Origin: Escherichia coli | GTDB taxonomy: Bacteria; Pseudomonadota; Gammaproteobacteria; Enterobacterales; Enterobacteriaceae | Assembly (NCBI RefSeq): GCF_003334305.1 | Contig: NZ_QOWS01000043.1 | Strand: one strand, 5' to 3' | DNA length: 10,116 nt | In this document: positions 1 to 10,116 of the stretch, piece by piece | How the letters are laid out: the number at the start of each line of letters is the position of its first letter | How positions within the stretch are numbered: the stretch's first letter is position 1 | Position numbers and translations under genes: made by a program | Notes under the pieces: generated by a model | The model's database searches: none | Seen by the model: the letters and a program-made list of their open reading frames with translations, nothing else | Told to the model about the DNA's origin: nothing

Positions 1-76
1 GAGCGGTAGTTCAGTCGGTTAGAATACCTGCCTGTCACGCAGGGGGTCGCGGGTTCGAGTCCCGTCCGTTCCGCCA
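1..76 (+). tRNA. aspT: tRNA-Asp (anticodon GTC), truncated by 1 nt at the window edge (5' G missing)
   Basis: Sequence gagcggtagttcagtcggttagaatacctgcctgtcacgcagggggtcgcgggttcgagtcccgtccgttccgcca matches the E. coli tRNA-Asp sequence as I recall it, minus the first G. GTC anticodon at about 34-36 in the loop ctgtcac, T-arm ggttcgagtcc, encoded 3' CCA. The gene name is assigned by context (followed by tRNA-Trp and hdfR, as at the distal end of rrnC). Confidence 0.9.
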
Positions 77-84
77 CCCTAATT

Positions 85-160
85 AGGGGCGTAGTTCAAT
101 TGGTAGAGCACCGGTCTCCAAAACCGGGTGTTGGGAGTTCGAGTCTCTCCGCCCCTGCCA
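85..160 (+). tRNA. trpT: tRNA-Trp (anticodon CCA)
   Basis: 76-nt sequence aggggcgtagttcaattggtagagcaccggtctccaaaaccgggtgttgggagttcgagtctctccgcccctgcca matches E. coli tRNA-Trp as recalled. Anticodon CCA at 118-120, T-arm gttcgagtc, encoded CCA end. An 8-nt spacer (77-84) separates it from tRNA-Asp. Confidence 0.9.
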
Positions 161-165
161 GAAAT

Positions 166-195
166 CATCCTTAGCGAAAGCTAAGGATTTTTTTT
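166..195 (+). terminator. Rho-independent terminator downstream of the tRNA pair (end of the rRNA/tRNA transcription unit)
   Basis: Perfect 9-bp inverted repeat atccttagc (166-174) / gctaaggat (179-187) with a 4-nt loop gaaa, followed directly by a run of 8 T (188-195). Confidence 0.8.
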
Positions 196-255
196 ATCTG
201 AAATAACCCTCTCCGAAGTAAATCCTTCTACCGGCATCCTTGCCAGCCATTCATA

Positions 256-1095
256 TTAATACACTTCATCCAGCACGTTAATTTTCAAAAGATCGCGAAT
301 CAACGTATTTTTATCGCTATTTTGCAGCCATATGGCATAAAGCGGCCGTGAAAGTGTTGTGCTATCGACAACGGTATGCAGGCCGCCTTTTTTACGCGCC
401 CAGCTGACGGGTAGCCAGGTGCAACCATTAAGCATCGCAATCTGTTGCTGTGCCAGTTCAGCAGAACTGGTTGTCAGAATGGGCACTTCGTCAGCACCGA
501 TCAAACCTGCCTCATGCTGTTGAAAATCTGGCCCCCACTCAAGTCGCAGATAATTAAGATCTCCCTTTAGTTTTGAAGGGGCACTGGTATAAAGCGCTAA
601 AGTGAAATATCCCAGCAACTGACTACTAAATTCGTCCATTTTGGGCGCTTCAGTGGTAATAAGAAGATCAAGCTGGCGTTCATGCAGCTGTTTTACCAGA
701 GACTGCCGTTGGGCAATTCGCGCTTCGAACTGTAAGCCTGTATGGGCATCCTGATTTTGATACAAACGTCCCAGCCACTGATTAAGCATACATTCCCACA
801 ATGAGGCGCTGGCACCGATAGAAAACTCGTTATGTCGTGAGGTATGCGCCACCTCCTTGCGGGCGGCCTGCCAGGTGCTCATGAGCGTTTCTGCATAAGG
901 CAGTAGTTTTTCACCGGCAGCGGTTAAACGGATATTGTTTCTGTGGCGGGTGAAAAGGTTCACACCCAGTTGATTTTCCAGTTGTCTGATTCGAAAGCTC
1001 ACTGCTGACTGGGTCAGATAGAGCGATTCAGCCGCTCGACCAAAGTGACGCGTTCGGCTAACTTCCAGGAAAGTTTTTAACAATTCCGTATCCAC
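256..1095 (-). CDS. hdfR: LysR-family transcriptional regulator HdfR (279 aa), GTG start
   Basis: 279-aa ORF with an N-terminal LysR-type helix-turn-helix ([16 protein letters not shown]) and a C-terminal substrate-binding-like domain. The sequence matches HdfR/YifA as recalled. The first codon is GTG (plus-strand cac at 1093-1095), preceded on the coding strand by GGAGAG, an appropriately spaced Shine-Dalgarno. Position between the tRNAs and maoP/comM matches known synteny. Confidence 0.85.
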
Positions 1096-1162
1096 AGTGC
1101 TCTCCGCAAAATTATTTGTCGTTATGATTTAAATGTTTTGTTTTACACTCTGTCAAGCGTAA

Positions 1163-1179
1163 CTAATACTCCGCGCCAT
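1163..1179. promoter_or_regulatory. Candidate maoS site (17-bp cis element of the MaoP/maoS Ori macrodomain system) within the hdfR-maoP divergent promoter region
   Basis: Exact string ctaatactccgcgccat in the hdfR-maoP intergenic region. I recall this 17-mer as the published maoS sequence and this as its reported location. The identity is from memory and needs checking against the literature. Confidence 0.55.
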
Positions 1180-1213
1180 AACTAGCTCGGTCAAAGAATT
1201 AGGAGCGTGCAGG

Positions 1214-1552
1214 ATGGCGGAAAGCTTTACGACGACTAATCGATATTTCGACAATAAACATTATCCACGTGGATTCTCTCGTCATGGTGATTTCACCATC
1301 AAAGAGGCACAACTGCTTGAGCGTCATGGTTATGCCTTCAATGAGTTGGATCTTGGCAAACGCGAGCCGGTTACCGAGGAAGAGAAACTCTTCGTAGCAG
1401 TATGCCGTGGCGAACGTGAGCCAGTGACAGAAGCAGAACGCGTGTGGTCCAAGTATATGACGCGTATTAAGCGTCCAAAACGTTTTCACACCCTTTCCGG
1501 CGGTAAACCGCAGGTTGAAGGTGCTGAAGACTACACCGATTCTGATGATTAA
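1214..1552 (+). CDS. maoP: MaoP / YifE (DUF413 family, macrodomain Ori protein), 112 aa
   Basis: 112-aa ORF with ATG start at 1214 and an AGGAG Shine-Dalgarno at 1201-1205 (8-nt spacer). Sequence [42 protein letters not shown] matches YifE as recalled. Divergent from hdfR, convergent with comM. Confidence 0.85.
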
Positions 1553-1553
1553 T

Positions 1554-1576
1554 AAAAAGGGCGAAATGCCCTTTTT
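1554..1576. terminator. Bidirectional intrinsic terminator shared by convergent maoP (+) and comM (-)
   Basis: Stem aaaaagggc (1554-1562) / gcccttttt (1568-1576) with loop gaaat. The GC-rich core gggc/gccc is flanked by an A-run on the 5' side and a T-run on the 3' side, so either strand reads as hairpin plus U-tract. maoP stop is at 1550-1552 and comM stop at 1577-1579, directly abutting. Confidence 0.75.
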
Positions 1577-3097
1577 TTATGTCAGTAGTTTTTGCAGATG
1601 GATGAGCAAACGGTCAATCGCACGATAGCTAACTGCCTCCTGCAAATGCTGACGTGTGATAATGTCAGACTGATCAATATCAGCAATGGTTCGTGCAACT
1701 TTCAATAACCGCTGCCAGGCACGAATCGATAACCCCAGATGGATCAGTGTTCCTTCCAACCACATCGCATCTTCGCTCTCAAGTTTGCAGAATTGGCGTA
1801 TTTCCGGACTATCCAGCCAGGCATTCAGTTTATTCTGCCGCTTAAATTGGCGCTCTCTGGCGGCCATTACGCGTTGTTTAACGGTGGCGCTGCTTTCTCC
1901 CGGCACTACCGTTTTACTCAAAATGCCGGGGGGTGGTAATGGGATCTCCAGTGAGAGATCGAAGCGGTCGAGAAAGGGCCCCGAGAGCCGGTTGAGATAA
2001 CGTAATGTCTGTTCTGGCGTGCAGCGGTTATGGTTTCCCTGATAATGTCCGGTAGGGCTGGGATTCATCGCCGCAACAAGCTGGAAACGGGCTGGATAGG
2101 TTATTTTGGCTCGTGTGCGTGAAAGATGGATCTGCCCGGATTCAATCGGCTCTCGCAAGGCATCCAGTGTACGCCGTTCAAATTCAGGTAGCTCATCAAG
2201 AAAAAGCACGCCGTTATGCGCCAACGAAATTTCACCTGGCCCTGGAATTGCACCACCGCCCACCATCGCAGTTAACGACGCACTGTGATGCGGTGAGCGG
2301 AACGGGCGCTGCCGCCATTGTTTTTGTACTGATTCAGCATTTACCAGACTTAATATCGCAGCGCTCTCCAGTGCCTCTTCATTGCTTAAATCTGGCAACA
2401 GGCCATTAATACGGCTGGCGAGCATTGTTTTACCTGTTCCCGGCGGCCCAATCAGTAAAAGGTTGTGCCCGCCAGCGGCGGTAATTTCCAGTCCTCGCTT
2501 TCCTTGCTCCTGACCGACAACATCACTGAGATCATGTTGTAGCGCCCGGGATACTGCATCAGTTGGTTTCGGGCGTTCGAGAGCGTGCTTACCTTCCAGA
2601 AACGCACAGACAGCCTGCAGATGATCGGCTATCAGGCATCCTTCACCGTTAATTAGCCCCACTTCATCTTCGTTATCTTTCGCGACGATAATTTTTCTGC
2701 CCGACTTAATAGCTTCAGTTGCACTGGAGATTGCGCCGGGAACGCCACGCAGAGCGCCTGTAAGCGCCAGTTCTCCGACTAATTCATATTCATCTAACTT
2801 ATTGGCTGTAAGCTGTTCTGAGGCCGCCAGCAACGCAATGGCGATAGGTAAATCATATCGTCCCCCTTCTTTTGGCAGATCGGCTGGAGCCAGGTTGATG
2901 GTGATTTTTTTCGCCGGATATTCATATCCGCTATTGATAATGGCGCTGCGCACGCGATCGCGAGCTTCTTTTACAGTTGTTTCTGGTAAGCCCACCATCG
3001 TTAAGCCGGGTAGACCTTTACTGATATGTACCTCAACAGTGATTGGGGGCGCATTTACTCCCAGGGCTGCGCGGGTATGAACAATTGACAGTGACAT
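1577..3097 (-). CDS. comM: ComM / YifB, Mg-chelatase-like AAA+ ATPase (competence protein ComM homolog), 506 aa from the downstream ATG
   Basis: Long minus-strand ORF with Walker A (LLLIGPPGTGKTM) and Walker B (VLFLDELPEF) motifs and an N-terminal Lon-protease-like region. The six-frame track starts at the ATG at 3127 (516 aa), but the in-frame ATG at 3095-3097 is preceded on the coding strand by AAGGAGGG with about a 4-nt spacer, a near-consensus Shine-Dalgarno. It gives the 506-aa product beginning MSLSIVHTRA, which matches my recollection of YifB. Confidence 0.85.
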   Translation of the reverse strand: MSLSIVHTRAALGVNAPPITVEVHISKGLPGLTMVGLPETTVKEARDRVRSAIINSGYEYPAKKITINLAPADLPKEGGRYDLPIAIALLAASEQLTANKLDEYELVGELALTGALRGVPGAISSATEAIKSGRKIIVAKDNEDEVGLINGEGCLIADHLQAVCAFLEGKHALERPKPTDAVSRALQHDLSDVVGQEQGKRGLEITAAGGHNLLLIGPPGTGKTMLASRINGLLPDLSNEEALESAAILSLVNAESVQKQWRQRPFRSPHHSASLTAMVGGGAIPGPGEISLAHNGVLFLDELPEFERRTLDALREPIESGQIHLSRTRAKITYPARFQLVAAMNPSPTGHYQGNHNRCTPEQTLRYLNRLSGPFLDRFDLSLEIPLPPPGILSKTVVPGESSATVKQRVMAARERQFKRQNKLNAWLDSPEIRQFCKLESEDAMWLEGTLIHLGLSIRAWQRLLKVARTIADIDQSDIITRQHLQEAVSYRAIDRLLIHLQKLLT

Positions 3098-3304
3098 AAG
3101 CCCTCCTTGAGTCACTATTATGTGCATAAGATATCGCTGCTGTAGCCCGCTAATTCGTGAATTTTAGTGGCTGATTCCTGTTTATTTGTGCAAGTGAAGT
3201 TGAGTTGTTCTGGCGGTGGAATGATGCTCGCAAAAATGCAGCGGACAAAGGATGAACTACGAGGAAGGGAACAACATTCATACTGAAATTGAATTTTTTT
3301 CACT

Positions 3305-3380
3305 CACTATTTTCTTTTTAAAAAACAACAATTTCTATTGAAATTATTAAACGCATCATAAAAATCGGCCAAAAAATATC
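3305..3380 (+). promoter_or_regulatory. AT-rich upstream activating region of the ilv operon promoter (UP-element / IHF-binding region expected here)
   Basis: About 80% A+T stretch with several A5-6 tracts (3320-3325, 3360-3364, 3371-3376) immediately upstream of the candidate core promoter. Published work on ilvGMEDA describes an upstream AT-rich activating region with an IHF site and a non-productive upstream promoter. Exact site boundaries cannot be fixed from sequence alone. Confidence 0.4.
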
Positions 3381-3421
3381 TTGTGCTATTCGCAAAATCT
3401 ATGGTAACTCTTTAGGCATTC
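3381..3421 (+). promoter_or_regulatory. Candidate core promoter and transcription start region for ilvLXGMEDA
   Basis: Candidate -35 TTGTGC (3381-3386) and candidate -10 hexamers in 3400-3410 (tatggt / taactc). A start near 3420 would give a leader of about 180 nt ending at the attenuator T-run (3596-3603), consistent with the recalled leader length. The hexamer assignment is uncertain. Confidence 0.35.
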
Positions 3422-3449
3422 CTTCGAACAAGATGCAAGAAAAGACAAA

Positions 3450-3548
3450 ATGACAGCCCTTCTACGAGTGATTAGCCTGGTCGTGATTAGCGTGGTGGTG
3501 ATTATTATCCCACCGTGCGGGGCTGCACTTGGACGAGGAAAGGCTTAG
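3450..3548 (+). CDS. ilvL: ilv operon leader peptide (32 aa): MTALLRVISLVVISVVVIIIPPCGAALGRGKA
   Basis: ATG at 3450 through TAG at 3546-3548. 15 of 32 codons encode Leu (4), Val (6) or Ile (5), the hallmark of the branched-chain amino acid attenuation leader. An intrinsic terminator lies immediately downstream. Confidence 0.9.
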   Translation: MTALLRVISLVVISVVVIIIPPCGAALGRGKA

Positions 3549-3569
3549 AGATCAAGCCTTAACGAACTA

Positions 3570-3603
3570 AGACCCCCGCACCGAAAGGTCCGGGGGTTTT
3601 TTT
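3570..3603 (+). terminator. ilv attenuator (Rho-independent terminator of the leader transcript)
   Basis: GC-rich stem acccccg (3571-3577) / cgggggt (3590-3596) followed by 8 consecutive T (3596-3603), 22 nt after the ilvL stop codon. Confidence 0.85.
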
Positions 3604-3634
3604 TGACCTTAAAAACATAACCGAGGAGCAGACA

Positions 3635-3685
3635 ATGAATAACAGCACAAAATTCTGTTTCTCAAGATTCAGGACGGGGAACTAA
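3635..3685 (+). CDS. ilvX: Small ORF ilvX (16 aa: [16 protein letters not shown]) between the attenuator and ilvG
   Basis: ATG at 3635-3637 preceded by GAGGAG (3624-3629), stop TAA at 3683-3685, two nt before the ilvG ATG. It matches the position and sequence of the described E. coli small protein IlvX as I recall it. Translation cannot be judged from sequence alone. Confidence 0.55.
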
Positions 3686-3687
3686 CT

Positions 3688-5334
3688 ATGAATGGCGCAC
3701 AGTGGGTGGTACATGCGTTGCGGGCACAGGGTGTGAACACCGTTTTCGGTTATCCGGGTGGCGCAATTATGCCGGTTTACGATGCATTGTATGACGGCGG
3801 CGTGGAGCACTTGCTGTGCCGACATGAGCAGGGTGCGGCAATGGCGGCTATCGGTTATGCCCGTGCTACCGGCAAAACTGGCGTATGTATCGCCACGTCT
3901 GGTCCGGGCGCAACCAACCTGATAACCGGGCTTGCGGACGCACTGTTAGATTCTATCCCTGTTGTTGCCATCACCGGTCAAGTGTCCGCACCGTTTATCG
4001 GCACGGACGCATTTCAGGAAGTGGATGTCCTGGGATTGTCGTTAGCCTGTACCAAGCACAGCTTTCTGGTGCAGTCGCTGGAAGAGTTGCCGCGCATTAT
4101 GGCTGAAGCATTCGACGTTGCCAGCTCAGGTCGTCCTGGTCCGGTTCTGGTCGATATCCCAAAAGATATCCAGCTAGCCAGCGGTGACCTGGAACCGTGG
4201 TTCACCACCGTTGAAAACGAAGTGACTTTCCCACATGCCGAAGTTGAGCAAGCGCGCCAGATGCTGGCAAAAGCGCAAAAACCGATGCTGTACGTTGGTG
4301 GTGGCGTGGGTATGGCGCAGGCAGTTCCTGCTTTACGAGAATTTCTCGCTACCACAAAAATGCCTGCCACCTGCACGCTGAAAGGGCTGGGCGCAGTTGA
4401 AGCAGATTATCCGTACTATCTGGGCATGCTGGGAATGCATGGCACCAAAGCGGCGAACTTCGCGGTGCAGGAGTGCGACTTGCTGATCGCCGTGGGTGCA
4501 CGTTTTGATGACCGGGTGACCGGCAAACTGAACACCTTCGCACCACACGCCAGTGTTATCCATATGGATATCGACCCGGCAGAAATGAACAAGCTGCGTC
4601 AGGCACATGTGGCATTACAAGGTGATTTAAATGCTCTGTTACCAGCATTACAGCAGCCGTTAAATATCAATGACTGGCAGCTACACTGCGCGCAGCTGCG
4701 TGATGAACATGCCTGGCGTTACGACCATCCCGGTGACGCTATCTACGCGCCATTGTTGTTAAAACAACTGTCGGATCGTAAACCTGCGGATTGCGTCGTG
4801 ACCACAGATGTGGGGCAGCACCAGATGTGGGCCGCGCAGCACATCGCACACACTCGCCCGGAAAATTTCATTACCTCCAGCGGCTTAGGCACCATGGGTT
4901 TCGGTTTACCAGCGGCGGTTGGCGCACAAGTCGCACGACCGAACGATACTGTCGTCTGTATCTCCGGTGACGGCTCTTTCATGATGAATGTGCAAGAGCT
5001 GGGCACCGTAAAACGCAAGCAGTTACCGTTGAAAATCGTCTTACTCGATAACCAACGGTTAGGGATGGTTCGACAATGGCAGCAACTGTTTTTTCAGGAA
5101 CGATACAGCGAAACCACCCTTACTGATAACCCCGATTTCCTCATGTTAGCCAGCGCCTTCGGCATCCCTGGCCAACACATCACCCGTAAAGACCAGGTTG
5201 AAGCGGCACTCGACACCATGCTGAACAGTGATGGGCCATACCTGCTTCATGTCTCAATCGACGAACTTGAGAACGTCTGGCCGCTGGTGCCGCCTGGCGC
5301 CAGTAATTCAGAAATGTTGGAGAAATTATCATGA
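3688..5334 (+). CDS. ilvG: Acetolactate synthase II (AHAS II) large catalytic subunit, intact 548 aa
   Basis: Uninterrupted 548-aa ORF starting [25 protein letters not shown] with a thiamine-diphosphate binding motif ([14 protein letters not shown]...LDN). GGGGA Shine-Dalgarno-like sequence 8 nt upstream. Followed by ilvM with a 4-nt overlap. Confidence 0.95.
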
Positions 5335-5594
5335 TGCAACATCAGGTCAATGTATCGGCTCGCTTCAATCCGGAAACCTTAGAACGTGTTTTACGCGTGG
5401 TGCGTCATCGTGGTTTCCACGTCTGCTCAATGAATATGGCTGCCGCCAGCGATGCACAAAATATAAATATCGAATTGACCGTTGCCAGCCCACGGTCGGT
5501 CGACTTACTGTTTAGTCAGTTAAATAAACTGGTGGACGTCGCACACGTTGCCATCTGCCAGAGCACAACCACATCACAACAAATCCGCGCCTGA
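5331..5594 (+). CDS. ilvM: Acetolactate synthase II small (regulatory) subunit, 87 aa
   Basis: 87-aa ORF starting [12 protein letters not shown]. Its ATG (5331-5333) overlaps the ilvG last codon and stop (tcATGA), typical of translational coupling. Size and position match IlvM. Confidence 0.9.
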
Positions 5595-5613
5595 GCGCAA
5601 AAGGAATATAAAA

Positions 5614-6543
5614 ATGACCACGAAGAAAGCTGATTACATTTGGTTCAATGGGGAGATGGTTCGCTGGGAAGACGCGAAGGTGCATGTGATGTCGCACGCG
5701 CTGCACTATGGCACCTCGGTTTTTGAAGGCATCCGTTGCTACGACTCACACAAAGGACCGGTTGTATTCCGCCATCGTGAGCATATGCAGCGTCTGCATG
5801 ACTCCGCCAAAATCTATCGCTTCCCGGTTTCACAGAGCATTGATGAGCTGATGGAAGCTTGTCGTGACGTGATCCGCAAAAATAATCTCACCAGCGCCTA
5901 TATCCGTCCGCTGATCTTCGTCGGTGATGTTGGCATGGGAGTAAACCCGCCAGCGGGATACTCAACCGACGTGATTATCGCTGCTTTCCCGTGGGGAGCG
6001 TATCTGGGCGCAGAAGCGCTGGAGCAGGGGATCGATGCGATGGTTTCCTCCTGGAACCGCGCAGCACCAAACACCATCCCGACGGCGGCAAAAGCCGGTG
6101 GTAACTACCTCTCTTCCCTGCTGGTGGGTAGCGAAGCGCGCCGCCACGGTTATCAGGAAGGTATCGCGCTGGATGTGAACGGTTATATCTCTGAAGGCGC
6201 AGGCGAAAACCTGTTTGAAGTGAAAGATGGTGTGCTGTTCACCCCACCGTTCACCTCCTCCGCGCTGCCGGGTATTACCCGTGATGCCATCATCAAACTG
6301 GCGAAAGAGCTGGGAATTGATGTGCGTGAGCAGGTTCTGTCGCGCGAATCCCTGTACCTGGCGGATGAAGTGTTTATGTCCGGTACGGCGGCAGAAATCA
6401 CGCCAGTGCGCAGCGTAGACGGTATTCAGGTTGGCGAAGGCCGTTGTGGCCCGGTTACCAAACGCATTCAGCAAGCCTTCTTCGGCCTCTTCACTGGCGA
6501 AACCGAAGATAAATGGGGCTGGTTAGATCAAGTTAATCAATAA
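5614..6543 (+). CDS. ilvE: Branched-chain amino acid aminotransferase (PLP fold type IV), 309 aa
   Basis: ORF starting at ATG 5614 (MTTKKADYIWFNGEMVRWEDAKVHV...) preceded by AAGGA at 5601-5605. The track's 331-aa version starts at an upstream TTG (5548) inside ilvM and is an over-extension. Sequence matches IlvE as recalled. Confidence 0.92.
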   Translation: MTTKKADYIWFNGEMVRWEDAKVHVMSHALHYGTSVFEGIRCYDSHKGPVVFRHREHMQRLHDSAKIYRFPVSQSIDELMEACRDVIRKNNLTSAYIRPLIFVGDVGMGVNPPAGYSTDVIIAAFPWGAYLGAEALEQGIDAMVSSWNRAAPNTIPTAAKAGGNYLSSLLVGSEARRHGYQEGIALDVNGYISEGAGENLFEVKDGVLFTPPFTSSALPGITRDAIIKLAKELGIDVREQVLSRESLYLADEVFMSGTAAEITPVRSVDGIQVGEGRCGPVTKRIQQAFFGLFTGETEDKWGWLDQVNQ

Positions 6544-6552
6544 ATACAAAAA

Positions 6553-6577
6553 ATGGGACGGCACGCACCGTCCCATT
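6553..6577 (+). other. Intercistronic stem-loop between ilvE and ilvD (possible weak terminator / mRNA stability or processing element)
   Basis: Perfect 8-bp inverted repeat tgggacgg (6553-6560) / ccgtccca (6567-6574) with a 6-nt loop, preceded by an A-run and followed by only TTT. This is not a strong U-tract, so partial termination at most. Confidence 0.5.
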
Positions 6578-6607
6578 TACGAGACAGACACTGGGAGTAA
6601 ATAAAGT

Positions 6608-8458
6608 ATGCCTAAGTACCGTTCCGCCACCACCACTCATGGTCGTAATATGGCGGGTGCTCGTGCGCTGTGGCGCGCCACCGGAATGACCGACGCCGAT
6701 TTCGGTAAGCCGATTATCGCGGTTGTGAACTCGTTCACCCAATTTGTACCGGGTCACGTCCATCTGCGCGATCTCGGTAAACTGGTCGCCGAACAAATTG
6801 AAGCGGCTGGCGGCGTTGCCAAAGAGTTCAACACCATTGCGGTGGATGATGGGATTGCCATGGGCCACGGGGGGATGCTTTATTCACTGCCATCTCGCGA
6901 ACTGATCGCTGATTCCGTTGAGTATATGGTCAACGCCCACTGCGCCGACGCCATGGTCTGCATCTCTAACTGCGACAAAATCACCCCGGGGATGCTGATG
7001 GCTTCCCTGCGCCTGAATATTCCGGTGATCTTTGTTTCCGGCGGCCCGATGGAGGCCGGGAAAACCAAACTGTCCGATCAGATAATCAAACTCGATCTGG
7101 TTGATGCGATGATCCAGGGCGCAGACCCGAAAGTTTCTGACTCCCAGAGCGATCAGGTTGAACGTTCCGCGTGTCCGACCTGCGGCTCCTGCTCCGGGAT
7201 GTTTACCGCTAACTCAATGAACTGCCTGACCGAAGCGCTGGGTCTGTCGCAGCCGGGCAACGGCTCGCTGCTGGCAACCCACGCCGACCGTAAGCAGTTG
7301 TTCCTCAATGCCGGTAAACGCATTGTTGAATTGACCAAACGTTACTACGAGCAAAACGACGAAAGTGCACTGCCGCGCAATATTGCTAGCAAAGCGGCGT
7401 TTGAAAACGCCATGACGCTGGATATCGCGATGGGTGGATCGACTAACACCGTACTTCACCTGCTGGCGGCGGCGCAGGAAGCGGAAATCGACTTCACCAT
7501 GAGTGATATCGATAAGCTTTCCCGCAAGGTTCCACAGCTGTGTAAAGTTGCGCCGAGCACCCAGAAATACCATATGGAAGATGTTCACCGTGCTGGTGGT
7601 GTTATCGGTATTCTCGGCGAACTGGATCGCGCGGGGTTACTGAACCGTGATGTGAAAAACGTACTTGGCCTGACGTTGCCGCAAACGCTGGAACAATACG
7701 ACGTTATGCTGACCCAGGATGACGCGGTAAAAAATATGTTCCGCGCAGGTCCTGCAGGCATTCGTACCACACAGGCATTCTCGCAGGATTGCCGTTGGGA
7801 TTCTCTCGATGACGATCGCGCCAATGGCTGTATCCGCTCGCTGGAACACGCCTACAGCAAAGACGGCGGCCTGGCGGTGCTCTACGGTAATTTCGCAGAA
7901 AACGGCTGCATCGTTAAAACCGCGGGCGTCGATGACAGCATCCTCAAATTCACCGGCCCGGCGAAAGTGTACGAAAGCCAGGACGACGCGGTAGAAGCGA
8001 TCCTCGGTGGCAAAGTTGTCGCGGGCGATGTGGTGGTGATCCGCTATGAAGGCCCGAAAGGCGGCCCTGGCATGCAGGAAATGCTCTACCCAACCAGCTT
8101 CCTGAAATCAATGGGTCTCGGTAAAGCCTGTGCGCTGATCACCGACGGTCGTTTCTCTGGCGGCACCTCTGGTCTTTCCATCGGCCACGTCTCACCGGAA
8201 GCGGCAAGCGGCGGCAGCATTGGTCTGATTGAAGATGGTGACCTGATCGCTATCGACATCCCGAACCGTGGCATTCAGTTACAGGTAAGCGATGCCGAAC
8301 TGGCGGCGCGTCGTGAAGCGCAGGAAGCTCGGGGTGACAAAGCCTGGACGCCGAAAAACCGTGAACGTCAGGTTTCCTTTGCCCTGCGCGCCTACGCCAG
8401 CCTGGCAACCAGCGCCGACAAAGGTGCGGTGCGCGATAAATCGAAACTGGGGGGTTAA
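6608..8458 (+). CDS. ilvD: Dihydroxy-acid dehydratase, 616 aa
   Basis: 616-aa ORF starting [26 protein letters not shown]. Cysteine cluster [11 protein letters not shown] consistent with Fe-S cluster ligation in the IlvD/EDD dehydratase family. GGGAG upstream of the ATG. Confidence 0.95.
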
Positions 8459-8460
8459 TA

Positions 8461-10005
8461 ATGGCTGACTCGCAACCCCTGTCCGGTGCTCCGGAAGGTG
8501 CCGAATATTTAAGAGCAGTGCTGCGTGCGCCGGTTTACGAGGCGGCGCAGGTTACGCCGCTACAAAAAATGGAAAAACTGTCGTCGCGTCTTGATAACGT
8601 CATTCTGGTGAAGCGCGAAGATCGCCAGCCAGTGCACAGCTTTAAGCTGCGCGGCGCATACGCCATGATGGCGGGCCTGACGGAAGAACAAAAAGCGCAC
8701 GGCGTGATCACTGCTTCTGCGGGTAACCACGCGCAGGGCGTCGCGTTTTCTTCTGCGCGGTTAGGCGTGAAGGCCCTGATCGTTATGCCAACCGCCACCG
8801 CCGACATCAAAGTCGATGCGGTACGTGGATTCGGCGGCGAAGTGCTGCTTCATGGCGCGAACTTTGACGAAGCGAAAGCTAAAGCGATCGAACTGTCACA
8901 GCAGCAGGGGTTCACCTGGGTGCCGCCGTTCGACCATCCGATGGTGATTGCCGGGCAAGGCACGCTGGCGCTGGAACTGCTCCAGCAGGACGCCCATCTC
9001 GACCGCGTATTTGTGCCAGTCGGCGGCGGCGGTCTGGCGGCGGGCGTTGCGGTGCTGATCAAACAACTGATGCCACAAATCAAAGTGATCGCCGTAGAAG
9101 CGGAAGACTCCGCCTGCCTGAAAGCAGCGCTGGATGCGGGTCATCCGGTTGATCTGCCGCGCGTAGGGCTATTTGCTGAAGGCGTAGCGGTAAAACGCAT
9201 CGGTGACGAAACCTTCCGTTTATGCCAGGAGTATCTCGACGACATCATCACCGTCGATAGTGATGCGATCTGTGCGGCGATGAAGGATTTATTCGAAGAT
9301 GTGCGCGCGGTGGCGGAACCCTCTGGCGCGCTGGCGCTGGCGGGAATGAAAAAATATATCGCCCAGCACAACATTCGCGGCGAACGGCTGGCGCATATTC
9401 TTTCCGGTGCCAACGTGAACTTCCACGGCCTGCGCTACGTCTCGGAACGCTGCGAACTGGGCGAACAGCGTGAAGCGTTGTTGGCGGTGACCATTCCGGA
9501 AGAAAAAGGCAGCTTCCTCAAATTCTGCCAACTGCTTGGCGGGCGATCGGTCACCGAGTTCAACTACCGTTTTGCCGATGCCAAAAACGCCTGCATCTTT
9601 GTCGGCGTGCGCCTGAGCCGCGGCCTCGAAGAGCGCAAAGAAATTTTGCAGATGCTCAACGACGGCGGCTACAGCGTGGTGGATCTCTCCGACGACGAAA
9701 TGGCGAAGTTGCATGTGCGCTATATGGTCGGCGGGCGTCCGTCACATCCGTTGCAGGAACGCCTCTACAGCTTCGAATTCCCGGAATCACCGGGCGCGCT
9801 GCTGCGCTTCCTCAACACGCTGGGTACGCACTGGAACATTTCTTTGTTCCACTATCGCAGCCATGGCACCGACTACGGGCGCGTACTGGCGGCGTTCGAA
9901 CTCGGCGACCATGAACCGGATTTCGAAACCCGGCTAAATGAGCTGGGCTACGATTGCCACGACGAAACCAATAATCCGGCGTTCAGGTTCTTTTTGGCGG
10001 GTTAG
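8461..10005 (+). CDS. ilvA: Threonine deaminase (biosynthetic threonine dehydratase), 514 aa
   Basis: 514-aa ORF starting MADSQPLSGAPEGAEYLRAV with the PLP-lysine motif SFKLRGA and a C-terminal regulatory (ACT-like) region. It starts 2 nt after the ilvD stop, with a G-rich Shine-Dalgarno inside the ilvD 3' end. Confidence 0.95.
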   Translation: MADSQPLSGAPEGAEYLRAVLRAPVYEAAQVTPLQKMEKLSSRLDNVILVKREDRQPVHSFKLRGAYAMMAGLTEEQKAHGVITASAGNHAQGVAFSSARLGVKALIVMPTATADIKVDAVRGFGGEVLLHGANFDEAKAKAIELSQQQGFTWVPPFDHPMVIAGQGTLALELLQQDAHLDRVFVPVGGGGLAAGVAVLIKQLMPQIKVIAVEAEDSACLKAALDAGHPVDLPRVGLFAEGVAVKRIGDETFRLCQEYLDDIITVDSDAICAAMKDLFEDVRAVAEPSGALALAGMKKYIAQHNIRGERLAHILSGANVNFHGLRYVSERCELGEQREALLAVTIPEEKGSFLKFCQLLGGRSVTEFNYRFADAKNACIFVGVRLSRGLEERKEILQMLNDGGYSVVDLSDDEMAKLHVRYMVGGRPSHPLQERLYSFEFPESPGALLRFLNTLGTHWNISLFHYRSHGTDYGRVLAAFELGDHEPDFETRLNELGYDCHDETNNPAFRFFLAG

Positions 10006-10013
10006 GGAAAAAT

Positions 10014-10116
<103 letters not shown>

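Follow-up and report, generated by a model that had tools for sequence, protein, structure and literature searches.

Of the seven Escherichia coli rRNA operons, only rrnC is known to have a distal tRNA-Trp gene. Distal tRNA genes after the 5S gene are likewise found in rrnH (aspU) and rrnD (thrV), and tRNA-Trp has been described as carried by rrnC only, unlike the other rrn operons (PMC5179076). This gene, trpT, is the single, essential tRNA-Trp gene, and gltU-aspT-trpT of rrnC has been handled as one transcription unit that is essential through trpT (PMC11480407). In a further study, which cites Young 1979 for the synthesis of TrpT from a long transcript of the operon, insertion of an rrnB T1/T2 cassette upstream of trpT was needed to uncouple trpT from rrnC (PMC12956327). 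The T1 and T2 terminators of rrnB are also intrinsic terminators that end an rrn operon, and they too are used as vector parts. However, the 266-bp rrnB cassette holds two terminators in tandem, whereas the rrnC locus analysed here contains one terminator-like site in 1.6 kb, a stretch running from trpT through hdfR and maoP.

The sequence under study lies at the start of a 10,116-nt stretch of E. coli DNA (contig NZ_QOWS01000043.1 of assembly GCF_003334305.1), which as a whole is referred to here as the window. Its closest described counterpart is the distal region of rrnC in strain K-12 (rrfC-aspT-trpT and the terminator), with which it shares the same sequence over positions 1-300 as well as gene order, spacers, hairpin and the flanking hdfR. 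No difference from K-12 was found within 1-300, whereas elsewhere the window has an intact ilvG and what looks like an IS621 end after ilvA. The features of the region are as follows, in window coordinates.

1..76, plus strand: aspT, tRNA-Asp(GUC), without its first base (G); from Rfam, identity to K-12, ARAGORN on the K-12 copy and RefSeq.
77..84, plus strand: spacer between the two tRNA genes, CCCTAATT, 8 nt; read from the sequence.
85..160, plus strand: trpT, tRNA-Trp(CCA), the sole E. coli tRNA-Trp gene; from ARAGORN, Rfam and identity to K-12.
161..166, plus strand: linker GAAATC, 6 nt, A-rich, from the CCA end to the stem; read from the sequence.
167..188, plus strand: rrnC terminator hairpin, a 9-bp stem (ATCCTTAGC / GCTAAGGAT) with a GAAA tetraloop; from the pattern scan, the fold and RNAalifold.
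189..195, plus strand: tract of seven T (U-tract), the expected 3' end of the rrnC primary transcript; from the sequence and the scan.
256..1095, minus strand: hdfR, a LysR-type regulator, convergent, given as context outside the operon; from an ORF of 279 aa and RefSeq hdfR in M8 and K-12.

Alignment of window 1-300 to E. coli K-12 MG1655 gave 100% identity with 3,946,873-3,947,172, such that window position p corresponds to MG1655 coordinate 3,946,872 + p on the plus strand. The first mismatch is at window position 306. Over 10 kb the window is 98.5% identical to MG1655 and 99.4% identical to strain M8, and positions 1-1500 are 100% identical to the latter. In the alignments with K-12 and M8 the first base of the window is base 2 of aspT, with the 5' G as the single base absent, and the RefSeq annotation of tRNA-Asp in M8 starts one base ahead of the start of the match. 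Positions 1-1500 were matched in 5,426 of 5,426 complete E. coli genomes, many at 100%, and the trpT-hdfR-maoP junction was found in the same 5,426/5,426. The segment spanning tRNA-Trp and the terminator (77-200) was present in all 5,426 of these genomes, with at least 99% identity in 5,415 of them; its median is one place per genome and nearly all copies are single. With tRNA-Asp included, the 1,500-nt query matches at a median of 3 places per genome in the same set, and the additional matches presumably correspond to the remaining tRNA-Asp genes, aspU and aspV. Because the Trp-terminator segment occurs at a median of one place and the Asp-containing query at three, it is the Asp and Trp pair that uniquely marks rrnC. 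We take the locus to lie about 20 kb clockwise of oriC.

Both tRNA genes were recovered with the Rfam tRNA model RF00005, the first at window 1-73 (59.6 bits against a gathering score of 29, with a 5'-truncation flag and model positions 2-71) and the second at 85-157 (64.6 bits). The GTC anticodon of aspT is located at 34-36, and the CCA ends are gene-encoded at 74-76 for aspT and at 158-160 for trpT. The trpT sequence is identical to K-12 trpT, while aspT is 100% identical from its base 2. When run on the window, ARAGORN called tRNA-Trp(cca) at 85-160 and missed the first tRNA because its 5' G falls outside the window; on the full-length K-12 copy it called tRNA-Asp(gtc) followed by tRNA-Trp(cca). 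A wrong tRNA-Asp call was considered as well, and is ruled out by the 5'-truncated Rfam match together with the ARAGORN call on the full K-12 copy.

In K-12 the genes upstream and within the unit are ordered yieP / rrsC, gltU, rrlC, rrfC, aspT, trpT (16S, tRNA-Glu, 23S, 5S, tRNA-Asp, tRNA-Trp), which is rrnC. The annotated order in M8 is yieP on the minus strand, then 16S, tRNA-Glu, 23S, 5S, tRNA-Asp and tRNA-Trp, followed by hdfR (minus strand), maoP, yifB (minus strand) and ilvLXGMEDA. In both strains the gap from 5S to tRNA-Asp is 52-54 nt and that from tRNA-Asp to tRNA-Trp is 8 nt. The rRNA genes and tRNA-Glu are thus present upstream on the same strand in K-12 and M8, and the distal Asp and Trp genes are found with yieP on one flank and hdfR-maoP-yifB-ilv on the other. 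The rRNA genes lie outside the window, and for the strain from which the window derives their presence is predicted from K-12, M8 and the other matching genomes. Recombination can occur between rrn operons, so that from the window alone the name rrnC strictly applies to the distal end only. The identities of the genes, their order and orientation and the single-copy status of the Trp segment are direct observations. Taken together, window 1-195 is almost certainly the 3'-terminal part of E. coli rrnC (rrsC-gltU-rrlC-rrfC-aspT-trpT), which would be transcribed as one precursor that ends at an intrinsic terminator after trpT. None of the results of the analysis spoke against this.

An initial annotation, made from the sequence of the window, had proposed that it opens one base inside a tRNA-Asp that is paired with a tRNA-Trp, with GTC and CCA anticodons. 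The alignment, in which only the 5' G of aspT is missing, bears this out, and the anticodons were recovered by Rfam, by ARAGORN on the window for Trp and by ARAGORN on the K-12 copy for Asp. The tRNA scan that it suggested as a check accordingly returned both genes. Its assignment to rrnC by synteny agrees with the K-12 gene names, the single-copy Trp segment and the universal hdfR-maoP junction, and the 5S and 23S genes that it expected upstream are present there in K-12 and M8 along with 16S. It was also correct in placing hdfR on the opposite strand, facing the operon. One phrase needs amending: the window was said to lie immediately downstream of an rrn operon. An rrn operon does adjoin it upstream in K-12 and M8, but the two tRNA genes are themselves the last genes of rrnC, and the window therefore starts inside the operon.

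From the literature and the arrangement of the genes, a route for expression of the region can be proposed. RNA polymerase would start at the rrnC promoters (P1/P2), about 5 kb upstream of the window, and would produce one precursor carrying 16S, tRNA-Glu, 23S, 5S, tRNA-Asp and tRNA-Trp. It would then stop at the intrinsic (Rho-independent) terminator located 6 nt past the tRNA-Trp CCA, leaving a 3' end at approximately 189-195. The tRNAs would be freed by RNase P at their 5' ends and by endonucleolytic cleavage followed by exonucleolytic trimming at their 3' ends. The terminator may in addition shield the convergent hdfR, the stop codon of which is at 256, 60 nt past the T-tract, from very heavy antisense transcription.

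A pattern scan of window 1-1600 returned one terminator-like site only, at 167-195, which differs by one base from the terminator given as 166-195 in the initial annotation. A stable stem-loop followed by a U-tract, the arrangement expected of an intrinsic terminator downstream of the last gene, is found here, and between the 3' end of 23S and hdfR the site after trpT is the sole one of its kind. The scan count itself is not enriched, as 1.6 sites were expected in shuffled versions of the 1.6 kb. Because the count is not evidence, the z-score of the fold and comparative controls were used instead. Folding of 161-200 gave -14.3 kcal/mol with z = -4.75, and 0 of 200 shuffles folded as well. The significance of the hairpin comes from its position 6 nt after the CCA, from this z-score and from its conservation across species.

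Cassettes that combine the lpp promoter with the rrnC terminator are a long-used module for tRNA expression. The paper of Young in 1979 (J Biol Chem 254:12725) bears the title 'Transcription termination in the E. coli ribosomal RNA operon rrnC', and the E. coli hairpin is reportedly its rrnC terminator. A later publication cites Young 1979, along with other references, for the 'rrnC terminator' of tRNA expression plasmids (PMC8887418). The exact hairpin was found downstream of a suppressor tRNA in the published sequence of a plasmid, and a primer used in vector construction that is identical to window 161-203 carries it as well. Release of RNA polymerase at the hairpin is predicted here, with support from the literature and from this reuse in vectors.

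Conservation was examined with a scan using the 28-nt 3' end of trpT as query against one genome per species, which gave at least 122 loci. Loci were regarded as syntenic when tRNA-Asp was found upstream and/or an HdfR homologue converged downstream, and 81 of the matches listed are of this kind. The other 41 of the 122 loci listed (e.g. Pseudoalteromonas, Psychrosphaera and alphaproteobacterial MAGs) share the 3' half of tRNA-Trp only and were excluded from the terminator analysis. An exact-match test for the 3' half of tRNA-Asp undercounted synteny, and ARAGORN was applied to each locus instead. Among the matches listed, ARAGORN called both tRNAs at 64 syntenic loci, and at 60 of these the spacer between Asp and Trp measures 6-9 nt. 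An HdfR homologue that converges on tRNA-Trp lies downstream of it in 69 of 81. Fewer than 700 nt of sequence were available upstream of tRNA-Trp in 71/81 of the syntenic loci among the matches listed, many of them at a contig end, which is as expected because assemblies break in rRNA repeats. Six non-Escherichia loci among the matches listed have long upstream sequence (Lonsdalea, two Photorhabdus, Arsenophonus, Erwinia and Prodigiosinella), and all six show the order 16S, tRNA, 23S, 5S, tRNA-Asp, tRNA-Trp.

A perfect stem of at least 9 bp with a T-run, located within 90 nt after the CCA of tRNA-Trp, was detected in 73 of the 81 syntenic loci among the matches listed. With the same settings it was detected in 16 of 1,620 shuffles of these sequences and in 11 of 1,358 90-mers drawn at random from the genomic sequence of the loci. 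Fifty loci among the matches listed have the hairpin in the proximal position, and the 47 distinct sequences from these were anchored at the tRNA 3' end and aligned with MAFFT, which is blind to structure. RNAalifold applied to this alignment returned exactly the nine pairs of the E. coli stem, seven of which have compensatory double changes. The pair at alignment columns 32/45, for example, is U-A in 20 sequences, C-G in 19 and A-U in 8. All 423 of 423 pair cells are paired, a percentage that is inflated by the choice of sequences with a proximal hairpin and for which the background rates of about 1% are the fair control. Both sides of the pair are changed in 70 cells, as compared with 14.9 +/- 6.8 in shuffles, and 0 of 500 shuffles reached the observed values on four of the five pairing measures. 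In controls where the pairing was slid along the alignment, the paired fraction falls to 35-57%. The hairpin and its conservation with covariation are observed directly, and what is conserved at the orthologous positions is the structure and not the sequence. At least six T are present in the first 8 nt past the stem in 47/47 aligned sequences among the matches listed.

The linker from the CCA to the stem is 6-13 nt elsewhere in Enterobacterales and A-rich in nearly all of the matches listed. In many species it pairs with the T-tract and extends the stem into a symmetric terminator (alignment columns 13-25); the E. coli linker GAAATC (161-166) is the shortest and least A-rich version among the matches listed. 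Most Morganellaceae together with Arsenophonus (26 loci among the matches listed) have a different stem, located 33-43 nt past the CCA, and these loci were kept out of the alignment of the proximal class. In Morganellaceae such a hairpin takes the place of the proximal one at loci L011, L019, L021, L023 and others, an example of its sequence being AACCCAGCT-ATTT-AGCTGGGTT. Five Photorhabdus loci (L006, L034, L073, L110 and L118) gave no hairpin with a T-run within 90 nt under the settings used. At these five loci hdfR is 700-900 nt away, and something has apparently been inserted.

Several other readings of the region were weighed against termination of the rrnC precursor at the hairpin. That the hairpin serves chiefly in RNA processing or stability, or is a palindrome by chance, and is not a transcription terminator, is scarcely credible. 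Only 4 of the 9 pairs in the stem are G-C, and shuffled sequence yields terminator-like sites in equal number under the consensus scan. Against this reading stand the z-score of -4.75, the at least six T within the first 8 nt 3' of the stem in every aligned species among the matches listed, a conservation with compensatory changes that is set against a background of about 1%, and the reuse of the hairpin in plasmids as a working terminator. A separate aspT-trpT transcription unit, with a promoter between 5S and aspT and a short tRNA transcript ended by the terminator, is very improbable. Such a promoter would have to fit in a spacer of only 52 nt without a sigma-70-like consensus, and a consensus scan from the 3' end of 23S to aspT found no promoter-like (sigma-70-like) consensus and no terminator-like site, the stretch after 5S included. 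One paper does remark, with weak sourcing, on a promoter belonging to the distal tRNAs themselves (PMC5179076), although reference 18 behind it is Berg et al. 1987, which by its title concerns translation within the 16S gene of rrnB and appears unrelated. The rrnC tRNAs placed on a plasmid with their 'natural promoter' gave no complementation (PMC11480407), which indicates that the expression signals at the locus are not trivial. However, TrpT is treated as processed from the long operon transcript (PMC12956327), and the tight linkage of 5S, Asp and Trp is conserved across Enterobacterales among the matches listed.

Termination of the rrnC precursor at the hairpin could also be extended, and not replaced, by a bidirectional role in which the hairpin is shared with hdfR, ends hdfR transcripts as well and insulates both units; this is possible but doubtful. 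Bidirectional terminators of convergent genes have a palindromic stem with an A-tract and a T-tract, as is likewise the case here in most Enterobacterales. The stem is a perfect palindrome and the only terminator-like structure from trpT to the hdfR stop, and the minus-strand fold of a 56-nt stretch is -16.4 kcal/mol with z = -2.65. Among the matches listed, 42 of the 47 aligned Enterobacterales sequences have at least five T in the 8 nt past the stem when read on the minus strand, a T-rich tail that is the complement of an A-rich tract ahead of the stem on the plus strand, and the convergent hdfR is kept in 69 of the 81 syntenic loci. Unlike in bidirectional terminators, the minus-strand U-tract of the E. 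coli hairpin is degenerate: in E. coli and E. albertii the tail is GAUUUCUG, with 4 of 8 U, interrupted and below the threshold of the scan. The A-rich linker, moreover, may be nothing more than an AU-rich, single-stranded site for processing downstream of the tRNA. Literature searches on hdfR linked to bidirectional terminators found none, and a general search on bidirectional terminators gave nothing specific to the trpT-hdfR locus. A more elaborate version, which we regard as speculative and rather unlikely, would have the trpT hairpin act as a conserved two-way insulator between the antiterminated, heavy transcription of rrnC and the weak convergent transcription of hdfR; in E. coli, where the minus-strand U-tract would have decayed, the ends of hdfR transcripts would need something else (e.g. 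head-on polymerase collisions at the hairpin). An independent aspT-trpT promoter is a still weaker alternative than this. The two-way function in E. coli, if true, would be a minor and unsurprising addition to the end of the rrnC precursor at 167-195.

Other features were noted in the remainder of the window. At 10042-10116 it departs from K-12 right after 'TTATCAGGCCT' of the REP element downstream of ilvA. Beyond the REP it matches strain M8, in which the CDS of an IS110-like IS621 transposase starts 117 nt past the end of the window. The 87-nt end piece is multi-copy, being found in 2,233 of 5,426 E. coli genomes at a median of 5 places, and it resembles the left non-coding end of an IS621 copy that has inserted into the REP, with the window cut about 75 nt into that end. 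This left non-coding end is presumably the region that encodes the 'bridge RNA' of IS621. The ilvG gene is intact, with a 548-aa ORF at 3688-5334, while in K-12, which is without the 'AT' at 4664-4665, it is a pseudogene; the window is therefore from a non-K-12 strain. Rfam family RF02744, 'Rev39_5p_UTR', described as a 5'UTR family of soft-rot Enterobacteriaceae, matches window 3379-3668 with 157 bits. By offset from the M8 annotation, this match spans the ilvL leader peptide/attenuator and half of ilvX, just upstream of ilvG, and the equivalent position is matched in the Lonsdalea and Erwinia loci as well. The family thus seems to be the ilvGMEDA leader by a different name. The longest ORF for yifB (minus strand, 1577-3127) starts at an ATG and encodes 516 aa, as opposed to the 506 aa (1,521 nt) of RefSeq in M8 and K-12, and this gap in length is only a difference in the choice of start codon.

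Window 1-200 is the well-known tail of rrnC, already known in full and ordinary. The initial annotation had judged it useful for anchoring and not novel, and nothing new was found that alters this view. The value of the region is indeed as an anchor, through which the window is placed in E. coli from MG1655 coordinate 3,946,873 onward, plus strand. The use of the hairpin as a standard part in engineering, like the essentiality of trpT as the sole tRNA-Trp gene, belongs to textbook or registry knowledge. The covariation adds no new kind of element. The region does explain why a very strong transcription unit abuts hdfR, and across the Enterobacterales the comparison provides a clean example of covariation, with the structure kept throughout the order while the sequence of the stem turns over.

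Follow-up and report, generated by a model that had tools for sequence, protein, structure and literature searches.

The hdfR gene of Escherichia coli very probably has a single genuine initiation codon, the GTG at 1095..1093 on the minus strand of the window (the whole stretch of 10,116 nucleotides that was analysed), as judged from species comparison and annotation. That hdfR starts with GTG is already known, since RefSeq annotates the start and two papers name the codon: Valens et al. 2016 (PMC5023128) give it in the legend to S2 Fig, and a 2019 Salmonella paper in NAR (PMC6735912) names it as well. The point added here is that related bacteria also keep a non-ATG hdfR start. Taken alone the GTG start matters little; control of HdfR dosage by the start codon is a hypothesis that can be tested cheaply, and the practical value lies in annotation, where the comparison provides a rule for placing the hdfR start in other genera.

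Genomic setting of hdfR

The window is the rrnC-end / hdfR / maoP / yifB / ilv region of E. coli, with these features in and around hdfR:

85-160: cut tRNA-Asp together with tRNA-Trp
167-188: terminator hairpin
256..1095, minus strand: hdfR coding sequence, 279 codons plus stop (ORF list, RefSeq and NCBIfam NF002946)
910..1086, minus strand: LysR-type HTH_1 DNA-binding domain, codons 4-62 (Pfam PF00126, model positions 2-60 of 60, E 1.8e-21)
1214..1552: 112-codon ORF divergent from hdfR (maoP)

Beyond maoP lie a minus-strand ORF of 516 codons and, after it, large ORFs on the plus strand. NCBIfam identifies the neighbours of hdfR in the window as the PRK11027 family (RefSeq name MaoP), YifB, the acetolactate synthase 2 catalytic subunit, IlvD and IlvA. 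The hdfR product belongs to the HdfR orthologue group (NCBIfam NF002946 / PRK03601), with a score of 534.6 bits against a cutoff of 240, and its residues 1-277 align end to end with positions 1-274 of the 275 in the NF002946 profile. At 279 aa (the group ranges over about 280-320 aa) it has the LysR-type domain architecture, in which HTH_1 (PF00126) is accompanied by LysR_substrate (PF03466; residues 87-270, E 3.3e-12). The gene context is likewise that of the orthologues, with hdfR divergent from maoP/yifE (DUF413) and yifB beyond, an arrangement which recurs in distant lineages.

A 1101-base query over the hdfR start matched 5426 of 5426 complete E. coli genomes. The same stretch is 100% identical in strain E2865 and 99.6% identical in K-12 MG1655, and the matched features are hdfR and maoP. 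The matches occupy 5432 places in the 5426 genomes, and a few E. coli have two hdfR-maoP copies, one of them plasmid-borne. The ilvG gene of K-12 carries a frameshift. In the window ilvG (3688-5334, plus strand) is an intact ORF of 548 codons that matches the profile of the acetolactate synthase 2 catalytic subunit end to end, which is consistent with the window being closest to a non-K-12 strain. For yifB/comM, the longest ORF (1577-3127, minus strand) has 516 codons; its residue 11, the second ATG (MSLSIVH...), is where both the NCBIfam profile for YifB and the 506-aa RefSeq CDS start.

Assignment of the initiation codon

On the coding strand the sequence around the start reads ...AAATAATTTTGCGGAGAGCACT GTG GAT ACG GAA TTG TTA..., and the longer upstream stretch is TTTTGCGGAGAGCACT. 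The plus strand has agtg (CACT) at 1096-1099 and ctctcc (GGAGAG) at 1100-1105. The initiation region comprises the following features:

1093..1095, minus strand: assigned hdfR initiation codon GTG (plus-strand CAC), from the sequence, the ORF list, the RefSeq CDS boundary and the species comparison
1096..1101, minus strand: 6-nt spacer AGCACT from the GGAG core to the GTG, sharing the last two bases of GGAGAG
1100..1105, minus strand: Shine-Dalgarno sequence GGAGAG, with the core GGAG at 1102-1105 (-10..-7), kept in 80 of 80 species
1106..1128, minus strand: A/U-rich leader upstream of the Shine-Dalgarno sequence, ATAACGACAAATAATTTTGC, nearly invariant between species
1129..1131, minus strand: in-frame TAA 12 codons 5' of the GTG, bounding any N-terminal extension

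The first-pass annotation had taken GTG (plus-strand cac, 1093-1095) as the first codon of the 279-aa HdfR ORF, a reading with which RefSeq and the two papers agree, and had placed GGAGAG upstream of it on the coding strand, where it is indeed found at 1100-1105. The GGAG at -10..-7 has the properties of a Shine-Dalgarno sequence, being complementary to the 16S 3' end and lying 6 nt upstream, within the usual 5-9 nt, and the anti-Shine-Dalgarno duplex of the hdfR GTG (-6.6 kcal/mol) is the best among the candidate starts from -60 to +260. Between the TAA (1131..1129) and the GTG the frame reads ATC ATA ACG ACA AAT AAT TTT GCG GAG AGC ACT, and none of these 11 codons is ATG, GTG or TTG. In both MG1655 and E2865 the start boundary of the RefSeq CDS is identical to the GTG of the window. 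The earlier annotation had also proposed an alignment of HdfR N-termini, and its outcome agrees with the GTG: position 1 of the NCBIfam HdfR equivalog profile falls on residue 1, and residue 1 is aligned to residue 1 in about 130 of the best 150 representative homologues (a manual count, from a search of 1.84 billion proteins). The N-termini of distant relatives follow M-D-[TISV]-[ED]-L-L-[KR]-T-F. No hdfR entries were present in the searchable N-terminomics and Ribo-seq supplements (TRAINSPOTTER and the Salmonella riboproteogenomics paper).

Masking of the ribosome-binding site by RNA structure was considered and rejected. In a fold of -30..+50 the GGAGAG pairs with CUUUCC (+22..+27, codons 8-9) at a minimum free energy of -11.5 kcal/mol, with a z score of +0.92 and 164 of 200 shuffles folding equally well. 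In most species the Shine-Dalgarno region is GGAGAA, which would break one pair of the predicted hairpin.

The species comparison covered 80 Enterobacteriaceae species with one genome each, and its counts are of related genomes and hence are not probabilities. The hdfR start codon is GTG in 79 of these species, TTG in one (Silvania confinis) and ATG in none. Within E. coli, a 61-mer centred on the start is identical in 5389 of 5426 genomes, and an ATG-edited version of it has no exact match in any of the 5426. Upstream of the GTG conservation is flat by phase (0.97/0.96/0.94), and from the GTG on it is codon-periodic (0.96/1.00/0.68 at positions 1/2/3). The valine codons 32, 45 and 82 drift among GTG, GTA, GTC and GTT and are GTG in only 25-46 of the 80 species, whereas none of GTA, GTC and GTT occurs at codon 1 in the 80 species or in 12 distant lineages; codon 1 is therefore constrained as an initiation codon and not as a valine codon. 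Signal geometry, family alignment, E. coli population data, the species comparison and these internal codons are five independent lines that agree on the GTG. A start-type triplet is kept at the homologous position and its synonymous alternatives are excluded, the pattern that marks GUG initiation. The 12 distant lineages were found via 50%-identity cluster representatives, most of them with a divergent DUF413/maoP neighbour, and their homologous codon is GTG in six (Providencia, Plesiomonas and four others), TTG in three and ATG in three. No position other than a start codon would be expected to show a triplet that is always of start type while the choice varies among three. The three lineages with ATG indicate that a non-ATG hdfR start is not obligatory.

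Downstream of the GTG the frame contains the start-type codons TTG 5 (1083), GTG 32 (1002), GTG 45 (963), ATG 72 (882) and GTG 82 (852). The candidates (ALTERNATIVES) considered against the hdfR GTG were codons 5, 45 and 72 and the codon four positions upstream. The downstream ones are:

1081..1083, minus strand: TTG codon 5, the sole nearby alternative, rejected, with GGAG 18 nt upstream
961..963, minus strand: GTG codon 45, a Met in PDB chain 6wn5_A, not a conserved start
880..882, minus strand: ATG codon 72, the first in-frame ATG, 3' of the HTH domain

Translation from the TTG at codon 5 (1083..1081) would give a 275-residue protein which keeps nearly the whole HTH, losing HTH_1 model positions 1-2 only; TTG is a usable start, and codon 5 is TTG in 75 of the 80 species. 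However, a GGAG 18 nt away is too distant for Shine-Dalgarno-led placement, and the anti-Shine-Dalgarno energy of codon 5 is -3.1 kcal/mol against -6.6 kcal/mol for the GTG, a value that depends on borrowing the GGAG of the GTG. Five of the 80 species have TTA at codon 5, and 11 of the 12 distant lineages have TTA, CTT or CTA there, so it behaves like any other leucine codon. Moreover, Asp2-Thr3-Glu4 is kept as protein and the family profiles start at residue 1. Initiation at codon 5 is thus exceedingly improbable. It is also very improbable that the functional or a major product comes from GTG 32, GTG 45 or ATG 72, which would leave the upstream 44-71 codons as a leader and the protein without its DNA-binding domain. 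The first-pass annotation had stated that no in-frame ATG near the N-terminus would spare the HTH, and this is borne out, as the first ATG is codon 72 while HTH_1 spans residues 4-62, so that a start there would remove the entire HTH. ATG 72 is unchanged in 80 of 80 species, but it is Ile or Leu (ATC/ATA/TTG/CTG/TTA/CTA) in 10 of the 12 distant lineages. In PDB 6wn5 ('Transcriptional regulator HdfR', 232 residues) a Met is aligned to Val45, and some annotation or construct may have begun there; however, codons 32 and 45 drift among GTN (codon 45 is GTG in 46 species, GTA in 16, GTT in 13 and GTC in five), and distant lineages have Thr, Ala, Lys or Ser at codon 45. Codons 1-62 encode a complete HTH_1 domain with coding-type periodic conservation from codon 1 on, the Shine-Dalgarno scores of codons 32, 45 and 72 are poor (+0.7, -3.3 and +0.2 kcal/mol), and purified full-length HdfR binds DNA and complements according to the literature. 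A minor internal HdfR isoform may exist. The Met at Val45 in 6wn5, the only solved HdfR structure, suggests a truncated ORF model or construct beginning at the internal GTG, without the HTH.

Initiation at the GTG at 1095..1093 can be pictured from these data. It is established that fMet-tRNA decodes GUG and that GUG is weaker than AUG as a start. The 30S subunit would be positioned by the GGAG at -10..-7, and the near-cognate GUG would be read by the initiator fMet-tRNA. The predicted product is full-length: a LysR-type regulator of 279 residues with the N-terminus fMet-Asp-Thr-Glu-Leu-Leu, whose winged-helix DNA-binding domain starts at residue 3-4. Initiation would presumably be less efficient than at an AUG, so a weak GUG may cap HdfR synthesis, and this cap could be the reason that Enterobacteriaceae keep GTG or TTG and never ATG.

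Conservation of the non-ATG start and of its surroundings

It is possible, though on balance doubtful, that selection preserves the non-ATG hdfR start throughout Enterobacteriaceae because it caps HdfR synthesis, as in lacI. A G-to-A change to ATG would leave the protein unchanged, and it was never seen in the 80 species, the sole change being to TTG. Selection for a weak start is suggested by this absence of ATG, given the saturation of synonymous A/G sites: 23 of 23 such sites, all in conserved Lys, Glu or Gln codons, carry both purines, and among four-fold sites (81-sequence alignment) the E. coli base is kept in at least n-1 species at 1 of 46. The other reading accepts GTG as the start but takes its conservation to be uninformative on expression, the codon being carried along by the hdfR-maoP control region (maoS and the overlapping divergent promoters) or held by a constraint on the first codons; this is rather unlikely. 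In its favour, about 95% of the 118-bp intergenic region does not vary among the 80 species, a much higher share than at synonymous sites, codons 2-4 (GAT ACG GAA) are invariant even synonymously, and the maoP ATG is just as invariant as the hdfR GTG, start codons being slow-evolving in general. However, the 6 nt directly 5' of the GTG, which form the spacer to the GGAG, are the most variable stretch of the intergenic region, with 26 hexamers among the 80 species, which indicates that DNA constraint is not continuous across the start site. Also weighing against hitchhiking are the distance of maoS (68-84 bp from the GTG), the direction of the only observed change, again to a weak start, and the absence of the protein-neutral ATG beside saturated A/G sites. 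As both the intergenic DNA and codons 2-4 are so invariant, GTG conservation could nevertheless owe something to an unrecognised constraint acting on the DNA or RNA.

If selection does hold the weak start, a single G-to-A change to ATG would overproduce HdfR, at a cost exerted via flhDC (motility), gltBD or std fimbrial bistability, and the tuning of the initiation region would extend to the invariant codons 2-4. These codons (1084-1092) are invariant in the 80 species including their synonymous positions, with GAC at codon 4 in one species, and the third base of ACG (codon 3) is the sole never-changing site among the 46 four-fold sites of hdfR. Positions +4..+12 of the initiation region are accordingly under extra constraint.

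The intergenic region itself (1096-1213, 118 bp) stays about 95% invariant across the 80 Enterobacteriaceae species while hdfR synonymous sites are saturated. The 17-bp maoS site CTAATACTCCGCGCCAT was published by Valens 2016 (PMC5023128); in the window it lies at 1163-1179, and conservation reaches well past it. A strict sigma-70 scan gave no hdfR-strand promoter. On that strand a perfect TTGACA (1156..1151) is followed by 17 nt and then TTTAAA. As TTTAAA falls outside the strict -10 rules, the length of the hdfR 5'UTR is an estimate, and from the position of the TTGACA the A/U-rich leader at 1106..1128 would be transcribed as part of it. The maoP strand has TTTACA-N17-AATACT at 1142-1170, whose -10 overlaps maoS.

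Comparison with published hdfR genes and known weak starts

The hdfR (yifA) gene of E. coli K-12 and Salmonella enterica is, as published, the same gene with identical RefSeq CDS boundaries. From the K-12 gene there is no substantial difference, the window being 100% identical to E2865 instead of to K-12. The Salmonella paper reports DNA binding by HdfR-His6, which was also able to complement an hdfR mutation, and HdfR autoregulation was one of its subjects (PMC6735912). HdfR-His6 binds the gltBD and std promoters (literature, including PMC6735912). A link to OmrA/B was dropped, as the paper concerned names HdfR solely as flhDC repressor.

The Salmonella gene differs in having an extra in-frame GTG four codons upstream, where E. 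coli has GCG. This codon -4 (-12..-10; window 1105-1107) overlaps the Shine-Dalgarno sequence. E. coli shares GCG at this codon with 42 other species, while 28 species (Salmonella among them) have GTG and nine (the Citrobacter freundii group) have ATG, so that 37 of the 80 species have GTG or ATG there. These triplets account for the split Salmonella annotations, with 282 aa in one model and MDTELL at 278 aa in the other. With GCG at codon -4, the question of an upstream start does not arise for the window; an upstream in-frame start was rejected, there being none in E. coli, while elsewhere it overlaps the Shine-Dalgarno sequence, has none of its own and was judged incidental. In Providencia (L083/L084, 1501-1509) gene callers picked an ATG which abuts the GGAG with zero spacing and lies two codons upstream of a GTG having the E. 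coli geometry, and one 90%-identity Providencia cluster contains HdfR models of 279, 281, 283 and 285 aa. On the evidence of the alignments, probable mis-calls are the longer models of Salmonella and Citrobacter (282/281 aa) and of Providencia (281-285 aa), and likewise any model that begins at Val45.

GTG is the annotated start of about 14% of E. coli genes (Hecht et al., bioRxiv 10.1101/063800), so the hdfR GTG is real but not unusual. The first-pass annotation had linked non-ATG starts to lower translation efficiency, and the literature concurs, with GUG and UUG at 10-100% of AUG (Hecht et al., bioRxiv 10.1101/063800) or an 8-12-fold decrease as cited by Cherrak et al. 2024 (PMC11445065). 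Across the E. coli genome, start codon identity and abundance show no more than a borderline link (Belinky 2017), and start codons are generally slow to evolve according to the literature. A weak start fits the further suggestion that HdfR is a low-abundance regulator, in view of the literature and of the fact that ATG turned up in neither the 80 species nor the 5426 E. coli genomes.

In its signals the hdfR start resembles ordinary Shine-Dalgarno-led GUG initiation in E. coli, with the same GGAG 6 nt upstream, fMet-tRNA on GUG and an N-terminal Met, and no difference was detected. It differs from infC, where IF3 senses an AUU start, as hdfR gives no sign of a special mechanism. A close parallel is with lacI, and also with cra, mlc and rhaR (PMC11445065), in that a transcription-factor gene has a near-exclusive non-ATG start across genera; hdfR was not found in the text supplements of PMC11445065, which include part of the regulator tables. 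HdfR is a LysR-type and not a LacI/GalR-type regulator, and the effect of GTG versus ATG has been measured for lacI, in which an ATG allele raised the repressor level and lowered gut fitness (Cherrak et al. 2024, PMC11445065), whereas hdfR is known here from sequence comparison. Should selection on the hdfR start prove real, a weak start codon would set the dosage of HdfR too, placing hdfR beside lacI, cra and mlc.

Follow-up and report, generated by a model that had tools for sequence, protein, structure and literature searches.

Where do transcripts end when two convergent genes leave only 24 nt between them? We met this question in a stretch of 10,116 nt of the Escherichia coli chromosome (hereafter the window), in which maoP is read from the plus strand and yifB, or comM, towards it from the minus strand. 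We consider it likely that a single 'hypersymmetric' Rho-independent terminator fills the spacer between the two genes, a role that is demonstrated for maoP and deduced from symmetry for comM. Below, we describe the element, place the published 3' ends on it, follow it through the Enterobacterales, and then weigh what happens on the comM strand.

Two stop codons around one hairpin

Of 5426 complete E. coli genomes, 5424 contain a match of at least 95% identity to a 601-nt query spanning the site, and the DNA under this query carries the RefSeq annotations maoP and yifB. Window positions become MG1655 coordinates by adding 3946872. The features relevant to the argument are the following.

Start of the window, ahead of hdfR: partial aspT, then trpT and the rrnC terminator
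256-1095, minus strand: hdfR (NCBIfam HdfR, NF002946)
1163-1179, upstream of the hairpin: maoS, the published MaoP target
1214-1552, plus strand: maoP (yifE; b3764), coding sequence of 112 aa (list of open reading frames; NCBIfam PRK11027; RefSeq annotation of identical DNA)
1550-1553, minus strand: predicted 3' end of the comM transcript, placed symmetrically to the end mapped on the plus strand
1554-1558, plus-strand letters: run of five A, pairing with T1572-1576 and extending the stem
1559-1571: GC core, made of GGGC (1559-1562), the loop GAAAT (1563-1567) and GCCC (1568-1571), from the sequence and the folds
1572-1578, plus strand: run of seven T, the U-tract of the maoP terminator, of which the first five (1572-1576) can pair with the run of A
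1577-1579, plus strand: mapped 3' end of the maoP mRNA (MG1655 3948449-3948451; three published E. coli K-12 datasets)
1577-3097, minus strand: comM/yifB, a Mg-chelatase-like AAA ATPase (list of open reading frames; NCBIfam YifB, NF007365; RefSeq yifB)
Beyond yifB in the window: ilvL-X-G-M-E-D-A

The identity of maoP rests on the MaoP-family NCBIfam models PRK11027, which score above their cut-off and whose stored description is 'hypothetical protein'. The facing gene has 506 aa according to RefSeq, its open frame extends to an ATG at 3127 (516 aa), and NF007365 covers residues 11-516 of that frame. RefSeq names this gene yifB; comM is the common name for the YifB/ComM family.

The original prediction held that one hairpin at 1554-1576, with a run of A on one side and a run of T on the other, lies between the two genes with both stop codons within a few nucleotides of the stem. 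Both the sequence and its folding bear this out. Positions 1550-1579 read, in order, TAA, T, five A, GGGC, GAAAT, GCCC, seven T and A. The maoP stop codon TAA (1550-1552), which is followed by a second in-frame TAA (1553-1555), ends 1 nt ahead of the hairpin. The comM stop codon, a TAA read on the minus strand at 1579-1577, abuts the hairpin, and the last two T of the run of seven (1577-1578) are common to both. Each stop codon is 5-6 nt from the GC core.

RNA folding, the check proposed together with the prediction, gives the same 9-bp hairpin on either strand, with five A:U and four G:C pairs closed by a 5-nt loop. The hairpin alone has a free energy of -11.0 kcal/mol on each strand and its GC core alone -5.8 kcal/mol; folded in a context of 41 nt, the plus strand reaches -15.2 kcal/mol (z -5.1) and the minus strand -12.4 kcal/mol (z -4.3). 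Read from the minus strand, the RNA consists of the stem A7-GGGC-AUUUC-GCCC followed by the tail UUUUUAUUA (U5AUUA), where the run of five A has become the U5 that starts the comM-side U-tract (1558 down to 1550). The T-weight of the tail is 5.12 on the plus strand and 4.41 on the minus strand, next to 5.09 for the rrnC terminator of the same window. With equal hairpin energy and this tail, the minus strand also qualifies, on classical sequence criteria, as a putative intrinsic terminator.

A consensus scan of the window for promoters and terminators leaves the maoP-comM site out of its output. Judging from the rules of the scan, this is likely because the five A and five T are paired into the stem, leaving too few T in the tail; the miss would then be a limit of the scanner and no evidence against the site. 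Rfam gives no match at the hairpin. We also considered and rejected a REP element as the identity of the hairpin, as well as a small RNA from the maoP 3' untranslated region, which is only about 27 nt long.

The end of the maoP transcript

On the plus strand the question is settled by published maps. The Term-seq data of Adams 2021 place a 3' end at MG1655 position 3948451 in two conditions, classed as 'primary' for yifE and as 'antisense' to yifB. The TRS data of Bar 2023, drawn from RNAtag-seq and Term-seq, have peaks at 3948446-3948458 with a dominant position at 3948449 or 3948451; the end is annotated 'Primary, maoP' and its Signal is 0.97-0.997, on a scale that tops at 1. SMRT-Cappable-seq (Yan 2018) recovers one full-length transcript from 3948049 to 3948450, with only b3764 inside. 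The maoP transcript is therefore a monocistronic unit that starts at window position 1177 and ends at 1577-1579.

These ends fall 6-8 nt past the GC core; an intrinsic terminator should end its RNA in the U-tract or just behind it, about 7-9 nt from the stem. The maoP mRNA thus closes with three bases that are complementary to the stop codon of comM. The earlier idea that termination and the last codons of translation overlap physically is thus correct in its geometry. The hairpin is the maoP terminator, as demonstrated by 3' ends with the geometry expected of an intrinsic terminator.

One can picture the process as follows. As polymerase transcribes A5-GGGC-GAAAU-GCCC-U7, the short GC stem would form, and the A:U pairs would then lengthen it, drawing the U-tract out of its weak rU:dA hybrid until the maoP transcript comes free at 1577-1579, 6-8 nt beyond the stem. 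Pairing of the A-run with the proximal part of the U-tract probably aids termination, because the GC core of 4 bp is weak. The same pairing would make the element readable backwards.

Conservation across the Enterobacterales

To see how general this arrangement is, we collected 80 loci by a MaoP profile scan, with one genome per species, and added seven more distant ones by exact-protein look-ups (Serratia, Morganella, Yersinia, Leminorella, Xenorhabdus, Erwinia and Arsenophonus). The order hdfR-maoP-comM, with comM facing maoP, holds throughout the Enterobacterales loci examined. Hairpins were counted in the 83 loci with an intact spacer, the stem being defined by a strict G:C core. A single hairpin occupies a gap of 21-57 nt across these 83 loci (21-28 nt in 71 of them), and its GC core of 3-6 bp is kept at the same place. 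The spacing to the stop codons is narrowly distributed as well: in 76 of the 83 the maoP stop and the GC core are 5-8 nt apart, and in 74 the distance between the GC core and the comM stop is 4-6 nt.

The letters of the stem change, and so do its length (GGGC, GGGGC, GGGCC, GGGGGC, CGGGGC) and the loops, with pairing retained by compensatory changes. The two positions that flank the core pair as A:T in 51 of 69 distinct variants, as T:A in 14 and as G:T in 3, and are unpaired in one. In a MAFFT alignment 91.3% of the cells are paired, and the covariation is 0.219 as opposed to 0.142 in shuffles, none of 500 reaching the observed value; the true register (slide 0) beats every slid register. These figures are conservative, since the rows with a 5-nt loop, E. 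coli included, lie one column out of register in the alignment, which lowers the paired fraction; the pair counts of the 69 variants are anchored on the loop and free of this shift.

The two strands differ in their tails and loops. The plus-strand tract after the stem has at least five T among eight positions in all 83 loci (median 7). On the minus strand this holds for 74 of the 83; the median there is 6-7 and the range 2-7, with values of 2-4 in nine loci. Read on the maoP strand, the loops are of GNRA type in 24 and of UNCG type in 21 of the distinct variants (45 of 69); the comM-strand reading gives 0.

In the five Enterobacteriaceae loci with spacers of 55-154 nt, the hairpin stays beside maoP, and the minus-strand tail is poor (2-4 T among the first eight) in four of them (L043, L049, L050 and L081). 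Arsenophonus (L089) shows the mirror image: its hairpin lies 4 nt from the comM stop, and the comM strand is the one with a U7, the tail of the maoP strand being weak. Spacers widened to 39-67 nt still contain only one GC-core terminator-type hairpin, not two, in eight of nine loci; L081, with 154 nt, contains several.

We read these patterns as a conserved design around one apparently shared element, with selection seemingly most visible on the maoP-sense RNA. At the other end of the scale of divergence, the hairpin is identical in K-12, E2865, two Escherichia sp. isolates and E. whittamii. A 61-nt megablast query for the hairpin matches 1389 of 5426 E. coli genomes, a count that is uninformative about its conservation: SNPs in the flanks, a word size of 28 nt and the filtering of low-complexity sequence probably account for it.

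The comM strand and the competing explanations

The original prediction claimed a terminator on both strands and named the mapping of 3' ends on both as its check. The plus-strand half of this claim holds in all three datasets; the comM half is deduced from the element itself. Among the matches listed in the tables of Adams 2021, Bar 2023 and Yan 2018, none is a minus-strand 3' end near 39484xx and none is associated with yifB; every '39484' match in the TRS files of Bar 2023 is a plus-strand row. The TERMITe supplements and the supplement of one terminator-prediction paper have no entry for a minus-strand 3' end either. Low expression of comM is a likely reason why no end is recorded on its strand: the neighbouring minus-strand gene hdfR has a coverage of 0.06-0.10 in Bar 2023, about 50-fold lower than the 4.8-7.0 of maoP.

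We infer that the element is shared by both genes, and comM transcripts probably terminate at the hairpin. Polymerases arriving from comM would meet the reverse complement, i.e. the same stem followed by UUUUUAUUA, and by symmetry would stop at about 1550-1553. The comM mRNA would then end 6-9 nt past the GC core of its own strand, and this end would be complementary to the maoP stop codon. The two mRNAs would have a complementary 3' stem-loop of about 30 nt in common, which might also protect each of them from 3' exonucleases. If the comM side works in this way, the hairpin would keep antisense transcription out of maoP, maoS and the hdfR promoter region. Given the spread of minus-strand tails among the 83 loci, comM probably uses this conserved hairpin with variable strength.

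A one-way terminator, serving maoP only, seems to us rather unlikely, and it deserves the most attention among the alternatives. It supposes that the A-run is kept for lengthening a weak 4-bp GC stem and raising the efficiency of termination, and that transcripts from comM either read through, to be ended further on, e.g. by Rho acting on the untranslated RNA antisense to maoP, or are so rare as to be unimportant. Several of the results above fit it well. Only plus-strand 3' ends are recorded among the matches listed for Adams, Bar and Yan, and A:U pairing doubles the stability of the GC core, which would be reason enough to keep the A-run. Among the 83 loci the T-run is invariant and the A-run variable, the tetraloops are tuned to the plus strand, and a good minus-strand U-tract is missing from four of the five Enterobacteriaceae spacers that measure 55-154 nt. 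Yet the minus strand combines an identical hairpin with a tail of the classical type, its U-tract reaches at least five of eight in the large majority of the loci, and in Arsenophonus the better U-tract is the one on the comM side. The searched supplements of Adams 2021 assign a Rho-termination region to neither yifE nor yifB, a negative that counts weakly against the Rho variant. We retain the bidirectional terminator as our main reading.

The bidirectional reading requires little novelty. Bidirectional A-tract terminators between convergent genes, and terminators near or overlapping stop codons, are already described (PMC4824070), and A-tract terminators act both ways according to Postle and Good 1985 and Wright et al. 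1992, as cited there. As far as that citation describes them, the terminator between tonB and its opposing gene (Postle and Good 1985) and the 'hypersymmetric' one of Wright, Kumar and Hayward 1992 are, like ours, GC hairpins flanked by complementary A- and T-tracts, placed between convergent genes, readable from either strand and stabilised by A:U extension. The maoP-comM element differs from these classical cases in having 3' ends mapped in one direction only, in its short core (4 bp) and in having both stop codons in or beside the tracts. It is nevertheless probably an ordinary classical bidirectional intrinsic terminator, of a known kind, and its maoP 3' end is already in published tables. 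The undocumented part, i.e. use by comM, would add at best one member to a known class. The element thus matters little beyond annotation, where it predicts the end of comM transcripts. It is also a clean natural case of stop codons inside the A/U tracts of a terminator, and could serve as a test bed for how the position of the ribosome affects intrinsic termination, a principle that is itself published.

A ribosome protects about 10 nt beyond its A site, and the hairpin of a terminator has to be preceded by about 10-15 nt of free RNA (PMC4824070). At our locus each stop codon is 5-6 nt away from the GC core, so that a ribosome halted on either would cover the 5' arm. In reporter work on the lambda tR2 terminator (Li et al. 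2015, PMC4824070), which resembles our case in that the stop codon was brought to within a few bp of the stem and the ribosome can mask the 5' arm, a terminator placed 5-6 bp after the stop codon of a highly expressed reporter fell from about 90% efficiency to less than 10%. By this logic, termination at our site would need the lead ribosome to lag behind the polymerase. Unlike the reporter, the native maoP site keeps a dominant 3' end in spite of its spacing, and the simplest interpretation is that on the maoP mRNA the lead ribosome usually does lag, in a loose coupling to the polymerase. In E. coli, according to the abstract of a 2026 study, the coupling of transcription and translation depends on a high translational activity.

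One might go further and speculate that the conserved spacing between stop codons and core is a translation-sensing device, in which a ribosome close behind the polymerase masks the 5' arm and causes read-through. If this were so, read-through from maoP would run antisense into comM, and read-through from comM would run antisense over maoP and maoS and into the co-oriented hdfR, which would link the three genes by the tightness of transcription-translation coupling. Some regulatory use of the geometry is possible and at this stage a conjecture; the device as such we hold to be very unlikely.

Polymerases could also stop each other. On this account the hairpin mainly pauses them, and head-on plus trailing collisions of maoP and comM polymerases set both 3' ends. 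Ju et al. in 2019 reportedly assembled a catalogue of E. coli bidirectional terminators by SEnd-seq and proposed such a collision model, which a preprint by Wang et al. also puts forward. The maoP-comM pair has much in common with the overlapping bidirectional terminators of this class, e.g. ynaJ-uspE (Wang et al., bioRxiv 10.1101/2022.10.23.513370): the genes converge, a single hairpin is shared and the 3' ends are complementary and overlap, which in our case is a prediction; moreover, sites of this kind are reported to be widespread in E. coli. But the same work describes them as unlike intrinsic terminators, weak on their own and dependent on collisions, whereas our site is a textbook intrinsic terminator with a canonical U7, a strong maoP end and a weakly expressed partner. 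Since comM and hdfR both look weakly expressed, collisions should be rare, and this is at odds with a maoP end whose Signal lies close to the top of its scale. We find it highly improbable that collisions set these ends, and keep to intrinsic termination.

Processing would leave a similar trace, if transcripts ended elsewhere and 3' exonucleases trimmed them back to the stable hairpin. Sequencing of 3' ends alone cannot separate termination from trimming, and occlusion by ribosomes so near a stop codon could favour the read-through that this scenario needs. It is, however, extremely unlikely here: the U-tail of 6-8 nt and the T-run present in 83 of 83 loci are needed for termination and not for trimming, and the full-length transcript seen by SMRT-Cappable-seq runs from the start site to the hairpin end.

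The chance that the element is a fortuitous palindrome, or that a sequence-specific protein binds its DNA, as an inverted repeat near the MaoP/maoS system might suggest, is next to nil, given that stem sequence, stem length and loop vary with pairing kept, that the loops are of RNA tetraloop types, that maoS, the target published for MaoP, is an upstream site (1163-1179), and that such palindromes are hardly expected in a random window. The latter expectation comes from a purpose-written scan for at least four contiguous G:C pairs around a loop of 3-8 nt, with six T or more among the 8 nt that follow and six A or more among the 8 nt that precede. In 500 shuffles of the window that preserve dinucleotides there are on average 0.002 such sites, and a single shuffle has any; the window itself has exactly one, the maoP-comM hairpin.

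The loop of the shared hairpin

Among the 69 distinct variants of the hairpin shared by maoP and comM in our MAFFT alignment, GNRA or UNCG tetraloops are found in 45 when the maoP strand is read and in none when the comM strand is read. The E. coli loop itself is GAAAT, of 5 nt (window 1563-1567). Comparing loop types by strand is a simple test of the strand under selection, and it could serve for other putative two-way terminators. Relative to K-12, the window has a synonymous GAT/GAC difference at 1546-1548 and a one-base difference directly beyond the T-run of this terminator.

IS4-family elements at the shared hairpin

The GC hairpin of the maoP-comM terminator is also the exact site of IS4-family elements in three genomes of the comparative set, each given here by its locus.

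L054:1610-2950, IS4-family element of 1.3 kb encoding a 397-aa IS4-family transposase
L059:1620-2115, shorter element (about 0.5 kb) whose ends resemble those of the L054 element
L036:1745-1874, insertion beginning directly after the hairpin

The L054 element is flanked by a 12 bp target duplication, GGGCTTAGGCCC, and its left end, TGAGGAATCCCC, is similar to the end of the L059 element, TGAGGGATCCCC. The insertion in L036, which we take to be an IS end, is known for only about 120 nt before the contig ends. The GC palindrome of the terminator seems to act as a hot spot for insertion.

Hairpins that may face antisense transcription

Among the 3' ends listed by Bar et al. (2023) is one on the plus strand that is antisense to hdfR and located at MG1655 3947263-3947271 (window 391-399). 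It is preceded by a hairpin plus a U6 run (...GGCCGCCUUUUUUAC) and lies about 200 nt downstream of the rrnC terminator; it may intercept transcription that reads through from the rRNA/tRNA operon. Another hairpin lies within the ilv operon.

6551-6578, 12-bp hairpin in the ilvE-ilvD spacer, AAATGGGACGG...CCGTCCCATTT

Only its minus strand has a T-run, the sense strand continuing after the stem with TTTACGAG, and it looks like a terminator against antisense transcription within the operon.

The maoS site and the ilv region

1163-1179, maoS, 17 bp, CTAATACTCCGCGCCAT, exact match to the published site
3688-5334, ilvG, intact frame of 548 aa

The maoS sequence has a single exact occurrence in the window. 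The maoP transcript starts at MG1655 3948049 (window 1177) according to SMRT-Cappable-seq (Yan et al. 2018), i.e. inside maoS, so that the MaoP target and the start of maoP transcription overlap. The ilvG gene, a pseudogene in K-12 MG1655, is intact in the window, and the strain is therefore not K-12. An Rfam search matched the ilv leader region (window 3379-3668) to the full model of RF02744, the Rev39 5' UTR of soft-rot Enterobacteriaceae, at 157 bits. The RF02744 family therefore corresponds to the ilvL leader/attenuator region.

Follow-up and report, generated by a model that had tools for sequence, protein, structure and literature searches.

The comM (yifB) gene on the minus strand of this stretch of Escherichia coli DNA is, with a probability of about 0.95, translated from the ATG at 3097–3095 by Shine-Dalgarno (SD)-led initiation into a protein of 506 aa, and the in-frame ATG at 3127–3125, 10 codons further upstream, is not a start. 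SD pairing, conservation, homology boundaries, annotation and tetracycline-inhibited ribosome profiling (TetRP) agree on the downstream codon, which is also the one that the original prediction had favored. This start is already known, both from the current RefSeq annotation and from published profiling support. The significance of the analysis lies in annotation quality only; biologically, the start is a standard one. Choosing the longest ORF extends ComM/YifB by 10 spurious residues, MHIIVTQGGL, a mistake also made in the 2006 annotation of K-12. For cloning, tagging, or modelling of the N-terminal domain, the 506 aa form of E. coli ComM should be used.

Start region and ribosome-binding signals

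The window, meaning the whole 10,116-nucleotide stretch that was analysed, is the E. coli hdfR-maoP-yifB(comM)-ilvLXGMEDA region. The tRNAs are followed by hdfR, maoP, and yifB (= comM, on the minus strand), and next come ilvL-ilvX-ilvG-ilvM-ilvE-ilvD-ilvA. A 901-nt query around the comM start matched 5,426 of 5,426 complete E. coli genomes, with an identity of 100% to strain 503025 and 98.9% to K-12 MG1655.

Positions 3127..3095 of the minus strand read ATGCACATAATAGTGACTCAAGGAGGGCTTATG, the coding-strand string that had been described, with its two ATGs at 3127 and 3097. From the ATG at 3127–3125 the codons run CAC ATA ATA GTG ACT CAA GGA GGG CTT, followed by the ATG at 3097–3095, and codons 7–9 of the long form (CAA GGA GGG) are themselves the SD, just as the original prediction had it. 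Reading from ATG 3097 gives a short form of 506 aa, with a CDS at 1577..3097 on the minus strand (506 codons plus stop) that agrees with the RefSeq CDS coordinates, NCBIfam, and Pfam; reading from ATG 3127 opens a 516-codon ORF and gives a long form of 516 aa. The 516 aa entry 1577..3127 in the mechanical ORF list arises from its rule of opening each frame at the first start codon that follows a stop, and a longest-ORF rule picks ATG 3127 because no stop happens to fall between 3127 and 3097.

SD strength was scored as the duplex energy of the 20 nt upstream of a candidate start paired with the 3′ end of 16S rRNA. For ATG 3097 this energy is −11.9 kcal/mol, with seven consecutive pairs over AAGGAGG (3108–3102, minus strand), a value that just 0.31% of the window's 960 ATG/GTG/TTG triplets, counted over both strands, can match. 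For the remaining genes in the window, the SD duplexes range from −6.4 to −10.0 kcal/mol. The gap to the ATG is 4 bases when counted from GGAGG and 5 from GGAG. A 4-base gap falls at the short end of the effective range and agrees with the spacing of about 4–9 nt taken for a canonical SD-led start; the claim of a strong SD at ideal spacing thus holds for the strength, which is in the top 0.3%, and was slightly generous for the spacing. The same spacing occurs in 50 of 81 orthologues and is the conserved one. Our scoring also bears out that the first ATG is without a recognizable ribosome-binding site: ATG 3127 scores −1.5 kcal/mol, at the 69th percentile of the window's start-like triplets, and has no ribosome-binding signal of its own. 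The in-frame GTG between the two ATGs (3115–3113, minus strand) was considered and rejected as a start codon, given that its duplex energy is +0.6 kcal/mol, that the sole SD lies downstream of it, and that it is not conserved outside Escherichia. SD strength by itself is no proof of start-site choice.

In the mechanism we propose, the anti-SD of the 30S subunit would pair with AAGGAGG, and this pairing would put the ATG four bases downstream into the P site. The product would be a protein of 506 aa starting MSLSIVHTRA. ATG 3127 is an Escherichia-specific triplet, lying on this reading in promoter/5′-leader DNA.

Conservation of the start region among orthologues

We compared 80 species-level orthologous loci, ranging from Escherichia to Pantoea, with counts given out of 81 sequences; the genera include Escherichia, Citrobacter, Salmonella, Trabulsiella, Leclercia, Enterobacter, Lelliottia, Kosakonia, Siccibacter, Erwinia, Pantoea, and Mixta. 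In tblastn searches, the match begins at query residue 1 in all 80 loci, and this codon served as the anchor for the comparison. The downstream ATG is invariant (81/81), the N-terminus reads MSLS(I/V)V(H/Y)TRA with changes mostly at third positions, and GGAG precedes the ATG in all sequences except one (80/81), columns −9 to −6 being conserved at 74–94%. Column entropies by codon position are 0.54/0.19/1.67 bits over the first 19 codons after this ATG, and upstream of the SD, over six codon-equivalents, they are flat at 1.77/1.79/1.72 bits. Three-base periodicity sets in at offset 0, the downstream ATG.

Four of the 81 sequences, all from Escherichia, carry an ATG at codon −10; in E. albertii this codon is GTG, and the ‘residues’ there differ. 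In 39 of the 81 sequences the 10 upstream codons are interrupted by an in-frame stop, so that the extension cannot belong to the conserved protein. Given the flat entropy, the rarity of the ATG at −10, and these stops, we conclude that the upstream codons are not conserved as protein; the alignment of N-termini that had been suggested as a check thus showed no visible protein-level constraint on the 10 codons across the 81 sequences, by entropy or by stops. Inside Escherichia these codons are open and the ATG is kept in four of five lineages (E. coli and three cryptic ones). Neither observation counts for much, because divergence within the genus is too low.

Homology boundaries and protein family

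Profile and structure comparisons place the protein boundary at the same codon. The NCBIfam equivalog NF007365 aligns through positions 1–506 of 506 with residues 11–516 of the long form (1143.4 bits versus a cut-off of 530). The 506 aa given in the original prediction as the size of YifB/ComM is the length of the family profile, and it is the length both here and in K-12 yifB. The Pfam domains, in the 516 aa numbering, are ChlI (PF13541, 31–152), Mg_chelatase (PF01078, 199–396), and Mg_chelatase_C (PF13335, 410–502). Residues 1–497 of the Legionella ComM structure 8rxd, chain F (509 aa; E = 2e-141), align with long-form residues 11–503; the chain begins MSL, and its residue 1 aligns with the Met at window position 3097. 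To judge from these matches, the comM product is a YifB family Mg-chelatase-like AAA+ ATPase (NF007365 / TIGR00368).

ComM is a hexameric branch-migration helicase. The protein encoded here and ComM of naturally transformable Gram-negative bacteria (8rxd) have full-length homology and a three-domain architecture common to both. E. coli is not known as naturally transformable, unlike the bacteria in which ComM is described (PMC6728893). The E. coli protein is assigned to ComM by sequence, and its helicase/branch-migration activity is putative.

Annotation history and published initiation data

The RefSeq/PGAP CDS start maps to window position 3097 in both strain 503025 and K-12. In NC_000913.3, yifB occupies 3948449..3949969 (NP_418214.2). 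The window and K-12 yifB (b3765, NP_418214.2 = comM) share the gene, its hdfR-maoP-yifB-ilvL context, and the annotated start; the sole difference is the mechanical 516 aa call, which matches the superseded 2006 annotation.

The history of this start can be followed in Table S3 of a TetRP study (Nakahigashi et al., 2016; PMC4909307). The 2006 start of yifB, 3948022 in U00096.2, is the upstream ATG, and the 2014 start, 3947992, corresponds to 3949969 in U00096.3, a shift of 30 nt. The gene was among 95 whose start moved between U00096.2 (2006) and U00096.3 (2014) and which were checked by TetRP (PMC4909307). By the automatic TetRP criterion, yifB was scored as ‘no change’. The authors inspected by hand 27 re-annotated genes that had been missed automatically, of which 12 had reads solely at the 2014 site, and they blamed the misses of the automatic criterion on variability among the triplicate samples (PMC4909307). 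Manual inspection of yifB is entered as ‘3. 2014’, for which the legend reads ‘signal at 2014 initiation site’ (PMC4909307). Ribosome profiling had been named in advance as a way to check the prediction, and the published signal lies at the 2014 site, that is, at the downstream ATG. The TetRP support is thus limited to a manual inspection of a weakly expressed gene, which the automatic criterion had not picked up, and the category codes of Table S3 are not fully in line with the table's own legend (PMC4909307).

The two forms would be told apart by their N-terminal peptides, which are MHIIVTQGGLMSLSIVHTR (or its Met-processed version) for the long form and SLSIVHTR (Met removed) for the short form. 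We looked for an N-terminal peptide of ComM in the TRAINSPOTTER N-terminomics supplements, which have no yifB/comM entry. An exact-sequence look-up found the 506 aa form on at least 1000 contigs and the 516 aa form on 1. The latter survives as the legacy GenBank record EFO57436.1 (E. coli MS 145-7). The protein cluster also has members of 500 and 502 aa, which points to further start-call variants or to differences between strains.

Candidate promoter elements upstream of comM

The MAFFT alignment of the 81 regions contains four conserved non-coding islands upstream of the gene, all given here on the minus strand: the SD; a −10-like hexamer, CATAAT, at 3122–3117; and, within 3161..3187, CtAAAA(T) at about 3167–3161 and AAAtAAaCaGGAA at about 3187–3175. 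Among orthologues the hexamer appears as CATAAT, CATAGT, or CATACT. We required A2 and T6 together with at least 4/6 matches to TATAAT at −27 to −24 from the ATG. By this definition the box is present, at a fixed distance from the SD, in 72 of 81 species, whereas shuffled sequences average 20 and reach 31 at most; the canonical extended −10 motif TGn accompanies it in 17 species versus about 1 in shuffles. The Escherichia TG is shifted upstream by one base, to a non-canonical spacing; it is the TG of the upstream ATG and aligns with the TG that precedes the box in other genera.

This positional conservation suggests that the CATAAT box is probably the −10 element of a proximal comM promoter with a very short leader. 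Were the box to function as a −10, transcripts would start at about 3113–3108 with a leader of about 13–16 nt, and the upstream ATG would be off that mRNA. A sigma-70 scan did not call the box, which is without a −35 element. The tables of Cappable-seq, of the dRNA-seq of Romero et al., and of Kim et al. (2012) contain no mapped yifB transcription start site (TSS) at the relevant coordinates, and SMRT-Cappable-seq has only a maoP transcript at the locus. For yifB, Shimada (2014) gives just a predicted hexamer pair, TTGGCC-18-AATAAT. We rejected this pair as a promoter candidate: it is the same weak consensus match that our own scan returned (3372..3343), and the number of matches there is not above that in shuffles.

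Further upstream, a CRP-S-like site, TGCGAGCATCATTCCA, lies at 3232–3217 on the minus strand. Its half-sites, TGCGA and TTCCA (N6 here), match the core TGCGA-N6-TCGCA of the 22-bp CRP-S site at 8 of 10 positions, a match that is at chance level for a single window. About 36 of the 81 sequences keep the half-sites, with a variable spacer and a centre at −124 to −127 relative to the ATG. The candidate site is consistent with Sxy/CRP control of comM, a reported member of the CRP-S regulon (PMC1635313). Another CRP-S candidate, AGCGA-N6-ATGCA, lies over the upstream ATG (3138–3123); it was discarded because so short a distance to the gene start does not suit an activating site and because E. albertii and other genera do not share its second half-site. 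Within the island at 3167–3161, TAAAAT could be an alternative −10, serving a CRP-S-dependent promoter whose predicted TSS would lie about 70 nt downstream of the site centre.

A tentative model, which we regard as possible but somewhat less probable than its opposite, combines these elements. The upstream ATG would be a promoter by-product, and comM would be expressed from a −35-independent proximal promoter with an SD leader of about 13–16 nt plus a distal CRP-S/Sxy promoter (at about −126). Such a two-promoter arrangement, if true, would explain basal (e.g. UV-inducible) versus competence-regulon expression, and the mis-annotated start would then be absent from the main message.

Weighing the alternative starts

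The promoter elements bear on whether both ATGs might be used, ATG 3097 serving as the main start and ATG 3127 yielding a minor 516 aa isoform in Escherichia from mRNAs initiated further upstream, for instance at a CRP-S-dependent distal promoter. No stop separates the two ATGs, the upstream one is present in E. coli and the three cryptic Escherichia lineages, the conserved CRP-S-like site suggests that some transcripts begin upstream of 3127, and dual starts have been reported for other genes (Nakahigashi et al., 2016; PMC4909307). Any message begun at a CRP-S promoter would carry the upstream ATG, and only the SD would then decide which start is used, so that a minor extended isoform keeps a small probability. 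Against this stand the lack of an SD at ATG 3127 and the two consecutive ATA codons that follow it, ATA being a rare codon that occurs only four times in the whole 506-codon CDS. The GTG and altered residues of E. albertii, together with the missing protein-level constraint, also argue against a second product, and TetRP places yifB in the class ‘2014 site’, not in a class of multiple sites (PMC4909307). Taken together, these observations make dual initiation quite improbable.

That ATG 3127 is instead the true and only start, giving a 516 aa protein, has next to no probability. In its favor, this ATG comes first in the open frame, was the annotated start in U00096.2, and is carried by EFO57436.1; the comparative, homology-boundary, SD, and TetRP evidence is all contrary, and the proposal is effectively refuted. 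Initiation at ATG 3097 is the reading that accounts for the invariance of this codon, the onset of periodicity, the alignment with residue 1 of 8rxd, and the TetRP signal.

Other features of the window

Several further features were observed around comM. Two tRNA genes at 1–73 and 85–157 (+), at the end of the rrnC operon, are aspT, which is truncated by the window edge, and trpT (names per NC_000913.3). The 17-nt maoS site CTAATACTCCGCGCCAT (Valens et al., 2016) has an exact copy at 1163–1179 (+), in the hdfR-maoP intergenic region. A match to Rfam family RF02744 (Rev39_5p_UTR; 157 bits) spans 3379–3668 (+), over the ilvL/ilvX leader-attenuator of the ilv operon. The ilvG gene at 3688–5334 (+) is intact here and encodes 548 aa; in K-12 it is a well-known frameshifted pseudogene. 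Finally, a 61-codon ORF with a GTG start at 3118–3303 (−) runs in another frame across the comM promoter region. It overlies variable intergenic sequence and a few of the conserved non-coding islands, and is almost certainly spurious.

Follow-up and report, generated by a model that had tools for sequence, protein, structure and literature searches.

What does a ComM homolog do in Escherichia coli, a species in which natural transformation has never been observed (PMC3330819), so that the one function known for the family is without a demonstrated setting? The question is raised by yifB (comM), a gene of the window analysed here, a 10,116-nt stretch of E. coli DNA (contig NZ_QOWS01000043.1). 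The original prediction, made from the sequence alone, described the protein as a homolog of ComM proteins, which act in the recombination of incoming DNA, in agreement with published work (PMC6158740, PMC11612176, PMC12012524). It also called the role in E. coli poorly defined, and this holds as far as the literature was searched, as our full-text search turned up no study that addressed the function of E. coli yifB directly. Our analyses lead us to propose, with a probability of roughly 0.85, that yifB is a ComM ortholog that would encode a working branch-migration helicase, most likely switched by Sxy and cAMP-CRP, and that it belongs to a sub-lineage characterized by a cysteine-free loop.

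The gene is well known and already annotated, and the mechanism and structure of the ComM family are also known. The whole window matches E. coli chromosomes in which yifB is annotated at this place at 100% identity, and one such RefSeq record carries at 1577..3097 the label "yifB: YifB family Mg chelatase-like AAA ATPase". The gene and its immediate borders comprise:

1577..3097, minus strand: yifB (comM) coding sequence, 506 aa plus stop (RefSeq annotation; NCBIfam NF007365)
3102..3108, minus strand: Shine-Dalgarno sequence AAGGAGG, 4 nt 5' of ATG 3097
1554..1576, no strand assigned: hairpin AAAAAGGGC-GAAAT-GCCCTTTTT between the convergent maoP and yifB genes

The original prediction gave the correct coordinates, in agreement with RefSeq, and the strand, left unstated there, is minus. 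A mechanically called open reading frame is longer (1577..3127, minus strand, 516 aa). We prefer ATG 3097 as the start codon because of the conserved AAGGAGG 4 nt upstream of it, kept as aAGGAGG across 48 orthologous upstream regions, and because the Legionella and Pasteurellaceae homologs start with MSLA or MSLS at this position. The placement next to the ilv operon was also right: yifB is divergent from ilvLXGMEDA, with ilvL (3450-3548, plus strand) lying across an AT-rich spacer of 352 bp, and the gene order hdfR-maoP-yifB-ilvL is common to all 80 of the 80 relatives sampled. The hairpin between maoP and yifB, with folding energies of -11.5 and -12.0 kcal/mol on the two strands (z-scores -3.5 and -3.6), is likely a bidirectional intrinsic terminator.

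Comparison with curated family models assigns the protein to the YifB family over its entire length, with 1143.5 bits for NF007365 (YifB; cut-off 530, positions 1-506 of 506) and 833.1 bits for TIGR00368 (cut-off 362.4). The Pfam domain order, Lon-like, AAA+ and Mg-chelatase-C, is that expected of the ComM/YifB family:

2672..3037, minus strand: Lon-like domain, Pfam ChlI PF13541, residues 21-142 (E=2.5e-44)
1940..2533, minus strand: AAA+ ATPase domain of the MCM/Mg-chelatase clade, PF01078, residues 189-386 (E=2.3e-89)
1622..1900, minus strand: Mg-chelatase-C (lid) domain, PF13335, residues 400-492 (E=1.1e-29)

The best solved relative is ComM of Legionella pneumophila (E=1.9e-141, residues 1-493; PDB 8rxd, 8rxt, 8rxs; PMC11612176), which has the same three-domain order and 47% full-length identity to YifB. 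The AF2 model of YifB (pLDDT 93.5) matches the cryo-EM chains of Legionella ComM with TM 0.88-0.93 at 47% identity (Foldseek), and its Lon domain matches the ComM Lon-domain hexamer 8rxs with TMt 0.96 (Foldseek), while the next fold matches, BchI and MCM, reach a TM of only ~0.4. MCM helicases have the ATPase clade in common with YifB and are a different family: PF00493 matches only residues 287-382 (E=1.3e-8), and MCM structures give TMq 0.35-0.43 at 14-20% identity (Foldseek). RadA/Sms, the functional analogue of ComM in transformation of Firmicutes, is likewise a hexameric motor for branch migration whose Lon-like ring has the same topology, but its ATPase is of the RecA type rather than AAA+, its domains come in the reverse order and it carries a zinc finger at the N-terminus; in E. 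coli, radA is a separate gene, located elsewhere and used in DNA repair. A reading of YifB as a defence protein was rejected, since PADLOC models gave weak P-loop matches only.

The catalytic and DNA-contacting residues were mapped from the YifB translation and from the alignment with Legionella ComM:

2426..2449, minus strand: Walker A motif GPPGTGKT, residues 217-224 (K223, T224)
2192..2209, minus strand: Walker B motif VLFLDE, residues 297-302 (D301, E302)
1721..1723, minus strand: arginine finger R459, corresponding to Legionella ComM R463 by residue mapping

In a family set of 132 sequences, comprising 130 cluster representatives together with those of E. coli and Legionella, K223 is invariant (132/132), as are D301 and E302, and R459 is found in 130 of the 132. 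Across 81 Enterobacterales orthologs K223, T224, D301, E302, the sensor 3 residue R315, the PS1-beta (pore) hairpin arginine R327 and R459 are all invariant (81/81). These residues are counterparts of those that contact AMPPNP and DNA in Legionella ComM; the two proteins have in common the Walker A lysine, the Walker B acidic pair, the sensor-3, PS1-beta hairpin and finger arginines, and also the basic residues facing the Lon pore (K43, R46 and K64 in YifB, aligned with K43, K46 and K64). They differ in the adenine-contacting K195 of Legionella ComM, which is V194 in E. coli and mostly isoleucine in Enterobacterales. The Walker A lysine is needed in vivo in ComM of Vibrio cholerae and Acinetobacter baylyi, both members of the YifB family (PMC6158740, PMC12012524). 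In V. cholerae, DprA docks on the C-terminal Mg-chelatase-C domain of ComM (PMC12012524); R497 of that protein corresponds to the invariant R496 of E. coli, an equivalence by numbering alone, and its L455 to L454, again by numbering, a leucine that is not conserved in Enterobacterales.

The curated models, the comparison with L. pneumophila ComM and the fold comparison uphold the ComM homology put forward in the original prediction. The domain search proposed there recovered ChlI, Mg_chelatase and Mg_chelatase_C, including the N-terminal Lon-like domain it had described, and both Walker motifs are intact, as it claimed. Disrupted ATPase motifs, which it named as the mark of a decaying gene, were not found, given that YifB has a counterpart for each of the catalytic residues identified in the solved ComM. 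The yifB product is most likely a working enzyme. On three features of yifB the original prediction was silent, namely a CRP-S site, purifying selection and the loss of zinc-finger cysteines.

An embedded C4 zinc finger has been predicted in the AAA+ domain of ComM (PMC11612176). Of the 131 family sequences in our alignment, made up of Legionella ComM and 130 cluster representatives, 113 have the C4 pattern, and it is absent from E. coli, all Enterobacterales, Pasteurellaceae and Alteromonadales. In its place YifB has the following segment:

2012..2071, minus strand: loop AMNPSPTGHYQGNHNRCTPE, residues 343-362, in place of the embedded C4 zinc finger (family alignment)

Where Legionella ComM reads NPCPCG...CMC, E. 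coli has NPSPTGHYQGNHN-RC in a loop that is 3 residues shorter; the E. coli loop NPSPTGHYQGNHNRC contains a single, non-conserved cysteine, three of the four C4 cysteines of the solved ComM being missing. The segment GHYQGNHNR of the loop is invariant in all 81 Enterobacterales sequences. ComM of Haemophilus, Pasteurella and Avibacterium, the closest group outside Enterobacterales (58-60% identity to YifB), carries the same cysteine-free loop (NPSPTGHYxGxHNR in Pasteurellaceae), evidence that comes from database sequences only, retrieved with an H. influenzae ComM query. In a neighbor-joining tree calculated with the loop masked, E. coli is sister to Pasteurellaceae within a clade of which 16/16 members are cysteine-free. 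A profile search with the cysteine-free group returned Alteromonadales only and no Vibrio; the one named member of the ten closest cysteine-free cluster representatives is Glaciecola. We also asked whether H351, H356 and C359 might bind zinc and decided against it, because many Pasteurellaceae have asparagine in place of H351, and C359 varies even among Enterobacterales. As Haemophilus and Pasteurella ComM also lack the finger, its loss from YifB is a trait of the lineage and not decay, and the finger is typical of the ComM/YifB family without being required for membership. YifB belongs to a gammaproteobacterial sub-lineage, shared with Pasteurellaceae, in which the C4 finger has been replaced by a conserved cysteine-free loop.

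Analysis of the upstream region revealed two candidate regulatory elements:

3217..3232, minus strand: predicted CRP-S (Sxy-dependent CRP) site TGCGA-GCATCA-TTCCA, ending 119 nt 5' of the start codon
3161..3166, minus strand: candidate -10 hexamer TAAAAT, preserved as gTAAAa in 48 upstream regions, its distance to the CRP-S site being constant

The first is an exact match, and the sole match in the window, to the published E. coli motif TGCGA-N6-TTCCA (T4G5C6G7A8-6N-T15T16C17C18A19; PMC6728893). A site with at most one mismatch, 116-120 nt from the ATG, is present in 48 of 76 distinct orthologous yifB upstream regions (mostly from Enterobacteriaceae), and its flanks are unalignable among these regions. 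With TAAAAT as the -10 element the centre of the CRP-S site would lie at about -70. Pasteurellaceae comM genes also have a CRP-S site upstream (PMC10269479, PMC1635313), in the palindromic form TGCGA-N6-TCGCA, whereas the E. coli form is the asymmetric TGCGA-N6-TTCCA; the latter is the pattern suited to E. coli. A search with the palindromic one (at most two mismatches) gave 8 matches against 7.7 expected and was uninformative. Another pair of hexamers, TTGGCC-18-AATAAT (3372-3343), listed for the yifB-ilvL spacer in PMC3946193, was the only match of a simple scan, scored no better than shuffled sequence and was not adopted as the yifB promoter. Cameron and Redfield included comM (b3765) among the genes of the CRP-S regulon predicted for E. 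coli, demonstrated Sxy induction being that of ppdD, yrfD and sbmC (PMC1635313). The membership of yifB in the predicted regulon was already published in 2006-2009. Sinha 2009 is said to report the whole E. coli CRP-S regulon.

How this gene should be read depends on what else could account for it. Older annotations make YifB a Mg chelatase subunit or an ATP-dependent Lon-type protease, in line with the Pfam names ChlI and Mg_chelatase, with several database records that call orthologs "ATP-dependent protease", and with local similarity to BchI (residues 286-347, E=2.9e-9) and LonB (residues 190-242). This reading is effectively refuted: the BchI-ChlI model TIGR02030 gives 24.1 bits against a cut-off of 466.95 over residues 285-347 only, BchI (1g8p) reaches TMq 0.42 compared with 0.88 for ComM (Foldseek), the protease models match the P-loop region only (TIGR02902, LonB, 38.7 bits vs 723.3; TIGR00764, 36.8 vs 516.6), and the Lon-like domain of the solved ComM is a basic, DNA-lined hexamerisation ring and not a protease. 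To our knowledge, E. coli makes neither chlorophyll nor bacteriochlorophyll. It is hardly more credible that yifB is a leftover of a competence system since lost, that it is now decaying and that the missing cysteines mark lost function. The absence of three C4 cysteines from a pattern otherwise so widespread in the family, the lack of known transformability in E. coli and the existence of a few strains with disrupted yifB (e.g. 2015C-3101, interrupted by an IS91 insertion) would fit such a history, but yifB is found in 5426/5426 complete E. coli genomes, with coverage of at least 80% in 5423 and disruption in only about 3, and its orthologs are intact in 80/80 sampled relatives (506-508 aa, mostly from Enterobacteriaceae and Erwiniaceae), so that 81/81 are full-length. 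The dN/dS of yifB is 0.03-0.06, compared with 0.04 for ilvG, i.e. purifying selection on yifB is as strong as on its biosynthetic neighbour. Moreover, the replacement loop is itself invariant, and the loop-masked tree groups E. coli with Pasteurellaceae. The cysteine-free loop also occurs in ComM of Avibacterium, and Avibacterium paragallinarum is a species that is naturally transformable and for which a review of competence genes counts ComM among the DNA-processing proteins (PMC10269479). By its sequence record, then, yifB is not a decaying gene.

A more serious alternative, which we nevertheless consider unlikely, is that YifB is a functional ATPase/helicase that E. coli keeps for a role other than natural transformation. 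It would explain why the gene is universal and selected as strongly as ilvG in a species in which transformation has never been detected, and comM (b3765) has been reported to be UV-induced (PMC1635313). We found no LexA box near the yifB promoter and no excess of such boxes over chance, so a UV response of yifB, if there is one, would lie outside the classical SOS response. One candidate for such a role is action on stalled replication forks or recombination intermediates under depletion of the nucleotide pool, and a starvation-linked role of this kind was suggested by Cameron and Redfield for cytoplasmic members of the CRP-S regulon (PMC1635313). Against it, a role confined to natural transformation has been reported for ComM of V. 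cholerae (PMC11612176), the conserved promoter element of yifB is of the competence-type CRP-S class, removal of yifB left Ori macrodomain behaviour unaltered (PMC5023128), and the literature searched contains no E. coli yifB phenotype. An extended version holds that an active, finger-less ComM is kept for a non-transformation role and that Enterobacterales, Pasteurellaceae and Alteromonadales share a previously unremarked, zinc-independent ComM subtype; we regard this too as speculative. The possible role would here be the rescue of stalled forks or the processing of recombination intermediates in nucleotide starvation signalled by Sxy and cAMP.

The reading of yifB as a ComM ortholog under competence-type control remains the preferred one, and its likely course of action can be sketched from homologs. 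ATP- and DNA-dependent hexamerisation, helicase activity and branch migration have been shown only for ComM of V. cholerae and L. pneumophila. By analogy, YifB monomers would, with ATP present, form a hexameric ring on DNA whose two tiers are made of Lon-like and AAA+ domains, DNA would be threaded through the basic central pore of this ring, and ATP hydrolysis would drive branch migration of three-strand joints made by RecA. In ordinary growth yifB is most likely transcribed at a low level, and cAMP-CRP and Sxy (TfoX) would jointly switch it on, which would make yifB part of the silent competence regulon of E. coli.

These findings sharpen the puzzle from which we started. Members of Pasteurellaceae (A. 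paragallinarum, Haemophilus) are naturally transformable, while E. coli, which is not known to be and has never been shown to transform, keeps an apparently fully functional helicase of the transformation pathway together with a competence-specific promoter site, both conserved to the same degree as a core biosynthetic gene. For the family, the zinc finger drawn in current domain schemes of ComM is missing throughout a lineage to which Haemophilus belongs, some members of this genus being naturally transformable, and the cysteine-free loop bears on how the unresolved density of the finger in the ComM structure is interpreted.

Analysis of the annotation reveals the gene order tRNA-Asp, tRNA-Trp, hdfR (minus strand), maoP (plus), yifB (minus) and ilvL-ilvX-ilvG-ilvM-ilvE-ilvD-ilvA (plus) in the window, which is a piece of the E. 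coli chromosome; strain H15 and a number of other strains match it with 100% identity, and 5397 of 5426 complete genomes cover at least 80% of it. The competence-type gene originally predicted at 1577-3097 beside the ilv operon equals annotated yifB, an already known and annotated feature, with ilvL as its divergent neighbor. Its landmarks are:

1577-3097, minus strand: yifB coding sequence, matching the annotated interval exactly
3102-3108, minus strand: AAGGAGG, the ribosome-binding site of yifB, conserved among orthologs
1554-1576, folding on both strands: hairpin between the convergent maoP and yifB stop codons, its 9-bp stem bordered by an A-run and a T-run

The mechanical ORF is 30 nt longer than the annotation, extending up to an ATG at 3127; the true start is the ATG at 3097, because the AAGGAGG is kept in orthologs and the homologs of Legionella and Pasteurellaceae likewise begin with MSLA/MSLS. 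The hairpin (about -12 kcal/mol, z about -3.5, on both strands), which a consensus terminator scan did not pick up, is probably a bidirectional terminator common to maoP and yifB. As to the surroundings, the tRNA genes at 1-157 (tRNA-Asp being truncated by the window edge) sit distally in an rRNA operon, which is why most draft contigs with yifB stop about 1.5 kb past hdfR. At the other side, strain H15 (locus L001 of the comparison set) has an IS621 (IS110-family) transposase between ilvA and ilvY, at 13233-14213 of that locus, just past the right end of the window. A Pluralibacter MAG (L055) carries about 1.3 kb of additional DNA between yifB and maoP, where the gap is 24 nt in E. coli. The match to Rfam RF02744 'Rev39_5p_UTR' (157 bits, 3379-3668, plus strand), a family named from soft-rot Enterobacteriaceae, extends over the region of the ilvL leader peptide and the attenuator and is here the ilv leader. 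The ilvG gene (3688-5334) is an intact ORF of 548 aa in the source strain; that of E. coli K-12 is known to bear a frameshift.

The 506-aa product is matched end to end by the curated YifB equivalog model (1143.5 bits, with a cut-off of 530), and among solved structures the Legionella pneumophila ComM helicase is closest to it (E=1.9e-141, aligned residues 1-493). A confident AlphaFold2 model calculated from an alignment of 80 diverse family members (mean pLDDT 93.5, pTM 0.90) superposes on the ComM cryo-EM chains with TM 0.88-0.93; TM falls to only about 0.4 for the folds ranking next, those of BchI and MCM subunits. The older names are untenable, as the curated models of BchI/ChlI, LonB and RuvB each score far under their cut-offs; none of the anti-phage defence models matched. 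Residues named at the nucleotide and DNA sites in the ComM structure paper (PMC11612176) were mapped onto YifB, giving, together with the Pfam domains, the following features:

Residues 21-142: ChlI, Lon-like domain (Pfam)
Residues 189-386: Mg_chelatase, AAA+ domain (Pfam)
Residues 400-492: Mg_chelatase_C domain (Pfam)
G217...K223-T224: Walker A
D301-E302: Walker B
R315: sensor 3
R327: pre-sensor-1 hairpin arginine
R459: arginine finger
K43, R46, K64: basic residues of the Lon pore
Residues 343-362 (window 2012-2071, minus strand): cysteine-free loop NPSPTGHYQGNHNR in place of an embedded C4 zinc finger

All mapped sites are present. Leaving aside conservative K/R exchanges in the pore, none of them varies among 81 Enterobacterales sequences, and they are almost invariant in the family set of 132 sequences, which comprises E. 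coli, Legionella and 130 representatives of clusters at 50% identity. The catalytic glutamate of Legionella ComM is numbered E302 (PMC11612176), and our reconstruction of the deposited chain places the acidic pair at D302-E303, which aligns with E. coli D301-E302 under either numbering. The original prediction of a ComM homolog is thus borne out by the curated model, the Pfam domains, the Legionella match and the fold: the Lon-like domain that it placed at the N-terminus is ChlI, the domain search that it proposed recovered all three families, and Walker A and B are intact as it stated. Disruption of the ATPase motifs, named there as a sign of decay, was not seen on alignment, since every mapped ATPase and DNA-site residue is present.

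As judged from the alignment, the missing C4 finger is one real difference of YifB from the solved ComM, the finger sequence NPCPCGQWGNSQANCMC of the Legionella protein corresponding to NPSPTGHYQGNHN-RC in E. coli. The family alignment of 131 sequences (Legionella ComM and 130 cluster representatives) has the C4 pattern in 113 and no more than one cysteine in 17. All 81 Enterobacterales sequences are of the cysteine-free form, with GHYQGNHNR invariant; so are about 115 from Pasteurellaceae (Haemophilus, Avibacterium and the Pasteurella multocida 'competence protein ComM' among them) and sequences from Alteromonadales, e.g. Shewanella and Colwellia. In a neighbor-joining tree calculated with the loop masked, E. 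coli is sister to Pasteurellaceae, and the clade that takes in Shewanella too is entirely cysteine-free (16/16). Avibacterium paragallinarum can be naturally transformed, and Haemophilus has been described as naturally competent (PMC10269479). Because the trait is common to this whole clade, transformable and competent members included, the loss of cysteines is an old trait of this lineage that is compatible with a working ComM, and it does not point to decay. Residual metal binding by the loop is improbable: many Pasteurellaceae have N in place of H351, and position C359 is variable within Enterobacterales. We found no mention of a cysteine-free variant in the ComM literature examined, and the word 'zinc' is absent from PMC6158740 and PMC12012524.

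The distribution of yifB likewise upholds the predicted retention. The gene is present in 5426/5426 complete E. coli genomes, with coverage of at least 80% in 5423, and in an ortholog scan with one genome per species (80 loci, chiefly Enterobacteriaceae and Erwiniaceae) the ORF is full-length (506-508 aa) in all 80, the order hdfR-maoP-yifB-ilvL/ilvG being kept at every locus with sufficient flanking sequence. Against other Escherichia species, dN/dS in pairwise comparison is 0.03-0.06, equal to that of ilvG (0.04) and hdfR; the gene is under strong purifying selection of an ordinary kind. In absolute terms YifB evolves faster than its neighbors (67-86% identity across the sample vs 77-92% for IlvG), with substitutions clustered in the linker between domains and in the C-terminal lid. 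In two of three Escherichia comparisons yifB has roughly double the dS of ilvG (0.46-0.52 vs 0.22-0.26) at similar dN/dS, which agrees with weakly biased codon usage and low expression, or with another recombination history. In other taxa yifB/comM is known as an integration target of mobile elements; it is uninterrupted in the window. In E. coli 2015C-3101 (L082, 4904-6725) an IS91-family transposase insertion splits yifB, annotated as two pseudogene pieces; this genome is one of only about 3 of the 5426 with coverage below 80% and the only disrupted case that we examined.

The spacer between yifB and ilvL (352 bp) is AT-rich (41% GC). Alignment of 76 distinct orthologous upstream regions reveals a single conserved island; the rest of the stretch from the ilvL promoter side to the ribosome-binding site is hardly conserved. 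Two elements were recognized:

3217-3232, minus (yifB) strand: candidate CRP-S site TGCGA-GCATCA-TTCCA, in the conserved island
[quoted passage not shown] 2009. Even with one mismatch allowed, it is the sole match to that form in the window; by our own calculation, chance would give about 0.02 exact 10-base matches per 10 kb, both strands included. In 48/76 regions a site with no more than one mismatch ends 116-120 nt upstream of the start codon, its flanks being unalignable. If TAAAAT is the -10 element, the CRP-S center would lie near -70, a class-I position. Cameron and Redfield included comM (b3765) in their list of E. coli genes orthologous to members of the Haemophilus CRP-S regulon, cited its UV induction, and demonstrated that three other CRP-S promoters of E. 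coli depend on Sxy and CRP (PMC1635313). A LexA box was sought for the yifB promoter and none was found. In the Pantoea-like loci L079-L081 the site at about 118 nt upstream is degenerate or missing and a canonical-looking CRP half-site arrangement, TGTGA-N6-TTCAT, lies instead farther upstream, at about 165 nt from yifB, suggesting that regulation has turned over between Enterobacteriaceae and Erwiniaceae.

The intact residues, fold, selection and promoter site come from the present analysis; activity, oligomeric state, induction and partner binding are inferred. By homology with ComM of V. cholerae, A. baylyi and L. pneumophila, whose literature is consistent with the predicted role in recombination of incoming DNA, YifB monomers with ATP would most likely form a hexamer on DNA, which would thread through the basic Lon-ring and AAA+ pores; the helicase may be recruited by DprA via its C-terminal domain, and ATP hydrolysis would drive branch migration, lengthening the heteroduplex made by RecA/DprA.

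Both the observation and the interpretation of the original prediction were therefore correct, including its view that the role in E. coli is poorly defined: full-text literature searches returned no direct study of E. coli yifB, and the sole phenotype result found is negative, deletion leaving Ori macrodomain constraint unaffected (PMC5023128). Since natural transformation has never been demonstrated for E. coli (PMC3330819), the persistence of a complete, well-conserved ComM with a competence promoter poses the same puzzle as the whole E. coli competence regulon.

Follow-up and report, generated by a model that had tools for sequence, protein, structure and literature searches.

The window (the whole 10,116-bp stretch of DNA analyzed) lies on the Escherichia coli chromosome and carries hdfR, maoP and comM, followed by ilvL-ilvX-ilvGMEDA (Table 1). 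The tRNA genes at its left edge would fit the distal end of an rRNA operon located before hdfR. A 601-base segment around the ilvL upstream region (3100-3700) was matched in all 5426 complete E. coli genomes, with ilvL, ilvX and ilvG annotated under the match, and is 100% identical to strain 503025. An earlier note on this DNA had likened the stretch ahead of ilvL to a published upstream activating region of ilvGMEDA, and the comparison bears this out: it is orthologous to the K-12 MG1655 ilvL upstream region at 98.8% identity, with window position x corresponding to x + 3946872 in NC_000913.3. The two strains differ in ilvG, which is intact in the window but carries the annotation of a frameshifted pseudogene in K-12.

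The AT-rich stretch upstream of ilvL is the already known and well-studied ilvPG promoter with its upstream activating sequence, UAS1; locus, architecture, AT-rich UAS, IHF-region block, leader and attenuator are the same in K-12 and in the window, and the two alleles resemble each other qualitatively in their predicted destabilization. Positions 3270-3418 are very probably the regulatory region of this sigma-70 promoter, which serves the ilvLXGMEDA operon and would be activated by IHF and stress-induced duplex destabilization (SIDD) through UAS1. Here we report the identity, anatomy and conservation of the locus, together with its predicted destabilization profile and the shift of that profile on clamping.

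Table 1. Features of the window, with positions counted from its first base
Feature	Position	Strand	Remarks
Two tRNA genes	1-157		One cut by window edge
hdfR	256-1095	-	From ORF size, published gene order and the maoS site in the hdfR-maoP spacer
maoP	1214-1552		From ORF size, published gene order and the maoS site in the hdfR-maoP spacer
comM/yifB	Annotated start 3097	-	
AT-rich upstream activating region; dominant predicted SIDD site	3270-3383		p_open 1.0 at sigma -0.05
Palindrome TGAATTTTTTTCA (TGAA-N5-TTCA)	3290-3302	.	-128 to -116; candidate LTTR/MetR-type box
Putative approximate IHF footprint (UAS1)	3306-3341	+	T-rich 5′ element plus core AAACAACAATTTC at 3323-3335
K-12 TATATT, here TCTATT	3334-3339	+	Likely -10 of cryptic upstream promoter ilvPG1 (alignment)
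A5 tract	3360-3364	+	-58 to -54; distal UP-subsite position; moderately conserved in 41 Enterobacteriaceae loci
A6 tract	3371-3376	+	-47 to -42; proximal UP-subsite-like; strongly conserved in profile
-35 hexamer TTGTGC	3381-3386	+	K-12: TTGTAC; comparative placement
Extended -10	3402-3410	+	TG 3402-3403, G, TAACTC 3405-3410 (TGgTAACTC)
Putative transcription start (A)	3418	+	About 2 nt uncertainty; 7 nt past the -10 hexamer
5′ UTR of ilvL leader mRNA	3418-3449	+	Near-invariant, CA-rich; contains mini-ORF MQEKTK*
ilvL leader peptide gene	3450-3548	+	Product MTALLRVISLVVISVVVIIIPPCGAALGRGKA; annotated
Attenuator terminator hairpin and T8 run	3573-3604	+	T8 at 3597-3604; within Rfam match RF02744
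ilvX	3635-3685		After the attenuator
ilvG	3688-5334		Intact 548-codon ORF; followed by ilvM, ilvE, ilvD, ilvA

Core promoter, transcription start and leader of ilvL

The core promoter was placed by comparison across Enterobacterales. A degenerate pattern for the leader-peptide core VVVIIIPPCG recovered 120 ilvL loci from Enterobacterales genomes, and the 114 loci with at least 260 bp of upstream sequence were used for the placement. The block TGnTA[AC]CTC, near-invariant in the profile, was present in 111 of these, and TTGnnn (most commonly TTGTCA) lies 17-18 bp upstream of the -10 in all 111; the corresponding spacer in the window is 18 bp. From this comparison we infer that transcription starts at A3418, in agreement with the start near 3420 that the earlier note had estimated, which would give a 32-nt 5′ UTR and a leader of 183-187 nt up to the T-run at 3597-3604.

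The earlier note had also described the core hexamers as not clean, a remark with which the failure of a consensus promoter scan on the true promoter agrees. That scan misses the real promoter and calls TTGAAA-16-AAAAAT (3338-3365, plus strand) and TTGGCC-18-AATAAT (3372->3343, minus strand), both of which are present in the window and K-12 alleles and occur at chance frequency. TATGGT (3400-3405) was weighed as an alternative -10 and discarded, since it is 13 bp away from the conserved TTG and reads TGTGAT in other genera, with TGnTAACTC invariant.

The last 30 bases of the interval covered by the earlier note (3418-3449) are 5′ UTR rather than promoter DNA. The mini-ORF that begins there (3433-3453) ends in a TGA stop that overlaps the ilvL ATG (ATGA), and in Citrobacter and Enterobacter a one-base difference places its ATG in frame, giving an extended leader peptide (MQENTKMTALL...). 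Rfam family RF02744 (Rev39 5′ UTR), described from soft-rot Enterobacteriaceae (Rfam), matches 3379-3668 with 157 bits and is evidently the ilvL leader/attenuator under another name. The ilvL 5′ UTR is also a verified target of GcvB, which represses ilvL via its R1 seed (PMC9299463).

IHF, UAS1 and predicted destabilization

IHF bound in UAS1, 90 bp ahead of the transcription start, increases ilvGMEDA expression from ilvPG (PMC10783518), and this activation occurs only in negatively supercoiled domains (PMC10783518; also PMC1468432 and PMC545778). The IHF site is exactly the most easily destabilized location and unpairs without IHF; once IHF is bound, destabilization shifts to the -10 (PMC10783518; PMC1468432; PMC545778). 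Of the UP/IHF-type activation that the earlier note had proposed, activation by IHF stands, as published for K-12. The published IHF mechanism is a supercoiling-dependent transfer of destabilization from the UAS to the -10 ("DNA structural transmission", Hatfield and Benham), which is neither bend-and-contact nor UP-type. ilvPG with UAS1 is a textbook case of activation by DNA mechanics rather than by protein-protein contact. The leuV (tRNA-Leu) promoter follows the same principle, with a protein clamping an upstream SIDD site so that the -10 opens (PMC1468432), but leuV is another operon and uses Fis, whereas ilvPG uses IHF.

Both IHF binding and supercoiling-dependent activation are taken here from the literature on the K-12 allele and would extend to the window. 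Under negative supercoiling, the very AT-rich upstream activating sequence would open first; IHF, binding inside it (core 3323-3335), would keep this DNA as bent B-form, and the superhelical stress would then be relieved at the next weakest place, running downstream into the -10. The core promoter (TTGTGC, 18-bp spacer, TGgTAACTC) would be weak and would require assistance to melt, and relief of stress at the -10 would speed open-complex formation. The A-tracts at -58 to -42 would add intrinsic curvature.

We infer that the IHF target is centered near 3326, about 40 bp upstream of the phased A-tracts at 3360-3376. An IHF-like core, AAACAA-N4-TTT, lies at 3323-3335 beside an A/T-rich 5′ element (3309-3325), in a block whose center (about 3326) is roughly 92 bp upstream of the putative start; Parekh and Hatfield (1996) reportedly gave the distance of IHF from the start as 92 bp. 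Across the family, AAAACAA stands at -96 in 40-41 Enterobacteriaceae loci, with the profile consensus TTTTtt.TATA.AAAACAA.g.ttTTta. When 3128-3449 was scanned for the strict IHF pattern WATCAANNNNTTR, nothing matched with at most one mismatch; the core at 3323-3335 matches with two mismatches in the window allele and with one in the K-12 allele. Two-mismatch matches occur at chance frequency across the window (76 found versus 72 expected), so the IHF assignment is carried by position, conservation and the literature rather than by the pattern. A further two-mismatch IHF-like sequence, GATCAAGCCTTAA, lies at 3550-3562, right after the ilvL stop, and belongs to the same chance-frequency class; work of the 1980s reportedly described another IHF site within the ilv leader.

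Destabilization was computed with our own exact dynamic-programming version of the Benham model, using AT/GC copolymer energetics at low salt and parameters following the WebSIDD papers. At sigma -0.05 and without a clamp, the region 3270-3383 was the sole site with p_open above 0.05 in the 10,116-bp window, so that in silico, too, the UAS is the location most easily destabilized under negative superhelicity. Bound IHF was mimicked by forcing 3306-3341 closed, with p_open read out at 3402-3412. With either allele, window or K-12, this clamp raised -10 opening in domains of 10, 5 and 3 kb; the sole exception was sigma -0.06 in the 10-kb domain, where the window allele showed no rise. The effect reached at least 1000-fold in 3-5 kb domains: in the 3-kb context at sigma -0.055, p_open at the -10 went from 7e-6 to 0.011 for the window allele and from 6e-6 to 0.11 for K-12. 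For the window allele in the 10-kb context, the corresponding values were 0.0014 unclamped and 0.013 clamped at sigma -0.05, and 0.06 and 0.10 at sigma -0.055; little is transferred to the -10 there because most of the released stress goes to a distant site at 1104-1170. In the model, the published transfer mechanism is thus reproduced qualitatively for the window allele. The distant site, in the hdfR-maoP spacer, is the second most destabilized in the window and adjoins a perfect match to the 17-bp maoS macrodomain site (1163-1179; PMC5023128).

The predicted destabilization appears to extend well beyond E. coli. Among 26 Enterobacterales species analyzed in 7-kb contexts, the region equivalent to 3285-3390 was the dominant SIDD site in most, including members of Escherichia, Salmonella, Citrobacter, Raoultella, Lelliottia, Kosakonia, Pantoea, Yersinia, Providencia and Xenorhabdus; it was not dominant in Serratia grimesii, Pectobacterium and Edwardsiella in the same analysis. 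Conservation of a SIDD site is only weakly specific, because AT-rich promoter spacers are commonly SIDD sites. That destabilization and promoter architecture are both kept across Enterobacteriaceae supports the mechanism beyond K-12.

Phased A-tracts, curvature and other readings of the spacer

The earlier note had called 3305-3380 strikingly AT-rich, and at 77.6% A+T it clearly exceeds both the window (47.1%) and the whole comM-ilvL spacer (64%); the AT-richest 76 bp of the entire 10,116 bp are 3276-3351 (82.9%). Two A-tracts that it had singled out as about 11 bp apart, 3360-3364 and 3371-3376, have exactly those coordinates, with starts 11 bp apart. They belong to a cluster (T7 3294-3300, T5 3315-3319, A6 3320-3325, A5 3360-3364 and A6 3371-3376) that packs five of the 38 A5+/T5+ tracts in the window into 83 bp (3294-3376). 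AA-dinucleotide periodicity in 3280-3420 peaks at 10.5-11 bp, a value reached by 2 of 1000 (0.002) mononucleotide shuffles, although this control is lenient because shuffling breaks up runs.

Curvature was predicted with our own small-angle wedge model under two parameter sets (Bolshoy/Trifonov wedge angles and AA-wedge). The intrinsic bending that the earlier note had read from the phasing is recovered as a predicted bend peak at 3356-3371, in about the top 1% of the window (98.8-99.9th percentile with Bolshoy/Trifonov angles, 99.87-99.99th with AA-wedge). Helically phased A-tracts and predicted curvature above background are thus both present, which would qualify this stretch as curved DNA. 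In 64 loci, predicted curvature upstream of the promoter has a median at the 99.4-99.7th percentile, with a maximum whose position varies, and 91 of 111 Enterobacterales loci carry an A4+ tract no more than 14 bp ahead of the -35.

The UP element has a proximal subsite with consensus AAAAAARNR (reportedly from Estrem et al.) at about -46 to -38 and a distal subsite with consensus AWWWWWTTTTT at about -57 to -47. Judged by these consensus sequences, AAAAATATC (3372-3380) agrees with the proximal subsite at 6 of 8 specified positions, and AAAATCGGCCA (3361-3371), with its GC-rich 3′ half, does not agree with the distal one; the full UP consensus is missed because -53 to -48 is the GC-rich TCGGCC. 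The comparison with rrnB P1-type UP elements runs the same way: the ilvPG A-tract at about -47 to -42 is likewise directly upstream of the -35, with AT-rich DNA to -60, but unlike theirs the distal subsite is broken by TCGGCC. Since the A-tracts at -58 to -42 occupy UP-subsite positions, the UP part of the earlier reading is plausible, and they probably provide a UP-like contact for the RNA polymerase alpha subunit beside IHF/SIDD. We know of no alpha-CTD test at the ilvPG promoter. A stronger version, in which the tracts form a UP element plus bend that recruits alpha-CTDs independently of IHF and supplies the main upstream activation, leaving IHF/SIDD secondary, is a real possibility if not the one we expect. 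The proximal fit, the position of the bend peak and the occurrence of the A4+ tract in genera without the AAAACAA/IHF-like block all argue for it; the GC-rich distal position does not, and the literature credits supercoil-dependent activation to IHF at UAS1 (PMC10783518). Because both mechanisms can coexist, this UP reading is more a co-mechanism than a rival.

At the other extreme, the phasing could have arisen by chance from the AT-rich composition of the spacer and serve no function. The phased tracts number only two and the periodicity control is lenient, but the tracts, above all the proximal one, are kept across genera while neighboring bases vary, and curvature is conserved in the 64 loci, which makes chance phasing highly improbable. 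A further alternative looks to the other side of the spacer: the AT-rich curved DNA may be chiefly a platform for H-NS or other nucleoid proteins and/or the divergent comM (yifB) promoter, with only an incidental link to ilv. Shimada et al. (2014) found an RpoD-holoenzyme SELEX peak and a promoter-like TTGGCC-18-AATAAT in the yifB<>ilvL spacer and flagged this spacer for H-NS (PMC3946193), and our scan recovered the same minus-strand site, pointing toward comM. However, over 240 bp separate that site from the annotated start of comM, the spacing of the conserved blocks in 3290-3410 is fixed relative to the ilv -10 and variable relative to comM, and published deletion and replacement experiments link UAS1 to ilvPG (PMC10783518). 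A candidate comM site does exist nearer to that gene: TGGAATGATGCTCGCA at 3217-3232, conserved in Escherichia, Salmonella and Citrobacter, resembles a CRP-S (Sxy-dependent CRP) site, of which one half, on the comM strand, is a good TGCGA. This would fit comM as a member of the competence regulon. On balance we regard an H-NS or comM role as the chief function of this DNA as improbable, and retain the reading of 3270-3418 as the ilvPG regulatory region.

Promoter alleles and a conserved palindrome

Two leads are worth noting at this well-studied promoter: a derived promoter allele in K-12, and a conserved palindrome at 3290-3302 without an assigned regulator. The window and K-12 differ at seven positions in the 601 bp, and six of these cluster in 3314-3398 (3314, 3335, 3385, 3391-3392 and 3398). 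The IHF core ends in TTC in the window versus TTA in K-12, and the promoter spacer has CG at 3391-3392 versus TA. In the SIDD model, -10 opening after clamping is 4-20 times lower in the window allele than in K-12, and allele swaps attribute the whole of this difference to four substitutions in the core promoter (3385, 3391-3392 and 3398). Escherichia albertii, Salmonella and Citrobacter have TTGTG at the -35, as in the window, and mostly G/C at 3391-3392. Since these outgroups carry the window's states, the experimentally studied K-12 core haplotype (TTGTAC...TTTACA) is, as judged from sequence comparison, derived and the window allele ancestral-type; the latter is predicted to have weaker transfer to the -10. 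The K-12 haplotype has two more AT pairs in the -35/spacer and is predicted to melt 4-20 times more readily. Published activation factors may therefore fail for most natural E. coli.

Of 5422 genomes compared with the window over the 105-bp segment 3308-3412, 533 reach 99% identity or more, 2803 fall at 95-99% and 2086 at 90-95%, a band that includes K-12 (94.3%, six mismatches). Among K-12 and six sampled haplotypes, 13 sites are polymorphic in 3314-3415, versus one in the leader (3420-3612). One of the substitutions would also touch a second promoter: the cryptic ilvPG1, which we take to lie about 72 bp upstream of PG2, likely has K-12 TATATT at 3334-3339 as its -10. The window reads TCTATT and thus lacks the -11 A of this putative hexamer, and the outgroups have TCTATT-like sequence there, as in the window. 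For the existence of ilvPG1 we rely on the title of a paper by Pagel et al. (1992) in the references of PMC10783518.

The second lead is an exact TGAA-N5-TTCA match that is unique in the window. It starts at -128/-129 in 45 Enterobacteriaceae loci, with invariant half-sites and a variable spacer, and its distance to the ilv -10 is 115-116 bp in 39 of 42 loci, versus 11-203 bp to the comM start; the palindrome thus keeps a fixed phase with the ilv -10 in some 40 species of Enterobacteriaceae. With this variable distance to comM and fixed distance to the ilv -10, it was rejected as part of a comM promoter. Half-site spacing, compared with the consensus sequences, also led us to reject CRP (7 bp between TGA and TCA, where CRP requires 6), ArgR (5 bp between TGAA and TTCA, where the ARG box has 6) and FNR.

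To our knowledge, no regulator has been assigned to the palindrome at ilvGMEDA. Its sequence fits the T-N11-A box, and candidate regulators may include a LysR-type protein such as MetR, or the neighboring HdfR. That the palindrome is the operator of a regulator so far undescribed for ilvGMEDA and, separately, that natural promoter haplotypes tune IHF/SIDD activation is a tentative suggestion that we rate as rather unlikely. A MetR link, if true, would tie homocysteine/methionine status to branched-chain amino acid synthesis. The MetR consensus is TGAA-N5-TTCA (PMC3353975), and the same pattern occurs in the K-12 metR-metE spacer.

Follow-up and report, generated by a model that had tools for sequence, protein, structure and literature searches.

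The ilvL leader of an Escherichia coli ilvLXGMEDA operon as a multivalent, ribosome-mediated transcription attenuator

The region immediately upstream of ilvX and ilvG in the stretch of Escherichia coli DNA analyzed here (10,116 nucleotides of contig NZ_QOWS01000043.1, hereafter the window) is almost certainly the ilvL leader of the ilvLXGMEDA operon, acting as a ribosome-mediated transcription attenuator. Within it we observe a short peptide rich in leucine, valine and isoleucine, three mutually exclusive RNA structures, a dependence of these structures on ribosome position in a footprint model, and an architecture and linkage to ilvG that are conserved across the Enterobacterales. The element is not new; it has been known since 1980 (Lawther & Hatfield 1980, as cited in PMC7815308; Nargang, Subrahmanyam & Umbarger 1980, as cited in PMC8384417). 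The value of the result is therefore that of a positive control, in which a preliminary description made from the letters of the DNA proved accurate to the base save in two trivial details. Possible minor uses lie in the identity of the Rfam family RF02744, the invariance of codons 15–24 of ilvL, and the prediction that a published proline-to-alanine mutant breaks one of the leader's hairpins.

Identity and genomic setting

Positions 3250–3700 are 100% identical over 451 nt to many E. coli chromosomes, including that of the K-12 derivative DH5alpha, and these identical records annotate the ORF as "ilvL: ilv operon leader peptide", with ilvX and ilvG after it. This identity, together with the position directly upstream of ilvX and ilvG, places the leader in the E. 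coli ilvL-ilvXGMEDA system and bears out the operon assignment of the preliminary description. Across 10,041 bases, the window shares 99.92% identity with an E. coli chromosomal stretch whose annotation lists tRNA-Asp, tRNA-Trp, hdfR, maoP, yifB, ilvL, ilvX, ilvG, ilvM, ilvE, ilvD and ilvA. All 5426 complete E. coli genomes carry the leader; its 155-nt core matches annotated records at 100% identity and is at least 99% identical in 5343 of these genomes. In the same collection, one complete genome has two copies of the leader region, one copy lies on a plasmid, and in one genome the leader match is truncated at query base 34.

The attenuator is separated from ilvG by ilvX, a 16-codon ORF on the + strand at 3635–3685 that matches the annotated gene; it forms part of the context rather than of the attenuator proper, and it ends 2 nt before the ilvG ATG. 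The first structural gene, ilvG (3688–5334, + strand), is an uninterrupted ORF of 548 amino acids that also matches the annotated gene, and it is followed by ilvM, ilvE, ilvD and ilvA; ilvG and ilvM overlap as ATGA at 5331–5334. Compared with the E. coli K-12 ilvL/ilvGMEDA (ilvGEDA) attenuator, the leader shows no difference, having the same 32-amino-acid peptide with 15 branched-chain amino acids (BCAAs) in the same place upstream of ilvX-ilvG. The ilvG gene of K-12, however, carries a frameshift (PMC8384417), and the uninterrupted gene seen here therefore indicates that the window does not come from a K-12 wild-type ilvG background.

The sequences farther upstream offer some additional context. 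A 5′-truncated tRNA at 1–73 (tRNA-Asp by the annotation of the matching genome) and a tRNA-Trp with anticodon CCA at 85–160 make up the distal end of an rRNA operon. Upstream of the leader, the tract at 3280–3380 is extremely rich in A+T, has long runs of A and T, and is presumably the upstream promoter or UP-element region; the sole sigma-70-like match returned by a promoter scan, TTGAAA-16-AAAAAT at 3338–3365, falls inside this tract.

The leader peptide

The leader ORF occupies 3450–3548 on the + strand, begins with ATG, and consists of 32 codons followed by TAG; its translation is MTALLRVISLVVISVVVIIIPPCGAALGRGKA. With 4 Leu (codons 4, 5, 10 and 27), 6 Val (codons 7, 11, 12, 15, 16 and 17) and 5 Ile (codons 8, 13, 18, 19 and 20), 15 of its 32 residues are branched-chain, exactly the count given in the preliminary description, whose run VVISVVVIII is likewise found unchanged at residues 11–20. 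Such enrichment is unlikely by chance (binomial P of at least 15 in 32 = 0.0036, against a background of 23.8% for Leu, Ile and Val together), and no other of the 71 short ATG ORFs of the window has as high a branched-chain fraction. The ORF is thus of the kind found in leader-peptide attenuators, namely a short reading frame rich in codons for the end products. Fourteen of the 15 branched-chain codons fall in a regulatory block from Leu4 to Ile20 (3459–3509, + strand), where folding with the ribosome masked predicts that a stall leaves the antiterminator arm free, at least as far as about codon 18–20, with the same outcome in 79 of 79 homologous leaders.

A six-codon upstream ORF, MQEKTK (3433–3453), shares an ATGA with the beginning of ilvL. 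One additional base in Citrobacter, Enterobacter and Lelliottia puts its ATG in frame with ilvL (MQENIKM-TALL...), and because the frame is not conserved, this small ORF is probably without function.

Mutually exclusive RNA structures

When 3420–3606 is folded with 3420 as the assumed 5′ end of the transcript, the minimum free energy (MFE) structure (−70 kcal/mol, z = −4.26) contains a protector hairpin over the regulatory codons, a middle hairpin and a terminator. The terminator (3570–3604, + strand) is an intrinsic one supported by both folding and the comparative alignment, with a hairpin at 3570–3599, a GAAA loop and a U tract encoded by 8 T at 3597–3604. Six G-C pairs (C3573–G3578 with C3591–G3596) are followed contiguously by a seventh pair, A3572-U3597, beyond which G3571·U3598 and A3570-U3599 are possible; on the loop side, a C3579·C3590 mismatch separates the stem from inner pairs (A3580–C3582 with G3587–U3589) that close the loop. 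The preliminary description had spoken of a strong attenuator with a "7-bp GC stem" followed by 8 T and had placed the feature at 3450–3603. The hairpin, its seven contiguous pairs, the 8 T and the start all hold, while only six of the pairs are G-C, the seventh being A-U, and the T run reaches one base further, to 3604. The predicted energy of the hairpin (−20.3 to −21.6 kcal/mol by RNAfold) lies well below that of dinucleotide shuffles (z = −4.9), and the element sits 84 nt before the ilvG ATG, supplying the G+C-rich hairpin and U tract that an attenuated operon should have after its leader ORF and ahead of its first structural gene. A consensus promoter and terminator scan of the window did not report this + strand attenuator, because the scan demands an unbroken stem and a loop of at most 8 and the internal C·C mismatch violates the former; we considered this miss as evidence against the terminator and rejected it in view of the RNAfold hairpin of −20 to −22 kcal/mol.

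The protector, or anti-antiterminator, is a hairpin at 3490–3518 (+ strand) that is seen in both the fold and the alignment, in which GCGUGGUGG (3490–3498) pairs with CCACCGUGC (3510–3518), with a further GAU/AUC pairing at 3500–3502 and 3507–3509. Its predicted energy is −14.1 kcal/mol (z = −3.75). The 5′ strand consists of codons Ser14–Ile18 and the hairpin spans codons 14–23, so that it overlies regulatory codons. In the ribosome-free MFE fold, GCCCU at 3456–3460 (Ala3–Leu4, + strand) pairs over a long range with GGGGC at 3519–3523, extending the sequestration of the antiterminator arm.

That arm, GUGCGGGG, runs from the third base of Pro22 to the first base of Ala25 (3515–3522, + strand) and forms 8 perfect pairs with CCCCGCAC at 3574–3581 (+ strand), which makes up most of the terminator 5′ arm and is the element for which the two structures compete; both arms are supported by folding and alignment. 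The inner part of the antiterminator (3528–3571, + strand, from folding) joins CUUGG at 3528–3532 to CUAAG at 3567–3571 and encloses the middle hairpin, 3540–3546 with 3554–3560. Together these elements have a predicted energy of −27.4 kcal/mol (z = −3.98), and of 5000 dinucleotide-preserving shuffles of the upstream leader, 0.84% contain a stretch of at least 8 bases perfectly complementary to the terminator arm. Folding thus yields the antiterminator exclusive of the terminator that had been proposed as a check on the preliminary description, and the two are pairable in this way in 79 of 79 homologues. That description had expected the antiterminator to overlap the regulatory codons and had regarded the lack of such a structure as fatal to the attenuation reading; an antiterminator does fold, and the overlap with the codons belongs instead to the protector at 3490–3518. 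The antiterminator itself begins in Pro22/Cys23, just 3′ of the Ile run, a layout shared with trp. In RNA that is free from 3508 onward, UCCCACCGUGCGGGG (3508–3522) is able to pair with both terminator arms (3573–3596): CCCACC pairs with GGU..GGGG of the 3′ arm and GUGCGGGG with the 5′ arm, in an extended antiterminator of −34 kcal/mol.

Ribosome position and the predicted switch

It is informative to examine these structures in light of where a translating ribosome would sit. At equilibrium, the full leader favors the terminator (P about 0.99) at every position of a 30-nt ribosome mask, and the terminator conformer is 6–9 kcal/mol more stable than the antiterminator conformer even when the protector (all RNA 5′ of 3508–3514) is removed. 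Because the terminator is always favored at equilibrium, the switch must be kinetic rather than thermodynamic; the computations bring out mutually exclusive structures rather than the switch itself, for which kinetics would be required. The assertion in the preliminary description that the arrangement is directly readable from sequence was in this respect overstated, since thermodynamics alone always gives the terminator and the case for its operation rests on published experiments.

Equilibrium folding of shortened transcripts serves as a model, and as no more than that, of how ribosome position could matter. For those ending at 3582–3590, the probability of the antiterminator is 0.07–0.58 with no ribosome. 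The masking model allowed RNA 5′ of the ribosome to pair with RNA 3′ of it, and the absence of the antiterminator at codons 13–17 in that model was an artefact of pairing across the ribosome; a downstream-only model was substituted. In the latter, for transcripts of the same lengths, the antiterminator probability is at least 0.95 with the A site at codons 1–18, 0.75 at codon 19, and about 0 from codon 20 or 21 on, and varying the leading edge of the ribosome from +9 to +16 nt shifts this boundary between codons 18 and 21. A stall would thus be predicted to favor read-through at about 12–14 of the 15 branched-chain codons. Not all 15 could be regulatory on this model: Ile19 and Ile20 are borderline, a stall at Leu27, which lies within the antiterminator, would favor termination, and in the footprint model Leu27 and probably Ile20 would be unable to promote read-through.

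For the order of folding in time, the response to aminoacyl-tRNAs and the transcription start, we infer or take from the literature the following course. Transcription would start a few tens of bases upstream of 3450, and the nascent RNA would first fold the protector at 3490–3518, extended by the pairing of 3456–3460 with 3519–3523, leaving GUGCGGGG (3515–3522) sequestered. Given an ample supply of charged Leu, Val and Ile tRNAs, the ribosome would pass the 14 branched-chain codons at 3459–3509 and proceed over 3515–3522 toward the stop codon at 3546, and the antiterminator arm would be occluded or re-sequestered. With the arm unavailable, the terminator at 3570–3599 would form and the polymerase would release a leader RNA of about 185 nt at 3597–3604. 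A shortage of even one of these charged tRNAs would make the ribosome stall within codons 4 to about 18–20; the protector would be melted or prevented from forming, and the exposed arm at 3515–3522 would pair with CCCCGCAC (3574–3581) once this is transcribed, before the terminator 3′ arm (3587–3596) exists. The polymerase would then read through into ilvX-ilvGMEDA. The response of read-through to the supply of charged tRNA has its basis in the literature (PMC6123439, PMC1183508, PMC8384417). PMC6123439 describes ilvGMEDA as preceded by a 32-amino-acid peptide with 15 BCAAs and controlled by attenuation, citing Lawther et al. 1987 and Nargang et al. 1980, which agrees with the leader found here, and the operon is listed among those controlled by attenuation (PMC1183508). 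RNA-seq density from ilvL to ilvG drops 45-fold in control cells and 9-fold when ribosomes pause in ilvL (PMC8384417). The classic multivalent arrangement for Leu, Val and Ile that the preliminary description proposed is thus supported by the protector, antiterminator and terminator folds, by identity, and by published descriptions of ilvL.

Conservation across the Enterobacterales

To place the leader in a phylogenetic context, one genome per species was scanned with the pattern GTN GTN GTN ATH ATH ATH CCN CC, which gave at least 120 matches and limits the homologue set to leaders containing VVVIIIPP. Among the 120 matches listed, 86 are ilvL-type short ORFs from about 30 genera of Enterobacterales, including Escherichia, Yersinia, Serratia, Pectobacterium, Dickeya, Photorhabdus, Xenorhabdus, Morganella, Edwardsiella and Budvicia; about 35 others (transporters of Pelagibacteraceae, archaeal sequences and others) are unrelated coding matches to VVVIIIPP and were discarded. 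An IlvG-like ORF starts 170–228 nt after codon 15 in all 82 loci with enough flanking sequence. The alignment comprises 80 sequences, with 79 distinct leaders, and the attenuator architecture is conserved among the latter: when each leader is folded separately, the same stall-window profile is obtained in 79 of 79, and the terminator hairpins range from −13 to −25 kcal/mol in the same 79.

The individual structures differ in how they are conserved. In the terminator, 96% of cells in the alignment are paired and 4 pairs have changed on both sides in a compensatory manner, values of pairing and covariation that 0 of 500 shuffles reach. Both-sided changes are also seen in 5 of the 7 pairs of the middle hairpin (3540–3546 with 3554–3560). 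The protector is nearly invariant, with 99.9% of cells paired. The long-range GCCCU:GGGGC pairing (90% of cells paired) shows one-sided changes only and is absent in 12–16 distant leaders, and the CUUGG:CUAAG helix is paired in 68% of cells. In the 8-bp antiterminator core, all cells are paired across the 79 leaders; 7 pairs are invariant and one shows a change from G-C to G-U that also keeps the terminator pairing. Covariation was sought in this core across the 79 leaders and none was found, because the core is invariant. The sequence comparison thus suggests support for the core through conservation and the invariance of synonymous sites rather than through covariation.

This invariance extends to the coding sequence. 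Codons 14–29 of ilvL are extremely conserved, and in the 79 leaders the third positions of codons 15–24 (3492–3521) do not vary except at codon 20 in 2 sequences. The scan pattern had imposed no synonymous choice at the third positions of codons 15–22 and, at codon 23, had required only C or T there. Codons 3–13, in contrast, vary synonymously, with a third-position entropy of 0.3–1.3 bits. The lack of synonymous variation in codons 15–24 argues for a constraint at the level of RNA on the segment common to the protector and the antiterminator, and it could also reflect overlapping constraints from the protector and the terminator.

Alternative explanations

One may ask whether a small gene for a hydrophobic, membrane-type peptide could simply lie beside an ordinary terminator with no regulatory coupling. 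The Leu/Val/Ile-rich composition is typical of small membrane peptides, and the terminator always wins in equilibrium folding, as such a reading would have it. It would leave to coincidence, however, the perfect 8-bp antiterminator over the terminator arm (P about 0.008 by shuffling), the protector hairpin over the codon run, the invariant synonymous sites of codons 15–24, which point to an RNA-level rather than a peptide-level constraint, the fixed distance to ilvG in 82 of 82 loci, and the published experiments (PMC8384417, PMC6123439). We give it practically no credence and regard it as already effectively refuted. One may also consider that the RNA of about 185 nt released at the terminator might serve as a trans-acting small regulatory RNA besides its role in cis, or that IlvL itself might be a functional peptide. 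The transcript on which RF02744 is based was detected in soft-rot Enterobacteriaceae, and the family bears the name of a 5′ UTR element rather than of an ilv leader; this and the extreme conservation of codons 14–29 would fit a further function, but that conservation is fully explained by three overlapping RNA structures together with coding. A second role of this kind has in our view only a slim chance of being real, and it would be compatible with the attenuator rather than exclusive of it.

A different question is whether read-through is dominated by something other than the branched-chain amino acids, be it pausing at Pro-Pro, Rho in connection with ilvX translation, or proteins that bind the leader DNA. 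In m1G37-deficient cells, strong pauses are reported at the CCA-CCG of ilvL (Pro21-Pro22, 3510–3515), read-through has been ascribed to these A-site pauses, and induction is reportedly lost when the codons are changed to GCA-GCG (PMC8384417); ilvX is among the translationally repressed genes with Rho-associated 3′ ends (PMC7815308); and PMC6123439 cites interactions of Lrp with DNA in the ilvGMEDA leader region. These reported layers are, however, additional and seen under special conditions, and the crowding of 14 branched-chain codons directly before the antiterminator arm, a feature shared throughout the order, is what a sensor of branched-chain amino acids predicts. With a ribosome at Pro21-Pro22, moreover, the footprint model has the antiterminator arm covered and predicts termination unless the leading edge lies +9 nt from the A site, in which case partial antiterminator pairing persists at Pro21. 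The GCA-GCG mutant replaces C3510 and C3513, the partners of G3498 and G3495 in the protector, and its predicted protector probability falls from 0.97 to 0.03; since the change is predicted to destroy the protector, we infer that the published Ala-Ala mutant may be structurally confounded. Dominant control by any of these factors therefore appears very improbable, more so than the second role considered above. That the range of codons giving read-through differs from the classical picture, with the leader integrating a signal from Pro-Pro and tRNA modification, is a somewhat better prospect, although still an unlikely one. If the effect of the proline pause is real and not an artefact of the mutant, its route would be a partial antiterminator of 3–4 bp or a non-classical mechanism.

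Relationship to RNA families and other attenuators

The leader is already represented in Rfam, although under another name. RF02744 (Rev39_5p_UTR) matches 3379–3668 over the whole of its model (1–300) with 157.1 bits (E = 3e-48), well above its gathering score of 88, and its consensus structure includes the protector hairpin, the middle hairpin and the terminator. The family is named for a 5′ UTR of soft rot Enterobacteriaceae rather than for an ilv leader, and its model describes only the terminated conformation, leaving out the antiterminator; it is evidently the ilvL leader and attenuator, with ilvX in the matched region. A search of Rfam found no family named for the ilv leader. The match to RF00512 (Leu_leader) scores 16.7 bits (E = 0.7), below the gathering score of 50, and the leader does not belong to that family; this match and one to Pseudomon-1 were set aside as sub-threshold chance matches on the terminator. 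The ilvL and leu leaders work in a similar way but show no sequence homology by this measure.

With the trp, his, leu, thr, pheA and ilvBN leaders of enteric bacteria, ilvL shares a short reading frame enriched in cognate codons, a protector (1:2), an antiterminator (2:3), a terminator (3:4) and a U tract, and in all of them the outcome depends on where the translating ribosome stands (PMC1183508). Unlike those leaders, ilvL is multivalent, with the codons of three amino acids interspersed rather than gathered in one run. Its antiterminator also departs from theirs in being a long-range helix built around an extra hairpin at 3540–3560.

Follow-up and report, generated by a model that had tools for sequence, protein, structure and literature searches.

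The annotated 16-codon gene ilvX of Escherichia coli as a candidate cis-acting upstream open reading frame of ilvG

The stretch of DNA considered here (the window) comprises 10,116 nucleotides of Escherichia coli (RefSeq assembly GCF_003334305.1, contig NZ_QOWS01000043.1), in which ilvL, the attenuator terminator, ilvX and ilvG follow one another in this order on the + strand. The relevant features are given below in window coordinates (RefSeq locus coordinates are obtained by adding 121).

3450-3548, + strand: ilvL, the 32-codon leader peptide of the ilv attenuator (open reading frame list and RefSeq, locus 3571-3669).
3572-3604, + strand: attenuator terminator hairpin CCCCCG...CGGGGG, then a run of 8 T (sequence and minimum-free-energy fold).
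3623-3628, + strand: ilvX Shine-Dalgarno sequence GAGGAG, 6 nt upstream of the ilvX start codon (read from the sequence).
3623-3663, + strand: predicted mRNA hairpin (minimum-free-energy and centroid folds).
3635-3685, + strand: ilvX coding sequence, with ATG at 3635-3637, 15 further sense codons and TAA at 3683-3685 (16 codons plus TAA).
3643-3657, no strand given: invariant core CAGCACAAAATTCTG, a 15-bp imperfect palindrome (lowest column entropies of the region).
3676-3680, + strand: ilvG Shine-Dalgarno sequence GGGGA, within ilvX codons 14-16.
3688-5334, + strand: ilvG, acetolactate synthase II large subunit, intact, its ATG 2 nt past the ilvX stop.

The 16-codon open reading frame (ORF) is the already annotated E. 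coli gene ilvX, and is known rather than new: RefSeq has ilvX ("peptide IlvX", WP_001387183.1) between ilvL and ilvG, and the ORF of the window is identical to it in coordinates, sequence and context. An earlier note on this DNA, which had mentioned a small protein described at this position and named the ORF ilvX, was therefore right in the identification; the ORF itself, the GAGGAG upstream of it and its end 2 nt ahead of the ilvG ATG are all read in the sequence, the two nucleotides 'ct' at 3686-3687 separating the ilvX TAA from this ATG. The same note correctly placed the ilvG Shine-Dalgarno sequence inside the ORF, but at 3675-3679, one base off its actual position. The ilvG ORF is unbroken over 548 aa (ORF list), so that the source strain of the window lacks the ilvG frameshift of K-12. 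Within the species, the ilvX region was found in 5,426 of 5,426 complete genomes, each E. coli entry inspected carries the ilvX annotation, and the 421 bases around it are 100% identical to many complete genomes, O157:H7 TR01 among them.

ilvX was reportedly first described by Hemm et al. in 2008. The gene name is also used in Salmonella studies, as well as in transcriptome, evolution and engineering papers. In one study the operon is written ilvLXGMEDA, ilvX being the small peptide gene that precedes ilvG (citing Hemm 2008/2010), and an ilvX::sfGFP translational fusion was built and measured (PMC9299463). Regulation of ilvX by GcvB was considered and set aside, as ilvX is enriched in GcvB RNA-interaction data, yet the ilvX fusion was not repressed (PMC9299463). 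Laboratory-evolution SNPs labelled 'ilvL/ilvX intergenic (+47/-39)' (PMC4166923) map to approximately 3595-3596, in the G-run of the 3' arm of the attenuator terminator and not in ilvX; such changes would weaken attenuation and leave ilvX unaffected. No stated function for IlvX was found in the accessible literature, and literature searches returned nothing useful on ribosome profiling of ilvX.

To what extent is this short frame kept in other species? Species-representative genomes were scanned with the IlvG N-terminus, yielding 80 loci that range from Enterobacterales to Vibrio, Shewanella, Aeromonas and Pasteurellaceae, and 41 Enterobacterales were placed in an almost gap-free alignment (A1) that extends from the T-run of the terminator to the ATG of ilvG. 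The attenuator terminator hairpin is conserved in all Enterobacterales loci. An ORF that starts at the same column, spans exactly 16 codons and stops 2-3 nt ahead of ilvG is present in 35 of the 41 species (the gap is 2 nt in 33 of these, E. coli included, and 3 nt in two), and the alignment of the 41 contains no indel within ilvX. Among the 35 intact ORFs, the start codon is ATG in 31 and GTG in four, and the stop codon is TAA, except for TGA in two species and TAG in one. Most of these species carry a GAGG/AGGA/GGGG-type Shine-Dalgarno sequence at the same columns, the match being weak in two of the 35 (GAGAAG in RIT691, GGTGAA in Yersinia nurmii), and the ilvG Shine-Dalgarno sequence (A1 columns 79-84) is kept as GGGG/GGAG. 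In-frame stops occur in none of the 35 species, as against 25 and 23 species with stops in the other two frames; column shuffling, a control that ignores phylogeny, would lead one to expect 5.3 species with an in-frame stop and gives zero in just 0.1% of shuffles, a P value that is optimistic because the species are related. Judged from these alignments, an ORF of the length of ilvX is within chance expectation in one genome and beyond it across species, and the ilvX frame and its signals are evolutionarily maintained, including through function-preserving changes (ATG to GTG, TAA to TGA or TAG).

The start codon is absent at the ilvX position in the remaining six Enterobacterales, namely Pluralibacter, three Photorhabdus, Edwardsiella and Budvicia. 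In the first five (loci L017, L032, L036, L038 and L047) it has been lost at A1 columns 39-41, and Photorhabdus has gained an early in-frame stop besides; premature in-frame stops are found in four sequences, all of them among these six start-less species. Budvicia (L039) carries instead a 28-codon ORF in the same frame as ilvX, which begins right past the terminator.

The product of this frame is not kept. Mean column entropy over codons 2-13 amounts to 0.63, 1.15 and 0.93 for codon positions 1, 2 and 3, respectively, and because the second position is the most variable, this pattern is the reverse of that of a protein under purifying selection. Pairwise pN/pS is 0.52-0.58 in ilvX, against 0.60-0.74 in a shifted-frame control, and is about ten times higher than in the first 60 codons of ilvG (0.05). 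Position 2 of IlvX takes 11 different residues, position 7 is occupied by F, S or C, and there is almost no restriction on positions 9-13. The same holds within E. coli, where five divergent alleles differ by three changes inside ilvX, all of which are nonsynonymous (S10P, R11T and T14A). The polymorphic positions of these five sampled alleles are 3622, 3624, 3634, 3661, 3666 and 3674, none of which falls within the 3643-3657 core; they include a common C to T change immediately 5' of the ilvX Shine-Dalgarno sequence, and in one strain GAGGAG has become GGGGAG together with an A to G change in the spacer. Taken together, the comparisons indicate that the IlvX peptide is barely constrained and that selection does not keep its amino-acid sequence. 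The earlier note had set conservation of the ORF against conservation of the nucleotides only: across relatives it is the frame, start, stop and Shine-Dalgarno sequence that are kept, and not the sequence of amino acids.

That the 16 residues of IlvX could nonetheless function in trans, for instance by modulating an ilv enzyme or as a membrane protein, is improbable in view of these results. In favour of such a role, its annotation is that of a peptide, it has been cited among detected small proteins, its length is exactly 16 residues in 35 species, and two of its residues are well kept: Lys6, found in 31 of the 35, and Cys8, found in all 35, the latter with synonymous variation of its codon (A1 columns 60-62, window 3656-3658; TGT in 30 of the intact ORFs and TGC in five). 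Against this, the remaining positions are radically replaced and pN/pS is no better than in the shifted frame, the conserved residues coincide with the palindrome of the core and with the ilvG Shine-Dalgarno sequence, the palindrome block is kept in species that have no start codon, and the counterparts of the ORF in Vibrionaceae (see below) share no sequence with ilvX.

The core in question, A1 columns 47-61 (window 3643-3657), is nearly invariant, third codon positions included, with columns 47, 50, 52 and 58 as its variable ones, and reads as an imperfect palindrome of the form CAGnAY-AAA-ATnCTG. Among the start-less species, YAGNAYAAAATNCTG is retained in Pluralibacter and Edwardsiella, whose CAGNAYAAAATNCTG core is intact despite the loss of the ilvX start, while the three Photorhabdus show one substitution in the CTG arm and Budvicia retains the core less well. 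Since it survives in species without an ilvX start, the core probably acts as a DNA or RNA signal in its own right. Folding of the palindrome itself into a local RNA hairpin was discarded as unlikely, the partner columns 50 and 58 being non-pairing in 35 of 41 species.

One candidate for such a signal is a site for Lrp, for which the binding consensus strings YAGHAWATTWTDCTR and AGAATWWWATTCT are available (PMC5554404). The core of the window matches the first at 13 of 15 positions and the second at 11 of 13 (2 mismatches in each case), and is the best match in the 10-kb window, although the two window sites with at most 2 mismatches to YAGHAWATTWTDCTR, vs 1.03 expected, are not significant in a single genome. 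Many relatives match the consensus at 14-15 of 15 positions, and three species do so perfectly (15/15) via a nonsynonymous change, K6I. Across 41 related loci (144,303 positions), 20 sites have at most 1 mismatch to the Lrp consensus, and 18 of these 20 are the ilvX core, at positions that are homologous and not independent. The variable core columns 50 and 58 are partners in the dyad and fall on degenerate positions of the consensus (H4/D12). Literature searches gave nothing useful on Lrp ChIP data at ilvL. The title of a 1996 paper by Rhee et al. concerns Lrp-DNA interactions in the ilvGMEDA leader region. According to reviews, Lrp represses ilvG(MEDA). For IHF, no match to WATCAANNNNTTR was seen by eye. 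Apart from the core, a single site in the window comes within 2 mismatches of YAGHAWATTWTDCTR; it is located at 5517-5531 (CAGTTTATTTAACTG), in the 3' part of ilvM and upstream of ilvE, where an internal promoter has been reported. On the whole, the invariant core is probably best explained by a separate nucleotide-level signal, either a candidate Lrp-type operator or part of an mRNA helix.

Could the ORF, then, be incidental, the region being kept for the candidate Lrp operator at 3643-3657, the mRNA helix and the ilvG ribosome-binding site, with a translation that is of no consequence? This is rather unlikely, although several of the observations above lend themselves to it, such as the persistence of the core block in start-less species, the concentration of the best Lrp-consensus matches on this block, the reported repression of the operon by Lrp, and the conserved third and variable second codon positions, which point to nucleotide constraint. 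An incidental ORF nevertheless leaves unexplained why the start changes to nothing but GTG and the stop to nothing but TGA or TAG, why no in-frame stop ever arises in the variable codons though the other frames often have one, why a Shine-Dalgarno sequence stands at the right distance in nearly all 35 species, and why analogous ORFs exist in Vibrionaceae; the Lrp match on which it partly relies is, moreover, within expectation in a single genome.

The helix mentioned above is a predicted one. In E. coli folds, GAGGAGCAGA (3623-3632) pairs with UCUGUUUCUC (3654-3663), leaving the ilvX AUG in a 21-nt loop. The probability that the ilvX Shine-Dalgarno sequence is paired is 0.9-1.0 in most Enterobacteriaceae (overall range there 0.53-1.0) and 0-0.7 in Pectobacteriaceae, Yersiniaceae, Erwiniaceae and Hafniaceae, so that a hairpin at this site is predicted strongly only in Enterobacteriaceae. 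Across the 41 species, 79.7% of cells at the hairpin pairs are paired, vs 77.7% in shuffles (3/500), and 5 of 10 pairs show a double change, no more than in controls, covariation thus being weak; RNAalifold returned no consensus structure for the alignment of the 41 species. Given these marginal pair counts and the lack of a compensatory excess, a conserved RNA structure is not claimed beyond Enterobacteriaceae. This hairpin, which pairs ilvX's own Shine-Dalgarno sequence, and the Lrp-like palindrome are two nucleotide-level features inside the ORF that the first reading of the sequence had missed.

Part of the region is also covered by an RNA family, as the window matches Rfam RF02744 (Rev39_5p_UTR) over its full length at 3379-3668 with 157.1 bits (gathering score 88, model positions 1-300). 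The family was described from the 5' UTR of soft-rot Enterobacteriaceae and presents the ilvL leader RNA as a cis-regulatory element, its 3' end not being treated as coding. The match runs through the ilvL leader and the attenuator and takes in the first 34 nt of ilvX, and it follows from this extent that a 'UTR' family holds the complete ilvL coding sequence and the beginning of ilvX. In the window, the last helix of the model (aaCaGaa/uuCuGuu with aug/cau), which is related to the predicted hairpin, encloses the ilvX start codon, and several of the model pairs are non-canonical in E. coli.

A similar layout recurs at a greater distance. All five Vibrionaceae loci (L049, L050, L071, L078 and L081, from Grimontia, Salinivibrio and three Vibrio species) have an ORF of 18-23 codons with a Shine-Dalgarno sequence between the attenuator and ilvG, located about 53-65 nt upstream of ilvG (which stands at 1501 of each locus), and in all five the stop TGA overlaps the ilvG ATG as ATGA. 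None of the five has sequence similarity to IlvX. In the Aeromonas, Tolumonas, Shewanella and Pasteurellaceae loci examined, no ilvX-like ORF precedes ilvG, and this absence in Aeromonas, Shewanella and Pasteurellaceae, together with the missing start codon in six Enterobacterales, makes ilvX dispensable. The idea that an upstream ORF merely fills a long spacer between the terminator and ilvG is only partly true, as in Shewanella spacers of about 100 nt occur with no ORF of this kind.

The Cys codon carried by all these frames raises the question of a second sensing leader, in which pausing at such a codon would tune ilvG translation or downstream transcription to amino acid supply. This is very improbable. 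It is true that the Cys codon is found in 35 of 35 intact ilvX ORFs, that Erwinia and Pantoea have two or three such codons in a row, and that each of the five Vibrionaceae ORFs has at least one; however, for ORFs of about 20 codons this last count is within chance by our own estimate. In ilvX the pattern is confounded by the CTGY arm of the palindrome, with which the Cys codon overlaps, and the recurrence of Cys is probably not significant. Codons for Ile, Leu and Val, the cognate signals of the operon, are missing from E. coli IlvX (and number no more than one or two in other species), and neither a terminator nor alternative hairpins follow the ORF: no terminator-like site was found at 3635-3760 on the + strand, where the fold shows weak hairpins only.

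What remains is a frame whose translation, rather than whose product, seems to matter. The pattern of conservation suggests that selection keeps the translation of a short frame ending at the ilvG start and not what this frame encodes, and ilvX is on balance most probably a cis-acting upstream ORF, which would deliver ribosomes to ilvG by termination-reinitiation and cover the RNA of about 80 nt that follows the attenuator; this reading, drawn from comparative sequence data, is held with limited confidence. On transcripts that have read through the attenuator, ribosomes would load at the strong ilvX Shine-Dalgarno sequence, translate 16 codons over the ilvG Shine-Dalgarno sequence and terminate at the UAA beside the ilvG AUG, where these ribosomes, or their 30S subunits, would re-initiate on ilvG. 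Such re-initiation would raise or time ilvG translation, and the stretch of about 80 nt past the attenuator would stay covered by ribosomes.

The earlier note had proposed that ilvX translation could couple to or modulate initiation at ilvG, a suggestion that comes from the geometry of the two frames. Conservation of the frame and not of the peptide fits this proposal; on the other hand, the ilvG ribosome-binding site is not consistently masked in the folds, with mean pairing probabilities of 0.52 for its Shine-Dalgarno sequence and 0.24 for its AUG, and a mechanism in which ilvX translation relieves the masking of this site is not supported by folding. As ilvG has its own Shine-Dalgarno sequence and a ribosome-binding site that is not consistently structured, it could initiate independently. 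In Enterobacteriaceae, ribosome loading on ilvX would itself be limited, because the ilvX Shine-Dalgarno sequence is predicted to be sequestered in the hairpin. We infer both the dependence of ilvG output on ilvX translation and the direction of the effect; a ribosome that terminates on ilvX might just as well block the ilvG ribosome-binding site.

A dual use of these few nucleotides may also be envisaged, tentatively and with some doubt, in which the same segment would serve at the RNA level as an upstream ORF delivering ribosomes to ilvG and at the DNA level as an Lrp operator (3643-3657) lying downstream of the attenuator. In that case the 'conserved' residues from Ser/Arg4 to Cys8 would merely reflect the embedded protein-binding site, and the layout seen in Vibrionaceae would have been either independently invented or kept through a complete turnover of the sequence.

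The contribution of this work is modest. The figures for a frame that is kept while its peptide is not, the Vibrionaceae counterparts and the Lrp-like palindrome within the ORF may be new. IlvX is listed among the E. coli small proteins without function, and should its peptide prove irrelevant and the ORF act in cis, ilvX ought to be regarded as a regulatory upstream ORF of ilvGMEDA and not as a small protein. The valine-resistant acetolactate synthase is encoded in this operon, which has been widely modified to produce valine and isoleucine, hence constructs that keep or delete ilvX may alter ilvG expression. The embedded Lrp-like palindrome, for its part, would locate one route of the reported repression of the operon by Lrp.

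How does ilvX compare with systems already described? In translationally coupled gene pairs, stop and start codons overlap or lie a few nucleotides apart (ATGA, TAATG) and the downstream gene is reached by termination-reinitiation. The ilvX stop 2 nt ahead of the ilvG AUG, with the ilvG Shine-Dalgarno sequence inside ilvX, corresponds to this arrangement, and the Vibrionaceae ORFs represent its classical ATGA form; the ilvX-ilvG pair departs from it in that ilvG has its own Shine-Dalgarno sequence and, according to the predicted folds, an apparently open ribosome-binding site. Another comparison is with the attenuation leaders ilvL, ivbL, leuL and trpL. Unlike these, ilvX has neither a run of Ile, Leu or Val codons nor a terminator/antiterminator pair, and sits downstream of the real attenuator. 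Like them, it is a very small reading frame that stands in the 5' leader of an operon for amino-acid biosynthesis, and as with them, it is likely the translation of ilvX, rather than its product, that matters.

Follow-up and report, generated by a model that had tools for sequence, protein, structure and literature searches.

Is the ilvG gene at this locus the working gene of a wild Escherichia coli lineage, or a form of the defective gene carried by K-12, and how much does the answer tell about the strain? The window, by which we mean the whole stretch of 10,116 bases analysed here, contains the operon that encodes acetohydroxyacid synthase (AHAS) II. Valine feedback-inhibits isozymes I and III but not AHAS II, and adding valine starves K-12, which lacks AHAS II, of isoleucine (PMC8605374; PMC3446290). 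Valine resistance is conferred by ilvG (PMC3032704, PMC3446290), and K-12 can grow with valine at 1 mg/ml once its reading frame is restored (PMC8605374, Table 3). A second effect of the frameshift is polarity on ilvEDA, a finding of Parekh & Hatfield 1997 that PMC8605374 cites. An earlier note had described the ilvG of this window as intact and had proposed that it came from a non-K-12 lineage or from an ilvG+ revertant.

Gene content and operon context

The arrangement ilvL-ilvX-ilvG-M-E-D-A in the window is that of the standard operon. The genes and regulatory features are as follows, with ilvE, ilvD and ilvA each identified by an NCBIfam equivalog and by RefSeq.

1-76 (+), tRNA-Asp, one base cut off by the start of the window
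85-160 (+), tRNA-Trp
256-1095 (-), hdfR
1214-1552 (+), maoP
1577-3097 (-), yifB, 506 aa (RefSeq)
3450-3548 (+), ilvL, a 32-aa leader peptide rich in Ile, Val and Leu (MTALLRVISLVVISVVVIIIPPCGAALGRGKA; ORF and RefSeq annotation)
3569-3604 (+), attenuator terminator, with a GC-rich hairpin and, 3′ of it, a U8 run (RNA fold; inside the match to Rfam RF02744)
3635-3685 (+), ilvX, a 16-aa small peptide gene directly 5′ of ilvG (sequence and RefSeq annotation)
3688-5334 (+), ilvG, catalytic (large) subunit of acetolactate/acetohydroxyacid synthase II (ORF, NCBIfam, Pfam and RefSeq)
5331-5594 (+), ilvM, AHAS II small subunit, 87 aa, WP_000983255.1 (NCBIfam NF008362, 133.9 bits; RefSeq)
5614-6543 (+), ilvE
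6608-8458 (+), ilvD
8461-10005 (+), ilvA

The attenuator folds at -21.6 kcal/mol (z = -3.92), a value equalled by 0 of 200 shuffles. This plus-strand element was missed by a consensus terminator scan of 3098-3700, because its stem has one internal mismatch, and was recovered by direct folding. A consensus promoter scan of the same interval returned chance-level matches only. At the 3′ end of ilvG, its TGA overlaps the ATG of ilvM as ATGA, which implies translational coupling of the two subunits.

Three smaller observations concern the upstream half of the window. In the K-12 record, the tRNA-Asp and tRNA-Trp genes come after the 23S and 5S rRNA genes, and positions 1-160 are thus the distal end of an rrn operon. 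The start of yifB is ambiguous, though trivially so: an ORF opens at ATG 3127 (516 aa) as against 3097 (506 aa) in RefSeq and NCBIfam, and the NCBIfam yifB profile aligns to residues 11-516 of the 516-aa ORF. Lastly, positions 3379-3668 (+) give a full-length match of 157 bits to Rfam RF02744 ('Rev39_5p_UTR'), a family whose description comes from soft-rot Enterobacteriaceae. Since this match takes in the ilvL leader, the attenuator and ilvX, the family is effectively the ilvGMEDA leader.

The ilvG reading frame and its product

Both the ORF list and the translation give a single plus-strand ORF of 548 codons at 3688-5334, running from its ATG to a TGA at 5332-5334, and the translation contains no internal stop between these positions. 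The earlier description of the frame as uninterrupted is thereby borne out. RefSeq annotates ilvG, with the protein WP_001012619.1, at identical coordinates in a strain that matches the window at 100% over its entire length.

Membership of the family is clear. The NCBIfam equivalog NF006524 ('acetolactate synthase 2 catalytic subunit', PRK08978) scores 1073.9 bits against IlvG, the curated cutoff being 738, and aligns to residues 1-547 of 548 profile positions. Pfam places TPP_enzyme_N (PF02776) at residues 1-115, TPP_enzyme_M (PF00205) at 186-321 and TPP_enzyme_C (PF02775) at 374-522. The closest solved structure by sequence is IlvB, the large subunit of E. coli AHAS I (PDB 6lpi), with residues 2-544 aligned at E = 3.5e-161; the two proteins have in common the three-domain ThDP enzyme architecture and the conserved RHEQG and GDG motifs. 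Unlike IlvG, IlvB belongs to a paralogous isozyme that is valine-sensitive and has IlvN rather than IlvM as its partner (isozyme properties from PMC8605374). Motif searches located the catalytic and cofactor-binding positions, among them the C-terminal ThDP-binding motif that the note had said was retained:

3826-3828 (+), codon of the catalytic Glu47 in the RHEQG motif of the N-terminal pyrimidine-binding (Pyr) domain, which aligns with RHEQG of 6lpi
4966-5052 (+), ThDP/Mg2+-binding motif of the C-terminal domain, from GDG (residues 427-429) to DN (residues 454-455), within TPP_enzyme_C

The lesion in K-12

The frameshift in K-12 ilvG is reportedly described by Lawther et al. 1981, the work that PMC8605374 cites for it. 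Both the frameshift and the intact state of the gene in other E. coli are already known (PMC3032704, PMC3446290, PMC8605374). K-12 (MG1655 and derivatives) shares with the window the locus, its neighbours, the leader and the attenuator, and its ilvG DNA is 97.7% identical. In the K-12 record of strain MC1000, RefSeq marks ilvG as a pseudogene ('frameshifted').

Base-by-base pairwise alignment shows a sole indel between the two ilvG sequences, namely two bases present in the window at 4664-4665 and absent from K-12, such that the gene is 1,645 bases long in K-12 and 1,647 in intact alleles. The site is a short repeat:

4664-4667 (+), ATAT dinucleotide repeat in codons N326-I327, of which the window has both units and K-12 has lost one AT unit (pairwise alignment)

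The context AAATATC of the window consequently reads AAATC in K-12, which is translated as ...L325 N326 Q327 TGA, with the stop at codon 328 of 548. This agrees with the premature UGA reported right after Leu325 in K-12 ilvG (PMC8605374), and it is the small indel with a premature stop that the note had expected. The K-12 product lacks the C-terminal 221 residues, including the whole ThDP-binding domain and the GDG...DN motif. The lesion is a 2-bp slippage in the ATAT repeat, and the deletion in K-12 is a derived exception.

Occurrence of intact ilvG in complete genomes

A match to ilvG was found in every one of 5,426 complete E. coli genomes searched, with at least 80% coverage in 5,424. The K-12 junction was counted with a probe of 36 bases centred on the deletion, for which every 28-base megablast seed must cross the junction; it occurs in 340 of the 5,426 genomes (6.3%). 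Sixty carriers sampled from these 340 were mostly K-12 laboratory derivatives, transconjugants and O16:H48 strains. The equivalent probe for the window junction matched exactly in 3,496 genomes, and the remaining genomes escape an exact match because of SNPs inside the probe, as in the O157:H7 and ST131 contexts.

That the intact gene is the norm rests on these junction-probe counts together with a sample of 60 rows and five distant alleles. The sampled rows cover the full identity range; 55 span 1,647 bases, four of K-12 type span 1,645 and one has a large deletion. The five fetched alleles, from B, W, O157:H7, ST131 (O25:H4) and UPEC F11, are as little as 94.8% identical to the window in DNA, and all have 548 codons without an internal stop and the AAATATC context. 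Intact ilvG is the ancestral and near-universal state, the default of the species. The claim that an open ilvG is the most informative strain-level feature of the window was overstated, given that the K-12 junction is confined to those 340 genomes and that every non-K-12 allele inspected is intact.

Two records met in this survey deserve mention in their own right. NZ_CP026085.1 (4762053-4764699), from a strain labelled 'DH5alpha' with a genome of 4.83 Mb, has ilvG uninterrupted and at 100% identity with the allele of the window and of W (WP_001012619.1); at the ilvG locus this genome is not K-12, and the strain label looks doubtful. In NZ_CP068680.1 (NCCP12480, positions 3001-5234 of the extracted locus), a deletion has taken out ilvM, ilvE and ilvD and left the initial ~954 nt of ilvG directly joined to the 3′ portion of ilvA. 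The ilvG and ilvA remnants are annotated as partial pseudogenes, and the hdfR, maoP and yifB proteins of this record have the same accessions as those of K-12.

Lineage of the window

The note had also expected the sequence to match strains with a functional ilvG such as B or W, and it does. W, B and Crooks all carry the gene in intact form (PMC3032704; PMC3446290), and W belongs to phylogroup B1 (PMC3032704). The ilvG of E. coli W (ATCC 9637) shares all 1,647 bases with the window (100% identity) and encodes the same WP_001012619.1, and the ilvL-ilvX-ilvG-ilvM arrangement is alike. A B derivative has an intact ilvG that is 98.2% identical. Identity of 100% is also seen with O103:H2 12009, B7A and many others, and ilvG DNA is at least 99% identical in 752 genomes.

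With the full 10,116 bases as query, seven complete genomes match over the full length at the top bit score of 18681, all from wild isolates (H15, A7, A28, DETEC-E601, 41, TUM12355 and EC7072022BGR), and six further genomes lie about one base away from the whole window. The 40 best full-window matches, the weakest of which is 99.4% identical, include no W record, and the window is therefore not from W itself. As a strain marker the SNP haplotype is much more informative than the ilvG frame, since an open frame excludes only K-12.

Divergence from K-12 and alternative readings

An open frame would equally be seen if the window came from a valine-resistant, 'ilvO'-type K-12 revertant in which a second mutation had restored the ilvG frame, and such mutants arise readily under selection (PMC8605374). 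The documented ones, however, delete one base of the premature TGA and do not re-insert the AT (PMC8605374), whereas the window shares its ATAT site with all wild alleles inspected. A compensating indel was looked for in the 9,334-base alignment with K-12 and none was found: the 9,334 shared bases have 139 mismatches and no gap other than the ilvG lesion itself. Within ilvG there are 36 substitutions, leaving five amino-acid differences (residues 146, 222, 332, 342 and 494) once the K-12 frame is repaired. The whole-window matches of highest score are, moreover, the seven wild isolates and not K-12. A revertant origin has next to no chance of being correct and is excluded by the SNP haplotype; of the two origins that the note had offered, it is the non-K-12 lineage that stands.

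The frame could also be open in a gene that is silent, or whose enzyme is inactive, through regulatory or missense changes, in which case the strain would be K-12-like in phenotype. Candidate changes exist, since the yifB-ilvL intergenic (promoter) region has seven substitutions relative to K-12 and the protein differs from frame-repaired K-12 at the five residues given above. Yet all five are in a state common to other wild alleles, every catalytic and cofactor motif is present, and E. coli W and many natural isolates have the identical protein, with the 752 genomes of at least 99% DNA identity behind it. Nor is the leader or attenuator altered, there being 0 differences from K-12 across 3450-3687 (ilvL, attenuator and ilvX). 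We regard a silent or inactive gene as very improbable. With these alternatives weighed, the sequence at 3688-5334 is almost certainly the ancestral, functional ilvG allele of a wild, non-K-12 E. coli lineage.

As a separate matter, divergence from K-12 is patchy along window positions 1-9334 compared with the MC1000 record, with 0 differences in 6501-7000, 23 in 8001-8500 and 33 in 4001-5000; by gene, divergence is 2.7% in ilvD and 0.75% in ilvE. Such a pattern points to mosaicism through recombination, to unequal constraint, or to the two together.

Two of the K-12 residues, S342 and H494, lie 3′ of the frameshift and are private to K-12 among the seven alleles compared. Drift after pseudogenisation was considered as their origin and rejected, as 36-base probes for them match 1,581 and 971 genomes respectively, far more than the 340 carriers of the frameshift. 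Both belong to the standing variation among strains whose ilvG is intact. It is improbable that the five residue differences give a B1-type AHAS II with kinetics or stability unlike those of K-12-derived revertant enzymes, and nothing suggests that they do.

Predicted function and significance

IlvG is the ThDP/FAD-type catalytic subunit of AHAS II, which it would form together with the translationally coupled IlvM. The enzyme would condense pyruvate with pyruvate or with 2-ketobutyrate, the first common step of valine, leucine and isoleucine synthesis, and transcription of ilvG would proceed from the ilvL leader under attenuation by isoleucine, valine and leucine. With no interruption of the frame, translation should extend through the whole C-terminal ThDP-binding domain, and absence of the premature stop implies absence of polarity on ilvM-E-D-A; the source strain should express ilvEDA free of the polarity of the K-12 type. 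Given the open frame, the unchanged leader and attenuator and the coupled ilvM, production of AHAS II and resistance to valine are expected of the source strain. These predictions of expression, enzyme activity and valine resistance draw on sequence identity and on the literature cited above.

The window is not from K-12 or one of its derivatives. The intact ilvG was correctly identified but is ordinary, and it matters little beyond bookkeeping. What it does predict is that the host resists valine and that its ilvGMEDA operon is free of polarity, which would be useful for work on branched-chain amino-acid physiology or production.

Follow-up and report, generated by a model that had tools for sequence, protein, structure and literature searches.

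Translational coupling of ilvD and ilvA in E. coli K-12 was claimed in the title of Harms, Higgins, Chen & Umbarger (1988, J Bacteriol 170:4798), a report cited for this coupling in a 2024 preprint and in the review of Brown & Wade (2025). For the same operon, the title of Wek, Sameshima & Hatfield (1987, J Biol Chem 262:15256) attributes the polarity of ilvG frameshifts to Rho-dependent transcription termination, and internal promoters have been published both upstream of ilvE (ilvEp) and within distal ilvD (ilvAp), where they are reported to co-exist with polarity on downstream genes. More generally, spacings of −4 to +3 nt are reported to give the most efficient coupling, and the NTGA arrangement (−4) has been described as the commonest spacing and as “easy to evolve”. 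Overlapping gene pairs are also reported often to encode subunits of heteromeric complexes (Huber et al. 2019, 2023; Brown & Wade 2025). Coupling in E. coli was reportedly unchanged upon RRF depletion, overlapping pairs included, which makes simple re-initiation doubtful in this species. Finally, the sRNA GcvB was reported to repress an ilvM translational fusion via R1 in a reporter assay, the repression being weak (PMC9299463). A literature search returned neither a direct test of ilvG–ilvM coupling nor ribosome-profiling data on ilvM.

Gene content and junctions of the ilv operon

The window, i.e., the whole stretch of 10,116 bases analyzed here, is the ilvLXGMEDA operon of E. coli, and its ilvG is intact (Table 1). 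Several natural E. coli chromosomes, e.g., that of strain H15, match it at 100% identity, and alignments covering 80% of the window or more were obtained for 5397 of 5426 complete genomes of this species. In an identical E. coli genome, the RefSeq coordinates of the ilv genes are those of the window, and the features upstream of ilvL are, in RefSeq order, tRNA-Asp, tRNA-Trp, hdfR (minus strand), maoP (plus strand), and yifB (minus strand). The order ilvL-ilvX-ilvG-ilvM-ilvE-ilvD-ilvA on one strand is that of the classical E. coli operon, and the products of ilvG, ilvM, ilvE, ilvD, and ilvA each score far above their NCBIfam equivalog cut-offs, including 1073.9 bits against a cut-off of 738 for ilvG (NF006524) and 133.9 bits against 68 for ilvM (NF008362).

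An earlier note on this DNA had named these genes and placed a 4-nt overlap between ilvG and ilvM, a 2-nt gap between ilvD and ilvA, and a G-rich Shine-Dalgarno (SD) sequence inside the end of ilvD. The equivalog models and the RefSeq match bear out the gene names and coordinates, both spacings proved exact, and the SD was confirmed as a run of six Gs (8449–8454) within Leu-Gly-Gly codons. The ilvG and ilvM coding sequences overlap in an ATGA arrangement (−4 spacing), and the ilvD/ilvA spacing is +2, so that both lie within the −4 to +3 range of coupled pairs. The remaining junctions are spaced by +2 (ilvX/ilvG), +19 (ilvM/ilvE), and +64 nt (ilvE/ilvD), with ilvE and ilvD having SDs of their own. 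The letters run ttG GAG AAA TTA TCA TGA TG at ilvG/ilvM and CTG GGG GGT TAA ta ATG at ilvD/ilvA. Each of the two junctions under study holds a ribosome-binding sequence embedded in the upstream gene, GGAG in ilvG and GGGGGGU in ilvD, with SD:anti-SD pairing energies of −6.4 and −10.5 kcal/mol, respectively, the latter being the strongest predicted in the operon. Additional in-frame codons occur at both places, namely a further ATG of ilvM (5334–5336) and a second TAA of ilvD (8459–8461), which overlaps the ilvA ATG by 1 nt. A programmed frameshift yielding an IlvG–IlvM fusion was ruled out by eye, as no slippery heptamer lies beside the overlap.

Table 1 Features of the ilv operon in the window (positions of the 10,116-base stretch)
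Feature	Coordinates	Strand	Basis
ilvL	3450–3548		RefSeq annotation of identical genome
ilvX	3635–3685		RefSeq annotation of identical genome
ilvG, catalytic subunit of AHAS II, intact frame of 548 aa, unlike the frameshifted K-12 allele	3688–5334	+	listed ORF, NF006524, RefSeq
AT dinucleotide missing from ilvG of E. coli K-12	4664–4665	+	alignment of window with MG1655
C-rich, G-poor segment with the highest C/G ratio of the operon (2.5), candidate Rho-loading region	5092–5200	+	78-nt window scan
Block nearly invariant even at synonymous sites, across the region of ilvM translation initiation	5311–5338	+	per-column entropy, 30 Enterobacteriaceae
GGAG SD for ilvM, within ilvG, 8 nt upstream of ATG	5319–5322	+	sequence, conservation
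ATGA stop/start overlap (ilvM ATG 5331–5333, ilvG TGA 5332–5334)	5331–5334	+	sequence
Candidate GcvB R1 pairing site (AUGAUGCAACAUCA) over the stop/start overlap	5331–5344	+	duplex scan and manual pairing; predicted placement
ilvM, AHAS II small subunit, 87 aa	5331–5594	+	NF008362, RefSeq
ilvE	5614–6543		RefSeq annotation of identical genome
ilvD, dihydroxy-acid dehydratase, 616 aa	6608–8458	+	NCBIfam NF009103 (1229.5 bits), RefSeq
G-rich SD (GGGGGGU) for ilvA, in the last ilvD codons	8449–8455	+	sequence
Possible hairpin, GGGGUU (8451–8456) with AACCCC (8474–8479)	8451–8479	+	minimum-free-energy fold; unproven
ilvD TAA (8456–8458), spacer TA (8459–8460), ilvA ATG (8461–8463) (TAATAATG)	8456–8463	+	sequence
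ilvA, biosynthetic threonine deaminase, 514 aa	8461–10005	+	TIGR01124 (895.6 bits), RefSeq

Conservation of the ilvG/ilvM overlap

A scan of the genome collection for IlvM gave 80 loci, in which genes were placed by tblastn and each junction was inspected; the ilvGM-type set comprised 52 loci other than the window, with IlvG at least 59% identical. The ATGA overlap was present in 51 of these 52 loci, spanning 30 Enterobacteriaceae as well as Aeromonas, Pseudoalteromonas, and Alkalimonas, the sole exception being Zophobihabitans with a 10-nt gap. The final IlvG residue varies between Ser, Lys, Gln, and Pro, yet its codon is NNA throughout because the overlap requires a terminal A. The SD is equally stable: with the window counted, GGAG stands exactly 8 nt upstream of the ATG in 51 of the 52 loci that have the ATGA overlap, and the Glu codon within it is GAG in 52/52, as compared to 42% of Glu codons across these ilvG genes. 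In Siccibacter the junction reads ATGACG, which identifies the overlapping ATG, rather than the second one, as the common start.

The constraint extends to synonymous sites. On a 30-sequence Enterobacteriaceae alignment, third-position entropy in the last eight ilvG codons was 0.128 against a gene mean of 1.10, the lowest of all eight-codon windows (rank 1 of 541). Of 5425 matching E. coli records, 4363 carry the 65-mer at this junction unchanged. Judged by these alignments, the conservation of the overlap is not a matter of chance, and the tightly conserved ATGA and GGAG architecture fits a co-ordinated translation of ilvG and ilvM. Selection acts on these functional elements, above all on the ribosome-binding site of ilvM located inside ilvG.

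A looser junction between ilvD and ilvA

The 2-nt gap between ilvD and ilvA was found in 25 of 30 Enterobacteriaceae loci, the other 5 (some Citrobacter and Kluyvera) having 5 nt, and in 19 of 20 loci of Pseudoalteromonas; in Aeromonas and Alkalimonas the gap is 65–380 nt. Relatives keep GGGGG or GGAGG as the ilvA SD, the spacer bases vary freely across loci, and many relatives as well as E. coli S88 carry TAATGATG, i.e., an additional ATG overlapping the stop. Synonymous sites at the 3′ end of ilvD are ordinary (entropy 0.93, rank 305 of 609), and the ilvA SD is largely a by-product of the ilvD Gly-Gly codons. Since the 65-mer spanning ilvD/ilvA is also far more polymorphic within E. coli than the one at ilvG/ilvM, the ilvD/ilvA junction is, at the level of sequence conservation, the looser of the two.

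A minimum-free-energy fold placed a hairpin at the ilvA start that, as predicted, would enclose the start codon and occlude part of the SD. Its core helix can pair in 86% of cells across relatives. Covariation in relatives was no better than in shuffled controls (70/500), and RNAalifold applied to these relatives did not recover the helix; a conserved SD-occluding hairpin was thus not upheld and is retained as a possibility only.

Coupled translation or genome compaction

The most likely explanation for these patterns is that both junctions are ordinary tight cistron junctions of ilvLXGMEDA with coupled translation, a reading we hold with good though not full confidence. At the first junction, ribosomes translating ilvG would terminate on a UGA whose first two bases are also the last two of the ilvM AUG, and the conserved GGAG 8 nt upstream within ilvG, followed by an A/U-rich spacer, would serve ilvM initiation. 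Initiation would then occur in mRNA freshly opened by the ilvG ribosome, and the output of ilvM would follow ilvG translation, the two products being the subunits of one enzyme, AHAS II. From this arrangement we infer that ilvM depends on ilvG translation and that the two subunits are made 1:1; the route would be either re-initiation or de novo initiation on the unfolded mRNA. The “stoichiometric coupling” of IlvG and IlvM predicted by the earlier note may be considered a reasonable proposal, given the tight subunit-gene junctions of all three E. coli AHAS operons and the reports that overlapping pairs often encode complex subunits. At the second junction, ilvA translation would depend in part on ribosomes reading ilvD through to its normal stop codon, with the SD provided by the C-terminal Gly-Gly codons. 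For this pair, the coupling that the earlier note had read from the sequence stands, with support from the title of Harms et al. (1988) and its citations.

Alternatively, the close spacing may reflect compaction only, with the downstream genes initiating from their own SDs and the ratio of products set by initiation strength. The prevalence and evolutionary ease reported for NTGA spacing would fit this possibility, as would the strong SDs of both ilvM and ilvA, each at a usable distance from its start, and the ability of GcvB to repress ilvM. The folding analysis points the same way: with fold z-scores of +0.44 and −1.51, the ilvM initiation region showed no significant structure, and a structured initiation region was rejected for this gene. 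Given a good SD of its own and a weakly structured initiation region, ilvM may thus initiate independently. Across relatives, mean folding energies were −11.5 and −13.0 kcal/mol for the initiation regions of ilvM and ilvA and −7.0 and −7.2 kcal/mol for those of ilvE and ilvD. The ilvM and ilvA regions are therefore more structured than the spacer-preceded ilvE and ilvD regions and less structured than the average coding window (−15.9 kcal/mol), which fits a moderate, not an obligate, dependence on upstream ribosomes. However, compaction would not by itself account for an overlap and an SD that are fixed across ~40% protein divergence under extreme synonymous constraint, and coupling of ilvD and ilvA has been published, as titled, by Harms et al. 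(1988). Moreover, coupling and independent initiation can coexist. Overall, we regard compaction as an unlikely sole cause of the spacing, and retain coupled translation as the preferred reading.

GcvB and the conserved end of ilvG

The extreme conservation at the 3′ end of ilvG could also reflect a regulatory RNA target, i.e., a GcvB site or another RNA element, instead of coupling as such. The R1-dependent repression of ilvM by GcvB was verified by the published reporter assay, and nt 69–82 of GcvB are predicted to form 14 bp, including 4 G-U pairs, with positions 5331–5344. In an R1-restricted duplex scan, the known CA-rich site near ilvE was among the top matches; the ilvM duplex was middling, at a rank of ~234 of 1206 across the operon in this crude scan. 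A scan with full-length GcvB was discarded because it produced long, implausible duplexes. Several observations nevertheless argue against an RNA target as the cause of the conservation. The conserved block continues for 20 nt on the upstream side of the predicted duplex and coincides with the footprint of SD, spacer, and start, the repression is reported to be weak, and Pseudoalteromonas loci retain ATGA and GGAG without CAACAUCA. Taken together with the modest rank of the duplex, this makes an RNA target distinctly unlikely as the source of the constraint.

For coupled translation, GcvB remains relevant to how strict the coupling would be. As ilvM has its own SD and is repressed by GcvB, its output can be tuned apart from that of ilvG, and a strict 1:1 coupling is thus not guaranteed. 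A more elaborate proposal, in which the overlap is a regulated node where the deeply conserved embedded SD and GcvB pairing across the AUGA together uncouple small- from large-subunit synthesis, is in our view very unlikely; if true, such a node would tune AHAS II activity or free IlvM, and the overlap would be kept because the sites of termination, of initiation, and of sRNA pairing coincide there.

Polarity of the K-12 ilvG frameshift

In K-12 strains, ilvG carries a two-nucleotide deletion (described in PMC11383693), and both junction sequences of K-12 MG1655 are identical to those of the window. The MG1655 ilvG frame ends at codon 328, leaving 657 nt untranslated upstream of the ilvM ATG. 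The earlier note had predicted polarity effects from coupling and had named those already known for ilvG frameshifts as a check; this part of its coupling reading did not hold, since the literature, going by the title of the 1987 paper of Wek et al., attributes that polarity to Rho-dependent transcription termination. We accordingly follow this attribution and treat the polarity of the K-12 frameshift on ilvEDA as a separate, transcriptional effect. The K-12 sequence fits it: the exposed 657 nt contain the most C-rich segment of the operon (5092–5200), a candidate region on which Rho may load when ilvG translation stops early.

Restoration of ilvG was found to raise IlvA, IlvD, and IlvE protein in the 2024 preprint, an increase compatible with relief of polarity. 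The authors of that preprint speculated that it arises “through translational coupling”, and one could accordingly view polarity on all downstream genes as a chain of broken translational coupling, with two of the required junctions, ilvG/ilvM and ilvD/ilvA, indeed being tight. This seems highly doubtful, however, given that the chain would have to pass ilvE and ilvD, which follow spacers of 19 and 64 nt and each carry an SD, that the K-12 frameshift exposes a C-rich, G-poor segment of the kind noted above, and that Rho-dependent termination is named in the title of Wek et al. (1987), with the general rule restated in Brown & Wade (2025). Internal promoters further complicate any such model. 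A promoter-consensus scan at the junctions gave no convincing internal promoter on the plus strand.

Comparison with known systems

Both junctions are of a textbook type, their spacing class is not unusual, and they represent an already known feature of a classical operon, with ilvD–ilvA coupling published as early as 1988. The present analysis thus has little significance beyond confirmation of this feature. What it documents is a stop/start overlap and an embedded SD that persist in the AHAS II subunit genes across large evolutionary distances, which fits the general rule that the subunits of one complex tend to be specified by closely spaced genes that are translated together. Two points are of practical use for strain engineering. 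The last ~10 ilvG codons should be left out of any synonymous recoding, as they hold the ilvM ribosome-binding site, and ilvG repair in K-12-derived production strains alters downstream ilv expression via Rho-dependent polarity together with any coupling.

The closest described system is the ilvD–ilvA pair of Harms et al. (1988), which is the same locus and has the same 2-nt gap between stop and start; the published work concerns K-12 and the window a natural ilvG+ strain, with no difference at the junction. Like the NTGA pairs considered by Huber et al. and by Brown & Wade, ilvG/ilvM has the ATGA form, encodes the two subunits of one enzyme, and places the SD in the upstream ORF. It differs from these pairs in that the dependence of ilvM on ilvG translation is a predicted one and in the additional control point for an sRNA (GcvB) that ilvM carries. 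The Rho polarity of Wek et al. (1987) concerns the same operon and, by its title, explains the lower ilvEDA expression upon an early ilvG stop, but its mechanism is transcriptional rather than one of translational coupling, and no such polarity arises here as the ilvG allele of the window is intact. Finally, the large- and small-subunit genes of the other two AHAS enzymes, ilvIH (+2 nt) and ilvBN (+3 nt), are adjacent at very short spacing, as in ilvGM (−4). They differ from ilvGM in having short gaps with no overlap, in their attenuation and regulation, and in a small subunit that is either longer than IlvM (IlvH) or of another subfamily. All three E. coli AHAS operons nonetheless have tight junctions between their large- and small-subunit genes.

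Diversity and possible mobility of the distal ilv operon

We evaluated sequence conservation at the two tight junctions of the operon across E. coli genomes by megablast. For the 65-mer spanning the ilvG/ilvM overlap, matches were detected in 5425 E. coli genomes and 4363 records were identical. The equivalent 65-mer across the ilvD/ilvA junction was identical in only 3083 records, and 761 of the 5426 genomes provided no match at all. Within-species diversity at the ilvD–ilvA boundary is unusually high.

Across genera, the likeness to E. coli of the ilvD–ilvA region was mosaic in three loci, two from Pseudocitrobacter (L017 and L020) and one from Citrobacter sp. Cu233 (L006). In all three, IlvA was 100% identical to the E. 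coli protein and IlvG 91–92% identical, while IlvD identity reached 98–99% in Pseudocitrobacter and 96% in Citrobacter sp. Cu233; IlvM identity was just 80% in both Pseudocitrobacter loci. Judged from these sequence comparisons, this pattern suggests that the distal operon was recently recombined or transferred between genera. A 5′-truncated ilvD fragment followed by a complete ilvA was also detected on an E. coli KPC plasmid, where it adjoins an IS1 transposase; its ilvD/ilvA junction is of the 5-nt type (TAAtcaccATG) found in Citrobacter and Kluyvera.

In more distant loci, gene order itself differed: ilvE was absent between ilvM and ilvD in Pseudoalteromonas (L034–L042, L047, L049, and L052–L054) and Alkalimonas, yielding the order ilvG-M-D-A. 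The ATGA overlap of ilvG and ilvM was retained in these loci, as was the 2-nt ilvD/ilvA gap in those of Pseudoalteromonas.

Features of the operon, its flank, and a plasmid-borne relative. Positions refer to the window unless a record is named.
Feature	Position	Strand	Description
yifB, RefSeq and NCBIfam model start	3097	minus	506 aa
yifB, longest ORF start	3127	minus	516 aa
ilvX			small ORF upstream of ilvG, 16 codons
ilvX/ilvG junction	3683-3690		aacTAActATG
ilvG/ilvM 65-mer	5301-5365		
ilvM low-entropy island	5462-5492		located around aatataaatatcgaattgaccgttgcc
CA-rich tract	5549-5581		GCACAACCACAUCACAACA; ilvM 3′ end, immediately 5′ of ilvE
ilvE–ilvD hairpin	6551-6578		perfect, 11-12 bp; arms AAATGGGACGG...CCGTCCCATTT
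ilvD/ilvA 65-mer	8426-8490		
Truncated ilvD and complete ilvA	L085 2122-4583		plasmid p09A19009_A_KPC, NZ_OQ821046.1

Upstream junction and yifB start

A third tight junction was observed between ilvX and ilvG, with the ilvX stop codon (TAA) separated from the ilvG ATG by 2 nt. Given this spacing, ilvG may likewise be translationally coupled to ilvX. For yifB, both RefSeq and the NCBIfam model place the start 10 codons downstream of that of the longest ORF.

Candidate signals within ilvM and the ilvE–ilvD spacer

The 64-nt ilvE–ilvD spacer contains a hairpin with a fold z of −2.5. An intrinsic terminator on the plus strand was ruled out because that strand lacks a T-run; on the minus strand, the hairpin was scored as terminator-like in our scan. 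The distance from ilvE to ilvD is far greater in some relatives, up to ~190 nt.

Third-position entropy (synonymous-site variability among 30 Enterobacteriaceae sequences) was also low in a second island, within ilvM, at 0.26 compared to an ilvM mean of 0.91. This island could correspond to the internal promoter that has been described upstream of ilvE, or to a different embedded signal. Further downstream, a duplex scan of the whole operon with R1, a pairing region of the sRNA GcvB, placed the CA-rich tract in its three highest-ranked predictions, and this predicted pairing is consistent with the reported control of ilvE by GcvB.

Follow-up and report, generated by a model that had tools for sequence, protein, structure and literature searches.

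The analyzed stretch, hereafter the window, comprises 10,116 nt of Escherichia coli DNA (assembly GCF_003334305.1, contig NZ_QOWS01000043.1) and holds the ilvLXGMEDA operon. It is 100% identical to strain 503025 (NZ_CP025892.1), where the annotated gene order is tRNA-Asp, tRNA-Trp, hdfR, maoP, yifB, ilvL, ilvX, ilvG, ilvM, ilvE, ilvD, ilvA, ilvY and ilvC. The region 5300-6600 was matched in 5425 of 5426 complete E. coli genomes, with 100% identity to many chromosomes, and the order ilvG-ilvM-ilvE-ilvD is also present in seven other genera. Two tRNA genes occupy the left end of the window (1-73 and 85-157); the identical RefSeq record has them as tRNA-Asp and tRNA-Trp, and the former is truncated by the window boundary. 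A 157-bit match to Rfam family RF02744 ('Soft rot Enterobacteriaceae Rev 39 5'UTR') at positions 3379-3668 spans the ilvL leader/attenuator and most of ilvX, and it appears that this family represents the leader of ilvG. The ilvG gene (3688-5334) is intact and encodes 548 aa, whereas K-12 ilvG carries a frameshift (PMC9299463), and it overlaps ilvM by 4 nt (ATGA at 5331-5334). With an intact ilvG, the window does not derive from K-12.

The junction under study lies between ilvM and ilvE, both on the plus strand. The ilvM gene (5331..5594) encodes the 87-aa small subunit of acetolactate synthase II, an assignment that rests on the ORF list, the translation, the RefSeq annotation of the identical sequence and NCBIfam NF008362, which spans the whole product with 133.9 bits. 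Its TGA stop is at 5592-5594 and the protein ends with SQQIRA. The ilvE gene (5614..6543; ATG at 5614-5616, TAA stop at 6541-6543) encodes the branched-chain amino acid aminotransferase of 309 aa (WP_000208515.1). In the longest-ORF list the same plus-strand frame runs from 5548 to 6543, giving 331 aa from a TTG at 5548-5550, and its translation reads (L/M) plus 21 residues followed by MTTKKADYIWFNGEMV. The 22 upstream codons (5548..5613, plus strand), which we judge not to be translated as part of IlvE, consist of the terminal 47 nt of ilvM, taken in its +1 frame (5548-5594), and the 19-nt intergenic spacer (5595-5613). The TTG is made by the ilvM codon junction GTT|GCC (Val, Ala). It is the first start-like triplet past an in-frame TAA at 5521, the frame being open from 5524, and a mechanical ORF caller therefore extends to it. 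The earlier note, made from the sequence alone, had called the TTG-initiated frame an over-extension, with its 22 extra residues read out of frame through the end of ilvM, and had placed the real start at the ATG, 8 nt downstream of an AAGGA Shine-Dalgarno (SD) sequence. Coordinates and sequences proved correct in each respect: the AAGGA is at 5601..5605 on the plus strand, separated from the ATG by the 8-nt A/T spacer 5606-5613, ATATAAAA.

Annotation and protein data both placed the start at the ATG. On the identical sequence, RefSeq/PGAP has ilvE at window positions 5614..6543 (locus 5615..6544) with 309 aa, and the same ATG is used in three of three further E. coli genomes with SNPs in this region. 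Alignment with characterized IlvE proteins had been proposed as a check of the 309-aa protein beginning MTTKK; the solved E. coli chains bear this protein out. 1I1K and four more entries hold 309 aa from MTTKK, and 1A3G holds 308 aa from TTKK, aligning to residues 23-331 and 24-331 of the 331-aa ORF, respectively, that is from the residues encoded at the ATG. The window protein is identical to 1I1K at 308 of 309 positions (E = 1.2e-211). In gene, start, length of 309 aa and operon (ilvL-ilvX-ilvG-ilvM-ilvE-ilvD-ilvA) it thus corresponds to the K-12 protein, the two differing, besides the state of ilvG, by E236D. This conservative Glu to Asp change relative to the K-12 crystal sequence is the sole substitution, and its codon lies at 6319-6321. 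Edman amino-terminal sequencing of transaminase B by Lee-Peng et al. in 1979 and the ilvE sequence of Kuramitsu et al. in 1985 are both said to have given a mature subunit of 308 residues starting TTKKADY. A full-text literature search for the peptide TTKKADYIW gave no match, and the supplementary files of TRAINSPOTTER, of the Salmonella riboproteogenomics paper, of INRI-seq and of Giess et al. 2017 contain no ilvE entry.

The same start emerged from the family models. We tested the product as a group I branched-chain amino acid aminotransferase (TIGR01122 / NF005146; Pfam PF01063, fold type IV), and it scored above the cut-offs of both TIGR01122 (488.4 bits, cut-off 245.55) and NF005146 (483.9 bits, cut-off 279). 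It carries the motif PTAAKAGGNYL, which contains TAAKAGGNY, the lysine of which binds PLP, and the gene sits in the ilvGMEDA operon context. In NF005146, positions 2-306 of 307 correspond to residues 24-329 of the 331-aa ORF, which puts position 1 of the model on the ATG codon at 5614; the TIGR01122 alignment begins at residue 32, and in the family-model search none of the profiles reached residues 1-22.

This was further supported by a search for homologues, which at a threshold of E <= 1e-30 gave 7999 proteins. Among the best 120 of these, 119 have lengths of 283-310 aa, and their alignments, which span 92-93% of the 331-aa query, stop short of the extension. In a collection of about 15 billion proteins the exact 331-aa sequence was not found, and the 309-aa form is present there on at least 1000 contigs. 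The 90%-identity cluster that contains E. coli IlvE (P0121/P0122) is represented by a 548-aa IlvG and holds a mixture of IlvG and IlvE members, probably because fused or frameshifted gene calls chained the two families together; as a consequence, the E. coli IlvE cluster is missing among the top homologue matches.

The sole exception among the best 120 homologues, P0001, is a protein of 403 aa in which IlvM and IlvE domains are both present. It comes from a single Logan contig, SRR32638934 (L006:1501-2712), and is explained by a 1-nt deletion (CGCGCC to CGCCC) near window position 5589, in the penultimate ilvM codon. With one G lost, ilvM runs on into the open frame ahead of ilvE. P0001 reflects a frameshift, whether by true mutation or through misassembly, and as a fusion of this kind it was ruled out as support for a start at the TTG.

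We then compared the ilvM-ilvE junction of the window with those of Salmonella, K. pneumoniae, Raoultella, Erwinia, Proteus, Edwardsiella and Budvicia. All eight genera keep the ATG, an (A)AGGA a short way upstream and the N-terminus M(T/S)(T)K(K/Q)AD(Y/F)IWFNG(E/D)MV, and ilvE is found in all three phases relative to ilvM. The phase is +1 in E. coli (spacer of 19 nt), K. pneumoniae (16 nt), Raoultella (16 nt), Proteus (10 nt), Edwardsiella (52 nt) and Budvicia (19 nt), +2 in Salmonella (17 nt) and 0 in Erwinia (18 nt). An in-frame TTG 22 codons before the ATG occurs in E. coli and K. pneumoniae; Proteus has GTG codons 7 and 10 codons upstream, and Budvicia has a TTG at 20, an ATG at 24 and a TTG at 26 codons. 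In the remaining four of the seven other genera (Salmonella, Raoultella, Erwinia and Edwardsiella) an in-frame start upstream of the ilvE ATG is absent, and in Erwinia the frame is closed seven codons before the ATG by ilvM's own stop. The spacers of Salmonella and E. coli differ by a 2-nt indel, located past the TTG site and before the ATG, and the region upstream of the ATG is therefore read in a different frame in Salmonella. At the TTG site itself Salmonella has GTC|GCA and Raoultella GTC|GCC; neither change alters IlvM, and neither codon pair contains a TTG. Across the seven other genera we thus did not find what an extended proteoform would call for, an upstream start and a peptide that are conserved in a maintained frame, and at the protein level no conserved residues preceded MTTKK in the genera compared.

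The pattern of substitutions pointed in the same direction. The ilvM genes of E. coli and Salmonella differ at 28 sites: two at first, three at second and 23 at third codon positions. Within the 47-nt overlap these two species differ at five sites, three of them third positions of ilvM codons and hence second positions of the extension frame; the three SNPs seen within E. coli (5552, 5558 and 5570) all follow this pattern and leave the IlvM accession unchanged. The concentration of changes on ilvM third positions shows that selection acts on the ilvM frame only. Within the species, 5283 of 5425 E. coli genomes are at least 99% identical over 5530-5630, a variation too low to test the TTG itself.

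We also examined the initiation signals. The predicted duplex with the 3' end of 16S rRNA is -5.6 kcal/mol for the ATG (7-nt spacing) vs. -4.9 kcal/mol for the GGUGGA ahead of the TTG, and SD duplex energy alone does not separate the two starts. What favors the ATG is the SD spacing (7-8 vs. 11-12 nt), the A/U-rich spacer and the identity of the start codon; TTG is a rare start codon, and 11-12 nt does not fall in the usual optimal range of SD spacing. The ilvE start region is less stably folded than shuffled sequence (z = +1.04). A scan of 5100-5750 for promoter and terminator consensus sequences gave nothing above chance on the plus strand; an internal ilvE promoter is mentioned in PMC9299463. 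With uniform codons, the probability of 30 open codons upstream of a start is about 0.24, and that of at least one ATG, GTG or TTG in such a 30-codon stretch about 0.78. A start-like in-frame triplet upstream of the ATG is thus expected by chance.

Against this background, the reading that fares best after initiation at the ATG is one in which most ribosomes use the ATG and a few start at the TTG in E. coli (and K. pneumoniae), yielding a minor, lineage-specific extended proteoform. In-frame upstream starts that yield extensions have been detected by Ribo-RET for a few E. coli genes, six in BW25113 and 36 in BL21 according to the main text of the preprint, a text in which ilvE does not appear. 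The TTG is, moreover, placed inside ilvM, where active translation would disfavor internal initiation, the extension peptide bears no mark of selection, and the triplet has been lost by synonymous ilvM change in both Salmonella and Raoultella. We consider such dual initiation very unlikely. Possible trace initiation at the TTG is what residual uncertainty there is, and none of our analyses gave positive evidence for it.

The 3' end of ilvM is nevertheless more conserved than the sequence before it, and a second reading takes this as dual coding, with 5571-5591 specifying both ilvM and a conserved peptide in the ilvE frame. In a comparison of six genera, 5 of the 7 ilvM third positions in 5571-5591 are invariant vs. 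4 of 24 farther upstream (Fisher p = 0.012), and in the extension frame a 10-residue peptide is common to E. coli and Klebsiella, Raoultella having the close variant HHNKSAHKRK. This apparent conservation of the extension could be mistaken for a conserved peptide ahead of MTTKK. Salmonella and Erwinia, however, also keep these nucleotides although their frame relative to ilvE differs, and the constraint must for that reason be on the RNA or DNA rather than on a peptide. The likely causes are complementarity to the small RNA GcvB, a hairpin together with the SD context, and the conserved IlvM C-terminus SQQIRA. With these at hand to account for the conservation, we regard a dual-coding origin as extremely improbable.

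The first of these causes concerns a C/A-rich stretch at 5555..5581 on the plus strand, a putative pairing site for the GU-rich R1 region of GcvB, which overlaps the conserved segment 5571-5591. We took the GcvB sequence from an E. coli genome (Rfam RF00022 match of 199 bits) and tiled its R1 region, and this region only, along the plus strand. For positions 5555-5581 the predicted duplex with nt 63-92 of GcvB has -25.9 kcal/mol and takes rank 10 among 3360 plus-strand tiles (mean -13.8, sd 4.2); better raw duplex energies occurred at tiles inside ilvD and ilvA. The stretch is located 33-59 nt upstream of the ATG, just before the ilvE SD, and thereby has what is looked for in an R1 site, a C/A-rich complement near the start codon. 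According to PMC9299463, ilvE belongs to the GcvB R1 targets, with verification in Salmonella and conservation in E. coli; GcvB- and Hfq-dependent repression of Salmonella ilvE in vivo, with compensatory mutations, is reported there from Sharma et al. 2011. The predicted E. coli site resembles the C/A-rich sites near the start of known targets such as ilvC and ilvE in Salmonella (PMC9299463). In E. coli, RIL-seq and CLASH recovered no ilvE chimeras (PMC9299463). Judged from the sequence, 5555-5581 is probably a GcvB pairing site that controls ilvE.

The second cause is a small predicted hairpin, UCCGCGC-CUGA-GCGC-AAAA-GGA, at 5584..5605 on the plus strand (centroid structure, -7 kcal/mol). The ilvM stop lies in its loop, and its outer pairs, UCC:GGA, engage the GGA of the ilvE SD. 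All six aligned genera retain the GCGC/GCGC core, and the hairpin may contribute to translational coupling between ilvM and ilvE. There is a slim chance that the locus holds something more unusual, being either trace initiation at the TTG in E. coli and K. pneumoniae, with a 22-residue basic tail, or a combined element in which GcvB site, stop-codon hairpin and SD together couple ilvE to the termination of ilvM.

That the TTG is the true and sole start, and IlvE a 331-residue protein with a basic N-terminal tail overlapping ilvM, is effectively refuted and hardly conceivable: the open frame from 5524, the GGUGGA before the triplet and the same TTG with a similar in-frame peptide in K. pneumoniae speak for it, but the solved chains, the family profile beginning at the ATG, the four genera without an in-frame start, the three spacer phases, the substitutions at second positions of the extension frame, the absence of the 331-aa sequence from the protein collection, and the codon and spacing unusual for a start all stand against it.

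Taken together, annotation, solved chains, family profile and comparative sequence lead us to conclude that IlvE is almost certainly translated from the ATG at 5614 and that the TTG extension is not part of any protein. The over-extension called in the earlier note is upheld by annotation, structures, profile and homologues alike. IlvE would be made from this ATG as 309 residues, the initiator Met then being removed, with an expected native N-terminus of TTKKADYIWFNGEMVR. The ribosome would bind the AAGGA at 5601-5605, which follows closely on the ilvM stop in A-rich, unstructured sequence, and initiation could occur either de novo or by a ribosome arriving from termination at the ilvM stop, 19 nt upstream. 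A ribosome ending at the ilvM UGA would be expected to melt the small hairpin and could re-initiate at ilvE, for which the coupling of ilvD and ilvA (Harms et al. 1988, as cited) offers a parallel. The TTG at 5548 would be an accident of ilvM codon choice, GTT followed by GCC.

The start of ilvE was already known, since the 309-aa protein is in RefSeq, the PDB and the family models, and there is no biological question that depends on this start call. The value of the analysis is one of quality control only, in that the longest-ORF track makes ilvE 22 codons and yifB 10 codons too long. As in the generic over-extension artefact of longest-ORF lists, the first ATG, GTG or TTG after a stop has been taken while the real ATG and its ribosome-binding site are downstream; nothing about the ilvE case is distinctive, and its extension runs into the preceding gene in another frame. 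The second over-extension in the window is that of yifB on the minus strand, where the longest ORF (1577-3127) has 516 aa vs. 506 aa in RefSeq (1577..3097), with an ATG 10 codons and a GTG six codons before the annotated start.

Follow-up and report, generated by a model that had tools for sequence, protein, structure and literature searches.

The window, i.e. the whole stretch of DNA that was analysed (10,116 nt), covers the E. coli ilv region and contains tRNA-Trp, maoP, yifB on the minus strand, the ilvL leader and the genes ilvG, ilvM, ilvE, ilvD and ilvA. At its start lie a 5'-truncated tRNA (1-73, plus strand), tRNA-Trp (anticodon CCA; 85-160, plus strand) and then a strong hairpin of the terminator type with a T7 tail (167-188, plus strand); this stretch seems to be the distal end of an rRNA operon that lies upstream of maoP. 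The ilvL leader/attenuator region (3379-3668, plus strand) is matched with 157 bits by Rfam family RF02744 ('Rev39_5p_UTR', soft-rot Enterobacteriaceae), a family that seems to describe the ilv leader by a different name. In the window ilvG is intact, whereas K-12 MG1655 carries an annotated frameshifted pseudogene. The window thus stems from a non-K-12 E. coli, in spite of the identical ilvE-ilvD gap. A 9-bp hairpin without a clear U-tract on the plus strand (GCCTGATAGCGCTTCGCTTATCAGGC, 10014-10039, plus strand) is located just past the ilvA stop codon, where ilvA and ilvY converge. The features around the ilvE-ilvD junction are as follows:

3688-5334, plus strand: ilvG, intact ORF, 548 aa
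5614-6543, plus strand: ilvE CDS, 309 aa (MTTKKADYIW...WLDQVNQ*), stop codon TAA at 6541-6543; from translation and the RefSeq annotation of an identical E. coli sequence
6540-6578, minus strand: palindrome with the form of a reverse-strand intrinsic terminator, stem 6578 to 6551 followed by UUUUUUGUAUUUA
6544-6550, plus strand: A-rich single-stranded linker, ATACAAAAAAT, which supplies the U6 tract of the terminator-like sequence on the reverse strand
6551-6561, plus strand: hairpin 5' arm, AAATGGGACGG; from the inverted repeat, the MFE structure and covarying columns 24-31 of alignment A2
6562-6567, plus strand: hexaloop CACGCA, conserved in the Escherichia-like family and different in other families
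6568-6578, plus strand: hairpin 3' arm, CCGTCCCATTT; from the inverted repeat, the MFE structure and covarying columns 40-47 of alignment A2
6583-6602, plus strand: pairing site for the R3 seed of the sRNA GcvB, outside the hairpin and overlapping the ilvD Shine-Dalgarno sequence GGGAG (6593-6597)
6608-8458, plus strand: ilvD CDS, 616 aa, ATG at 6608; from the ORF list and the RefSeq annotation of an identical sequence
8461-10005, plus strand: ilvA CDS

A stable hairpin in a 64-nt intercistronic gap between ilvE and ilvD had been proposed from the sequence of the window. The length of the gap is exact (6544-6607, between the TAA at 6541-6543 and the ATG at 6608) and the hairpin is real, being a perfect inverted repeat with a covarying stem and a fold far more stable than that of shuffled sequences. 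The original prediction described it as an 8-bp perfect stem at 6553-6574; the pairing is indeed perfect, whereas the size and coordinates were a few bases off, since the two 11-bp arms (6551-6561 and 6568-6578) enclose the 6-nt loop at 6562-6567. The GC-rich core of the stem comprises 6555-6561 and 6568-6574, and a run of six A residues (6548-6553) extends from the linker into the stem base. RNA folding of the gap yielded -19.0 kcal/mol compared with -8.3 +/- 2.2 kcal/mol for dinucleotide shuffles (z = -4.8), and none of 200 shuffles folded as well. With 11 bp, 6 G-C pairs and a position 7 nt past the ilvE stop codon, the element is a GC-rich stem-loop 3' of a gene, as found at sense-strand terminators.

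Within E. coli, the hairpin is essentially invariant. K-12 MG1655 has the same sequence over 101 nt around the gap, which there occupies 3953414-3953477. Of 5,423 complete E. coli genomes, 5,063 match the region with an identity of 99% or more. The hairpin sequence itself hardly varies among ca. 5,300 E. coli genomes and E. albertii, and a 41-nt hairpin query matched a median of one place per genome in the 5,300 E. coli genomes, indicating a single-copy element. No RefSeq feature is annotated at the hairpin, and a cmscan search of the window against Rfam at E <= 1 returned no match within 6500-6650.

Comparison with relatives was based on two scans: a genome scan with the IlvD N-terminus resulted in 80 loci and a scan of metagenomes with a pattern that covers the ilvD Shine-Dalgarno sequence and start in ca. 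120 further loci, together yielding 89 unique ilvE-ilvD gaps. A GC-rich stem was present in every unique gap of 50-75 nt from enterobacterial genomes and metagenomes (71/71) versus 11% of shuffled gaps. The stems belong to at least six unrelated sequence families. One of these, GGGACGG-CACGCA-CCGTCCC, was found in Escherichia, Citrobacter sp. FP75, Superficieibacter (loci L002, L006, L007) and many metagenome contigs; Enterobacter sp. BIGb0383 (L005) and several contigs have the closely related GGGGCGG...CCGCC(T/C)C. Others are CGCGGGCGC-AGCA-GYGCCCGCG, CGCGGACGTC-ATCT-GACGTCCGCG and, in Photorhabdus, CAGGCGG-TTCGTTCC-CCGCCTG, and stems starting with GCAGGTGGC or GGGCGTC represent further families among still others. 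A hairpin of the same geometry is thus held in place throughout the Enterobacterales by compensatory substitutions as well as wholesale sequence replacement.

Covariation was analysed in a MAFFT alignment of 48 gaps (A2), from which RNAalifold recovers the hairpin. Double compensatory changes were observed at all eight pairs (8/8). Across the 48 sequences, 91.9% of the cells were paired, compared with 71% in shuffles and 41-50% when the partner was slid along the alignment, and the covariation score reached 0.573 compared with 0.226 in shuffles and at most 0.134 in the slid controls; the observed values were reached by none of 500 shuffles. The strand under selection was addressed with symmetric scoring that penalised G·T and A·C equally, counting transition mismatches in the helices of 52 distinct stems. 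This resulted in 26 G·U wobbles on the plus-strand RNA compared with 5 on the minus-strand RNA (binomial p = 2e-4, a value that is indicative only because the sequences are not phylogenetically independent). The tracts next to the stem are far less constant: at least five T in the 8 nt after the stem were found in 14 of 77 gaps, for example in Photorhabdus (UUUGUUUUGAU) and the metagenome contig L141 (UUUUGCUG), and 35 of the 77 have neither a flanking A-run nor a T-run. Given the 26:5 excess of G·U pairs and since neither flanking tract is general, the conserved entity is the fold of the sense mRNA and not an antisense terminator. This is in good agreement with the proposal that the hairpin is a functional element of the sense ilv mRNA, as its stem covaries across the Enterobacterales and its G·U pairs fit the plus strand. 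It is therefore very likely that the boundary of ilvE and ilvD carries a functional RNA stem-loop on the sense strand which is conserved across this order.

Some longer gaps contain mobile repeats. ERIC/IRU repeats (CCCAGGAGCTTAC...GTGACTGGGGTGAGCG) fill the ilvE-ilvD gap at L004, L082, L107, L136, L156 and L182 (153-160 nt), and the gaps of 186-190 nt at L134/L144 and L159 are likewise ERIC/IRU-bearing. In some Citrobacter-like genomes ERIC, itself a long RNA stem-loop, is found in place of the hairpin. In other contigs the hairpin is retained and ERIC-like DNA, inversely oriented, lies upstream of it; the retained hairpin of L134 shows a compensatory GGGATGG/CCATCCC change. Outside the Enterobacterales, we found no consistent hairpin in Vibrio, Shewanella, Haemophilus/Pasteurellaceae or Alteromonadales, with Vibrionaceae having ilvE-ilvD gaps of 12-34 nt and no hairpin. 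Aeromonas (L010) and an Aeromonas-like contig (L098) have gaps of 146 and 124 nt, respectively, with a strong hairpin directly past the ilvE stop codon. The L098 hairpin has a UUUGUUUC tail, and ca. 90 nt more spacer precede ilvD in Aeromonas, an arrangement which suggests that ilvE and ilvD transcripts are more completely separated there.

Two alternative pairings of the 3' arm were considered and rejected. The ilvE codons for Asp-Lys-Trp-Gly (TAAATGGG, 6510-6517) are perfectly complementary to the 3' arm (CCCATTTA, 6572-6579), and scrambling the 5' arm in silico made the 3' arm pair with these codons instead. This 8-bp pairing uses the codons of a conserved DKWG motif, has no equivalent in other hairpin families and is probably due to chance. 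Similarly, an anti-Shine-Dalgarno switch (UCCCA in the 3' arm with UGGGA at the Shine-Dalgarno sequence) has little effect on folding, and the other hairpin families lack the complementarity.

The original prediction also stated that a proper U-tract is missing. This applies to the plus strand, where the tail is AUUUACGAG with only three U and a best TransTermHP-style score of -3.53, and does not apply to the minus strand, where UUUUUUGUAUUUA follows the stem. For comparison, the hairpin of the terminator type that follows tRNA-Trp in the window has a tail score of -5.72, and a consensus terminator scan of the window did not call the ilvE-ilvD hairpin on the plus strand. Because of this difference in tail scores, the hairpin is unlikely to be a full terminator, as had been anticipated. 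Published 3'-end maps were used as an additional line of evidence. Adams et al. 2021 provide curated Term-seq 3'-end tables for MG1655 grown in LB to OD 0.4 and 2.0 and in M63 glucose, in lists that keep dominant peaks and could miss minor or weak ends. The complete curated tables hold no 3' end labelled ilvE or ilvD, or located at 39532xx-39534xx, on either strand under the three conditions, while the ilvL attenuator ends at 3950400 and 3950406 are listed. Three roles had been suggested for the hairpin, namely partial termination, 3'-end protection and a processing mark. The lack of a listed 3' end in the gap on either strand speaks against strong termination or a strong build-up of 3' ends in E. 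coli. By gene name, ilvE occurs in the Salmonella TIER-seq supplements (RNase E cleavage map) only in a 5'-UTR table. Internal terminators as such are frequent in E. coli, where Conway et al. 2014 (PMC4161252) mapped 264 of them, and those with read-through are common in operons.

The explanation we tentatively favour, at a likelihood somewhat short of even, is that of an intra-operon punctuation hairpin of the terminator type, which in E. coli acts as a decay barrier or a very leaky terminator. The stem-loop of the sense ilvLXGMEDA mRNA would punctuate the polycistronic transcript at the ilvE/ilvD junction. As a hairpin of the terminator type with a degenerate U-tract in E. coli, it would let most RNA polymerases read through and would act mainly after transcription, as a roadblock to processive decay. 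Exonucleases moving 3'->5' from the ilvDA side would be blocked, possibly together with RNase E scanning from the ilvGME side, and within one transcript the lifetimes of the ilv(G)ME and ilvDA segments would be partly independent. In lineages with a real U-run after the stem, such as Photorhabdus, the same element is probably a leaky terminator. The geometry of the element is that of terminator hairpins, with a GC-rich stem of 7-11 bp and a loop of 4-8 nt just past a stop codon. Further, a stable RNA structure maintained between two cistrons, as seen from the covarying pairs and its presence in all short gaps, is what characterises decay barriers. Three observations count against this explanation. 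The poor plus-strand tail speaks against a terminator-type element in E. coli. Either a strong barrier or partial termination to a sizeable extent would be expected to produce a 3' end, and none is listed in the Term-seq tables. Finally, a pure 3'-end element of ilvE would not need a fixed distance to ilvD.

Such a fixed distance was indeed observed. Between the end of the stem and the ilvD ATG, all 71 short gaps (71/71) have 22-30 nt (median 28), compared with 2-24 nt between the ilvE stop codon and the hairpin. In addition, six long gaps keep the hairpin, and their extra DNA always lies between the ilvE stop codon and the hairpin. The fixed spacing points to a functional tie of the hairpin with the ilvD start. 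The upstream position of the insertions could have other causes, namely the small target size and the preference of mobile repeats for AT-rich insertion sites. The GcvB site starts 5 nt after the stem end. Miyakoshi et al. 2021 (PMC9299463) found that GcvB represses an ilvD translational fusion via its R3 seed and validated the pairing with the compensatory pair ilvD C-19G / GcvB G156C. In the window, position -19 from the ilvD ATG is C6589, and its predicted pairing partner is GcvB G156, as in the published mutants. The predicted duplex of GcvB nt 135-172 with 6575-6612 has an energy of -21 kcal/mol with pairing over 6583-6602; the prediction was restricted to the R3 region, as full-length GcvB resulted in meaningless long duplexes. 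The CAGAC motif is kept in Escherichia-like families and absent from the families with a U-rich spacer. Since the latter retain the hairpin, it does not depend on GcvB. A thermodynamic test for insulation of the ribosome binding site showed only small changes overall (0-2.8 kcal/mol with one arm scrambled): scrambling the 3' arm in silico raised the cost of opening the region from the Shine-Dalgarno sequence to the AUG by 2-2.8 kcal/mol in 3 of 5 variants, and scrambles of the 5' arm had no effect.

These data bear on the main rival explanation, according to which the hairpin belongs functionally to ilvD and organises its translation-initiation region. It would stop ribosomes coming from the ilvE stop codon from sliding on or re-initiating, keep upstream RNA off the ribosome binding site and leave the CA-rich GcvB site, along with the Shine-Dalgarno sequence, within a defined single-stranded stretch, allowing independent initiation at ilvD and repression by GcvB-Hfq that spares ilvE. 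The constant distance to the ATG across unrelated stem families, the insertions placed exclusively upstream, the validated R3 site next to the stem, the lack of a hairpin-associated 3' end in Term-seq and the increased opening cost after 3'-arm scrambling are all consistent with such a role. Against it, the computed accessibility effect is small and nil for 5'-arm scrambles, the U-rich-spacer families keep the hairpin without CAGAC, the insertion pattern can be explained by target size and the AT-rich preference of the repeats, and Vibrionaceae cope with their short gaps lacking a hairpin. On balance, we regard an organising role at ilvD as a serious but rather unlikely alternative to the punctuation hairpin.

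A further and more speculative option, which we rate as improbable, combines several of these elements and treats the hairpin as the structural core of a module for discoordinate control within the ilv operon. Closing of the stem base would bring the A-run, a candidate ARN-type Hfq distal-face site, beside the GcvB R3 site and the Shine-Dalgarno sequence, while the hairpin would block translational coupling from ilvE. In this way ilvDA could be silenced by GcvB-Hfq separately from ilvGME; the A-run would, in the Escherichia lineage, also create a terminator on the antisense strand. If true, one amino-acid operon would be divided by a conserved cis-acting RNA element into halves that are regulated separately.

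The original prediction had overlooked the terminator-like sequence on the reverse strand, along with the fixed hairpin-ilvD spacing and the validated GcvB site abutting the stem. Read on the minus strand, the palindrome has the sequence AAAUGGGACGGUGCGUGCCGUCCCAUUUUUUGUAUUUA, in which a stem is followed by a U-tract. The terminator form results from the A6 run upstream of the stem. The minus-strand tail scores -5.62, compared with -3.53 on the plus strand and -5.72 for the tRNA-Trp hairpin; the site is the first listed among the terminator-like sites in a scan of the whole 10-kb window, and its fold has an energy of -19.1 kcal/mol (z = -3.6). Judged by sequence, the palindrome is a canonical antisense-oriented intrinsic terminator for any antisense transcript from ilvD. 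Based on these properties, the selected function could be antisense termination, halting antisense transcripts of ilvD/ilvA or convergent ilvY read-through before ilvE and thereby avoiding collision. Runs of 5-7 A before the stem in E. albertii, Superficieibacter, L111, L124 and L157 would fit such a function. We nevertheless consider it quite unlikely. The wobble asymmetry favours the sense RNA, as the corresponding pairs are A·C mismatches on the antisense RNA. Only 29 of 77 unique gaps have at least five A in the 8 nt before the stem, and entire families lack such a run; the combination of stem and U-tract is thus not generally maintained in relatives. Furthermore, a promoter scan found no promoter-like site on the minus strand above 6578 in the window, i.e. 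downstream of the hairpin, and the Term-seq lists contain no minus-strand 3' end at 39534xx, so that neither source provides a transcript reaching and ending at the palindrome. Adams et al. 2021 report a Rho-dependent region antisense to ilvA at 3956067, far downstream, indicating that ilvA antisense transcripts are Rho-terminated. A minus-strand ORF (6533-6868, 111 aa, GTG start) that is antisense to the ilvD start and runs through the hairpin at its 3' end had no support and was rejected as spurious. For the Escherichia lineage, we take the reverse-strand terminator as a probable side effect and not as the selected function.

An efficient sense terminator that ends an ilvLXGME unit, with ilvDA being expressed from its own promoter, appears highly improbable. 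The hairpin does lie just past a stop codon, and an internal promoter 'ilvDp' is mentioned in passing in PMC5179076; the papers cited there for it, however, deal with ilvAp and ilvEp. The weak sense tail and the lack of a listed Term-seq 3' end argue against this possibility, the 29 nt from the stem to the ATG leave no room for a promoter downstream of the stem, and a promoter scan found no promoter-like site in 5900-6600. Equally improbable are readings as a palindrome that arose by chance, as the remnant of a mobile repeat (REP/BIME/ERIC) or as a protein-binding site acting at the DNA level without an RNA role: although ERIC palindromes do invade the gap in some genera, the hairpin does not match the ERIC inserts seen in L004, L082, L107 and L159 and is single copy in E. 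coli, where such repeats would have many copies with a consensus, its covariation is far higher than in the shuffle or slide controls, the uneven G·U counts indicate RNA, and the same fold is kept by unrelated sequences, which a sequence-specific DNA-binding site would not allow. To our knowledge, the hairpin bears no resemblance to REP sequences either.

Although ilvGMEDA is a textbook operon, its ilvE-ilvD junction carries neither a RefSeq annotation nor an Rfam family. The hairpin represents an RNA fold that is kept across a whole bacterial order and located beside a validated sRNA target. It offers an easily mutable handle on the unequal expression of the two halves of a biosynthetic operon and is of relevance to valine and isoleucine production strains, for which ilvE-ilvD cassettes are often moved with the gap included. 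No mention of the hairpin was found in the searchable literature, which leaves out the 1987 papers that first reported the sequence. The conceptual gain is modest, as intra-operon hairpins and leaky terminators are a well-known kind of element; the ilvE-ilvD example is unannotated and absent from Rfam.

Several known elements resemble the hairpin in part. The 'ilvD motif' described by Breaker's lab is a Veillonella element and unrelated. ERIC/IRU sequences, which likewise form an RNA stem-loop, lie in the ilvE-ilvD gap of Citrobacter-like genomes, but ERIC is a multi-copy mobile repeat of ca. 127 bp, whereas the E. coli hairpin is a single-copy element of 28 nt with unrelated sequence. Bidirectional terminators, which consist of an A-tract, a stem and a U-tract and are typically located between convergent genes, have a similar layout of A-run, palindrome and U residues. 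In contrast to these, the ilvE-ilvD hairpin lies between co-directional genes of one operon, only its reverse-strand tract is canonical, and the comparative data indicate selection on the sense RNA. The GcvB-Hfq target sites of the ilvLXGMEDA mRNA (PMC9299463) include the R3 site in the same 64-nt gap, 5 nt past the stem; the hairpin differs from this site in lying outside the predicted duplex and being conserved also in lineages without CAGAC.

The closest counterparts are found in two classes of intra-operon structures. Intercistronic stem-loops that stabilise mRNA are known from the malE-malF REP sequences, the Rhodobacter puf operon and E. coli papB-papA. These are likewise stable hairpins between cistrons, able to block 3'->5' exonucleases and resulting in differing lifetimes of transcript segments. 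Unlike the malE-malF REP sequences, the ilvE-ilvD hairpin is present in single copy and not a repeated element, and while the class is defined by a fragment ending at the hairpin and by differential half-lives, the ilvE-ilvD hairpin is known from sequence comparison. Leaky intra-operon terminators, such as those of sdhCDAB-sucABCD and rpsU-dnaG and the rplL-rpoB attenuator, similarly consist of a GC-rich stem-loop a few nucleotides past a stop codon, with the distal genes still being expressed. In E. coli, the ilvE-ilvD hairpin differs from this class in having a sense U-tract of only UUU and no 3' end in the Term-seq lists examined, whereas in some enterobacterial lineages its stem is followed by a genuine U-run, as in leaky terminators.
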